The notes: a model not told the origin generated them from the sequence alone. Numbered from the stretch's first letter, positions 1 to 64,000 are shown. The stretch: 64,000 bases of DNA from Phaeosaccion multiseriatum (GCA_965112735.1 OZ218957.1:372001-436000), one strand, 5' to 3'. Translations and numbers: made by a program.

Positions 1-2732
1 CGCCTCCAACAGCTGCACCAGAGAGGCCGTCCAAGAGCCGTGGCCGTAGCTGTAGCCCGCCTGTTGCTGCTGCTGCTGCCCATCGGAAGGTGATGTTCCC
101 TCCTCCTCCCTGTGGCCCAGCACCACAAGCATAGCGATGAGAGGCTCCTTCTTGGCGAGCTTGCGAGGGGCCACCTTGCGGAAGCTCACCTACGGAGCAA
201 GGGGAAGGCAGCAGACGGCAGACGGCAAAGTGAGCGCGTATGTGTGTGTGTGTGTCGCGGAGGACCGCGCGAGGAGCGCACAGACAGGCCTTGTCCTAAG
301 CGATGCCCTGCCCCTTTGCTGCCTTTACCTTGAGTTTGTCGTCGACTTGTCCGTGCAAGCGGATGGCCCTGTGCGGCTCGCCCTCGAGCAGTGTGAGCAC
401 CGTCTCCGCCACTTGCTCCTTGAGGTCGAGGCGCCGCTCCAGATCGGACACGCGTAGGGCTCGCTGCGGCAAGTGCTGAGGTAAAGGGGAGGGGGGGGGG
501 GGGATGGCAAGCGGACGGGGCAGACATGAGGCCCCGCTACAGGGAAGAGTATCAACACCCGGCACGGCAAGGGAAATGGAAGGGTGGGGGGAGACAAGAC
601 AACGCATGGTAATGCAAGACAAAGTAAAGTAAGTTACACCTGCTTGACACCTGCTTGACACCTGCTTGACATCTGCTTGACACCTGCTTGACACATGCCT
701 CTCTTCGCACCGCACCTGTTCTTTCCGCCCCTCCCTCTCCTCCTCCTCCTCGTCCTCCTCCTCCTGCGCCTCTCTGCCCGTCACGAAGAGCGCTCTGAGT
801 AGGCCTCTGATCTGCACCTTCTCCAGCCCGTTGGCGTGCGCCAGGGAGTGGTGCACCAACGCGTCTGCCTGGCTCAGAAGGAGGCGACAGAACGCCGGGG
901 ACCCGTCCCGACCTGCGCGGCCGATCTCCTGCGCAGGAGGGGAGAGGGGCAAACATTTCGGAGCGTATGGGCAGGTAGAGAGTTAAGGAGCCGCACAGGT
1001 GTCAGAGCAGGGCAGGGCAGGGCAGGGCAGGGCAGGGCAGCGTCACCACAGAGGGAACAGTACGGAGGGAAGAAGAGGGAGGGAGGTGCTGTCTCTGCCG
1101 TTACACGCCCATACACTTACGCAAGGCGACAGTTACGGATTTACTGACTTACTGACCTGCACGTAGTTCTCGATGCTCTTGGGCATGTCCATATGAATCA
1201 CGCCCCTCACGCTGCTCATGTCCACGCCCAGCCCGAAGGCCACAGTGGCCACCACCACCCTTGCTTTGCCCCTCATGAAGCTTGCTTGCGCCTTCTGCCT
1301 GAGGCGTGCGTCCATCCCTCCGTGATAGCACACGCAGCTCACACCACGGCCCTGCAGCTGCTCCGACACCACCTGAGCCGTCACCTGTGGTGTGAAGGAT
1401 GCCACGCACGTCAAGGGGCGGGGTGCCAGCGGATGGCAGTGGATGGCAGAGGATGGGGAGGCGGGGGGGGGGGGCAGAGGAGGCACGGGGGGGAGGCGAA
1501 GGGAGGGGCGAAGGGAGGGGTGAAGGGAGGGGTGAAGGGAGGTCAGCTGGTGGTCACGGTGGATAGGGCTGTAACACACCCACGTACGCACGCGCGCACG
1601 CGCGCACGCACGCACGCACGCACGCACGCACATATCCACACACAAGGCAATTGACCCTGCCCCTCCTTGCCCTTTTCTTGCCCCTTGCAGGCCTGCAAGC
1701 ACTGCCGTGTGAGTACGAGTTTGAGTTTAGGGTATATATAGCGTACCTGTCTCCACACGTACACAATGACGGACCCCCTATCGTAGGGCCTGTTCTGAAG
1801 GAGCCGCTCCACCGCCGTCTGCTTCTCCTCCTCCCCCGCCACACGCTGCACAGAGATGCGAAGGTTGGGCCTATCCCAGGACCCCACTCGCACCCCGCCA
1901 CCGCCTGCTGTACCTCCAACAGCTGTACCACCAGCTGCTGTATGACCAACTGGTGCATCACAAGGGATGGGGCCTGTGGCGTGTGTAAGTTGGCGGAGCT
2001 CTTTGGAGCCGAGGTCCTGTGTCACACGAGCAGGATTGATGTGCAGCACCTCGCAGATGTTCGCCATCACGGCCTGAGGGGGGGGGGGGGAGGGGAGGGG
2101 AGAGAGGGGAGGGAGGGGAGGGGAGGGGAGGGAAGGGAGGGGAGGGGAGGGGAGGGAGGGGAGGGGAGATATTCGTGTTCGCCAGGGAAGGGGCAGCAGA
2201 AGCAGGGGGGGAGAAGCCGCACCAGCGTCAGGAGAGCGAGGCAGAGGGGCGGGGCAGGAGAAGGGTGGAGGTAGAGGAGGCAGGAGGAGAAGGTCGAGCT
2301 TGCCACACTCTTGCCACGCTCGGACGGCAACGCTCGGACGGCAGAGCGAGAGCGCCAAACACTAAGGACAATAAGAGAGCAGTCTCCACCCTCACCCTGA
2401 CATGGCCCGACCCACCCTCAGTCCTGACAACCTGACCCACCCTCAGTCCTGACACCCTGACCCACCCTCAGTCCTGACACCCTTCGTCCTGACACCCCCC
2501 ACGCACCTGGCTGGCGGTGGCGGTGAGGGCAAGCACGGCTTTGGGCCTCAGGTTGGGAATCTCATGGCGGAGGCGGAGGTAGCAGGGGCGGAAGTTGTGA
2601 CTCCACTGACTTATGCAGTGGGCCTCGTCCACGCACAGCAGAGACACCGGAGGCAGCGCCCCCGGGGTGGACACGAGGCGGCGGAAGGAGGCACTGCACA
2701 GCCGCTCGGGGGAGAGGAAGAGCACCTTCAGG

Positions 2733-2763
<31 letters not shown>

Positions 2764-3365
2764 GAGAGAGGGGGGGGGGGGGCAGGGGATAGTGCGTCGG
2801 GAAGGGGAAGGGGAAGGAGAAGAGGGAGGGGAGGAAAGGGAAGGGTAAGAGGGAGGGGAAAGGGACGGGGTAAGAGGAAGAGGAAAAGGCAGGAACGTTA
2901 GGAGCAGGATCTGACCTTGACGCGGCCGGCGCGGAGGTCAGACACGGTGGAGGCAATCTCTCGAAGGGTGCAGTGCTGACCCGATAGGGACGCCCCGGGC
3001 AGCTCGGGGGGGAGCTTGGACAGCTGCAGGGGACGGGTGGGGATGGCATTGGATGGCAGTGGATGAGGGGGGAGGGTGGTGAGGATAGGAAGGAAGAGAC
3101 GGCAGTGGATGGGGAGGGGGTGTGGCGAGAGAGGTGCGGCTGCGTTGGGCCACATGGGGATTCAAGACACCCAACTACACGCACCTGGTCCTCCATGAGC
3201 GACACGAGGGGAGACACGACGATGGTGATTCCGGGCAGCAGCAGAGCGGGCAGCTGGTACGCCAAGGACTTGCCTGTGGGATGGCAGTGGATGGCAGTGG
3301 ATGGGGGTGGATGGGGGTGAGGGTTAGTAGCCGGCACGTCAGGGCCTTGCTGGGGGGTTGTGTTG

Positions 3366-3418
<53 letters not shown>

Positions 3419-4499
3419 GTGTGTGTGTGTGTGTATGTGCGTGTGGGACGGGTGTGCACGGCGAAGGAGAGAGTGAGAGAGAAGAGAGCCAAAGCGTGAC
3501 ACACTGCCCAAAGGAGACAAACTGAGAAGAGCGGGAGAGAGGGGAGAGGACTTGTCGGCCCCACCGGTTCAAGTCTTCGCACTGCCTGACTGTCCCTCCC
3601 CCCCCCCTCCCCCCATCAACTGCCGTCCACTGCCATCCCCCCCCAAGTGACTTGCCTGTGCCAGTGGCAAGGACTAGTAAGCTGTTCCTCCCCTGTAGGG
3701 TCCTCTTCACGGCCCACTCCTGCCCCGCCCTGAAGCTGGAGTGTCCGAACACCGACCTCAGTGCCCTCCCCACCGTCAAGGGGCCCCTCTCCCTCTCCGT
3801 GTCCGGCATAGGAGGGGATCGAGCCTTGCCCTTGCCCTTACCCTTGCCCCTGCCCCTGCCCACGGCCTCGCCCTTTCGCTTCCTTTTGGCGGCGGGAAGC
3901 CCTCCCTCGCCGTCGCTGCCGTCGCTGTCGTCGCTGGTGTCGCTGTCACTGTCACTGTCACTGTCACTGTCACTGCCCATAAGCCTGCCCCTGCCTATAT
4001 GCCTGTCCCTGCCCACTTTCTCCACGTGCCCAACCTCCTCGAGCTCGATCCGTTCCCAGTCCTGCTCTTCCTCCATTGCCTCTTCCTCTTCCTCTTCCTC
4101 TTCCTCTTCCTCTCCGTCGTCCTCTTCGTCCGAGTAGGGGCTCTCTCCGCCGCTGTCAATCAGTTCACTCCACGGGCACAAGTCATGACTGCCCTCACTA
4201 CCCTCGCTCGCGTCGCCATCACAGTCGTCGTCGACACCACCCTCTCCATCTTCGAAGTCCTCATCCTCATCCTCATCCTCGCCATCACCCCCCCCTCCCT
4301 CAGCCTTGTCCTCCTCGTCGCCCCCCCCTGCTGCCCCGCTGCTGGCCCTGGCTTTCCTCTGCTGCCATCTGAACAGCGCCACTTGCAGAGCAAGGTCGTC
4401 TTGCGGCGCCTCTCCGCAGTCCTCGGCGGCGTACGCTGCGGCAGCGGCACTAATGGGAGGAGGAGATGCCTTGACCTGAGGAGCGCCTCCTTGCCCTTG

Positions 4500-4547
<48 letters not shown>

Positions 4548-5373
4548 GCTCTCCCGGAAGCGGGCCAGCTTGCTCGCCAGCGGCGCACACTCCATGCCCA
4601 CGATGTCGAAGTCGAAGCTTGCCTCGTCCTCCCCGGACTCGGAGCCGGAGTCGACAGTGGAAGATTCGGAGGACGACTCCTCAGCGCCCCCTCCTCCCTC
4701 GCTGCTGTCCCTCTTACTGTCACTGCCCACCCCTCTCTGACCCATATACCCCTGCTTGTGCCCCTGTTTGACAAGCTTGCAGGCGCGGGCTCTCCCTAGA
4801 CGCACCAGCTGCAGCTGCAGGAGACGGTCCACGAGCACCCCCTTGGAGCCGGCCAAGGACGGGGATGGCAGTAGACGGCTCTCCTTGAGGCGCGCCTTAA
4901 GCTCGGGTACGGTGAGGGCGGCGAAGCGCTTGTGCCACATCAGCCCTTGACGGTGCAGCCACTCCTCCTTAGAGCCCTTAGTAGAGCTCTTCTTACCCTT
5001 GGAAGATTGGCCTGCCCCTCCTGCTGCCTGCGCCCTTTGACTCTCCGGTCTGAGGCTGTGGAGCGCCACCTCGGGATTGTCCTCCGCCCACATAAACATG
5101 TCGCAACCCTCCCCCCGGGGCAGAGAGCAAGCGTAGAACCACCTGCCCTTGTTGCCGCCGGCCTTCTTGACCTTGAGCAGCTTGCACATACGCTGATGGC
5201 GAGGACACTTGGGGGCCAGCAGTCTGAGTTCGTCCTCCTCGGCCTGCCCGGCCTTTGACTTCGCCTTCTTGTCATTCAGCGTCGCCAGCTTTAAAGCCAC
5301 CCTCGCGCGGCGCCCCTCTTCCTCTTCCTCCTCCTCGTCGTCGTCATCCTCCTCCTCCTCCTGCTGCTGCTGC

Positions 5374-5405
<32 letters not shown>

Positions 5406-8400
5406 ATTCAACTCGTCCCTTCCTCCCTCCTTACCCATTCCCACTGCCATTGCCCTCGCCCCCCCTCCCCCTTCGCCCCCCGCCCCTCCCATGGCGTCGA
5501 GGCATTGCTCCAGAGGGTCCACCCCTCCGCGCTCGTGCCCCCTGCTGCGCCCGCCTCCCCCGCTGGGCCGCTGCGCCATTTCGCCAGAGACTGGATCTAG
5601 CACGGGCTTCCAACCCCCAGAGCCGCCGCTCTTCCACCTGGAGGGTCAAGGCCATGGGAGGAGGAGGAGGAGGAGGTGGTGGAAGTAGATGGCAGTGGAT
5701 GGCAGTGGATGGCAGTGGACGGCATGGGAGAGGAGGAGATGACAGTAGAGGGCATAGAGAAGAGGGACTGTCAGCACACCGCCACACGACAGAGAGAGAA
5801 AGCCGTCGTCGGACTAACCCCCTACCATCTGCCGCCATCCCCCTCCCCCTCTCCTCTGAACTCGACTCACTTGCTGTGGTAGCGCTCGTCCTGCTTCCTC
5901 CTCCAGAGCTTGTTCTTGGTCTTGCCGTTCCTGGTGCGCATGAGGCCCCTCTTTTTCATATCCATCCTTACGAAGTTGTCACTCACCTCCGGCGACCTGT
6001 GAGTTGAGCCCTTTGAGCCCTTCCTCTTGTTCACCCCCTTCGCAGCAGCAGGGGGAGCAACAGGAAGAGCGGCAGTCATATGGGCAGCCCCACCCCCCCG
6101 CGCCGCTGCCTTCCCCTTGGCTTTGGTGGCAGGCTCACTCCCCTCCGTCCCTTCCCGTCCCTGCTCATGCTCGCCAGTCCCGGCTCCGTTGGCGGAAAGT
6201 AGTTTGGGCCGTCTCTTGCCGCCGACACCGCCGGAGGCTGATGATGATGCTGAGGCTGCTCGCCCTCCTCCTCCCCCACTCGCTGCATTCTCCTTCCCTA
6301 CTCCCACCCCCTCCACTCCAGTGCTCTTCGCCCCCTTTCCGCGACCCTTTCCCTTCCCCTCGTGCTCCTCATTCTCCCACCTCTTCTCCCAATCCTGCTC
6401 CTCCTCCTCGGGCTCTGAATTGGTGCCCTCCAAGGCCTCTAAGGTGCCACCTCCACCAATGTCTTGGTGGCCATCTTCCTCTCCATCTTTGCAATCCATC
6501 CTGTCCAAGCCGTCTTCGGAGGAGCAATCAGCCCCTCGCTCTTCTCGCCCCTTCCCATGGGGCGAGCCAGGGCCTTCGCCCTCCTCCTCCTCCTTCTCCT
6601 CCTCCTTCTCCTCCTCCTCCTCCTCCTCCTCCTCCTCCTGCGCCCCCTGCCGCTGTCCCTGTCCCCCCCCCTGCTGCTGCCTCCACGGCTCGTCCCTCTC
6701 CTCCTGCCTCGTCAGCAGCGCCTCCCTGGCCTTCCTGTCCTCCTCCTGCTGCAGCGACTGCCGCACGCGCATCTGCCAGTCTCCATTAATAGAGGGGATG
6801 GCACCAGAAGGCCGAGCGGGGGCCGCCAGTGCCAGTGCTATGGACGGCCCGGCGGTCGCCGTGGGGTCGGCGGCTGTGGTGGAGCCTCGAGCTTGCCTCC
6901 CCCTCCCCCTCCCCCCCCTGGAGGACTTCCCCCTCCCCCCCCTAGAGGACTCGCCCCGGACACTTCTCGATGCCGCGGCCACCGCTGCTGCCGCCGTGCG
7001 GTCTCGCACGAGTCCCCTGGAGGGGAGAAGGTGCCCCACTCCTCCCGTCTCCATCGTCGTCGCTATGGCCATTGCCAGGCTGGCGGGGTCGCCCTGCTGT
7101 ATCACCAACTGCTGCTCCTCCTCTTGCTTCTTCCCTTGCATCTGTATTTGCTGTCTGCTCGGTGCAGTACCACTAACTGCTGCTGCTGGTGCTGCTGGTG
7201 CTGCCGTTGTTGCCGGCCTTGGCGCCGTCGCCACAGCTGCGGCAGCGGGTAGCGGGGTCGACAGGGGCGTTCCCGAGCGGGGCCTACCCGGGGGGGGCAG
7301 TCCCCAGTCCTCGTCCTCAGAGTCGGGCTGCTCGCCCGCCCCCCCTCGGCGCTGTGGAGCGACGGTCTTCACCTCCGGCGCTCTTCGAGGAGGAAGCATC
7401 TCTTTGCCCGGGATGACAAGTCGCTCCTCCTCGTCCTCATCCTCGTCCTCATCCTCGTCCTCCTCGTCCTCCTCGTCCTCCACCACCTCCTCCTCCTGCT
7501 CCTCCTCCCCCTCCCCCTCTTCACTGCGCCACCCCCCCTCTTCGTCACTGCTCTCTTCGCAGCGGTGCGTGCTTTTGGAATCCCCCATCTTGCCCTTCCC
7601 TGTGGTATTGGCCTTGCCTCCAGCTGTCCCCTTCACCCCCTCCTCCTTGCCCTTGCTCTTGACCTTCTCCTTGCCCTTGCCCTTCGCCTTCACCTTCCCC
7701 TTCCCCTTCCCCTTCCCCTTCCCCCTCCCCTTTCCCTCCCCCTCGGCCTCCTTGACTCTCGCCTTCTCCTCCTCCTCCTCCCTGCGTAGCTCCTTGACAC
7801 TTTCTTGCAGCGCCTGTGCCCGACGTGACGTCAGCACCTTGACTTTCCGCCCCTCTCTAGCCCCCCCCTCCAGCGCGTAGCTCGGGCCCGTGCGTGTGCG
7901 GCCGTACTGGTCTTTCGCACACAGAATGCTGTTCGGGGCCGCTTCCACCGTCGGAGCGAGGCGAGGGAGGCCGAACCGAGTGTCGTCCCTCGCAGGGCCT
8001 GCCGTGGAGGCACTGGCGGTGTCCACGTCGGCATGTTGACGTGCATGACGTGCAGAGGCAGAGTCTACTCCCCCCCCTCCCAGTGCTCGCACAGGCATGG
8101 ATGCAGAGACAGAGGCGGAGGCGGCGGCGGCGGCGGCGGCGGCCACACTCGTGAAGCTCGAGAGGCTCGTGCTCGTGAAGCTCGTCACCATGGAACGCGC
8201 CTCGAGCTTGGGCTTGAGCAGCGCCAACACCTTTCTCTGTGCCGCCGCCGCCGAAGAGGGGAGCGCCCTCCCGCCCATGCCCAGGCCGCCGCTGCCCAGC
8301 AAGGAGGGGCCGCTGACCTTACGGCCACTGCCACTCCCGGGGCTGGAGCTGCGGCTGTGGGGGCGAGGAGGCTTTCGAGCTCGCAGGGTCTGGAGGAGAG

Positions 8401-8820
8401 AGCGTAGCACGGGAAACCGGGAGGGAGGGGGGTACATGGGGGGGTCAGAGGCAAAGGACAGGGTGTGATGGGCGGCGTAGCGGCCGTCAGAGTCTCCTGT
8501 TGACCGGCAAGACAGGAAAAGGAGAGTGAAGAGGAATCCTCGCGGGATGTCATCCACGGTGTTGCAGACAGACTGGGCACACGGAGCGTAGAAGAGGGAG
8601 GGTGGGTGTGTGTCACCAATGGTATCACGGATGGTATCACCTTGGTGGCTCGGCCCTGCGTGAGCTTGTCGAGCTCTCTGAAGGCGGCGAGCGTCCGCTT
8701 GGAGGCGTTGGTCGTCTCCAGCTGCAAGGCCTCCAAGTCCGCTAGGCACGGCTTGCGCCTGTGCATCTTGAAGAAGCGCGCCTCCCACTGGTCCACCTCC
8801 TTGCGCAAGGCGGCCTCCAT
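1..8820 (-). CDS. RECQL4: RECQL4-type ATP-dependent DNA helicase, multi-exon, 3' end beyond the left window edge (Sld2/Drc1-like N-terminus, zf-GRF, SAP, RecQ core)
   Basis: ATG at 8820 gives MEAALRKEVDQWEARFFKMHRRKPCLADL (Sld2-like). Also SDNFVRMDMK; zf-GRF PKCPRHQRMC...GRWFYACSLPRGEGCDMFMW (~5090-5215); SAP LTVPELKARLK...GSKGVLVDRL. Helicase motifs across exons: FGHSSFRAGQ, ATGTGKSLAYQLP, VSPLVSLMEDQ, VDEAHCISQWSHNFRP, LALTATA, YHGGM, VATVAFGLGVD, YVQEIGRAGRDG. Confidence 0.92.
640..693. repeat. Intronic 11-bp tandem repeat (CCTGCTTGACA) x~5
   Basis: Read directly; lies in a RECQL4 intron. Confidence 0.9.
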
Positions 8821-9108
8821 CACTCTGCGCTGTCTTCTCCCTAGTTCACCTTTGTCATTTCTTGTACGCTTCCTGCCCCCCCAGATTTCCCTTCTACTGA
8901 ACCCCTTAGCATTGCGAAGGTCCTCTAGTAGTCTTTGACATCTAAAAACAAGCAGCAGCAGTGGTGGGGCAGTCTGAGGAGGAAGGGAGAGGGATCGGGA
9001 AGGAGGAATAGGGGTCGGATTTAAAAAATCGTTGACTTACGTATCTCCCCTCCGAGACATCGATCCATCATTGGATCCATCGAGGAGCGGCGAAGACAAA
9101 AAAGAACG
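8821..9108. promoter_or_regulatory. Probable bidirectional promoter between RECQL4 and CZIB
   Basis: Two divergent ATGs (8820 -, 9109 +) under 300 bp apart. Confidence 0.5.
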
Positions 9109-10756
9109 ATGCCTGTCTTTGTGCTTTATGTGAAGGCGGAGCTGGAGAACATCGCCAGCGTGAAGGCGAAGGAGAACAACACGTGAGCTTTTGTCTTTCT
9201 CCGTATTCCGCCTCCTGTTTCCCTTTTTTTCCCTCTCTCTTCCCTCTCTCACGCTTGGCGGGTACTGACTTACCAACCCCCTTCCCCTCTTCTGTACATG
9301 CAGCTGGATCTTGACTGTGGCATCGCCCGACGGGTCAGAGACGAGAGAAGGCGTGTACGTGACCAGCGAGGAGGAGCAAGAGCTCGAGGGATCCAGGTCA
9401 GTGAGGGGAGCACAGAGAGGGCCTATGCCTGTGCAGGAAGGACCCCTTCAGTGTGGTCTATCGAGGGGGCGACCGAGGAGTCGCAGCGATGCCATGTTGG
9501 AGGCCAATGGGGGAGAGGGACGGGGGGGGAGGGCATGCCCTTCGCTCCTCTGTAGGCCTTACGAGATGATGCCGTGATAGGGTAGCCCCCCTCCTGCCCG
9601 TCTACCGTACGCGCATAAGTGTGCGTGCGTGCCCAGGCCGCCGTCTGTGAGGGCAAACTCCTCATCTTCCTGCTCCTGTCTGCTCCCTCTAACGCCTCGC
9701 CAGGGGCAGCGCCCACCTGGTGATCAAGTTCAAAGACCAGCCCAAACAGGCCAGCCTCACCGTGCTGCCCTCCATGTGAGTCTATCAGTCCGGGACCTGA
9801 GCTGCTCTAAAAGTGGGTACCCGAACCTGCAATGCCTACCCCAAGTGTGCTCACCTCAGTTTCTTCGCTCGCTCCCTCTCTCTCTCGTGTGCACCCCCCC
9901 CTCCTATCCTCAGTCCTGTGAAGGGCAAGGGCAAGGCGCTCCCCCTCGGGGAGATGTCGGGCGAGCAGAGCGGAGAGTATGTGCCCATGGTACGAGGTGC
10001 ATGCGGGAACGGTCACGGAACGGTCCTTCTCGCAGGGGACGCGGAAGGGCATGGGCGAGGAGGGCCAGTCCCGACGGGCCCTGGCATGAGAGAAGGGTGG
10101 CTGCATGAGTGAAGCGAAGCTTTGCGAGTGGGATTGTCTCACATCCCCTCTGTTCCTGCCCTGCCCGCCCATACACAACACCTGTTGTGTGCCTCTCGTA
10201 TGCCTCTCATATGCCTCTCTCAGGCGGCGTTCGAGTGCCGCGGCATGGAGGTGCTAGCGTGGCACCCCTCTGAGTCAGACTTCGTTGTCACCAGCGCCGC
10301 CGAGGGGGGTACGGAGTTCAGGGAGGTAGATCTGATGGACGGAGAGGGCAGGTGAGTGGGAAGGCCGGAGGGGGGGATGGCAGTGTATGGAGAGAGCAGA
10401 TGGGAGGGGGAGGTTGGCAGAGGGTGAAGAGAGTAGGTGTGGGAGGGAGAGGGGTCGAAGAGAGAGAGAGCGAGCTAGAGGTTCTGTGTGTGTGTGAGAG
10501 AGAGAGGGGAGGGGTCGAAGGGAGAGGTCAAGCTAGAGGTCCTGTGTGTGTGAGAGAGAGAGGTGAGGGGTCGAAGAGAGGGGTCGAGAGTAAGCCGAGG
10601 AGGAGTTGCAGCGTGCCTTGCCCTGCCCTTTATGAGCAGCTCCACTGCGCCCCCACCCTGCCCATCTACTGCCATCCCAGCTGGTGCGACTACGACGAGA
10701 AGGGAGATGTGTCTGTCAGCGTGACCGATCTGGAGCACAAGGTGGAGGCTGTGTAG
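9109..10756 (+). CDS. CZIB: CZIB / UPF0587 / DUF866 family protein, 6 exons
   Basis: Spliced product MPVFVLYVKAELENIASV...VYVTSEEEQELEGSRGSAHLVIKF...YVPMAAFECRGMEVLAWHP...FVVTS...GTEFREVDLMDGEGSWCDYDEKGDVSVSVTDLEHKV matches DUF866 motifs (KAELEN, GSRG.A, F.CRG.E, W.DYDEK); GT-AG introns. Confidence 0.88.
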
Positions 10757-10954
10757 CTCTGGCACTGGCTGTAAGACACCAACAGTACACCAACAGTACA
10801 CCAGCAGTACACCAACAGTACCACCAACAGTACCACCAACAGGCAGACAGACCTGCGAGGAAGGCAAGGCAGGAAGGCCCTTGTCGACCCAGGGGTGGGA
10901 CTGGCGTTGCGCGATGGCGGTCTGTTTGTGGGCTCTCGGGCGTTTGGGGAGGAA

Positions 10955-11075
10955 GTTTCTCTTGGTTAGGGGTGTTTCTCTTGGTTAGGGGTGTTTCTCT
11001 TGGTTAGGGGTGTTTCTCTTGGTTAGGGGTGTTTCTCTTGGTTAGGGGTGTTTCTCTTGGTTAGGGGTGTTTCTC
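10955..11075 (+). repeat. 19-bp minisatellite (GTTTCTCTTGGTTAGGGGT) x~6, each unit containing TTAGGG
   Basis: Perfect units read directly. Confidence 0.95.
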
Positions 11076-11144
11076 GAGGCGCCATCAAAGGCGCTGCTCG
11101 GCAGGAGGGCAGCCTCCCTCGCTCATCGCTCATCCGATGCAAGA

Positions 11145-11197
<53 letters not shown>

Positions 11198-11731
11198 CAT
11201 CTCCTGCCGCCTTCCGCTGCCATCTCTTTCTGTGACGCGGCCCCTGCGCTGGCCGAGGATTTCCCCCCTCTCGCCCCCCTCTCCTCCCTCCGGCGTGGCC
11301 CACTGAGGGTAACCACCGAGGGTCACCTCTCCTCTGCGTCGCCTTCGAGGGAGGTCGGCAGCGGCGGCGGAGGAGGAGAAGGGGAAGGAGAAGAGGAAGG
11401 AGAAGGGGAAGGGGGTGTGTAGGGCAAGGGACGGAGCGATCGAGGGACAGAGGAGAGAACGACCGAGGGTTGTGCTGCTGCTGCACCACATACACACACA
11501 CACACAGCAGCCGAGTGCTTTGGCCTAACCCGTCTATACATCAGTCTGCGGACCCCTGTACTGTAGTCAGCCCAGCCCAGTTTCACCTTGAGTTTATTAT
11601 CTCGATGAGCTCCCAACGCTCCCAACCCATAGTCAGCTGTCCGCTGCCATCTGCTGCCATCTGGGTTCTGCTCCTGCCGTGGAATCGCCCACGGGGGCTC
11701 TCCCTCCTCCCCTTGTGGCAGGCTGCTGTAG

Positions 11732-14700
11732 TTACGGCAGTTCAGAGGCCCTCTCTCTTCTCCGCTTTTTCTTCTTCTCCTTCTTCCTCTTCTTCTTCTC
11801 CTCCTTGTCCCTCCTCCGCCTCGCCTCCCTCTCCTCCTCCGTGTTGCAGATGGGGCTTGGCGCAGCGTCCACGCAGCTCTCCCCTCCCCCACTGCTGCCC
11901 ACGTCCCCCTTCTCGCCGGCTGTCTTGCTGGCCTTCTCCCCCTTGGTGCTCTTGTTGCCGGCATTGCTGCTGCTGCCCTGCTCCCCTCCCCGCTCGTCCT
12001 CCCTCTTCCTCTTGCTCCTCCTCTTCGTCTTGCCATTCTCCCTCCGAGCCGTTCCCTCCCCCTCCCCCTCCCCCTCCCCCTTCCCCTCCCCCCCGACCAC
12101 TTCGAAGAGTGACCTCATTCTCCTCTGCAGGGCGGGCACTCGCTGCTGCGCCTCCGTCTCATGCATCATAGCGGACTTGGGCTTCACTACCCAACCATAC
12201 AAAGGCAACCCTGAGCCTGAGCCGTTGGCTGTGGTGCCCCATCCATAGGCGGAGTCCGGCCTGACGAGGTGTTTACGCTCGTCCTCCCGCCATTGCCGCT
12301 CGCTACCGTACAAGAAGCTGCGCTCGAACACGATGGAGCCGGCCTGGTACGGAGGGGGAGGGGCAGAGAGACAGCGGCAGTCAGGGGCGGCAGAGGGGCA
12401 GGGGGGGGGAGGGCGAGGGAGGGAAGAGTTTTTCTCGATCGACAAAAGGGACCTCCGAAAGGGCAAAGGACGAGAGAGCGCAAGTGGGAGGCAGAGGGGA
12501 AGGAGCACAAGTGAAATGTGTGTACACCGAAACAAGCAAATTGCCCTACGGAACAAGCAGATGGCCCTACAGAACAAGCAGATGGCCCGGCCCTACGGAA
12601 CAAGCAGATGGCCCTACGGAACAAGCAGATGGCCCTACGGAACAAGCAGATGGCCCTACGGAACAAGCAGATGGCCTTCCCCCCCGGGGCCCACGGTAAG
12701 CAATCACACACCTCTCTCAGCCCCTCCGCCCCCTCGGGCACAGCGTCGGTCACTGTGGATCTGCCCGCCACCCCCGGCCTTGACTCAAGCAAGCGCAGGC
12801 GGCGCCCCAGCAGCGCTGCAGGCAAGGCGTAGCGCCTAGTCTCAATGGTCTTGTCCCCTGTGAGAAGCTTCGAGGCCCAGGGCTGCTGAACCTCCAGCGC
12901 CACGCCAGGCATGTCCGCCCAGCGCACGCCATGTGCCGCTTCATCTTCATCTTCAACTTCACCTTCTTCTGCTGCTGCTGCTGCTGTACCACCAACCGCT
13001 ACATCATCCACCGCGGAGCCCGACGCGCTGCCGCAGTGCCCCTCCGCCTCCCCCACCCCCCCCGTGGCGTCTCCACCCCCGCCTTGCTCCCCTCCTTGGC
13101 GCAAGAAGTGTCCCAAGGGGACGAACGCAGCAGCAGCGAGCCCCCCCTGCTGCCCCTCCCCATATGCCTCCATCACCCCGCTCCCTCCCCCTGCTCTGCC
13201 CCCTGCCATGTCCTCTGCCCGTGCGAAAGCGTCACCCCAGTGCCTCACGGCAGCTGCCAAGGCACCCACCTTAGCGGGCAGCGCAGAAACGCCATGAGTC
13301 CTGCCCTTGCCTGGGCCTGGGCCGCCCCCTGGCGGCACGTGAGAGAAGAGGAGGGGCACGGGGAGAGGATGGCAATCCACGGGCAACCTCCGGAAGGCAG
13401 GGTCTGCCTCCCGCTGTGCCCAGCCGTCACGCATGGCCTGCACACAGAGGGATGGCAGCACACACGCGCGAGTAAGACCTCGCTTCCATCCAAAAACCCT
13501 CGTCTCCTTTTCCTCCCCTCTCTCTCTCCTCCCCTCTCCTTCTCCTCCCCTCTCCTTCCCCTCCCCTCTCTCTCTCCTCCCCTCTCTCTCTCTCCTCCCC
13601 TCTCTCTCTCTCCTCCCCTCTCTCTCCCCTCCCCTCTCTCTCCCCTCCCCCCTCTCTCTCTCCTCCCCCCCTCACCTCTCTCTCCTCCAGAGCCTCCGCC
13701 AAGGCCGTGTAAGCCTCGCGAGGTGAGGCGCCCCCCCTCAGCTCGAAGGCCTTCAGCGCCTCGAAGTGCTTCTGGCGCTTCCTCCTCGCCTTGCCACCCT
13801 CTTTGCTGCCGCACGGCAAGGGGCTGGGCTGAGCCTTGTCTTGCGCGTGCTCCGCCGCCCCGCTGAGGCAGGCAAGTGCAAGCAGAGTGCGCTCTTCCAG
13901 CCTGCTCCAGTAAGTCAGCAATGCCTGTGGTGCATCGGTAGTAGAGAGAGGGAAGCACACAGAGGTCGGCGCTTGAGGGGGGCAGGCGCAGTGTGCGCAC
14001 GCACGGGACGGAGCCACGCACCTTCATAGGCCCTGCCCACCACTCGTGGAGCTCCTCATGGCGCCGGCCCTGCGCAGGCCACAGTAAGTCAGCGAGTCTG
14101 TCAGTAAGTCAGCGAGTCATAAAGGTTCGATGCCTCGCTCCGTACCTGCACGTAGAACTGACGGACCCACTCCATCTCGAGCTCTGAGAGTAGCAACTGC
14201 TCGGCCTTCCACTGCTTGAAGGAGCGCTTCGGTGGGCTCTTGAGGACTGCCTCGCAGCGGGCGGCGATGTAACCGTAAGTGTGGCCCTCCGTCTTGGCCA
14301 CCCGGTGTGTGCTGGAGTAGCGGTGAGAGCTGCCACTCAGCACGGTGTGCTGGTGCTGTTGTGGCGGGGGGGAGGGGGAGGGGGAGGAGAAGGCTCAGTA
14401 GGGGGTGGAGCCGAGCCCACTACGAGTGCGAGCGATGCACGACGGACTTATGTACGGACTTACGTACGGACTTACGTGGTGGTTGAAGTCGTCCAGCAGG
14501 TAATAGGCGCTGCGGCTGGGCAGGGTGAGGGCAATGGAGGGCGTCTCGGGGCCGCTGCCGCCACTGCTGTTCATCTTCCCAGCTGACGGGCCCTCTGCGT
14601 GGGGACTCACCCTGCGCAGACAGCATGCAGATGGAGCGCGTGAGTCAGTGAGTGAGCGAGACAGGTGGCAGGCTGGGGGGGGGGGGGGGCTTGGTAATGT

Positions 14701-15108
14701 TTGTCGGCGCGCTGCTAGCTCTGTACCGCCAGTCTCGGCCCATCCACTGCCATCCCGCCCCCCGTGGGCGAGGTCTGCCTCACCTCAGGGCGATCCTCCA
14801 ATCGTCCACGTGCGGCGCTGCCCCCACCCGCGCTGCATGCACCTGCTGCCCATCGCCCCCCTGGGTGCTGCTCTCCGCGGTAGTCTTGGCTTTCTTGTGC
14901 CCCCCCTTGCCCTTTACCGACATTGGCTTCGGCTTTGGCCCTCCCTGACTGTCGGCAGGCCTGGGGGGAGTGGTGACGTGATAGACAGCGATGGTGCTGA
15001 AGTGGTCCTGAGAGGAGGCCGAGAGAGGTACAGACCCCAAACAGACAGACACGCACCCCCGTTAGACTGCAGCGGCGAAGAGAGCGACAAAGGGAAGGGA
15101 GGGGAGGA

Positions 15109-15148
<40 letters not shown>

Positions 15149-16958
15149 CCTAGCAGCGAGCGGGAAGGCCCTCTGCGGAGGAGCAGGAGCTCAAGCAGTG
15201 GTACTCCCACACTCTCTCATTCCACTTGCCCCCCCCCCCCCCAAGCACTGACCAGGCAGGAGTCAGCGTGCCAAGAGACGCTGGCCTTGTCTCTGTTGAA
15301 GAGCGGCTCCCGCTTCAGATCCGCCTTGAGCTCCTTGGGCAGCATGCAGTTCACCAGAGACAGCGAGAAGCGGCAGCTGCCCACCACCCCGTCCGAGTGC
15401 CTGCGGCCGTCCACGTCTCCCCTCGGGTCTCGCGCCCGCGCCTCCTTCAGCGCTTCCAGGTGCTGGCTGGAGCGCTGCACGAGGCGCTGATTGAGCAGGT
15501 GCACACTCCTGCGGGGGTGAGTTGGTGAGTCGTTCGAGCAGAGGCAAGAAAGGGTTGGTCAGGAGGGGACGACGCTGGCTTTATTTACTTCGTGCCTCTG
15601 CTCTGCCTCACTACCCCCGCCATTCTTGGACGAAAAGGAGCCCTGCTGGCCCGAGCAGACTCGGTCATAGCCTGTGCGCCTCTGCTCACCGTATGGCCTC
15701 GTGCGCCGCTCCTTTGGGAGCGTCCTGCGCAGTCCATGGATGGGCGAACATGCGCAGGCCTGCGGTGCGGTCAGGGTCAGGGTCAGGGCCAGGGTCAGGG
15801 TCAGGGTCAGGGTCAAAGGCAGGGCCGGGGCAAGGGTCAGGGCCAGGGCCAGGGTCAGGGTCAGGGTCAGGGCCATGGTCAGGGTCAGGGTCAAGCGCAG
15901 GGTCCGGCTCCGAAAGTGTCTCGCACTGATACGCGGAGCGGAGGAAACGCCTTCCATTCATCTCCTACAACCCCACCCCGGAGCAGAGCCCGGCCGCTCC
16001 TCGCCCCCCCCTCCCCTCCTCCCTTTGACTCACCGAGGTACTTGTATGTGGTGCCCGCCTCTCCGAGGAGTGTCCTCGACACCATCGTCAGCGCACACTG
16101 CCGGAGAGGAGGTGTGAAAGGGGTGGATAGGAGGGGCAGGAGGGCGCGGGGGTTTGGTGCGGAGAGGGTGGTTAGACAGAGACTGGGCAACATGGGGCGA
16201 TACTGACTGACCTTTGTGCCGAGTCCACCCGGCTGAGTGACTGACAAGAGAGAAGGGCAAAGCGAGATGGTGCACGTGTGTGAGTGTGTGTGTGCCCAGA
16301 GAGGGGTGCGAGTTGGCCGCCGGTCAGCGAAGAGGGAGAGAGGAGGGCTTGGCAATTGACCCTCCTGTCCAGCGACGCCTCTCACCGTCAGTCTGGAAGA
16401 TGCCGAGGTCGCTCATCCGCTCGAAGGCGGCTCTCATCTGGTCATGCTCCCCCTCCTTGCTCAAAGCAGAGGATGGAGGATCCACCACGAAGCCCCTTTG
16501 TTTAGAGAGAGAGAGAGCGAGACAGAGAGAGTGAGAGAGTGGTAAGACAGAGAGCAGGAGGGCAAAAAGAACAAAAGGAGAGAGCGGGTGGAAGAGAGAA
16601 TGGCGAGAGAGAGCGAGAGAATGAGAGGGAGGGGGAGGAAGAGATTGAGAGAGAGAAGAGGCAGAGAGGATGGATTGTACACTCACACACCGCACCTGTA
16701 GCTGCTGCTCAAGAGGTGGTCAAAGTCAGGATCGACAGGTGTCCAGAAACGCTGGTTGTCAGCGACCCCACCCTTCTTCGCATTCTTCGCCTGTCGCAGA
16801 GCCTGCGCGGGAGGGATGAACTGCAGCGGTAGGGCGCAGTCTCTCCTCTTGGGTGCGGTGTGCGGTGCCTGCTGCCCTTGCTGCGCGTTCTGCTGCTGAG
16901 GGCCTTTACTGTTGCGCTCCGGCTCAGCTCGCTTCCGCTTTTTCCAGCCGCTCTTCAT
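11732..16958 (-). CDS. FTO: FTO-family Fe(II)/2OG nucleic-acid demethylase with a C-terminal ASCH (PUA-like) domain and lysine-rich tail
   Basis: Exons encode FTO hallmarks: VSRTLLGEAGTTYKYLGLRMFAHPW, LVNCM, LKREPLF..ASVSWHAD (HxD), STIAVYH, AYYLLDDFNHHHQHTVLSGSSHRYSSTHR (distal His and two Arg), ELEMEWVRQFYVQG, and CTD-like RDGWAQR...RRLPVDCHP. The same exon continues into LEVQQPWASKLLTGDKTIETRRY (ASCH). Confidence 0.92.
12530..12676. repeat. Intronic 21-bp tandem repeat (GAACAAGCAGATGGCCCTACG) x~6
   Basis: Read directly inside intron 12344-12711. Confidence 0.92.
15770..15903. repeat. (TCAGGG/CCAGGG)n telomere-variant-like repeat at the 3' end of an FTO intron
   Basis: About 20 degenerate hexamers; the sense strand reads (CCCTGA)n just before the acceptor. 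Confidence 0.85.
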
Positions 16959-17309
16959 TAAACCCGGTTGCACCAACTCTGAATCAACTCTGTGAATCGG
17001 GTGGAGCACCAACCCCCCCTCCTTCTGATTTTGGATTTCAATCGACCCGATTTCGTTTCAAAAAGATTTCCTTCTCCAAAATATTTGCGCTATTTAAGAA
17101 CGGGCCTTAGGTTCTCGGGTCCCTTTGGTTCTCGAAAGAGAGAGAGAAGCAAGACGCTGAAGGACCGGCACGAAGGAACGCGTGCAAGGAAGGGCTGACA
17201 GGGTACGGCTGCAAGAGCATCAGCAAGTATTGGAAGAAACGGAGGAGAGACGAAGGAGCGAGTGGGAGGAGGAGAGAGAGATTGTTGAAGGAGAGAGAGA
17301 AGAGGAGAG

Positions 17310-18401
17310 ATGGGGGTTGGGATAGAGTTAATGACAGGGTTTGGGTTATGGCTATCATTAGGGTTATGGGTAGGGCTGGGGAGCAGCAGAAGTGTCACCA
17401 AGAGTAGTAGCAGCAGCGGAACGAAGAAGGGGGACTTGAGAGCTAGGCCGAGGGGATCTGCTCATGAAGAAGCGGAACCCACCTATGAGGCCTGTGAGAA
17501 GGCATTGGCACAGGCTCTAGTGCTCAGCACAGTCATGGGCTTTGTTGGCGAAGGTCATGACGCTTTCATAGCGACGGTGAGTACGGAGTGGAAGGACCAC
17601 TACAGACGTGTACATTCCACCAAGAGGACGACTGAGAGGAGCGTGGTAGAGTGCGTGGAGCGCGTGTACTGGGCGAAGCGCTTCGGATGTAAGCTGACTG
17701 AGGAGACATTCATGCTTGCTGCCAGGCATGGGACTGTCGCAGTGTGCAAGGCCCTCCATGGCAAGGACTGTCCCTGGAATGAACAAGTTTGTCTCGCGGC
17801 GTTGGACAACGAGCAGAAAGGCCTGAGTATTCTCCAGTGGCTGCGATCCGAACATCTTCAGGGGAAGAAGAGGTGCCCATGGCATGCCGGCATTTGTGGC
17901 GCTGCGGCGTATGGTGGAAAGCTGGTGATGCTGCAGTGGCTGCTATCGAAGGAAGGGAATGCTCCATTTCCCTGCTCTAGTTGGGATTCTGCTTGCTTGG
18001 CGGGACACATTCCCGTGGTGGAGTACCTCATAAACCACCCTCGCACGAGAGCATTGCTGGAAGCGAATAGAGGTGGGCGGTGGCGCAGCGGGGCGCGGTG
18101 GGCTGCGAGGAAGGGACACCTAGGGGTGCTGCAGCTCCTCCACGCCAATGCCCGCCACCTCTGCCGCTGGGATGCGGCGGTCTGCAGTGATGCAGTCATA
18201 CGCGCCAAGAGCCTGCCAATCCTCAAGTGGCTCCGGTCAGAAGAGGTGCAGTGTGGCTGGGACGCAAAGTCGTGCCCACAGAGCATCAGGGACGGAGGGA
18301 GACCCACAGACGACGGCTGGGATGCTACCCACGCCGAAACTGCAGCAAAATTGAAGGAGTGGGTGCACGCCCATGGGCACCCCTGCGACTGCGGGGTGTG
18401 A
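17310..18401 (+). CDS. Intronless F-box-like/ankyrin-repeat protein (type A, copy 1)
   Basis: VLSTVMGFVGEGHDAFIATVSTEWK, then repeats such as CPWNEQVCLAA, AAYGGKLVMLQWL, AARKGHLGVLQLLH, WDAAVC; ends WVHAHGHPCDC. Resembles the CPW-type ankyrin family of brown algae and giant viruses. Start codon uncertain. Confidence 0.8.
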   Translation: MGVGIELMTGFGLWLSLGLWVGLGSSRSVTKSSSSSGTKKGDLRARPRGSAHEEAEPTYEACEKALAQALVLSTVMGFVGEGHDAFIATVSTEWKDHYRRVHSTKRTTERSVVECVERVYWAKRFGCKLTEETFMLAARHGTVAVCKALHGKDCPWNEQVCLAALDNEQKGLSILQWLRSEHLQGKKRCPWHAGICGAAAYGGKLVMLQWLLSKEGNAPFPCSSWDSACLAGHIPVVEYLINHPRTRALLEANRGGRWRSGARWAARKGHLGVLQLLHANARHLCRWDAAVCSDAVIRAKSLPILKWLRSEEVQCGWDAKSCPQSIRDGGRPTDDGWDATHAETAAKLKEWVHAHGHPCDCGV

Positions 18402-18744
18402 CGACTTGTCTCCGCTCTCGGCTGCTGCTGCTCTTGCTGCGTGGGACTCTGTGAGGCCCCAAGGGGGGCATGTGTGAGACCCCAAGGGGGGCATGTGTGG
18501 AGCGAAGTCGGGCCTGAAGGCATTGGCGTTGGCATGCCGTCTCTGAGACAGGCATTGGGGGAGGCATGCCTTCTCTGAGACAGGTGTAGAGAGAGAGGGA
18601 GGGGGCAAAAATAGTTGAGCAAAACTGCTACCCTGCGAAAGCTTTGGGCTGGACCATGAATTCGTCGTGCAGCAGCAGCAGCAGCAGCGGCAGTTGGTGA
18701 TACAGCAACAAGGGTAGGAGGAACAGGTTTGGCAAGGGTCGATG

Positions 18745-19006
18745 CAGCTCCTCTTGATCATTCGCTCGTATAGGAGCGGCAGGGACGGGATCAAGAGAAG
18801 CCTTTGGGGCCGTGCTCCTCCTCGGGCTCGGGAGCGGGGATGGGCGGGGGGTGGCCGGAGAGAGAGGGAGGGAGACAGAGAGAGGACAGTACACCTGGCT
18901 CGGCACGGCTACAGGGATGCAGAAAGGCGGCGAGAGTATAGTCGCGGCTCATGGGAAGGAGGGCGCTTGGAGTAGACGTGGGGAGGGGCACTCCGCCTCC
19001 AGAAGC

Positions 19007-19040
<34 letters not shown>

Positions 19041-19375
19041 GCGGCGGCGAAAGGCAGGGACGAGGGGCGTGTCCTTCCCGGGGGTGGCAGCTGCAGCAGC
19101 GGCAGCAGCGGCAGCATCGGCAGGACCAGAGAGAGAGGAGGGAGCACTACCGATGACCGGCACGGTAACCCTGTCACCTTGAGCAGCTGCAGGCGTGCTA
19201 CCTCCACACCCGCCGCACCCCGCCCTCGCCCCCTCCTGCTGGGCCTCTCTTCAGCACCATTGAGAAGCAGCGAGAGGCACTTGGTTTCCGGGACTATTCC
19301 CTCGCTCAGGCCACATTGGAGCAGATCTTCAATCGTATCGCGGGCAGCGACGCCAAGGGGGAGAGCGGCGAGTAA
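18745..19375 (+). pseudogene. Degenerate 3' fragment of an ABCA-subfamily transporter
   Basis: 19247-19375 translates LFSTIEKQREALGFRDYSLAQATLEQIFNRIAG...*, the typical ABCA C-terminus (DYS.SQ.TLEQ.F). Upstream QLLL...SGRDGIKRSLWG resembles a decayed Walker-B/D-loop segment. No intact NBD or TM exons nearby. Confidence 0.65.
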
Positions 19376-19648
19376 GGATGTATGTACTCTCTGCTGGGGG
19401 GCCCAGACTGGCATTTTGTTGACTTGGTGCAGGAAGTAGGTTGGATATGAGGGATATATGAACAGATAGATTGCAATGTGCTTGTGGTGTGCTTGCTTAT
19501 ATATATTTACATCACAATGGTCTCTGTGTAGGATGACGCATAATACTAGATTGCTCGTAATGGCGAAGAAAAATGCATGAAAAAAGGAACGGAACAAAAT
19601 CACAAAAGTGGGGATAGATTACCGTGTCCCCGCAAACCATCGCTGTCC

Positions 19649-20719
19649 TCAGTCCTGGCAGTCGCAGGGGTGTCCATTGGCGTGCACCCACTGCTTCATC
19701 TCCTCAAAGGTCTCGGCATCCATATCATAAAGGATACCTCTGTCCCTAATGACCTGTGGGCACGACCACTCGCTCCACTCACACTTCACATGGTCTGATC
19801 GGAGCCACTTGAGCATGGGCAGGCTCTTGGCGCGCATGACTGCAGTGTAACAGATCCAATCATCCCAATCACAGAGGTGGCGGGCGTTGGCGTGGAGGAG
19901 CTGCAGCACACCGAGGCGACCAGCTTGGGCAGCGCACAAAGCCCCTTCGCGCCAAAACCCGCCTACATTCTCTTCCAGCACAGCCCTCGTGCGAGGATGA
20001 TTGAGCAGGTACTCCACGGCCCGAATGTGACCCGTCGTACAAATTGTGCTCCAGCTGAATCTGTCAAATGGAGCATTCCCTGCCTCCGATAGCAGCCACT
20101 TGAGCATCTCCAGATTCCCGTTCAATCCAGCAGCTCCACAAGTCTGTCCATCCCATGGACACCTTTCCTTCTCAGGAAGATCCTCGGATCGCAGCCATTG
20201 GAGAACATTCAGGCCATGCTGCTCATTGTATGCCGTTTCACGGCACACCCATTTATTCCAAGGACAGACCTTGCCATGAAGAGCCTTACACACTTCAACG
20301 TCTCCGTACCTAGCGGCGACTCTGAAGACTCCTTCAGTTAGCTCCAGGCCCTGCTTTATCGCCCATCTCACGCGCTCCACAGAGCTGACCACAGATGACA
20401 AGTTTGTCTTCAGGGCTGGGTATAAATGGCCATAGCGGGTCCTCAACTCCTTGTTTGTGCCAGCCACAAAGAGGAACTCCCCCCCACCCACGTACTCCAC
20501 CACGGCCTGGAGCAGCTCGATAGTGGCCAAGGCCTCGTGGCAAGCTTTATAGAGGCCTTCGGTCACTTCTTCTTCTGATACCGCAGAAGCCCCATCTTCG
20601 CGGGAATCAGCCTCACCGGCATCTCGCTCATACGTGCTTCCGTCCTCATGCCCAGTCCCACCAGCAGCACCACATTCCTCTGGCCCTCCTGCAGACTCGC
20701 CTTCCAGGGAAGGGGGCAT
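19649..20719 (-). CDS. Intronless F-box-like/ankyrin-repeat protein (type B, copy 1)
   Basis: LLQAVVEYVGGGEFLFVAGTNKELR, CPWNKWVC, CPWDGQTCGAAG..GNLEMLKWL, ends WVHANGHPCDC. Confidence 0.82.
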   Translation of the reverse strand: MPPSLEGESAGGPEECGAAGGTGHEDGSTYERDAGEADSREDGASAVSEEEVTEGLYKACHEALATIELLQAVVEYVGGGEFLFVAGTNKELRTRYGHLYPALKTNLSSVVSSVERVRWAIKQGLELTEGVFRVAARYGDVEVCKALHGKVCPWNKWVCRETAYNEQHGLNVLQWLRSEDLPEKERCPWDGQTCGAAGLNGNLEMLKWLLSEAGNAPFDRFSWSTICTTGHIRAVEYLLNHPRTRAVLEENVGGFWREGALCAAQAGRLGVLQLLHANARHLCDWDDWICYTAVMRAKSLPMLKWLRSDHVKCEWSEWSCPQVIRDRGILYDMDAETFEEMKQWVHANGHPCDCQD

Positions 20720-21026
20720 TTCAATGGCTGTTTATTGATTTCAGGAGGAGGAGGAGGAGGAGGAGGAGGAGGAGGAGGAGGAGGAGGAAAGGGAAAGCGA
20801 TCAACCCATCTCCCCCATTTGTGAATCATGGAGCACCAACACGGAGGCCATCTGAGATGGGACGGAGTGGAAAAAAAAATAATAATAAAAAGAAAGGAAG
20901 AGAGTGCGAAGAGCAGCCGGAAAAGAGACAGAGGAAAAGGAAGTAGAGGAGAGTCAGTGGAAGTGGAGGCGCGTGAGGAAAGGTCACGACCACGACTTTA
21001 TTTTGACAGCAGAGAGAGAGTCGAGG

Positions 21027-22016
21027 ATGGGATGCAGCATCAGCAGCAGGTGCGTGGGAGAGATGGGACATCGTGCGGAGGCGTTGCCTGGCTTCGAGGC
21101 CTGTAGGAAGGCGCTGGCGAAGCCTGAGGTGCTCGGTAGGGTCATGAGCTTCGTTGGCGAAGGTCATGACGCTTTCATAGCATCGGTGAGCCAGGAGTGG
21201 AAGGACCACTACAGACGTGTACATTCGACCAAGAGGACATCTGAGAGGAGCGTGGTAGAGTCCGCAGAGCGCGTTCACTGGGCGAAGCGGTTCGGGTGCA
21301 ATCTGGACGAGGAGACATTCAAGGCAGCTGCTAGGTATGGAGACGTCGAAGTGTGCGAGGCCCTCCATGGCAAGGACTGTCCCTGGGACGAAGAAGTGTG
21401 TCTCGCCACTCTGGGAAATAGGAAGCATGGCCTGAGTGTACTCCAGTGGCTGCAGTCCGAAGATCTTCCGGGGAAGCAGAGGTGCCCATGGGGTGAACAC
21501 ATTTGTGGAGAGGCTGGAGGGAGAGGGAGGTTGGAGATGCTGAATTGGCTTCTTTCTGAGGAAGGGAGTGCTCCTTTTAGCAGCGTGACGTGGCAATACG
21601 CTTGTCTTGGGGGGCACATTCCCGTGGTGGAGTATCTGCTCAACCATCCCCGCGCGAGAGCTTTGCTGGAGGAGAATCGAGACGGAAATTGGCGATACGG
21701 GGCGTGGTGGGCTGCCAGAAGAGGCCGCCTCGAGGTACTGCAGCTCCTCCACGCCAAGGCCCGCCACCTCTGCCGCTGGGATGAGGAGGTTTGTCAGAGG
21801 GCAGTCATGTACGCCAAGAGCCTGCCAATGCTCAAGTGGCTCCGGTCAGAGGCAGTGCAGTGCCCGTGGGACGAAACGTCGTGCCCACAGGTCATCAGGG
21901 ACAGAGAACTGTACGTCCAAGCTATGGGTATGACATGGGGCATTCGTCACGGGACCTTTGAGGAGCTGAAACAGTGGGTACACACCAACGGGCACCCGTG
22001 CGACTGCCAGGACTGA
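21027..22016 (+). CDS. Intronless F-box-like/ankyrin-repeat protein (type A, copy 2)
   Basis: Highly similar to 17310-18401 (FVGEGHDAFIASVSQEWKDHYRRVHSTKRT); first in-frame ATG at 21027. Confidence 0.82.
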   Translation: MGCSISSRCVGEMGHRAEALPGFEACRKALAKPEVLGRVMSFVGEGHDAFIASVSQEWKDHYRRVHSTKRTSERSVVESAERVHWAKRFGCNLDEETFKAAARYGDVEVCEALHGKDCPWDEEVCLATLGNRKHGLSVLQWLQSEDLPGKQRCPWGEHICGEAGGRGRLEMLNWLLSEEGSAPFSSVTWQYACLGGHIPVVEYLLNHPRARALLEENRDGNWRYGAWWAARRGRLEVLQLLHAKARHLCRWDEEVCQRAVMYAKSLPMLKWLRSEAVQCPWDETSCPQVIRDRELYVQAMGMTWGIRHGTFEELKQWVHTNGHPCDCQD

Positions 22017-22561
22017 GGATTTGGCTCCACTCTCTTGTGTGGTGGGGTAAAGCAAGGTCAGGCCCGACGGATTCAAGCCCACAAAGACAGAGCGCGAGGC
22101 AGCCGGAAGAGAGAGAGAGAGAGGCACGAAAGAGGCCAGAGACGGTAGAGACCCCTTGAAGAGGGCGTGGAGAAGGAAAGCACGTGGAAAGCATACGCTC
22201 ATTGGGGTGCGCCAGGGGAGGCCCGTGCAGGCGGCCCGAAGAGACGAAGAGGCCCAGGGGGGGAGGCAGATGCACCGACTCGGAACCCCCAGCGCCGCCG
22301 TCGCCGGAGACGCTGCTGCTCCAGGAGTGACCACCTGGCTGGGAGGGACTCCTCGGGGGGCAGCGGGGTGGTCGGGGTGGCCCCTGGTCCCCTGGTGGCT
22401 GGGCTATCGGCTCGATGAGGAGCGTCTCTGGGGAGTCGAGGAACGAGGAATCGGGCAGGACCTTAGCAGGGAAGGAGGTAGCAGTGTAGCAGGGCAGGCA
22501 GGGTAGCAAGGTGGAGGGGGAAATGACGGACTTTTAGATCTTCTTCATGTCGTGGTGTAAT

Positions 22562-23194
22562 CTATTGATGACCGGTTTTGGTGGGGCGAGATGCCCCACT
22601 CGGTGAAAGTGGGTATTTTTAGTACCCAATTTTTTTAAAAGTGGGTATTTTTAGTACAGTACCCAATATGGACCAGTAGCGCCCCTCCCCCCCCCCCTCC
22701 TTTTTTGTGTGTGTATCTCTCCCCTCCTCCTCCAAAATATACTACGCTATGATATGACGATTTAATGGTATTACCACGATAACAATGGTATTCATATTTA
22801 CAGACACACTTAGTGTCCGTCCTCAATCATGCATGGCTTACAGTAGTAGTCAAAATCGCCTTCCGAAAAACCCTTGCTGTCGCAAAACTCGACGGTGCAC
22901 ATGTGGTGCACGAGGTTTCCACACGATCTTTCGGATGGGCAGAGGAACAGCTTGACTTGCGAGGGCTTAGTACAGCCATACGAGCATGTGAAGGCCATGT
23001 CTCCCTCTCTCAAGCCGCCCAACGACGGCGCTGCTGACGCGGCAGCAGCGGCAGTAGCGGCCGCAGCGGCCGCATCAGAGGCAGCAGCAGAAGCAGCATC
23101 AGAAGCAGTACCAGTACCAGTACGCTGTTTTTTTTGGGCCCCCCTTCCCCCACCCCTTCCTCCTCGTCCTCCTCCGGCTCCGCCTCCTCCTGTT

Positions 23195-23228
<34 letters not shown>

Positions 23229-26154
23229 TGCTGCTGCCACCTCCCTCCTCGTCGTCCTCTGCACCGCTATCACCTCCATCCCCCTCCTTCGACTCGTCTG
23301 CACCAGTGCCACTTTCCTTCGCCCTCGCCCGCTTCGCCCGTTTTTTCGCGTCCGCCTGCTGCGCGCTCCATAAATTATACACGGTGGTCCACACCAGCTG
23401 ATTGAAGCGGCGCTTGTGAGAATCAGAACGAGACTTGATGTCAAAGGCGTCTTTGACTGCGTCAAACATGCTTCGCGCTTCTTCAAGCGTCGGCTTGTCC
23501 TTCCAGAGCCCCTTTTCTTTCGCCGCGGATTCAATCGCACCCATCAAACAGCAAAATTTTGACATCCTTCGCTTCTCCGCCCTCCCCTGCACGTCTGCTG
23601 TCGTGAATTCTCGAAGGCGAGGAGTGCCTGTCATCCAAGCATCCCAAGCAGCGCGCACAGTGAAGCTAGGGACCTCAAAGTGCTCGGGAAGGGTATGCCA
23701 CCGGCCGTTGTAGAGATACAGAGGTGGCTGATCTGCACCTGCACAAGAAGAAGAAGAGGGCGGGGCGCTGCTCGAACCCTCACCAAGGCCCAGAGTGCCT
23801 GCCTGGTGAGCCGCGAGAAGGTCGCTGAGCCCACTCTTAGAAAAGGCTGCGTCGAGGGTCGTCTGCAGGGCCCTGCTCACACCCAGACTGGTGACAGTGC
23901 CAGAGGCCTGTGCATTCTCCTCCAGAACGTCACGGATCAGCGTCTCCAAGTCGACCTTGATCGTCTGGCCCAACACCTCAAGCTTGCCGCCTAGAGAGGC
24001 CACGCTGTCCGCCACGACTTGGAATTGCCTCAGCTGCACGACGTGGGGAGGAATCCCGGTTGCAGAAATCTCGTCCGTCTCGTCCGGATACTTCAGCACG
24101 ACATGCTCTGAAAGGTCCGCCAGCAACCTTTGATCTCGGAAGAGCTGTGTCGTGAAAAGAGGGTGATTCTCCTGAAGAGTGCTGCGCAGAAAGCCGGCGT
24201 GGTACACCACACTGGCAAGACAGAATTCAGCCACCTTCCTCAATCTCAGCGGCACGTCCCTGAAGCAGCTCACAATGGCTCCCGCGAGCACGTCTTCAAT
24301 GCCCTCCTTCGCTGTGCCGTCCACCTTGAGGCGCTGAAAAAAGGGAGGAAGCAATGCAAACTCCTTCGCTGAGATGTTCGCGCCGGAGGCAGCCCGGCCC
24401 ACATACTGATCTGCTGCATTGATGGGGTTGAAGTAGATGCCCTGCACGCCGGGAAGAGACCATCCCATAAGTTGCACAGCAATTGGGTTGGGAGCAGCGG
24501 ACGAGCCGCTTGTGACGTGCGAGGCAGCGCCCTTGCGCCCAGAATGAGTGCCGAGGTCCTCTGGAGTCAGCCCCATGCCTTCCAAAATGGACGAGTTCGC
24601 CGCCGCCGTACGTCTGAGGAAGCCGCAATACCTATCGTACTGATTGTTGCCAGCGAACAGCGCGTTCTTCTCAAAACCAAAGCTCAGGAGGTAAACACCA
24701 AGCGCGAGGACGGGGCAGATCTCCGGCATGATTGGATTCGCGTAGACGTGGCGAGGATGTCGGGCCTTCTCTCCCAGCTGATCGCCCTTTTGCTTCCCAA
24801 AATAGACGCAGAGCGCGTCCCCCTTCCACTCGAGATGATCGAGACAAATCTCCACACAGTTGGTGGCGCGGCACATCAGATTCCAGGAGAGAACGAGGAA
24901 GGGGTGGCCAAAGGCGCCCTGTCTGTGCCCGTTCTCACAGACTGCCGAGCTCAGCATTGCTGCGATGTACACAAGCGAAGGAAACAGTGGCAACCAAAGA
25001 CGGCGTCAGGGCTAGGAAGTGAGTGGGGGGCATTCAATGCATCAGCCACTTGTCTCCACCCACTCCACTAGTTTCCACTGTCCACTGACTCCACACAGCT
25101 GGGAATTTACCTTTGGCAAGAGCGCGGTAGAGAGCGAACGGCATGGGAGCCTTCCCTTCTCTGACTTCGACATTTCCCTCCTGCTTCTCTCCTGCGATCG
25201 TCCTCTTCAGCCCCTTGGTGAGCGTCGCAAGGTCGCTTTGCAATTTGCGGTGCTGTTCCTCCTGATGGTAGTCTCTGTACAGATTGAAGAGTGCAGAGCG
25301 TTTCGACTGTGCACCGGCCTTGGATAAGCCCTTCGGCCCCTTCTTGACTTCAAGCAGCCACCCGAAGAACGCGTCGGCTGTCAGCAGATGGAACAGCAAA
25401 GGGTGCGGCGCCCGAGGTGCTTGGATCAAGTGTGCCTTCACCCGCTTCGTCCACTGCGCCTCAGCCTTCTTCTTGGCCTTTGCTTGGGCTTTCGCTGCTC
25501 TCGACACCTCAGCCGGCGTCTGCTGTGCCGCTGCAGTGGCACCACCCGCTCCGCCAGGTGCGGCGGCTGCTGCGGCTGCTGCTGCTCTCCTCTGTGCTTC
25601 CTCCTCTTCCCCATCTTCCCCGTCTTCCTCCTCTTCCCCTTCCGGTGGAGCAAATGCTGTCCTGAAGTCAGGGTCCAGAAGCTCCGGGTGCTTGCGGAAG
25701 AGGTATCGGATCAGCATGGTGGAGGCGCATGCATATCCACTTCTCGAGCGTGGGGCGATGGTGTTGTTTCGGAGGTTCTGAATCTGCTGCTGCTCTGCAG
25801 TAAGCGGTGCTTCTTCCCCCTCTGCTGCTGGTGCTTCCGGAACCGTAGCAACAGCGACGTCAGCCATGGTATGCTCTGTTCTCCTGCAAATTCACGTGGG
25901 AGATGCCCCTCCCACCACTGGCATCAGCTGTTACAGCCGGGTATCGTCCGCGCAGCCGCTGCTCCTCTTACATAGCTGCCCTGTGCAAATATGCTGATGC
26001 TGTGAATGAATAAAAATCCATGTGGGGAGGGGGGGGAGAATGCCCCACAACCAAAAAATATTGGATAAAAAACTTGAAAAACGAGCATTTGTGGCCCATA
26101 AAATATCCAAAACCATAATTTCGTGGGGCAGGTGCCCCACATCACGGTACTATT
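22562..26154 (-). mobile_element. Crypton (CryptonS-like) tyrosine-recombinase DNA transposon; boundaries approximate
   Basis: Single YR gene in AT-rich flanks; GTGGGGC-N4/5-GCCCCAC palindromes near both ends (22581-22599, 26123-26140); candidate 5-bp terminal direct repeat CTATT (22562-22566, 26150-26154). Confidence 0.7.
22810..25867 (-). CDS. Crypton tyrosine recombinase (~968 aa; intron 24960-25110) with a GCR1_C-like segment and C-terminal PHD-like finger
   Basis: A GT-AG intron joins ORFs 25034-25867 and 22810-24993 in frame (RALAK-AMLSS). Motifs: WNLMCR, KGDQ.G, HVYANP..PEICPVLAL, GTHSGRKG, GWSL..VQGIY, DQYVGR, FALLPPFF; TVRAAWDAWMTG; C-terminal C-x3-C...C-x5-C-x4-H-x2-C...C-x2-C. Confidence 0.85.
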
Positions 26155-26238
26155 AGACATACGGACTACAGAGAACTAAAATTTATATTTAAAAAAAAAA
26201 GGCAAGATCGATCAACGCCCACCGCACTTTTTTTTTTT

Positions 26239-26836
26239 CTATTCACTGTCCACAAACACCTCGCAAAGCACGCCTTGCACATACTCCTGCTGCGTGTCCA
26301 CATCCGCCACAGAGCAGCCCTTGATCTGATGCAGCCCAGTCACAAGCGGCACGAACTCCAGTGGACAGCGCACACTCTGCCCGGGCTCCAGTACGCCCAA
26401 GTCAATGAAGCTCATTCCGTGCACGTATATGCCCACCATATCCTCCGTCTTAAACTGCAGACGGCAGCCTATGGCACGCGGCCCTCCTCCTCCCCCTCCC
26501 CCTCCTCCTCCCCCTCCCCCTCCTCCCTCCCCCCCCCCTCCTTCTCCTCCTGTATGGACGGCAGTGCCACTCCTGTCCGTGTTGTTGCGCACGACAGCTG
26601 TGATCCCCGAGGAGAGTTTCCCTAGCACCATATGCTGATGACTGGGCAGTCCCTCCAACACTACCGACAGAGCGGGTAGGGGAGGGGGGGTGTACACAAT
26701 GTCGTCACTCTGTAGTGCCCCACGCTCTCCCATCGTCGTGCGCCAGAGTAGCTCTACCCGACCGAGGGTTGTCGTCGTTGCCTGCTGCTGTTGTGTGCCC
26801 AACTGCTGACGCTCCTCCTCCTCCTTCTCTTCCACT

Positions 26837-26881
<45 letters not shown>

Positions 26882-28739
26882 TGCTCCTCCTGTTGCTGCT
26901 GCTCCTCCTCCTGCTGCTGCTTCTCCCGCTGTTGTGTGGGGTCGAGACCATCCCCACCCGCTGTATCACCAACTGCTGCCACACTGCCCGAGCTCCCCCT
27001 TACGCGATACACGAGTTGGTGGGAGTGATTGGGGCAGAGCAACAAGGCGCTGTCCATCCACTCAAGGGGGGTCATCTCGGAGGGGCCCACGGGAGGAGGA
27101 GCGCCTCCTGCTCCTTCCTGAGCACCGGCTGACCCTGACCCTACCCCTGACCCTAACCCTGACCCTAACCCTGACCCCGACCCTGAACCCCAGCCAGAGT
27201 CTGGTGCCAGCATCTCGGCGTGGAAACCTGCCTCAGACAGGAAGTCGTGGCTGTTGATGAGAAGGTCCATCTGCGTGAGGTTGGTGAGCGTCACCTCCAC
27301 GAGGAGGGTAAGTGGAGCAGCAAGAGGAGAAGTTGGTGATACAGCACCACCATCCTGGCCCTCGCCTGCCGCGTCGCCATCGTTGTTGCCGTCGTTGCTG
27401 CCTGGGTTGCCTTGGCTGCTGCCTCTTTCCACCACCCGTCGGCAGGAGACGTTGATCTCCAGGGGGCTCAACACATTAAACCTAATTTTGGAGCAATAAC
27501 GGTAATAGTTGAAGGTTTTCTGGATCGATCTTGATGGAGCGAGCCACCCTCCTTAACCAAGGAGCTGTCCAGTTCCTCATCCGCCTACTCCCTTACTCCC
27601 CCCCTCCCTTCCTCCCTCCTTCACTCACTCCGTCACTCACTCACTCACTCACTCACTCACTCACTCTCTTTCTCCCTCCCTCCCTCATTACACCCACCTG
27701 TAGAACTTTCGCAGTGTCTTGGGCTCGGTTTCCGCGTTGTCTCTATCACTCTCCCGGTCATAGTACTTGACACCTACCCTCAGGGTGTGCGTGCCAAGCT
27801 CCGAGAGGGGCGAGCACACAATCATATCGACCTTCTCTCCGCATCGCAGCACTGGCGCGGGGTTGTCGGGCAGGGAGGTGGCTCTGAAGAGGGGAGAGAG
27901 GGAGGTCGATACACACACAGAGAGAGAGAGGGAGAGGGCAGAGAGGCGGAGAAAGCGGGTGAGGGAGAGGGGGTGCGAAGGGGCGGTACATTAGAGTGCG
28001 GGCGGCGGGCGCGTGCAGAGAGGGGAGCCAAGATCTGTCCATGTGCGAGGTGAGATTCAGATGGTACAGGGAGGGGCGGTGAGACCTGAAACGCCTGCCT
28101 GCCTGCCCACCCGCCTGGCTGCCTGAGTCAGACAGAGACAGACACACAGACTACTCACCCTCTCTCCATGCGTTTATCGTCGAGATCGACGCGCTTTGTG
28201 GGCGATTGGAGCTTTGCCGACACATGCACGTCCACGAGCGTCCTCTGCTGCATGTAATTGAGCAAGCTGATGTAAGCAGTGAACTCCTCTCCGCGGTAGA
28301 TGTTACCGAAGCTGTCCGGAAGCTTCAGCACGTCGCTCAGCGTAAAGTCAGCAGCGTTTGCATCGTGGTCACCACTGGTGTCTTTCCCCTCTCCTCCTGC
28401 TGCTTCTACTGGTTTTTCCGTTCCTGCCTCCCCTCCCGTCCCTGTGAGACCGTACTCGCCGAGCTGAGAGTGCAGCTTCGGTTGCCCAGCCGAAAGAGCA
28501 GGGTGGTATAGACGAAGCACTCTGAGCGTGGGCGGCTCCAAAGCTACCGCGGGGCCCTCCTGCGGTTTCTGCTGTTGCTGCTGCTGCTGCTGTTGCTGTT
28601 GCTGGTACCCTCCATCATAAGCACCGACCGGGGTTTGACCTATCGGCTGCCGATACTGGTGCTGGTACTGCTGGTACTGCTGCTGCTGCTCCTGCTGCTG
28701 CTGATACTGCTGGTCATATTGCTGCTGTTGTTGCGTCAT
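26239..28739 (-). CDS. TRAPPC13: Trafficking protein particle complex subunit 13 (DUF974), 3 exons
   Basis: LRVLRLYHP, LKLPDSFGNIYRGEEFTAYISLLN, LSELGTHTLRVGVKY, LRKFYRFNVLSPL, LGRVELLWRTTMGERGALQS, FVPLVTGLHQIKG. Confidence 0.92.
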
Positions 28740-29040
28740 CGCGCAGCTCCTCTGCACAGATCAGCGCGACCCCATGAGCAAGGCCAGACCTGAAGAGATG
28801 GAAGAGGAGAGAAGAGGGAGAAGAAGGTGTTAACATACGAGGGATGGATTGTTAAAAGCTAAAGGTACATCGGATGATAGTTGCTTCTATCCTGCATGTT
28901 CTAATAACCGGTTCTTCTTGTCATGGCGATGATTGGGGGTGCAGGAAGGTAGTAGGAGGAGGAGAAGGGCGAGCGACAAGGGCTGAAGTAGAGAAAAAGA
29001 GGAAGAAGAAGGAAGGAAAGAACGGGAGCACTCTCTCACC
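28740..29040. promoter_or_regulatory. Probable bidirectional promoter between TRAPPC13 and NCKAP1
   Basis: Divergent ATGs at 28739 (-) and 29041 (+). Confidence 0.5.
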
Positions 29041-31008
29041 ATGGCGCTCGAGTCCGGCCTCGCCATCGGCACATGCCAGGTGCTGTGAGAATCACTCTCT
29101 CACGCACTCACTCACTTACTCTCTCCCTCCCTCTCTCCCTCCCTTGCTCACTCTCTGTCACACCCTCATCCACTCCCTCCCTCCCTCCCTCTCTCTCCCT
29201 CTCCTGCCCCACCCCCCCCCCTTCTCCCTCGGACTCGCCATCGGCACATGCCAGGTGCTGCGAGACTCCTGTCGAGGCCTCATGACGCAGCTGCACTTCC
29301 TCAAAGCCGACAAACTGAGCAGCTCGAGCGGAGGGGCCAACGCCGCACCCCACCGCCCGCCATGCCTATCCCAGAAAGGCGAGCACAGCTTTAGCTATGC
29401 CAAGCTCCGCAAGAAGCTTGAGAACACCTTCCCACCCCAGCTTCAGGACGTCATCAGGGCCGACCCCAAGTTCGAGCAGACCGCGAGGAGCACGATGACT
29501 GAGCTGCAGCCAATCTTCGACACCTTCACTGATGTTGCCGAGCTCCGGGAAGAGATAATTGCAGCCCTGCGCGACATAAGCGGGTGCGGAAGCAACAGCA
29601 GCAGTAGCAGTGGTGGTGGGAGTGGCGACGATAGCGGAGGAGGACCTCCTGAGTGGCATCTGGATCAAAACTCCATCCTCATGCACAGCTTCATGGACCT
29701 CTTTGTGGACCTGGTCAAGCTTATCCTCATGGCCGCTGAAGTAGACGAGGCTAAGGCGGTGATGGGGCTCTACATGGTCGCCAGCCAATGCTGCAAGTCG
29801 GGGGGAGGAGGAGGAGGAGGAGGGGGAGGGGGAGAGTCTTTTCGCAAGGTGGCGGATCTAGTGGTGGCGGTTACGGACGACCCTTTAGGTCGGCTTGCCA
29901 AGGACCTTGGCCACCGGGCAGTGGGGCCGTTGCGTGGCACCATCGCCGATGCCCTTCTGGAGGTGAGAGAGAGCGTGTACCTCTCGCTCAGCACACACGA
30001 CCTACGTGCCCGCAACCTCCTTACTGTGCTCTATGAGAGAGACGCCATGGCCCTACCTACCATGCAACCACTCTCTGCCAAGTACCCCACCGTGTTGGCA
30101 ACGACTGAGCTGTGTCGAGCGGATGTCTACATGGGGTGGGTGGCTTACTGTGGCCTTGCCATACCGTCGGAGATCTTCCCCGACAGCGGGTTGCTGGAGC
30201 TGTTTCGAGCCGTATGTGGAGCAACCCTCGTGCTTCCTGTATTTCGCAACGTATCGCTCAATCTCCAGGCCGAGATTGAGAGCCTGGCCTTTGGTAACAG
30301 CAGCGTTGTGACAAGCCTCGTTCTGCCCAGAGGCCTCAAGCTCAAGCAGTACGCAAAAGACATTACCAAGGAAGGCATGTTAGGAGCCGGTCTAAAGCGC
30401 CGTGACAAACGTGCCTACCTTCGAGTGCAGCTGGAGGACCTGTGCTCTTTGCTCTCTCAGACCCCTGGGGTGCTCGGACCGAAGTTTCCCATGGTCTTGT
30501 GCGCACTCTCCATGGCGAGGCAGGAGATTGAGTCCTACTTTCGGCACCAGGGGGGGACGAGGGGAGGAACCAAGAGGACACAGGCCAAGTACTTTGATGC
30601 AGAGGCATATGGGGATGTGTTCATCAGCACCCTCATCGGGAAGGCAGATAAACTCCTCGCTATTGTACAGAGGTGAGTTGTGAGGGAAACATCTGATGCT
30701 GACCTAAGGGTTACGTAATTGTGTGTGTGTGTGCGTGTGTGGAGGGTGGGTTGGGGGGGGGCGCATGGGGGGATGGCTGTAGTTTGCCACATTCTGTAAC
30801 CGTCACACCCCCCGCCTCCCAACACACACAAACAAACCCACAAACACACACACACACACACAAACACAGGTACAGCTCGGTGGTGCAGCGGTACTACACA
30901 GAGTACCTGAGCGGGGCCCAGCGTACCTCGCTCGCGGCTCGGCTTACTGAGCTCCAGGCCAGTGCCTCCGCTTACAAGAAGGTCAGCAAGGTCGGGAGGG
31001 TTGGCGGC

Positions 31009-31046
<38 letters not shown>

Positions 31047-31591
31047 GGGGGGAGGGGGAGGAGTAGACATGCTCAACAAGCTACTCGGCTGTCTGTCAGG
31101 TGCGTGTTGTTGGGTATCGGGTATTGGGTGAAAGGACATGGATTGGGGCGTTGTGCGTGTGTTTGGGTACGTGGGTGTTGGGTATCTGACCCTCTCTCCC
31201 ACCCCCCTCTCCCCCCCTTCTGCCCTCCCTCCCTCCCTCCCTCCCTCCCTCCCTCCGTGCCCAACCAACCAACCAATCAACCCAATTGCCCCCCCCACCC
31301 GTATAACCAACACATGCACTTCCTCTACCCAGGGCTGGATGCATCCAAGCCCGAGCAAGCAGATCTCAAGCCCCTCCGTGAGCTCTGCTGTCGCCTCACG
31401 GCCCTCCTCAGCAACTCTCGGAACGGTCTACTCAAGTTACCTCAAGTCGGTGACGTCATGCGGAGGATCAGTGTCATTCACCATCAAAGCAGGTGAGTCA
31501 ACGGCCATGCCATGCCATCCTATTCGCCGCCATCCTATCCGCTGCTCAAACTCCCTCCCTGCCCTACATATATATATATAATATATATATA

Positions 31592-31629
<38 letters not shown>

Positions 31630-34570
31630 TCCCATATATATATATATATATGCTCCCATACGCCTCCACCTGAGTGTTCCCGTATGCCTCTACCTACTTT
31701 TCGTACCCATACGCCTCCATCTAAATATTCCCGTATGCCTCTACCAACGTGTCATACCCATACGCCTGTCTAGGTTCGTGGATGACCTTCCCCAGCTCCT
31801 GCGTGACCACGCCGAGCTCAGCGATGCATGGTGGTTCTTCGACTCCGCTGTGTGGCCCGAGGCCCAGAGCTGCGTCAAGGGAGGTGCCCAGGCCACGCAC
31901 GCCTCTGCCTTCCTTCGCCTCATTGGAAGCTCAGTCAACAACGTGCATCCTTTCTGTCCGGAGGAGCAAGCCGTACTCGGGCAGCGGGCGGTTAGTACAC
32001 ACTCACTCTCTCTCTTTGTCTTCCTCTCTGCCTCGCTCTCCTCTCCCTCCCCCTTTCCCTCGCTGCTGTATTTAGTTGTGCAAAGAATTTGGGTCTCTGA
32101 TTGGGGCTCCTTCCTTCCTTCCTTCCTTTCCTCCGCCCCTCCCCTCTCCCTCCTCCTTCCCTCCCTCCCTCTCCTCTCCCTCCCTCCTCTCTCCCTTCCT
32201 CCCTCAGGTGGCTCGGGCGGAGTGGCTGGCAGATATGATCGGAGACGAAGTTGTGGATCTCGCGGATAGGCTCTGCACACAGGTGAGAAGGAGGAAGGAG
32301 GGGGGGGAGGAGGGGGTGAAGGAAGGAAGGGAAGGGGGGCAGGAAAGAAGGAGGAGGGGGGGCAGGAAGGAAAGAAGGAGAAGGAGAGCAGGAAGGAAAG
32401 GAGGAGGAAGGAGGGCAGTAAAGAAGGAAGGAACTATCTTCCTCCGCAACTCGGAAACAGCAACAAACCCTTGTAGCACGTAACCCTCCATACTCCCTCC
32501 GCGCCCGTACGTAACATTACTTACGAAATGGAATGAAGATGATGGTTCTTCAAACCGAAACGACACCGCGTGAAGCCGCCGCCCGCTTCGAACGCATGAG
32601 TGCGAGCAAGGCCAAGGTGAAACGCTCGCAACAGGCTGGCAGCAACGGCAAGGTTGTTGTACAACAGCAAATGGAGCCCCTCCCGGGGTCGGAATCAGCC
32701 GGCCACACTCAAGGGCAGCAGGGCGGCTCACGGTTACAGGCCATGGGGGTATTACAGGAGGGACTCCGAGGTCTCATGGGCGCACTGAGTGCCAAGGGGC
32801 CCGGGGTGGGGTACATGGTGGTGTATGATCGGCTCATTGTGCCGCTGGAGTTTGTGCGGGAGAAACTCATTGGGTTTGTCAGGCGCTTCCTCTTTCGGGC
32901 GAGCGAAGGGGGCGGGGGCACCATGGAGCGGCCGACTGTGCTGCTTACCAAGGTGAAGAGGGGAGGGAGGGAGGGAGGGAGGGAGGCAGGGATCATGAGT
33001 TGGATACATCCATGCTGCCGTTCCCTCTCGTCATCAACCCCCGAGTGAATGTCAACCTAGGTATCGACGTGAAACTCGACCTCCATACCATACCGGCTTG
33101 GATCTGAACCTCGAACGATTCCCCCGCCCCTTCTGCCCACCCCCCTCCCGCTCCCCCTCCCCATCAGGTTCAGACGTGTGTGTACGCTTTGCTGGAGTTG
33201 GGATCGCACAGCACCACAGAGATGCTCGACATTGCAAGCGTCATTCGGAAGGTGAGGCATTTTGTATGTCAGTGAGGCACTTAAAACACTCATTACCGCC
33301 TAGTACCTCGACCCTACATTACCTAAATTACGTACCTTCTTGTGCAGGGGGCATGATAGGCTTGCTTACTCCCTCTCCCTCTCCCCCCTCTCCCTCTCCC
33401 TCGCCCTCACCCTCCCTCTTCTGCCCCCCTTCCTACCCCTCTCCCGCTTCATCTCCCTCTGCCCTCCTCCCTCCCACTCGTCTTGCCAATCCATCCCATC
33501 AGGTCTTTCTGGAGGAGTTCGGCGGTGTCAAGAAGCAATCCAAGGACAGCAACAGCAGCAGCAGCAGCAGCAATATCAACAACAGCGGCAAGAGCGGGAG
33601 CAACAGCAAAAGCAGCACCAGCAAGAGCAGCCTGGCCTTGAGCAAGGGCGGCTTAGGCGGCACTGGTGGCAAGAACAGTGGCGGTAGCGAGAGCAGCGAC
33701 CCCCTGCTCAACTCCTTTGTGGTGTGGTACATGGGAGTCATTAAGGACATTTCCCCCGGTGGGCGCGCTTGTCCGGGCTTTGTATTCGTGGCGGCGAGGG
33801 ATGCGTTTGTGATGGGTCCCGACGTGTCTTCCTCCTCGGGGGGGACCCTTCCTGCCCACTTGTTTTTGGACAAGGTAAGGGAGAGGGGAGGGACGGAGAG
33901 AGGGAGGGAGAGAGGAGTGGAGGGAGTGAGGGAGGAGTGGAGGGAGGGAGGGAGGGAGGGAGGGAGGGAACAAATGGAAGAGAAAAGAGAGCTCGAGAGA
34001 GAGCCCACATTCATTGACTTACGTCACTTACGTTACTTACGTAACCCCTCTCATTACTCAGATGGAATTGGTGGCGTTGTGCACCCTGCTCGGCAGCGGC
34101 GGGGCTCGAGCGCTGGACAAGGCCCTCCTTGACATTGTAACGGCAAAAACACGCAACATACAGGCCTTTCTGGGGAGGAGAGAAGCCTACATCACTGCGC
34201 TCCGGGCGGGCTTTGCAACACCCAAGGGGCTAGAGCTCTTGGTTGCGTTGGAGGGGGCGGTGGGGGATGGCAGTGGAGGGGGAGGGGAAGGGGGAGGAGG
34301 GGGAGGAGGAGGGGGGGGCGGGGGTCTGGAGCAGCTCATGGCGGATCTGGTTAGCATTGGCGTGGCGTTGACGGTGAGTGGGTGGGTGAGGGAGGGAGGG
34401 AGGAGGTAGGGGGGGAGCAAAGGAGTGAGGGATTTGAGGGAGGAAATGAGTGAGTAGTGAAGAACAGGGGTGATGTGAGGTGGGTGGGTGGGCGTGCTTT
34501 TTGCCGGGAGGAGTGTCTCCCCCCCCCGTCCGTCCGTCTGTCTCTCCGGAGTAGCATTCACACATATAAC

Positions 34571-34625
<55 letters not shown>

Positions 34626-36050
34626 ACACAATTCTCTTTTGTCTCTCTTCACAAGTGGCGACCTCCCTAATCGTGCCTGTGCTGTTCATTGCTTGTGGAC
34701 ATGGATTTGGATGTGTATCACCAACAGGTCAGGGACTTGGTGCGTGAGGCGGTGGCCGATGTTCACAGCAGCAGCGTCCCTTGGCTCACCAACGCGGCTG
34801 CTTTGGCTGTGGACTCGCTCGAGGCGGGGCGCCGCAGCAGCAGCAGCGGGGGAGGAGGGGCACGAGACATTAATGATCTAGGGCAAGTGCGCGGCTTTGT
34901 CGACGACTTGGGGCATCAGGTGTGTGTGTGTGTGCGGTGTGTTTCCGATGTGGTTCCAGTGTGTGTGTGTGTGTGTGCGGTGTGTTTCCGATGTGGTTCC
35001 AGTGTGTGTGTGTGTGTGTGCGGTGTGTTTCCGATGTGGTTCCAGTGTGTGTGTGTGTGTGTGCGGTGTGTTTCCGATGTGGTTCCAGTGTGTGTGTGTG
35101 TGTGTGCGGTGTGTTTCCGATGTGGTTCCAGTGTGTGTGTGTGTGTGCGGTGCGTTTCCGATGTGTTTCCAGTGCGTGTGTGTTTTTTTCATTGCTACGA
35201 CCCCTACCTGCTTCACCATTCCTCACAAATCCCTTCCTTCACTTTGTGTTGCTTCTCTCTTACTATTTACGTTTCCCCCCCGTAACAAAGCATCACGTAA
35301 CATCACGTAACATCTTATGTTTGTTATCCCCTCCGACTGTGCGCAGGGAGGAGGGCTTGACCACGCTCTGGAGGGGCGAGTGGGAAGCCTCCTCATGGAT
35401 AGGACGGTACGTTACATAAGGGCTGCGTAGGACTTTTTACTGCCATCCCATCCCAAACCCTTCCACTCCCACCCATCATTCAACCCCGCCAACCCTCCAA
35501 CGTCTTCCACTGCCATCCTAACCAGGTGCGGGAGGTACTTCCCACGGCTCTGGCGGCGGCCTTTGCCTCCCCATCCTGGACGAAGGCCCAATACCTCAAA
35601 CGATCGGACGGCCTCCTAGGCAACGAACACCTCATGGCAAGAGCCGTAGAAGCCCTTCTGCAGTGCTCGGCCAGTGCCGGTGGAGGAGGGGGAGCAAGAG
35701 GAAGAGGAGGAGGAAGAGGAGGAGCAGACAGAGGGAAGAGAGTGCGGGATGAGGCGGTGGAAATGACCCGAGAGTACGTCAAGGTGTCATGCTTCCTTCT
35801 CACAAAGATGAAGGCCTCTTCCTCCGCCGCCACCTCCTCCTCTCTCTCCGCCTCTTCCTCCTCCTCCTCCATTTCGACCTCCTCCTCCTCCATCTCCTCC
35901 TCCTCCTCCTCCGGCGCCTCTGGCTCCACCGGGCGGTTCGGCAGCTACCAGTTCGGCCCTATGTTGGCTGTGTTATCGAAGTTCGTGGACGATTCGAGCA
36001 GCGCTGACCGACCCCTGCTGCAGGAGTATGTGGCAGCGGCAGTCTTGTGA
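29041..36050 (+). CDS. NCKAP1: Nck-associated protein 1 / NAP1 (HEM family, SCAR/WAVE complex), multi-exon
   Basis: VLRDSCRGLMTQL, FDTFTDVAELRE, FMDLFVDLVKLILM..VDEAKAVMGLY, KRAYLRVQLEDL..LLSQTPGVLGPKFPMVLCALSMARQEI, YSSVVQRYYTEYLSG, VHPFCPEE, LPGSES, VYDRLIVPLEFVRE, ELVALCTLLGSGG all parallel NCKAP1 motifs. Exact 3' end uncertain. Confidence 0.88.
34921..35183. repeat. Intronic ~42-bp minisatellite ((GT)n GCGGTGTGTTTCCGATGTGGTTCCA) x~6
   Basis: Read directly in an NCKAP1 intron. Confidence 0.9.
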
Positions 36051-36347
36051 TTGAGAGAGAAGAATAGAAGCATCGCTCCTCATGTAAGGGCCAGGAGGGT
36101 CTTACATAAGGGTGTCTGTCTGCTATCATTTGGGCCTAGCCCCCCCCCGGCCACCAAACACGCCTCCATCGCCGAGTCGAGTTTTGTTTCACGTCCCGGG
36201 TAGCGGTTGGCAAGGGAAACCCTCGGGGTTAATCAGTTTTTAGTTTTTCAGTTTTTGCGACCTAAAAAGGAAAAAAAATGAAAAATAAAATCATTCTTAA
36301 TTTTCCCTTGAGTTTGATCGCGTTGAAAGTGCCTGAAAGTGGCACTT

Positions 36348-36460
36348 TTGACGCCCCGTTATTTTTTTTTGACGCCAAATGACGATTACTTTAGTAGGGA
36401 CGTTTGACGATAAACACTGAAGTGTTACACCCTGTTGACGCTCTTTGACGCGCTTTGACG
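36348..36460 (+). promoter_or_regulatory. Cluster of seven TGACG motifs upstream of the coiled-coil gene
   Basis: TTGACG at 36348, 36369, 36404, 36435, 36445, 36455 and ATGACG at 36379. Confidence 0.45.
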
Positions 36461-36568
36461 GCACACCCACACACCAGAAAGAATGTTGTTACATGAATAA
36501 AGAGAGCGAAACCCCGAAGAGGAACAGGCGGGAGGGAAGGGCCTCCTCTCACTCTCACTCTGTGAGCT

Positions 36569-38314
36569 ATGAACTCTATGCGCTCTACATATACCATAGA
36601 GGGAGGAGAGCGGCGGCACCAGCGTTATGAGAATGGAGGGAGAGACAAGTGCGACCTGCCCAGGGGCAACTACCAGCACCCCCAGCACAGCGTGCCACCG
36701 CCACAACCAGCGGCTGCGTCTGCTTCCTCTCTCACCTTCGTGCCCGACCAAAGTAACTCTCTCCACGAGGCACATCATGGGCACGGGCAGCCCCGAACGT
36801 GTAGGCAGGCTTGGGGGATGAGCAATTATGAGGGCGCGAATGCGCGTGTCATGGACTTACTCAGGCGCGACAACGCCCGCCTCTCCCGCGCCAATGATGA
36901 GCTTGTGACTGCGAACCAGGACCTGCGTAATGAGTATGGCAGTGTTCTCTCTGAGGAAGAGAAAGAGGGCGAGCTTGAAGCCCTGAGGAGGGAGGCCGCG
37001 TCCTTGAAGATGACTCTGGCCGTCAAGGAGGTGGAGCTCAAACGAGAGAAAGAGCGTCGAAGGGGCATACTCCAACAGAGTGCTGCTGCGGCGCAAAAGA
37101 GATTCAAGGCGCAGGTACAGGCGACTGTGAAACTGCGAGAGGAAATCGAGGCCGAAGCGGAGGAGATCAAGGCGGAGGCAATGCAGGTCGCACAAGCAAG
37201 AGAGGACAACGCGGCGAAGGAGGTAGCCAAGAGCCAAGCGGAGGCGGCGCAGCTGCGGAAGCAAGTGCAAGAGGCGGAGGCGAAGGCCGAGGGCTTGCAG
37301 TCCAAGCTACTCCAAGCAACGCAAGGCATGCAGGAGGCCATCGACGCGAAGGAAGCGGCAGAGGCCAAGCTGAGCAAGGCAGAGGAGGTGGCTGGGCGCA
37401 AGGCAGACAAGAAGATAGGCAAGATTGAGGCCCAAGCGGCGGCGAGCGTAGGGGCCGCGGAGGCACGGGCGGAGAGGCTCATCGCACAACGGGTGGCCCA
37501 GGTCAAAACTACAGCGGACGCGAAGATTGCAGCGGCGAATGCCAGGGCGGAAACCTTTGAGGCCAAGGCGAGGAAGCTGCGAGAGGCAGGGAGGAAGAGA
37601 CCAAGGTCAAAGGAGGGCCGCTTTTGGCATTATGCGGAAGTTGATGATACACCAGGAGCCGCAGCAGGAGCTGGGGAGGAAGACGGGGGTGCAGGCTTGG
37701 AACAGAGTGAGCCACACGCCAAGAGCGTCAAACGAGAGGTGGAAGATGGAGATGGAGAAGAGAAAGAAGAAGTAGGAGGAGAAGAAGCAGAAGGAGAAGG
37801 AGCAGAAGGAGAGGAGGTGGAAGTATGCCTGTTGAGCGAAGACACAACACTGTGGGAAGTCTCGCAGGCACGGCTTGATGCGGAAGTGTTGGCACCACCC
37901 AAAGCTCCCCCCCTCGCCTCGGGAGTGCTCCCGCAGACCAAACTTGTGGTGCAGGGCTCTGAGCAGGACCAGTGGTTTCAGTTTCTCACGAGCCCCTTTA
38001 CAGCGACCGCCACCTTCTCCATTCGCTTCAGAGGGCAGACCAAGATCCTCGTTGTGAGTGGTATCGATGACTCGGAGGCCGCGCCAAAGGTCGAGTGGCG
38101 TGTGTACTGGCCGGACGACCAGCCCAGCAGTATACACATTCGTCCCTCTTGGCAGAAGGCAAATACCACCAAGGGCCGCCTGCGGTGCGGGTTGGGGCTG
38201 ACCGAGCGATACCGACGAGGAGAGGGCAACAGGGAGAGGCACAAGTGGGGCAGTAGGAGTATCGAGCCCCTGGAGGAGGGCCACAAGCAGTCGTATTTCC
38301 GAATGGACTTTTGA
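36569..38314 (+). CDS. Intronless hypothetical protein: long coiled coil, acidic linker, unrecognised C-terminal globular domain
   Basis: 581-aa uninterrupted ORF not driven by simple repeats; heptad A/E/K/Q region; aromatic-rich C-terminal ~130 aa. Start may be a later ATG. Confidence 0.65.
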   Translation: MNSMRSTYTIEGGERRHQRYENGGRDKCDLPRGNYQHPQHSVPPPQPAAASASSLTFVPDQSNSLHEAHHGHGQPRTCRQAWGMSNYEGANARVMDLLRRDNARLSRANDELVTANQDLRNEYGSVLSEEEKEGELEALRREAASLKMTLAVKEVELKREKERRRGILQQSAAAAQKRFKAQVQATVKLREEIEAEAEEIKAEAMQVAQAREDNAAKEVAKSQAEAAQLRKQVQEAEAKAEGLQSKLLQATQGMQEAIDAKEAAEAKLSKAEEVAGRKADKKIGKIEAQAAASVGAAEARAERLIAQRVAQVKTTADAKIAAANARAETFEAKARKLREAGRKRPRSKEGRFWHYAEVDDTPGAAAGAGEEDGGAGLEQSEPHAKSVKREVEDGDGEEKEEVGGEEAEGEGAEGEEVEVCLLSEDTTLWEVSQARLDAEVLAPPKAPPLASGVLPQTKLVVQGSEQDQWFQFLTSPFTATATFSIRFRGQTKILVVSGIDDSEAAPKVEWRVYWPDDQPSSIHIRPSWQKANTTKGRLRCGLGLTERYRRGEGNRERHKWGSRSIEPLEEGHKQSYFRMDF

Positions 38315-39197
38315 GAGAGAGACACGACTCAGAAGCCCAAGTCAAAAGCTCAGGGCCGCCACACACTCCTCTCCTCCTCGCGTACCCCGTCTACTGCCAT
38401 CGAGGGCGTTGTTGGGTGCACATATTGTATTTGTAGTGGAGGACTTTGAGCTCTTCAGCTATCCCCCCCTTCACCCCCCCCTCAACACTCGGCCAATATG
38501 CGATCAATCGTAGGATACATCCATAAATACATGTACAAAGTATATATGATGAATTCGTTTTAGTCATGTCCATGATTTTTCACTACTGTAGTACCAAGGA
38601 AGAGGAGGGAAAAAACCCCGAGGCTGACTGATTGACCGACAAACGGTTCTTCTTCTTCTTCTTCTTCTCCGGAAACGGTTGATAACTATTGACGGGTGTC
38701 TTCATCACTTCCCCCCCCCCTTCGTGTCGTTGTGGTAAAGCCCCCCCCCTGTCATTCTTTCTTCCTTCTTCTCCTGTATGTTGTTTACTCATCTCCTAAG
38801 TTACTCTAAATTGGTATATATTTACACCCGCGAGACACGACCAAGCTCTCCCACGATAAGAACCCCCATCTATTTCCAAAAAATAAATAAATAATAATAA
38901 TGACCGATTTGTTTTTCAAACATAAACCCCTCACTCCTTCCCTCCTTGGACTGTGTAACTTGCATGGTAATACCGGTCAACGGTTCGTTGTAACGTCGTA
39001 ACGTGCATGATAACACTGGTCAACGGCCAACGGTTCCCTCCCCTGTGCTCAATAAGGTATCCTCACTCGCTCGCATCGCATCGCTCCGCCTTGCTCAGCC
39101 TTGCTCAGCCGCCCCTTCCTCTCACCCCCTCATTGCATCAGCAACTTCCTCAATAATGCGTCAGCAGCTTCATCATTTGCTAGGGGCCCTGGACCTC

Positions 39198-40847
39198 TCA
39201 TTCCACGAGCAGCTGCATGGTTTGCGCATCAATAAGCTTGCTCAGGTCGTCCAGCTTGGCGCCTTTGCCGAAGGTCCGATCAAAAGAGTCCAAAATGAGC
39301 TGCTCACTCATCACCTTCACCACAGTCTTGGCGTCCATATCACACCTCATCACCCGCACTCGGGGGTATGGCGTCAGCTCCACAATGAAGCGCAGGCCTC
39401 CCTCTTTCCCCTTCGACCGCTGCACCTTTGCCTCATCCAACGACGCCGACGTCGACGAGGACGAGGAGGCAGCAGCGTAACCTGCACCGTCCTTGTCGCG
39501 CGTCTCTCGGCCCTCCATTTTGTCGTCCTTCTCCTTCCTCTTGACGTCCCGCTTGGAGTCATACTTTCTATATTTGGACGTGAATGACATCTTCACGATG
39601 CCCCCCGCTGCCTCCGAGTACGACACCTCCACTGGCGTGGTCAAGCCCTAATGAAGCAGCGAGGGAGTGAGTGAGTGAGTGAGTGAGTGAGTGAAGATGG
39701 GGAGTGGGTAGGTGAGTGAGTGAGTGAATGAGTAAAAAAGAGGTGAAAGTAGGGGGGAGGAGGGCATGGGTAAGAGAGACAGAAGATTAGAGAGAGAGAT
39801 GGATAGGGCGGGGGAGCATAGCGTAGCGTAGCATCGTTGGGGACGGAGGAGGGAGGAGGGGCTCAGATCAGAGAAGAGACGCCTCCCCTTCTCAATCCAT
39901 CCTCGCACTGCTCTCACGACTTCGCTGACCTCCCCTTCTCAATCCATCCTCGAACTGCTCTCACGACTTCGCTGACCTCCCCTTCTCAATCCATCCTCGA
40001 ACTGCTCTCACGACTTCGCTGACCTCCCCTTCTCAATCCATCCTCGAACTGCTCTCACGACTTCGCTGACCCCCCCTTCTCAATCCATCCTCGCACTGCT
40101 CTCACGACTTCGCTGACCTCCCCTTCTCAATCCATCCTCGCACTGCTCTCACGACTTCGCTGACCTCCCCTTCTCAATCCATCCACAACTTCCCTGACCT
40201 CCCCTTCTCAATCCATCCTCGCACTGCTCTCACGACTTCCCTGACCTCCCCTTCGCTGTCCCCACCCTCCCCTCACCGTTCCAGGCTCCTCAAACTCCTG
40301 CGCCCAACTGCGGATGGCCGAGAAGACTTGCAGCGGAAGATCCAACACTAGCCCTCCGCCCTCCTCCCCTGCAGAGGCAGAGGCCCCGAACATGTCTTTG
40401 AAGGACACTCGCCGCAGCTCGGGCCCGTTGAGCTTCAGGAACTGGTGAGGTGCGTGGGTGGGTGGGTGGGTGGATGGGTGGGAGGAGTAGGTGGGGTGGG
40501 TGGGTGGGTGGGTGGGTGGGTGCGTAGGTAAACCTAAATTCAAATTCAAACTTGAGCACTCCATAGGAGGTTACGAACGTACGTAGCAAGGTATCATACC
40601 ATACCCTCCCCCCTCACCCCATACCCCCCCTACCTCATCGTTCCAGAAATCTGTGGCCATGTCATCTTCGACGTTACGTATTCCGGCGACGGACAGAGTG
40701 GCGTTTCGGGCACTGTCGTGCATCAAGGACTGCACAATGGCCTCCGCGGCGACAGGGAGGGACAGCTTTGAGGGGGGGATGGCAGTGGATGGCAAGGGAG
40801 GGGAAAGGGATAGGGGATGTGTGGATGGGTAGGGACGGGGCAACGGA

Positions 40848-40890
<43 letters not shown>

Positions 40891-43375
40891 GAGGAGGAGG
40901 AGGAGGAGGGGTTAGGGTAGAGCCCTGTGAGTATGCCGTGTCATAGGTGTCGGTATCACAGACCCACGCCCACCCACACACCAACACAAGACGCACTCTG
41001 CTGTCCGGTCCACGCTCTTCAAGCCATATTGACACCCTTCCCCACTCCTCCATCGGCTCTAGTGGTAAAGCGTGTTGAGTCCCTTCTTCACACCCCAACC
41101 CCCCCCCACCTTCTTTTCCGAGCCCCCAAAGAGGCGAAGCAAGGAACAGCTGAGGCCACCCCACCCCATCCTCCCTGAGCTTACCTTGGTGGAGGCGCCT
41201 TTCTTGTCCACAGCGGCGGGAGTTACCTCCGGGACAGGTCCACTAGTGCCGGCAGCGGCGAAGGGCTGATTGGCTCGGACAACAGTGTAGTCAAAGCCCA
41301 TCCTTTGGTTGGCGTAGAGTGAGGCACGGGGGGGGGAGGAAAAAAGAGAGGAAAGAGAGGAGACAGAGAGAGAGAGTGCGTGTCAGGTGGAGAGGTGTGT
41401 GCGACGGCAAAGACGAGAGGGCACAAATACCTACCCTCCTGTTCTCTCTCCATCTCTCTCTCTCTCTCTGCATCACATCCCTCTTTCTGTATCACACATA
41501 CACACAAATCCATCCACCACCCCTCCACCTCCACCAATCTCTCTCTCCATCACACCCGTTTTCCCACCCCCACACGTTCTCTCTCTCTCTCTCTATCCCG
41601 AGGTCTCTCTACATCACACCCAGACACGCACTCACCCACCACCCACCCACCCCCACGCACATTTCACACATAAGTCTTTTCTCCCTCTGTCTCAATCTCT
41701 CTCTGCCACCACCTTCCCAACCACACTCACTTCTTGCTCTGAAACACCACCTCATCCTCGATGCCCGCCGTCTTCTCCCCTCGAGGCGGGGCAGCAAGAC
41801 AGAGCACCCGCTCCACCCCTCCATCCTTCGCCGCCGCTTTGATGAGGGCGCTGACGTCCGCATCCTTGAGTTGCTTGCCACCTCCTCCTCCTCCTCCTCC
41901 ACCCCCGCCGAAGAGTGCCCCCAGCATCCCCCCTCCTGCAGACTTGCCCTCTCCGGGTGGTAGGATGAGCATCGTTTCCGCCTTTGAGAGACCCTGTAGC
42001 CCGGTGTCGGCCGTTGCCTCCTCCACCGACAGAGCCACCACCTCTCCTCCTCTCCCTCCCCCGCCCTCCTGCTCCTGCGCTTCGTCTTGTCGCTGCAGCA
42101 CGTCGCGGATCCTATCCACCACCACCTCTCCAAGAGGGCTCTCCTTGCCCCCTACCACGACAACGACCGGCCCTGATGAGGCGCCCTCCACTGACAGTTT
42201 CATCGTCGCCCCGAACAGATCCTCTGCCCCTGCACTCGTCGCTCCGCCAATGTTGATGGAAGACGTCTCAGTGCTGCTGCTGGCAGGAGTGGTATCGCCC
42301 CCCTTGCTCGCCTTACTGCTGATGCCGCCGCCCCCCCCTGCTCCACTGAGGAGCGAGTCGAGTTGCTCTGCCTGCAGCTCAGCCGCAGTCATACGGGGCT
42401 TCTCGTTCGCGAAGGTCTTTTGGTACCACTCGTCACGCTCCTTCTGGAGCTGATCATCAGAGGAGGGAGGGGAGGGGAGGGAGGGAGGGAGGGTCTAAGT
42501 CAGGGACGCCAGTAAAGTCAGTCACACACCGGTGACCAGGCGCCTCTCGGGGCAAGTCAGTCAATCCATCGATCTAATCCCATCCATCGGAGAGTTTCCA
42601 AGCGTTGGGGGTGGTGCTGCGCTAGAAGTACTCTTTCCCTCCCACCCACCTTATCAAGCGGCTCCATTAGCTTCTCACTGAACTCGCGCATCTCCCTCTT
42701 CTGCTCGGCCATCCACTCCTTGTCCTCCTGCTTCATGCGCTCCCGCTCCATCTCGTACTGCTTGTCGCTCTCCTGCACCGTCAGGCGGAATCGCTCCACT
42801 GGACTGAGGGCTGCCCTTCTGGCTGCCTCTGCCTCCTCCTCTAGCTCCTCCTGGGTCTTCTTGCTGCTGCCGCTGCCGGTACTCATAGACACTTCGAAGT
42901 AGTCCTGCAGCTTCTCTACGTTGAGTTCGAGTTTCACCCCACCCGGAGCGTCGGTGTCCGGGCTGTTCTGTTGCTCTAGAACCATGCGCTGTGGGTTGTT
43001 AAAGGCAAGGGTAAAGGAAAGGGGTAGGCGTTTAGATGGGACCAAAACACAGGCAGCAGCAGTAGCAGTTGGTGATGTAGAGGAAAGTGAGTCCAGTAGC
43101 GGGTTGTAAAGTGGGCAGTACAGCAGGCTTCTTTGGATGGGTCCACCCCATGCTTCTTTCGGCGTGCTGTCGATGCAAGGGTGGAGAGAGACCAATATCA
43201 AGGAGCCACGCACAACCACAGCAATAGCATGAGTTGTTCACACCCACCCACACACGCACACACACATCCACCCACCCACACGTCCACCAACCCATACACA
43301 CACACCCTTTCTCTCTCTCTCACACACACGCACACGCACACACCCATGCACCTACCCACCCACCCACACACACAC

Positions 43376-43415
<40 letters not shown>

Positions 43416-44475
43416 GCATATACCCACCCATACACCTACTCACCTGCGCGTCAGCGGCCGTCATGTCCCCGTATTTGATCTCGCCTTTTTCGCCCGCCTT
43501 TTCCGCCCCCGCCAAGCGGTCTTCGAGGCTCGCGACCTGGTCAGAGATGAGGCGGGAGGGAGGGAGAGAGGAGGGAGAGGGAGGGTTCTCGTCTCTTAGA
43601 AATAGTGGGCGTGTATTCAGGGGATAGTGTGGTCGGGTGTGTTGTGCAGTCATTCATCAGAGGACACGTGTTGAGCTGGTGGAGCGTTGGGCCACTTTGG
43701 AGATGGGGTAAAGCCATGAGTGAGGGCATCTGTCTTCCTCCTGTGCAATACCCAGCTCTGCTCCAGTGCTACCTTATGTACCGCAGCACGGGACAATGTA
43801 CATGCCCGGTTCCTTAAGGAAGACAGACAGCTCGACAAATCTCTGTAGTCTGAAGGATGCCTGCAATACATTCTTCATGACAACACTCTCTCTCCTCACC
43901 TTCTCAATGGAGGCGGTGGTACTTGAAGAGGCAGCGTCGTCCGCTTCCGCAGGTCCATCCGTAGGCTCCTCCGAGTCCAGCGCTTTGGCCTGCTGCTGCT
44001 CGTACCACTCTCGGGCGTATTGCAGCGTGATCGTGTTGGGGTCGAGGTTAGGGTCCAGCTGGCAAAGCACATAGCGGCACAGCGGCAAGGGCTTTCCATC
44101 CTCCGCCATATTGCACAGCTCCACGATGCGGTTTTCGTCAGTGGCGGCGTACAATGCCCTTCCTCCTCCCCGCCGGCGCCTTGCTACTCTTCTCCCCCCC
44201 CCCACCCCCGCTGCTGCTGCTGCTCCGAAGACAGCCCCTCCACGGCCCGCATCAGAAGACCCGACGCACGCGGAGCCAATGCCCACGCCTACTGCGGCTG
44301 ACAGTGGCCCGGCGGACGTGAAGCGAGCACCAGGCTGTCTGCCGAGGGGAGTCCGCCCCGATGATACCCATCCGGATATCGTCGGCTTTGGCCCGCTGAG
44401 AAGGCCGTGGTGCTGCGCAGGGAGAGACAAGCCGAGCAGGACCACACCCGCTTGAGGGAGCCGGCTGAAGCTCAT
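39198..44475 (-). CDS. Multi-exon, probably plastid-targeted protein with an atypical NAD(P)-binding (Rossmann-like) region; function unknown
   Basis: N-terminal hydrophobic stretch followed by a Ser/Arg/Gly-rich segment (bipartite-targeting-like); VVVVVGG..SPLGEVVV, GFDYTVVRA, VAAEAIVQSL...RNATLSV, WNDEFLKLNGPEL, EGGLRFIVE..RVRVMRC; consistent GT-AG exon chain. Confidence 0.55.
39883..40254. repeat. Intronic 47-bp minisatellite x~7.5
   Basis: Unit CTCCCCTTCTCAATCCATCCTCGCACTGCTCTCACGACTTCGCTGAC. Confidence 0.95.
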
Positions 44476-44590
44476 GGAACTAGGACAAATGAAGGAGATG
44501 CGGAGCAAATAATCACGATGGCCGAAAGCTTTTTGAAAGTCGATGATATCTATACTATGTTGATCATGTCGATATTTTTTATCGATACGT

Positions 44591-44794
44591 TCGACCCCTG
44601 ACACGCTATCGCCCACTTTCTCGTAGCGCGCCGGCTGGCGCCGGCGATAGCGGAAAGCGGATCGGCTGGCGCCGGCGACAGCGGATAGCACGCCCCCCCC
44701 CCCCCCTATCGCGGATAGCGTGCCGGCTGGCGCCGGCGATAGCGGATAGCGCACCGGCTGGCGCCGGGATAGCGGATAGCGTGTCAGGGGTCGA
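44591..44794. mobile_element. MITE, 204 bp, 20-bp TIR TCGACCCCTGACACGCTATC, 6-bp TSD ATACGT
   Basis: Perfect TIRs; ATACGT at 44585-44590 and 44795-44800; internal GCCGGCTGGCGCCGGCGATAGCGG repeats. Confidence 0.92.
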
Positions 44795-45634
44795 ATACGT
44801 GACAACACCACCCTATCGTAGTTCATCAGACGGCGTCTTGCCTCTCGGGGTCGTCTACCTATGACGGACTAGCCATTGATTGAGGGTCTCATGAAACTGA
44901 AACTGAAACTGCCGACAGCGGGAGGAGGGATCAGGAGGGGAGGAGAGGTGGGGAGATCGACAGGTAGAATCAAACTAGCTCTTCGCGCTCTCTCTTTATT
45001 TAATAAATATACTATTTACTGGAGAAACACATCGTGATCTCTCGAAAGAATATTTGTGTGTTGCTTCACACGTACGTAGCACGACATGTATACGCCCCCC
45101 CTACCTCCAACCCCATGACCTTGACCTGACCTTGGATCGATGGAGAGCCCTCCCCAAGCCCCACCCACAAGTCAAACAAGTCAACCGAGTGAACCGAGTG
45201 AACCGAGTGAACCGAGTCACTCGGCGAGTGAGCTCCTCTGACGCTCTCTTCCAGGGGGTGGGAGGCCATATACATGCATCCATACATACACACACAAACA
45301 CACATATGTATACGCAAACGTGTGTAGTATAGCTGCGCTGGGATGGCATGGCATGGTACAGGGTGGGTGATAGATTTGAGCTTCCGCCTGCCTGCCGACC
45401 TACCTACCGAGCGATGAAAGGTGCTTCTCTACAGGCACGTGCTCGCTCTGCAGGTAGGTCGGTAACGGTAACGTAACTCAAATTAATCTCCCGCCCTTCC
45501 ACCCTAGCCTGTAGACCACCCCTCTAGCCTAGTGGAGAGGGAGTTAGAGAACCAAGCCACCATCTCGTCACTGCAGAGAGGTAGGCAGGAGCGGCCCCTC
45601 CCTCCCTCCCTTCCTCCCTCCCTCCCTCCCTTCC

Positions 45635-47734
<2,100 letters not shown>

Positions 47735-48902
47735 TCATCTCGCAACACCACCGCTCCATGAAAAGTCCACCCACACCCGTCTACCAGTCCCTCCTCGAGC
47801 CATAAAACGCGTTGATGAGAGCCTCGTGTGCCTCCGGAATCTCGCCGCTCCTCTCTCTCACTGCCCCTCTCTCTTCACCCCTTTGCATTGCCCCGGGGCG
47901 CCGTGGTACAGGCATCGAGGCCCAACACGAAGAGATTCATCGTTGAGAACGATAGTCCCCGCTACTTCTTCCCCTCGCTGCTCGCCGTCCGGCATCCGAC
48001 ATGCCCTCCTTTATTTTCCTCCTGCCTCCCTTCTCTCTCTCTCACCATCTCCCTTCGACGCCACCGCGTCAGCGATCTTCCTCCTCACTCCCTCCAGCTG
48101 TGAGGAAATGCCTCTGACCGGGGACGCAGACCTTGCACTGCTACTAGACAGCACCCTCGTCGACCTCGCCCTCGATCTGAGTGACGAAGTAGCCGAGATG
48201 TGGGAGAGTGCGCTCATTCTTCTCACGTTCTTGAGCCCTCTTGCTGACGCGGCTCCAAAAAGCCCTGTTGCTGAGCTTCCCACGAAGCAAGCGGAGCAAG
48301 CCGGACCGCTCGTAGCAAAGGCCGTGCAGGAATGTATCACGGCAGGAAGTGCAAGACTGGCGAACTGCGCCCTGCCTTTCATCACGGGGGAATCGGCGCT
48401 CTTCTCGGTCGCGTCGCCTAGTCTCTCATTGACATACTGTGCGGACGGCTGAGTTTGAGTGTGAGCAGCAGCGGAAGGGAAGTGTAGACGCAGCGGCAGT
48501 GACAGGAGAAGGACGATTGAACGAGTCGTGAAAGACATTAGTTTACTCCGTAAGCAGGAGCTGGCATTGCATCAGCTGCAGCAGCACGCCAGCGGACCGA
48601 AGACAAAGCTTCCGTTGGACATAGATAGGGAACGAAGGAAGAGCGGAGGAGGCAGAGCAGCGTCAAGAGCAAGGCGAACTAGGCAACAGAGCAGGACGCA
48701 CATCCCTCCCAGGGTGCAAGGGGCCCTTGAGGAAGGACTCTCACGCAGAGAATAAGAGCGCACTTCATTCTCCCCCCCCCAGTCCTTCCCCCCCAGAGAG
48801 AGAGAGAGAGAGTGGTGGTTTGAGCCGGTAGCCGGGGTAGTAGCAGCACAAGCAGGGAAACAGCCGCGGTAACGGGATTGCAGCGAGGCGCAGCAAGCGA
48901 CG

Positions 48903-50170
48903 ATGCCGGTGCTCACATTCATAGCGCGGGTCATGGACGGTCTCTTGCTCGTGGCGTCGATGGACTCCCGCTCGTCGGACTCTGAATCGGTCGATGCTTA
49001 CAGGTAAAGAAGGGGCAATCTACTCTCCATGCTCGTCTTCTATCTGCCCCTCTGTATCTCCTGTGATGGGAGCTTGACTTGCCGGGCGGCTTGGTACTCG
49101 AGTGTGAATCAGTCTTGCACAATCTTGGCTCTGTCATCTCTTTTCGCCCTCATTCTCTCCGCTTCATCCCCAACCCCGCAGCCCCAAATCTTTGCTGCAT
49201 CTCACCCTCCTCCTCCTATGACCCCTTCTTCGCTGGCTTTCTCTTGTCTCCCCTGGCAGATCTCAGGCCAAACAAATTCTAAAAAAGCTCAACCCCCGCT
49301 CCGTCGCGAGATGTACCATCGAAAGTCAACCGTATAGCTTCCAGTAAGTTGCCCACTACCGGCCACAAGCCACTTCACCCACCCAACCAGTCAGTCAGTC
49401 AGTCAGTCAGTCAGTCGGCCAGTTTCTCCAGTGTTGCCCGCCAGCCCCAAGGGAACAAGGGAACAAGGGAAAGCCCGCTGACTTATGCTCCTTCCTCTCT
49501 CTCCCCCCTTCCTTCCCTCCTTCCCTCCCTCCCTCCCTCCCTCCCTCCTCCTCCTCCTCCTCCTCCTCCTCCTCCTCCTCCTCCTCCTCCTCCTCCTCCT
49601 CCTCCTCCTCCTCCTCCTCCTCCTCCTCCTCCTCCTCCTCCTCCTCCTCCTCCTCCTCATTCTCCTCCTCCTCCTTCTCATTCTCCTCCTCCTCTTCCTC
49701 TTCTTCCTCCTCCTCCTCCTCCTCCTCCTCCTCCTCCTCCTCCTCCTCCTCCTCCCCCTCCTCCCTCTCCCCCTCCTCCCTCTCCTCCTCCCCTCCTCCT
49801 TCTCATTCTCCTCCTCCCCCTCCTCCCTCTCCTCCTCCCCTCCTCCTCTCTTCCTCTCCTCCTCCCCGCCACCCCCCAACTCCCGTCCCCGCTCTCTCCC
49901 ACTCCCCACAGCTACACAATCGAGGAGGGCATCTGCTACCTCACTCTGACAGAGAGAGGCTATCCCAAACGCCTTGCCTTCCTCTACCTGGAGGACGTTC
50001 GACAGTGCTTTGTAGACGAGCTCAGGAGAGACCACGGTGACCTGTGGCGTCAAAAAGTAGAGACGGTGGCCCGACCTTACGCCTTCATTAAGTTTGACAA
50101 GGTGTGTTGGTCGAGCTGAGCGGTGGTCCCTGCGCCTCCGCTGTGCCTCAGTATGCCGGGGCGTGTCGGT

Positions 50171-50212
<42 letters not shown>

Positions 50213-50834
50213 ATATGTGTACGTGTGTGTGTGTGGATGTCTGTGTGTACGTGTGTGTGAGTGTGCTTGTGTGTGCGATGTGTGCGTGCGTGTGTCAATA
50301 TGTATGTGTGTGTGCATGTGTGTGCGGGTGTGTCTGTGGATGGATACGTGTGTGTCTGTGTGTCCATTGCCCCTAACCTCCCTCCCTCCCTCCCTCCCTC
50401 CCTCCCTCCCTCCCTCCCTCTCTCCTCAGGTGATCCAGCGCAAGAGGAAGGAGTACCTGGACCCCTCAAGTCGCAACAACATGGGGCGGCTCAACGACGA
50501 CCTTGCTGACATTCAGAACATCATGAAGAAGAACATTCAGGAGGTGCTCAACAGAGGGGATAAACTAGACCGTAAGTAAATGGGTAAGACAGAGAGAGAC
50601 AAGAGGAAAGTAGAGAGAGGGGGCGGACAGGGTGGGAGGTGCTCAACAAATAGACAAGCTAGACCTCAACCCCTCTCTCTATCTCTGCATCTCACTCTTT
50701 CTCTCTCTCTATCGCTCCCTTTCTTATCTTTCGCTCTCGCTCTCTCGCTCTCTCTCGCTCTCGCCCCCGTCGTCTCTGTCTCCCTCCCCCTCTCGTTTTC
50801 TGTCTCATCTTTCTCTTAATCGCCCCTCCCTCTC

Positions 50835-50869
<35 letters not shown>

Positions 50870-51162
50870 CAGAGGCAGCCTAACGCTTACCCTCCCCTCT
50901 CCCTCCCTGTCCATATGCCTCTTTTGTCTCCTTTCCCTCCCTCCTGCGCCTTGCCCATCCCCACAACGCCGCCCCCCGGGGTCTCTCCGATTGGTTTCCG
51001 CTTCCAGACGTGTCCGAGATCTCTCGCGACTTGACTTCCAAGGCCAAGGACTTTAAATGGGGCACGAAGAAGCTGTCCCTCATGGCTCTGTGGCAGCAGT
51101 ACGCGCCGCTCGTGGCCATCGGGGCCGTGCTACTTATCACTATTTGGTGGAAATTCTTTTAA
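48903..51162 (+). CDS. SEC22: Vesicle-trafficking R-SNARE SEC22 (longin + SNARE + TM), 5 exons
   Basis: [68 protein letters not shown]-terminal TM. Confidence 0.95.
49500..49870. repeat. Long (CCT)n polypyrimidine microsatellite in a SEC22 intron
   Basis: Read directly. Confidence 0.95.
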
Positions 51163-51289
51163 TTATTTGAAAGGAGATAACATTATTTTTTATTACTGTG
51201 CATTATCATTTTAAACACTCGATTTGCGTAAGAATCGCCCAAATAATCTTCACCCCCAATTTTTGGACGATCTCAGGAAAATGACGCAG

Positions 51290-51743
51290 GGATATATATC
51301 TCTTCATGTAGCTCTTTGAGATGCCTATGGGAGGGCCTTGTACAACTACACATCCCCACGCCTTGCGAGAACCAAAACGTCTCCACTCAGCCCACACCCG
51401 AAGCGCTTTGCCCAGTGCACGCGCTCCACGCACTCCACCACGCTCTTCTCAGATGTGTTCTTGGTGGGATGCACACGACTTAGTGATCCCTCCACTCCTT
51501 GAAGGAATTGTTCATGATCGATCATGACTCTGCTGAGCACCTCACGCACGCTGCTGGCTGCGCCAACGCCTTCTTCGACCCCTGATACACTATCCGCTAT
51601 CCGCTATCGCCGGCGCCAGCCGGCGCGCTATCCGCTATCGAGAAAGTGGGCGATAGTGTATCAGGGGTCGACCTTCTCACAGGCCTCAAAGCTGGGCACA
51701 GCCTCACCAGACGCTACGTCCCCTTCCCCTCTTCGTCCCACGG

Positions 51744-51780
<37 letters not shown>

Positions 51781-51800
51781 CTCCCCTCTCCTTCTTTGCG
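51290..51800 (-). pseudogene. Truncated, frameshifted type-A ankyrin gene interrupted by a MITE
   Basis: Removing the MITE and one TSD restores PSFEACEKALAQ (cf. PTYEACEKALAQ in 17310-18401); downstream HPTKNTSEKSVVECVERVHWAKRFGC, then decay. Confidence 0.85.
51575..51671. mobile_element. MITE, 97 bp, same family as 44591-44794, opposite orientation, TSD CCTTCT
   Basis: TIR TCGACCCCTGATACACTATC; CCTTCT at 51569-51574 and 51672-51677. Confidence 0.92.
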
Positions 51801-52300
51801 CTCTCCCTCGCCATCTTCACCTCCTCCTTTCTATCCAATTGATGAGAGCTGCAGTTAATTCCTTTGGGAGTCCTTTCTGCGGGGCTCTCACTTCGGTTCA
51901 TCATCCCCCCTGCCTCTGCCTCTGCCTTTGCCGCCGGTGCTAATCGCTCTTGTCCTTTGGAATGTTGGAATGTGAAATTTCTTCCTTCGTGTGTTGGTGC
52001 TCCTGGAGTAACAGAGGGCGACGTGAGCGGTGAGGATGATACTATGCAACACAGACACAGCAGCCGTAGCGTACAACTGTACAAAGGCCCATCGTTTCTT
52101 ACGGGAAGCAGCATCACCCGCGTCTCTACCCAAGCAGTGTGGAAGGGACGGAGCTTCAGCCGTGTTTTGAAAGACAGGAAAGTGTTGAGTGTACTTCAAG
52201 GGAGAGTGGGCACTGCTGGACTAAAGAGCTGTGGGTCCCGTAGAGAAGAGAAGATCCTTGTATGGACTGAATGATTTGTGTTGACCGGAAGAGCTAAGAT

Positions 52301-53422
52301 ATGGAGCACACCAGTGAGGAGAAGGTACCGGTGGAGGGGCAAAAAATGCTCCCTCCCCCCAAAGGCAAGTCTGTAGCAGGGTCGGAGGAAGGTGCTACCG
52401 CTGGTGGGGCTGGGTATGAGGACGGAAGCACGTCTCTATCGGACTCTGAGGGAGATGGCGAGGCCGATGTGGGCGACGATGGAAGGTCTGCAGTTTACGA
52501 AGGAGGAGGGAGAGAAGGCCCTTACAAAGGTTGCCACAGGATTTTGGCCACTACCGAGCTGCTCCAGGGCATGATGGAGTATGTAGGTGGGGACGATTTC
52601 CTGTTTGTTGCTGGCACCAGTAAGGAGTGGAGGGTCTGCTATACCCATTTGTACCCAGCCTTGACGACGACCTTGGTGTCTGTGGTCAGCTCTGTGGAGT
52701 GCTTGAGATGGGCGGCGAGTCAGGGCCTCGAGCTGAGTGAGGGGGTATTCAGAGCCGCTACTGAGCATGGGGATGTAGAAGTGTGGAAGGCTCTCCTTGC
52801 CTATGACTGTCCCTGGAATGCAGATATATGTTTGACAACGCTATCCAACGAGAAACATGGCCAAAGTGTGCTCCGATGGCTGCGATCAGGGGAGCTTCCG
52901 GGGAAGGAGAGGTGTACATGGGACGACCATATTTGTGCACTGGCTGGGATGGAAGGAAATGTAGAAATGCTCAAGTGGCTGCTGTCGGATGAAGTACAGG
53001 CCCCGTTTACGCACGATAGCTGGAACTTCGTTTGTAAGGGGGGTCACATTCCCGCCATGGGGTACGTGCTCCATCATCCTCGCACGAGAGCCTTGATTGA
53101 GGGGAATGAAAACGGAATGTGGCGTGAGGGGGCTTTCTACTGTGCTGAGAACGGCAGCCTTCGGCCGCTGCAGTTCCTCCACGCCGCTGCCCGCCACCTC
53201 TGCCTCTGGGACGCTGACGTCTGTTACAATGCAGTCTTGAATGGCATGAGCCTTGCAGTACTCAAGTGGCTCCGATCAGAGGAAGTGCAGTGCCCGTGGG
53301 ACCCAAGATCGTGCCCACAGTTTCTCAGGGATATAGGGTTTCTTCGTGGTTCAGACACCAAGGCCTTGGAGATCGAGCAGTGGGTGCATGCCAACGGGTT
53401 TCCCTGCTTATGCTGGATCTGA
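52301..53422 (+). CDS. Intronless F-box-like/ankyrin-repeat protein (type B, copy 2)
   Basis: Paralogue of 19649-20719 (LLQGMMEYVGGDDFLFVAGTSKEWR; ends WVHANGFPCLC). Confidence 0.82.
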   Translation: MEHTSEEKVPVEGQKMLPPPKGKSVAGSEEGATAGGAGYEDGSTSLSDSEGDGEADVGDDGRSAVYEGGGREGPYKGCHRILATTELLQGMMEYVGGDDFLFVAGTSKEWRVCYTHLYPALTTTLVSVVSSVECLRWAASQGLELSEGVFRAATEHGDVEVWKALLAYDCPWNADICLTTLSNEKHGQSVLRWLRSGELPGKERCTWDDHICALAGMEGNVEMLKWLLSDEVQAPFTHDSWNFVCKGGHIPAMGYVLHHPRTRALIEGNENGMWREGAFYCAENGSLRPLQFLHAAARHLCLWDADVCYNAVLNGMSLAVLKWLRSEEVQCPWDPRSCPQFLRDIGFLRGSDTKALEIEQWVHANGFPCLCWI

Positions 53423-54062
53423 GGAAGGGACCATGCGGGGGGAAGTTGGCATGCATACCTATGTCAACGGCAGTAACTTACTTTAGGAGTAGAGAAAGAG
53501 AGAGAAAGAGAGAAGGAGAGAGGGACGGGGAGAGGGGCCTGCAGAGAAGGGGGCCTTGCAGCTGCGAGAGGGGGTGCGTACTTCGGAGGAGAGATACGCA
53601 GAACGGCAGGGCTGAAATGGGATGGGAAGGCGGCCGACTAAGCGGCTGCCGTAGGCACCGGCACAGATACTCCTTCTTGAATGACAAATTCGTTATATGG
53701 CGACTCGCCAGGTAGAGAGAGAGCCCCTCCCTCCCCTTCCCTCCCCTCCACTTCTCATTCCTACATGGCGAGTGGAAACATGTGCGATGCGGTGTGGGCT
53801 CAATCGTCCTCACAGCTGAACTTGTCGCGCTATAAAGTATCGCCACAGCCAACCTTCACTGCTCTTGCTTCGGTGCCCCCTTTCTTTCCCACTCCTTCGA
53901 CCCTTGTGTCATTGGTTGGCTGTTGCTGTTGGTGCTGTATTTGGCTCCTCGCTCCTCATGAGTGCTGTGCTGCCATCTCCGCATTCTGGGCAGCCATAGA
54001 CAGATCTATGATGGACGGGCATTTGCGGCTCCGAGCTGGCATGATGGTGGTGGAGCATCAAT

Positions 54063-54087
54063 CTACAGCTGCTTCTGATGAGGTTCA

Positions 54088-54141
<54 letters not shown>

Positions 54142-56320
54142 TCCTCCTGCCGATGTTGGTGCTGCTGGTGATCCTCGTGCTGCTGCTCGTGGCGGTGGTG
54201 CTGCTGCGGCATCATGGAAGCGCCGTGGTCAATCCCCGGGGGGACGTGGTGCATCTCCGGGGTGCCGTACATGTCCGCCGCTCCGGTGGCAGGAGGAGGC
54301 ACTGGCACGAAGGGCGGAGGGGGAGGAGGAGGCGGGACCTCCTGGGGAGCAGCGGAGCCCGAGGAGTTCGAGGGATCTGCCCAAGTCGGGTAGAAGGTTG
54401 TGCCGCGAAACACACAACTTTGCTGTTGCTGCTGCTGTTGCTGCTGCAGTAGCTGCTGCTGCTGCTGTGGCATCGCCAGCTGCTCCGGGTGTTGAGCCTG
54501 CTGGCCCATCATCATGTGCTGCTGGTGTTGTGCCTGCGGCAGAGAAGGACGACACCCACCGTGGGCCCCTCCACCACCGCGTCCCCCTTCCCTCCATCCG
54601 CCGATGGGGGCCGCGTGCAAGCCGCTTGGTCCTGGCGCCCTTTGCATCGGCTGATGGCCGGCTTGCCTGAGCTCTGCCCCCCTCCTCCACCGTGCTCTTT
54701 GCTCTCTAGTAGCCTGCTGTCATCGAGGCAAAAGGTGATGAGGTGTGGTGTTGTTGAGTTGTGGTGAGTGTGACGGGGGTTCTTGCTGGCGCATTGCTTG
54801 AGTGCGGGGATGACACTTCTGCTGCTCTTGCCGCTGAGCAGGAGGAGTGGCAAGGGTATCCGACGAAGCCGACGACGCTCGAGCCCTCTCCTTCAGCACT
54901 GCCAGCGTCATGTCCTTGCGCTGGGGCTGCCACAGTCGCCTCTACATGACTTCTCAACAGGCACACATGGGTGCAGATGGGCAGGACAGGACAGATACAA
55001 CAGGGGAGATGTACGAAGCCGCAGCATGTACAGCATAGCACAGCACAGCTGGGTTTGGATCCACACTTGCCTGCATTCGTCCCACAATTTCAGTCACGGC
55101 TTCGGCAACCCTGTGCTGCCTCCCCCAGACCGTGCCCACGCGATGGAGCTCCCCGTCGTGGAAGAGGTGTTCGTCCTGCTTGCGAAAGTGTGCAGGAGAG
55201 TGGAGTGGAGTGGAGTGTGATGATGGTGATGAGGAGAGTCAGCCGCGAGGCGGGGCGAGCACACAAATGGCACCTCTCTTCGATGACGCTGCAGCAGGTC
55301 CATGAAATGAATGGCCCCGCCTCCTCCCTCCCCGCCCTTCCACTGCCATCTCCCCTCTCCCTCTATTTGGACCCTTCTCTCTCCACCCGCTCATGCGCTA
55401 CCCTATGGTCAAGGGACAAAGGCTAAACCCAAACCAAGAAATTTCAATTTCATGGAAAAGAAAAAGGCTCTCCCAAGATAACCAAGTGTTTGTAAGACAC
55501 CCGCACATGCACACACACACACACCCCAATGCACGCCCCCACGCACCCTCCCCGACACGCTGATCCTCACGGAGAAGCGCCGTCCCATTTCCGTCACAGT
55601 GGCGCCCCTTACGCCCATGAGGCAGCCGATGAGCGATTCCGGGCACAGAAACTTGAACACGGTCTCCTCCGCGGCCGACTGACGAGGGGTGTCGCTGCTG
55701 GGGTGGGTGGGGGTGGAGGAAGGAGGAGCTTCCTCTGCTCTCCGGTCCACAGGAGAAGCTGTGGCGCCGGGGCCTGAGGAGGAAGCCCCCCCCCTCCCAT
55801 GCCTCGGGGAGAAGCCCTCTGCCGGAGAGGCCTCCACGCCTCCCTCAGGAGTCCCCGGGGGGCTGCCTTGCGAGGCGGCGGGCGGCTGTGTTTGATGGTT
55901 TGATGTTGTTTGGGTGCTGACAAGTGGCCCAAGGGCTCCTCTTGCTTGCCGGGGGGGCTTTTGCGCGGGGTGGCCATGATGAGGCGAGCAGGACTTGGAG
56001 GAGTTATGGAGCTTGTGTGTCTCCTCTTTGTGTCTGCAGTCTATTTTGTGGTGGCTTCCTTCTGCGGGGTGATGGTGACGATGATGGTGAGGGGGATGGT
56101 GGGGGGAGGAGGAAGGACGAAAGCAACCACAACGGAGGCAGAGTGTGAGGAAAGGATGGCAACAAGGGCGAAGCGATACTTTGATTGACAGAATAAGGCT
56201 ACCCTGGCATGCCCCATCCATACCCTTGTCCCCCTCGCCTGCCTCAACACGGCCCTCTGCGCTCGCCTTGTGCCGTCCCATTCCGGCGGAGTGTGTCCCA
56301 CTGCTACTCTGCCCATCCAC
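54063..56320 (-). CDS. Short KH-domain RNA-binding paralogue (one KH plus Q/P-rich tail); possibly a partial duplicate or pseudogene
   Basis: FKFLCPESLIGCLMGVRGATVTEM...ISVS plus RVGTVWG...VAEAVTEIV (KH); Q-rich last exon homologous to 58650-59300. Start uncertain. Confidence 0.55.
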
Positions 56321-58649
56321 TCCCCAGCCACCGCCCCTTCCTCACTTACCTGCTTCTTGTACCGTCAGGGAGGGCTTGTCCCGACGCCCCCTCTTAGCTG
56401 TCGGTCGTGGGGGGGCTTCGTTTTCCTACTCTCTCGATCCCGCGGCTTCCTTTGGTGCTGAGGAGCTTTTATCCCTTGGTGTCTGAGCTCGGGGCACGCC
56501 TTCTCTGCGGTTGCGAAGTCTTGTGGAGTCTCCAAGCACCCCTGCTTAACAGGAAAGAAGAGGCAAGGTGGAGTGGTTTTGAGGGAGCAGCGGAAGGGGA
56601 TGGGGGAGGGAAATGAGATTTCAGATTTCAAGCAAGGGCTCCAAGAAAGTCTCGCGGACGCACGAGGAGTGAAGCACTCCCGCAGGGAGAGCAGCGGAGC
56701 AGGCGTAAAAGCAGGGGGGCAGTCTCGTTAGAGCCCTCGAGAGCAAAGCCAGCGGGAAGGGAAGGCGACATGGAGATGTGTCGGAGGAAAGTGGCTGGGA
56801 TGCCGCCGCCAATGCCATGACACCACGAAGCCATAGAAGCGAGTCTTCGAGGGCTAGAGGATTTACTAGCCAGTCTACTGTGCTACTGCCTCTGCTATGC
56901 TGCTGCTTTTCCCTCCTGTGAATTTGGTAAAATGGCAAACGGCCAAAAACCCCTTGACGCCCTCCCGAGGACTCAACTAGCTGCGCAAGGGCTTCCCTCG
57001 CCACCCTTCCCGTACGAACCGCTGTGCTTGGCCTTACTCACGAGTATTGCCCACCTCCGCTTTCCCAGTGCCCAGTCAGACTCTCTCTGGTGATATCTCT
57101 CCGTCCTTTCAAAACTCTTCTTCAACCTCTCTCTCTCTCTCTCTCTCTCTCGGCTTCAACGCGTCCTCCGCCCTTGCCCCACTTGCCCATGTCCTTCCCT
57201 CCCGCCTCCTCCGTCTCACCTTGGGTCTTGTCAGCTCTCCTCCCGTCTATCCCTTTCTCTATTGCTCCACCAAACGAAGTCCAGCTAATTTAGGTTGGGT
57301 TGTGATTGATTGAGGCCATGTCCTCAAAGCGTGAACTCAAACTGACTTCTCTTAGAGCGGAGGCCTCTGAAGGCCTCTTGTCAAGGCTGTGTGAGAAGGA
57401 AGGAAGAGGAGGCAAAAAGAGAGGCTACGATGATGATGGCATCAAGCAGCTTCACAACAGCACTCCGAGCACTAGGGCTGCGAGGGCAGTGGCGGCAGCA
57501 GCAGTGGGCACATCGGGTGTGCGAATCCATTATATACCCTCCCTTCCCCTCCACTTCTCCTTCCGACTGCGCGACTGGCGAGCTGTTGCAGTGTTGTGGC
57601 GGTGTGTGCTGTACTGATACAATGTGGTATACAAGTTTCATTAGTTAGGGAGTTCTGTCCTCTCTTTGGTCTTCCTCGGACGGGTGCGACACCTTCACAC
57701 CCTGCCTTGAGTGACGGAAACACGTGTGATGCGGTGTGGGCTCAATCGTCCCCTCAGCCAAACTTATCGCGCTCCATAGTATCGCCACAGCCAAAGTCAA
57801 ACTCTGCATCAAAGCTCTCCTCCTTCTCTCAAACATGCCTGCATCCAGAGCTTTCCATGTACCGTTCACTTTGGGTGGAAAGCGAGCAAATCCTTTCCTT
57901 CGGTCGCCCTCCTCCCACAGACTACCTTTGTCGCAGCAGTAACCACACAAAACCACGCACACACACGCACTCACCCACACACACACACACACACATCACA
58001 CGCAAACCTCGTAAGTCACGCAAATGACCCCTGCTTCCTTCTCTCCTCCCTCCCTTGCCAGCTTCAATAAGAAAGAACTGGCTGCTCCCTCTGTCCGACA
58101 CACCCCACCCTCTCCCTCTGACACCCCCCCCCCCACAACCCTCTCTTTGTTCAGCAGTATGGAGCATCCTTCTCTTCGGTCCTTCCCTCTTCCTCCCCCT
58201 GTCAAGGGAGCCCTCGCCCCCCCACTAGGGTGCTACATGTGGTCGCAATGCGGTCAGCTGACCAAGTCCAGCAGTTGGCCCGCTCATGGCTCATTCGCAC
58301 CCCCCTCTCTGGTTAGCCAGAAGCCTCCTCCGTCCTCTGTGCGCGACTAGCCCAACGGCCACGCAACTCCCTCCACGTTGTTGCATCGATCACTGAAGCC
58401 ATAGTATTAGTGCCTTCACAGAACTATGGCATCGCTGTGCTGCACCGAGTAAGCCTCTGCTGCTCTGGCTTCGACGCTTGTATGTTCGCTTGATTGTTGC
58501 TGTTGTTATCGTTCTTGTTGTTGGCTGTATTTCGCTCCTCGCTCCTCGCGAATGCTGTGCTGCCATCCCCACTCTGGCCGGCCACAGCCAGTGTGTGATG
58601 GGCGGGCGTCTGCGGCTCCGAGCTGGCATGGTGGCGGTGGAGCGTGTTT

Positions 58650-59489
58650 CTACAGCTGGTGCCGCTGCTCCTGCTGGTGCTGGTGCTGGTGCTGGTGCCT
58701 CGGCTGCTCACAGGGCTGCTCACAGGGCTGCGGATGCTGCTGCTCGTAGTGGTGCTGCTGCTGCGGATGCGGCATCATCTGCAGTGGCATCATCATCTGC
58801 TGCTGTTGCTGATGATTGGGCAGGAAGCCTGCTGGAGAAGCGCCGTGGTGCATCCCCGGGGGGGCGTACATGTCCTCTCTGGCGGCAGGAGGAGGCACTG
58901 GCACGAAGGGCAGAGGGGGGGGAGGAGGCACCATTGGCAAGGGAGGGAAGGGAGGGAGGAGCTGGACCTGGGGAGTGTAAGAGCCCGAGGAGCCCGAGGG
59001 GTGTGACAAGTTCAAGAAGTAGGCTTCGTCGATGGCGCGCTCGTACCCTTGCTGCTGCTGCTGCTGCTGCTTCGGCTGCTGCTGCTGATTATAGACTGGT
59101 TGCTGTTGATTGTAAGCTTGCTGCTGCAGTTGCTCATACGGCTGCGGCATCGCCAGCTGCTCCGGGTACGGGTCCTGCTGGCCCATCATCATCTGCGGCT
59201 CGTAGTGCGCCTGCTGCATCTGCTGGGTGGAGAGCTGCTGCATCTGCGCCCCCCCCTGCTGCTGCTGGGCGTCGTAGAGCGGCATCAAAGCGCCCTGCTG
59301 TTCGTTATAGAGCGGCATAAGCGGCTCGTCGTGCGGGCGGCTGTACGGTATACGAGCCCTGTCCTCCACCCCCTGCTCTGCAGCGTTCCGCTGATGCATC
59401 ATCATCCCCCTCCTCATCTGCTTCTCCTCCTCCTCCTCCTCCTCCTGCTGCTGCTGCTGCTCCTGCCCCTGCTGTCCCTCCTGCGCCTC

Positions 59490-59526
<37 letters not shown>

Positions 59527-62500
59527 CGTATCATCACCTGAGACGCCCCCTTGGTGGCTGAGTAGTGCTCGAGGACGAGTCCCGAGATACCCTCACACGC
59601 CTTGCTGATACTCGCAGGCAACCCGGAGATATACATCTGGCTATGGTCCCTCGTGCACACACACATACACACATGCACACACATACACACACGCACACAC
59701 ACGAACACACGCACGCACGCAACCATCCACACGCGCATACACACGCATGCACGCACGCGCATCCCCCGGAGAGGAGAGAGACACAGAAAGAGAGGAGTGA
59801 GAGAGGGAGGAAGCAGACAACATTGAAAGAGAGGAGTGAGAGAGGGAGGAGAGATGTTCGGAGCCTGTCCTGTCAATCACTCGCCACTGCACGCGCGCAC
59901 GCGCACGCACCCACCCACGCATGCACGCACGATTGGCCCATCAGCCACCCGTCGCAGAGCGGCGAAAGTAACCGCCTCGCTTGTGCCTACATCTCAACAA
60001 CGGGTACACCCACTTACCGCGGCTCTTCGCCCTGCCACTTGGCGATCTGAATCTGCGCCCCCGACGTGGCCTCAAGCCCCTGGATGGTCTTACCCCCTCT
60101 GCCTATGACCTTGGGCACGAGATGGCCCGCGAGGGTGGCGTTAAGCGTGATGCTCCCCTGCTCTGGATGGCCGCCGGCGTACGTCGCCTTGCATACGAAC
60201 ATACTGTTCACAAAGTCCAACTCGTCCGCCGTCACCCCTCCTCCGGGTAGAGGCCTGAACACTCGCGGAAGAAGCTGCGGAGGAGGCTCTTGCCCCAGCT
60301 GACCCATCCACTGCTGCTGCCGGAGGTGGCGCTGTGGGCACTGCTGGTGCTGGTGTTGTTGGTGGTATGCCCCTCTAAAAGGAGGACTCCCGCCACCCCA
60401 CGCCTCTTCGCCAACGTGTGCCCGTCCGCCGAGAGGGCGCTTGTGCGAAACTATGGAACCTGGCGCCCCCTGCTTCGGTCGCTGCTTGGCTTTTCCGTGT
60501 TTGCCCCCTCCCCCGTCTCCCTGCCATCTTCCTACCCCTTTGACAGCCGGTCCTCCCGAGCCGTCATACCCCGTCGTGGCGTTATCGTAGCGAAATATAG
60601 TCCTGGTGAGACAATGTGACACGGAGGAGGAGGAGGAGGAAGGAGGATGGAAGAGGGAGGGAAGGTGTTGTGTGAACAGGCGGAGAGGAGAAGAGCAGCA
60701 GCAGCAGGGCAGAGGAAGAGAGGGGAGAGACAGGTCCACATAGGGCACACGCAAGGTCAGAAGGAGAAGGGCATGGACGAGACTGCCTGTCCGAAACGGC
60801 GGCAGGAGCGGGCCCGAGAGTCCAAGAGAGAGAGAGAAGCCAGGCACACGCATGTGCACACACCCTCACACACGCGCACGTTCACACACAGACACACACG
60901 CACACACACCGAGAGACACGCCATGCACACTCGCACGCTCACACATACGCATAAACACACAGACAGACACACACATATGCACACACGCATACTCACACGA
61001 CCCACACACACGCGTGCGCACAAACAGACACACAACCGTACGAACACACGCACACACACACAAACACACACACGCGCACCTGTTCTTAGAGACGAGATCG
61101 CAGATGAGATACTTCAAGACCTCGGTGACGTTAGCTTCAGCTCCACGGACCAACACCACGCGTTCTCCCGTGATGGGTTGGGCGGGGTTGTCGACGACTT
61201 CCACCTCAACTTGTTTCGCGAAACTCGCCAGCGTCTTGGCTTCCTGAGGCCCGTCGCTCCGACCGTCTTCTTCTTGTCCTCCTTCTCCTCCCCCTCCTCC
61301 TCCTCCTCCCCCTCCTCCTTCTCCTTCTCCTTCTCCTCCTGCTGCTTCTCCTGCTGCTTCTCCTCCTCCTCCTCCCCCTCCTCCTCCCCCTCCTCCTCCT
61401 CCTCCTCCTCCTCCTCCTCCTTCTCCTCCTTCTCCTCCGCCGTCCCTCCCCCAAATGAGCGAGACGGCCCTGTGGGGGATCATGACGCGAATCTCCGAGA
61501 AAGTGTGTTCCTTGCCCTGCCGGGGAGCGATGGGCACATAGTGCTGAATGCCCTCCCCGTTGATCAAGTTAGGCGAGTCCGGCCCGGGCTCTTCTCCAGT
61601 GGCGCCCCCCTCACCCCCCTGAGCGGCCTCCAAGACGGACGAGGCTGGTGCTGCATCTTGCTCAGGGGCAGGTGCAATGGTGCTGGTGACGGTGGCAGTC
61701 GCGATGTTGTTGTTGGTGGTGGTGGACGACTTGGCGTCGGAATTGGGCTCTCCTCCTTTGTTGTCACTCTCCTCCTCCTTCTCCTCCTCCTTCTTCTCCC
61801 TCTCCTCCTGCTCCTTCATACTCTTGTGCTCTTTCTCGTCCTTCTTCTCCCTCTCCTCCTTCTCCTTGACTTGCTTGCCATCCTTCTCGTCCTTCTCCTC
61901 CCTCTCCTTCTCCTTGCTTTTCTTCTCCTCCTTCTTGTCCTTCTCCTGTCGGTAAAGTATCGAGCCCAAGGGTGGTGTGGTGTGTTGCGGTGTGATGGGT
62001 GTGACAGGGAGGGGCGGGGCACATAGACAAATAAATACAAGGGGTGGCAAGAGGAAGCAACAACAGATGTTAAGGGAAAGGGGCACGGCTGAATGACACA
62101 CCATGGAACACACGACTTCTTGTTTGAGCGATAGGTGAGAGATTGATAGAGAGAGAGAGACAGAGAGAGAGACAGAGAGAGAGACAGAGAGAGAGAGAGA
62201 GGAGGTGCGAACCGCGCCCGAGGACTCCTAGTCAGGGCGGTTTGGCAGCAGAAGGCCCCGTCGCAGTCGACACTCCCCGACAGTGTAGCAACACCGTGGG
62301 TACTGAAATGGGAGAGTGCAAACTGCGGCAGGGCGTTTTGCCTCCCGACCGAGCGGACTCGACAGTCCGACGCAGACGCGAAGCGAAGGCGACGCGACAG
62401 ACACGACACGACAGGCGGCAGGCGACAGGCGGCAGGAAGGCGTTGCTGGTGCCAAGGCTCGGACTCGTGCGCCGGTACCCTCTTCCTTCTCTTCCCTTCG

Positions 62501-63717
62501 TCTCTATCCCCCCCCCCCCCCCAACCCCGACAGCCACCGCCTCCCTCAATGCCCCTGTGCCCCGTCAGAGAGGAGAGGGAGAGGGAGAGGGGCGAGGAGG
62601 GAGGGAGGGGAGGGAAGGAGGCGAGGCAGAGTCGGAGAGACCGAGACCCGCGTCTTCTCGTGCATACATGCACGCACGCACGCACGCACGCACGCGCAGG
62701 CCAGTAAGTGAGCGGCCCTCGGGCCTGCCAACCAACGGCCCCTTGACGTACGATACCCCCCCTCTCTCTCCCTCTCTCTCTCGAGCGAGAGTGACGTGTG
62801 TGTGAGAGTGGCGCGGATGCCCCCACCAACGGCGCGGCACAGCGAGCTGCGCACGCGTCCTCTTCCCTCGGGCCCCGGGGTGGCGGGGGGCTCCCAACTT
62901 ATCGTAATGTGGGGTGGCGGTGTGTACCTCATCAAGGGGCGACGTTGACGGCGGTGGAAGCAGCGATCCCTCCACGGTTGACGAAGGGGCTCTCGACTTG
63001 CTGGTCACGGGGGTCTTCTTGACGCGGTGTTGCTCGAGTCCGGGGATGCCACTGACGATTGTGCTGTCACTGGATGACCAACTGCTACTGCTGGGGGTGG
63101 TGGTCGTGGTGGTGGTGCCGGTGCCCGTGGTGGTGACGATGGGGAGCTTGCCGGTGGTGGTGCAGCTGCCGCCCCTTTTCTTGCGGTGAGAAGGAGTGGT
63201 CGCAGGGATATCCGTCGACGCTGACGATGACGCTCGATGCCTCTCCTTACTTACTGCCAGCGTCTTTTCTTTGCGCTGTGATATCGTCCGACGCGGGTTG
63301 GTGGTGGTGGTGATGGTGGTGGTGGTGGTGGTGGTGGTGGTGGTGGTGGTGGTGGTGGTGGTGGTGGTGTACCGAGAAAATTTCAACAGGCGCCTCTACC
63401 CGAGGCACAAGCTCATGTGCAGAACAGAACAGAACAGAAGAGGAGAGAAGAGGACATAACAGGACAGAACAGAACAAGACAGAACAGGACAGAACAGAAC
63501 AAGACAGGGGAAATGCACGGCACCACAGAAGGTACTGCACAACACAGCAGGGTGTGGAGCCACACTGGCTTGACTCACGTTGCTCATTTGGGCCATCATC
63601 TCAGCCACGGCTTGGGCCACATCGGAAGGCCTCTTCCCGGTGACCATGATCACACGATAGGGTGTCTTGTCGAGGCGCAGCTGCTCGCCCTGCTTACACG
63701 CGGCACATGCAAAACCA

Positions 63718-63811
<94 letters not shown>

Positions 63812-64000
63812 TACACATACAAAATACAATTTCAATTAAGTGATGAAAAAAGGCTCCCAAAGAGTAACCTTGCTTGGCCGACAAACGCAACCCACACTCG
63901 CTGACCACACACACAACCACCCACGCACGCCCCCACCCACCTGCTGCTGAGACATCCTGATGGAAACGGAGAAGCGCATCTGCATGGCCTTCTGGATACA
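58650..64000 (-). CDS. Multi-KH-domain RNA-binding protein with Q/P-rich C-terminus; 5' end beyond the right window edge
   Basis: YRVIMVTG...VAQAVAEMM; [18 protein letters not shown]...[16 protein letters not shown]; [27 protein letters not shown]...MYISG..ASISKAC. Confidence 0.75.

Follow-up and report, generated by a model that had tools for sequence, protein, structure and literature searches.

An extra C-terminal ASCH domain in the FTO proteins of several algae was reported by Tung et al. (2015, Mol Metab, PMC4354923; section 3.6 and Supplemental Figure 8A), and this fusion led to the prediction and confirmation that FTO interacts with TRIP4. These algal proteins comprise an FTO catalytic domain, an FTO C-terminal domain and an ASCH domain, in that order. 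Vertebrate FTO (human, PDB 3LFM) shares the catalytic and C-terminal domains, but is without ASCH, and the ASCH protein TRIP4 is instead bound in trans (PMC4354923). The ASCH domain of TRIP4/ASC-1 (2E5O, 8YEW and 9KYK) has an octapeptide of the GKER type, the subgroup being used here as defined in the preprint 10.64898/2026.02.27.708502, and is joined to a zinc finger rather than to a dioxygenase. Prokaryotic ASCH proteins, including TTHA0113 (TthASCH, 2DP9), ZmASCH (5GUQ) and YqfB, have the small beta-barrel that is predicted for the domain described below, together with the conserved Lys and Glu, but are single-domain bacterial proteins, and YqfB has a Thr where Glu stands in the GKER type (10.64898/2026.02.27.708502). 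The fungal fusion of an AlkB-family dioxygenase to a SAD/SRA domain (Iyer, Zhang and Aravind 2016, PMC4738411) follows the same logic of an eraser combined with a modified-base-recognising PUA-like barrel, although its dioxygenase clade, barrel family and lineage are different.

The gene examined in the present study lies in a 64-kb stretch of DNA (the window) and has the three domains of the algal FTO–ASCH proteins in the same order. It is encoded on the minus strand from 16958 to 11732, beginning with an ATG at 16958–16956 and ending with a TAA stop codon at 11734–11732, and comprises 13 exons with 2994 coding nucleotides (998 codons). Each exon was checked singly, with searches run on single exons or stop-free segments. 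This check indicated GT..AG ends for all introns, consistent phases and no stop codons inside exons, and tblastn showed the exons to be colinear with the proteins of relatives. The predicted splice model rests on these canonical splice sites and on the relatives' proteins. The locus is a nuclear gene, intact and rich in introns, from an alga of the ochrophyte (stramenopile) type, the ochrophyte-like placement of the source being derived from the nearest FTO relatives of the gene. Among ORFs of the plus strand and of other frames at the locus, none had a convincing Pfam match, and the one weak match is situated in a Gly/Gln repeat. The gene is neighboured by an ankyrin ORF.

A profile search of databases with an alignment of relatives (A1) identified the FTO–ASCH architecture in 85 protein clusters, including Ectocarpus, Discosporangium, Chrysoparadoxa, Phaeothamnion and Triparma, as well as the diatoms Nitzschia, Cylindrotheca and Pseudo-nitzschia. 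The window gene is colinear with these 85 relatives, the best of which are ~40–60% identical to the window protein per exon, and differs from them in its longer linker. Two transcript-derived proteins (P0119 and P0137, from MMETSP and marked complete) hold both FTO and ASCH, so the fusion is expressed in relatives. The FTO–ASCH fusion is frequent among brown algae, diatoms and their relatives, and the window gene is a member of an architecture known in algae since 2015. The novelty of the fusion that the earlier note had implied therefore fails, because the algal proteins were reported in 2015 (PMC4354923) and the same architecture was found in the 85 clusters; it is an already described and common one, which the note had itself named as a ground for rejection. 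The window protein itself was absent from the searched collections, and word-index searches using tails only (P0076 residues 480–793; P0067 residues 480–625) returned the queries alone. The top two entries of the representative search (P0001 and P0002) were set aside, as they consisted of many short stretches or lay inside a 3842-residue protein.

The first 11 exons encode the FTO part up to the C-terminal domain. Exon 1 (16696–16958) carries the ATG and an N-terminal patch of basic residues, and the FTO N-terminal region begins in it. This exon alone has no Pfam match, and a basic patch also opens relatives P0076 and P0003. The FTO N-terminal domain continues through exon 2 (16386–16495; placed by tblastn with P0022 and P0003 and by splice sites), exon 3 (16212–16240), exon 4 (16034–16097; tblastn) and exon 5 (15690–15759; sequence, phase, splice sites and conserved A1 columns). 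Exon 3 is a micro-exon of 29 nt, assigned by sequence, phase and columns 137–146 of A1, and its product is a stretch kept in all aligned relatives. Exon 6 (15253–15508) encodes the catalytic core, including the iron-binding H-x-D motif, and alone scores 60.7 bits (E 1.8e-16) against Pfam FTO_NTD (PF12933), for which the threshold is 27; its H-x-D falls under that of human FTO in the alignment. Other pieces match FTO_NTD profile positions 53–75 (exon 4) and 260–275 (exon 9). The catalytic domain extends through exon 7 (14784–15007), which includes a variable lysine-rich loop and was placed by tblastn with P0008 and P0010 and by splice sites, and through exon 8 (14476–14611; tblastn and sequence) up to a histidine run. 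Exon 9 (14146–14355), in which FTO_NTD ends and FTO_CTD begins, encodes the distal iron-binding His and the two arginines that belong to the 2-oxoglutarate site; its alignment to human FTO (E 2.7e-9) shows conserved H-Q-H and R-x-S-S-T-H-R stretches, and it covers positions 2–62 of the FTO_CTD profile.

The C-terminal domain continues in exon 10 (14022–14069; tblastn and sequence) and exon 11 (13676–13924; tblastn with P0003, P0076 and P0010, and sequence). FTO_CTD (PF12934) is divided among four exons; individual pieces reach 23.7 and 14.8 bits, under the threshold of 27, and the C-terminal domains of relatives colinear with these exons score 62–108 bits. The H-x-D...H iron ligands and the 2-oxoglutarate Arg pair, which align with those of human FTO, are kept in all full-length relatives of A1. 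The relatives' profile matches human FTO at E 3e-75 in the structure-database search, and superposition of a relative's predicted model on human FTO gave a target-normalised TM-score of 0.85. The window gene accordingly encodes an FTO catalytic domain, in which the motifs for iron and 2-oxoglutarate are intact, together with an FTO C-terminal domain. The predicted activity, judging from the conserved active site only, would be the oxidative removal of methyl groups from N-methylated bases of single-stranded nucleic acid.

The junction between the FTO and ASCH parts lies within exon 12 (12712–13437), a stop-free exon of 726 nt in phase 0, which is preceded by an AG acceptor at 13439–13438, runs from its first base at 13437 to its last at 12712, and is followed by a GT donor at 12711–12710. 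A single reading frame of this exon matches FTO_CTD profile positions 121–151 of 170 and ASCH positions 1–37 of 103 (Pfam). The last helix of FTO_CTD extends to ~13348 and is followed by a low-complexity linker of ~140 residues (~13347–12928), longer than in the relatives, and by the first half of ASCH, including G-x-K-x-x-E-x-R (12927–12712). Intron 12 (12344–12711, 368 nt), which has GT..AG ends and contains a 21-bp tandem repeat (12531–12676), divides the ASCH domain at a point where the relatives' proteins are continuous. Exon 13 (11735–12343) begins at 12343 behind an AG, in phase, and encodes the second half of ASCH (12343 to ~12152) followed by a Gly/Glu-rich and Lys/Arg-rich tail. The two ASCH exon pieces match residues only 2–4 apart in the proteins of five relatives, and 14 apart in P0008, which supports the junction 12712|12343. 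The earlier note had placed the last FTO C-terminal helix and the ASCH signature in one uninterrupted exon, and its coordinates proved exact, both lying in one stop-free frame. Its proposal that ASCH is completed in the next exon is likewise borne out, as the relatives' tail profile is matched over its second half by the exon 13 piece. The basic tail that it described after ASCH is present as well, resembles a nuclear localisation signal, and has Lys/Arg-rich counterparts in P0067, P0008, P0022 and P0076.

To assess the tail, a profile was built from the tails of the 85 relatives, without rows from the window, and scored against all 1598 stop-free segments in the six frames of the window. Only two segments were matched, both on the minus strand, namely 12190–13671 at profile positions 4–64 (E 9e-21) and 11735–12592 at positions 67–127 (E 1.6e-11); two matches with such complementary coordinates are judged to be more than chance. 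Each of the window's own ASCH pieces scores under the Pfam ASCH (PF04266) threshold of 21.2 bits, the first half alone reaching 13.3 bits (E 0.14) with the exons unjoined, and membership in ASCH thus rests on transitivity through relatives. The threshold is passed by P0123 (26.3 bits) and P0133 (21.4 bits), with P0008, P0067 and P0010 just short of it (16.5–19.1 bits). All four motif residues of the octapeptide G-x-K-x-x-E-x-R are present in the window, and their shares in the 85 relatives are 0.96 for G, 1.00 for K, 0.98 for E (otherwise Asp) and 1.00 for R. By this motif the window octapeptide falls in the GKER subgroup.

When the family profile was run against the structure database, all non-FTO matches were ASCH proteins (ASC-1/TRIP4, TTHA0113 and Zymomonas ASCH), and the tail profile matches 2DP9 over its second half at E 8e-4. 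The best structure-database sequence matches for the first half of the window ASCH were TRIP4 ASCH domains, at E values of only 0.06–0.2. In a model of P0067, which represents the relative's fold and not that of the window protein, the tail is beta-rich with a pLDDT of 88–97, and Foldseek comparison of this model with a viral library returned ASCH proteins of phages, with E values of 1e-6 and 3e-5. Those named matches that span the length of the tail, at ranks 9 and 46 with 153–161 aligned columns, are annotated as ASCH. Foldseek comparison of the full-length model with the structure database gave only FTO and AlkB-family proteins among the matches listed, with no ASCH, and this list is therefore silent on the tail. 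Taken from sequence comparison through its relatives, the window tail is assigned as a divergent ASCH domain.

The algal FTO consists of an AlkB-family Fe(II)/2-oxoglutarate dioxygenase domain, a helical C-terminal domain, a linker, a GKER-type ASCH and a basic tail, and we propose that ASCH probably serves as a binding or targeting module. A flexible linker would tether the PUA-like ASCH barrel in cis to the FTO domains, and the tethered barrel would probably engage the same nucleic acid as the FTO domain. By analogy, ASCH would most likely be a binding or targeting module in a one-chain counterpart of the mammalian two-chain FTO–TRIP4 pair. The ASCH domain of TRIP4 is cited in 10.64898/2026.02.27.708502 as binding nucleic acid. 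The suggestion of the earlier note that ASCH may be a reader or a second deacylase fits the conserved ASCH motif. Conservation of Lys and Glu does not separate binding from catalysis, because both roles would keep these residues.

The alternative that survives best, although we consider it unlikely, is an enzyme with two erasing activities, in which ASCH itself is catalytic as an amidohydrolase of N4-acetylcytidine or other N-acyl groups, like YqfB and TthASCH, and both methyl and acyl groups are removed by one chain. It is favoured by the Lys, Glu and Arg kept in the 85 relatives (100%, 98% and 100%, Glu being otherwise Asp) and present in the window, as well as by the match to 2DP9 in the tail profile's second half. 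The preprint 10.64898/2026.02.27.708502 further describes GKER-type ASCH proteins (TthASCH, EOLA1 and the TRIP4 ASCH) that lower tRNA ac4C, with Lys and Glu essential, but this supporting source is not peer reviewed. The identical residues are, however, also retained by ASCH proteins to which nucleic-acid binding has been ascribed, the TRIP4 ASCH is inactive on the free nucleoside, and some GKER proteins are inactive on tRNA (10.64898/2026.02.27.708502). A specific bifunctional eraser, in which the dioxygenase would clear N-methyl marks of the m6A/m6Am type from an RNA whose N4-acetylcytidine the ASCH barrel, with its Lys–Glu pair, would hydrolyse, appears distinctly doubtful. The searchable literature holds the fusion (2015) and the claim of ac4C erasure by ASCH (2026 preprint), and none was found joining both.

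It is very improbable that the tail is another PUA-like barrel, of the EVE, YTH or SRA type, instead of ASCH. PUA-like folds are alike and the window's own pieces are sub-threshold, but Pfam ASCH is the sole such family matched, with two relatives above its threshold, the non-FTO sequence matches in the structure database and the named tail-length Foldseek matches are ASCH proteins only, and the ASCH-specific octapeptide is both present in the window and conserved. A gene-model artefact, in which a separate downstream ASCH gene is read together with FTO, is scarcely credible despite the long low-complexity linker, the repeat-bearing intron of 368 nt interrupting ASCH and a gene model for this organism based on sequence alone, since a single stop-free exon takes in both the last part of the FTO C-terminal domain and the beginning of ASCH, the same one-chain order occurs in the 85 relatives, complete transcript-derived proteins among them, and the two ASCH halves fit the tail profile end to end; the earlier note's claim that the fusion is no such artefact is upheld.

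The fusion is a textbook Rosetta stone case, in which one algal chain corresponds to the separate, interacting FTO and TRIP4 proteins of mammals, and it was used to discover that interaction (PMC4354923). If the bifunctional reading were true, the mammalian FTO–TRIP4 contact would be the split form of one ancestral two-activity machine. The window contributes one more well-resolved gene to an FTO–ASCH family common in ochrophyte algae, and illustrates the strict retention of the ASCH motif within it. Given the claims linking ASCH to ac4C, the FTO–ASCH family is good ground on which to seek a coupling of two RNA marks, a question that concerns the known family rather than the window locus.

The fusion of an FTO demethylase to an ASCH (PUA-like) domain claimed in the earlier note is confirmed as real in the window, where the gene occupies positions 11732-16958 of the minus strand. 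Exons were placed from the DNA itself and a list of its stop-free segments, with canonical splice sites and tblastn of relatives' proteins as guides; each database query was a single exon or a stop-free segment, and exons were inspected individually. The exon-by-exon check gave 13 stop-free exons with a coding length of 2994 nt (998 codons), separated by introns that are all GT..AG with consistent phases. Exons 1 (16958-16696), 2 (16495-16386), 4 (16097-16034), 5 (15759-15690), 7 (15007-14784), 8 (14611-14476), 10 (14069-14022) and 11 (13924-13676) complete the model together with exons 3, 6, 9, 12 and 13 described below, and the stop codon lies at 11734-11732. Exon 3 (16240-16212) is a 29-nt micro-exon whose ten encoded residues are kept across all aligned relatives, and which could easily be missed by an automatic gene caller. 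The intron at 14356-14475 (120 nt) is a multiple of three and in frame with its flanking exons, yet contains a stop codon; a tblastn alignment ran straight through it. Tandem repeats are present in four introns, namely a 21-bp unit repeated 6.7 times (12531-12676, intron 12), a CT-rich 16-18-bp unit (13503-13688), a 12-bp unit repeated three times (14442-14477) and 22 copies of GGTCAG (15769-15904), from which long spurious ORFs arise on the opposite strand. Across the locus, neither ORFs of the plus strand nor those in other frames gave a credible family match.

Several exon pieces matched the FTO catalytic domain in Pfam, exon 6 (15508-15253) alone scoring 60.7 bits, and the FTO C-terminal domain was recognised on exon 9 (14355-14146) and at the start of exon 12 (13437-12712). 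When aligned to human FTO chains, the H-x-D of exon 6 falls under the iron ligands, and the H-Q-H and R-x-S-S-T-H-R stretches of exon 9 contain the distal histidine and the two arginines of the 2-oxoglutarate site, so the active site looks intact as judged from these residues. A profile of the relatives matched human FTO at E 3e-75, and the AlphaFold model of one relative's FTO protein (P0067), superposed on human FTO, gives a TM-score of ~0.85 (target-normalised). A Foldseek search of a viral library also matched the catalytic core of this model to AlkB-like domains of giant viruses, phages and plant-virus replicases.

The junction is exactly as previously described: DNA reading and Pfam place the end of the FTO C-terminal domain and the ASCH signature in the one exon 12, in which the last matched helix of the former is followed by ~140 low-complexity residues and then by a first ASCH-like half containing G-x-K-x-x-E-x-R. 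The predicted completion in the next exon, followed by a basic tail, was likewise borne out, with exon 13 (12343-11735) providing, in phase beyond the 368-nt intron 12, a second ASCH half and a Lys/Arg-rich tail. The first half matches the region after the FTO C-terminal domain (hereafter tail) in six relatives and the second half matches five of those (the relative P0003 being partial); the two pieces match residues only 2-4 apart in those five proteins (14 in P0008), which supports the exon 12/13 splice junction. When every one of the 1598 stop-free segments in the window was scored with a profile built from 85 relatives' tails, window rows excluded, only the two expected segments were matched, one over profile positions 4-64 (E 9e-21) and the other over 67-127 (E 1.6e-11). 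The ASCH domain is complete, with intron 12 interrupting it at about profile position 65.

The earlier assignment of this tail to ASCH is supported, the case resting on the family rather than on the window piece, whose first half alone scores 13.3 bits, below Pfam's threshold, and finds ASC-1/TRIP4 ASCH domains as its best structure-database matches (E 0.2-1.3). The relatives P0123 (26.3 bits) and P0133 (21.4 bits) pass the Pfam threshold and three others are just under it. All non-FTO matches of the family profiles in the structure database are ASCH proteins, comprising TTHA0113 (E 8e-4), five ASC-1 sequences and Zymomonas ASCH. The P0067 tail is modelled as a beta-rich domain at pLDDT 88-97 and matches phage proteins annotated as ASCH over ~155 columns (E 1e-6 and 3e-5). 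Across the 85 relatives the octapeptide is conserved at 0.96 (G), 1.00 (K), 0.98 (E) and 1.00 (R) and several further tail positions are invariant; the window keeps all of these residues. Because of this family evidence we assign the tail to a divergent GKER-type ASCH domain, the subgroup with G, K, E and R in the octapeptide.

Searching exon 6 against 1.84 billion representative proteins returned 79 matches; all ten long matches tested were FTO proteins, two of which matched ASCH weakly beyond the C-terminal domain. The nearest FTO relatives are ochrophytes, and the tail is present in Phaeothamnion confervicola, Discosporangium mesarthrocarpum and Chrysoparadoxa australica; the Choristocarpus tenellus tail gave no ASCH match. 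A profile search with a nine-row alignment recovered 460 FTO-like proteins (E of 1e-10 or lower), and the tail was found in 85 of 194 screened (E 1e-28 to 1e-64), including Ectocarpus, Nitzschia, Cylindrotheca, Pseudo-nitzschia and Triparma. Two of the 85 (P0119 and P0137) are complete transcript-derived MMETSP proteins, and the fusion is therefore one mRNA in those species. The algal fusion has already been published by Tung et al. (PMC4354923); its possible novelty, left open by the earlier note, thus falls away, and the architecture is confirmed as known and common.

Three intronless ankyrin-repeat ORFs of ~360 residues lie at 17310-18401 (plus strand), 19649-20719 (minus) and 52301-53422 (plus). 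The first runs on the strand opposite to FTO and starts 351 bp from that gene's start codon, and the two genes may therefore share a divergent promoter region; its product has no exact record in the gene-position collection. ORFs encoding a GRF zinc-finger protein (3339-5603, minus), a 973-residue protein without Pfam match (5867-8788, minus), TRAPPC13 (26239-27474, minus) and the N-terminal part of Nckap1 (28874-30676, plus) are ordinary eukaryotic housekeeping neighbours. A perfect 19-bp repeat in four copies and an (AG)27 run (11000-11075 and 11142-11196) lie 3' of the stop codon and are probably intergenic or part of the 3' untranslated region.

The FTO active site and the ASCH motif, the latter under strong constraint, are both intact and share one chain, whose two termini carry basic patches. 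The protein would act in the nucleus, demethylating N-methylated bases of single-stranded nucleic acid, with the tethered ASCH barrel engaging the same substrate as the FTO domain. According to a 2026 preprint (10.64898/2026.02.27.708502), GKER-type ASCH proteins, the TRIP4 ASCH domain among them, reduce tRNA ac4C, and both the Lys and the Glu are needed for this; a second activity of the tail, hydrolytic and additional to the demethylase, is therefore conceivable, though we consider it improbable. Tung et al. reasoned that domains fused in one chain often interact as separate proteins, and following this fusion argument mammalian FTO was shown to bind the ASCH protein TRIP4 (PMC4354923); Iyer, Zhang and Aravind cite this interaction and propose ASCH as a modified-base discriminator (PMC4738411). 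A full-text literature search turned up no other paper that deals with FTO and ASCH jointly, nor any work on the ASCH tail in algal FTO proteins. The more likely role of the ASCH tail would be binding or targeting, as a cis equivalent of the FTO-TRIP4 pair.
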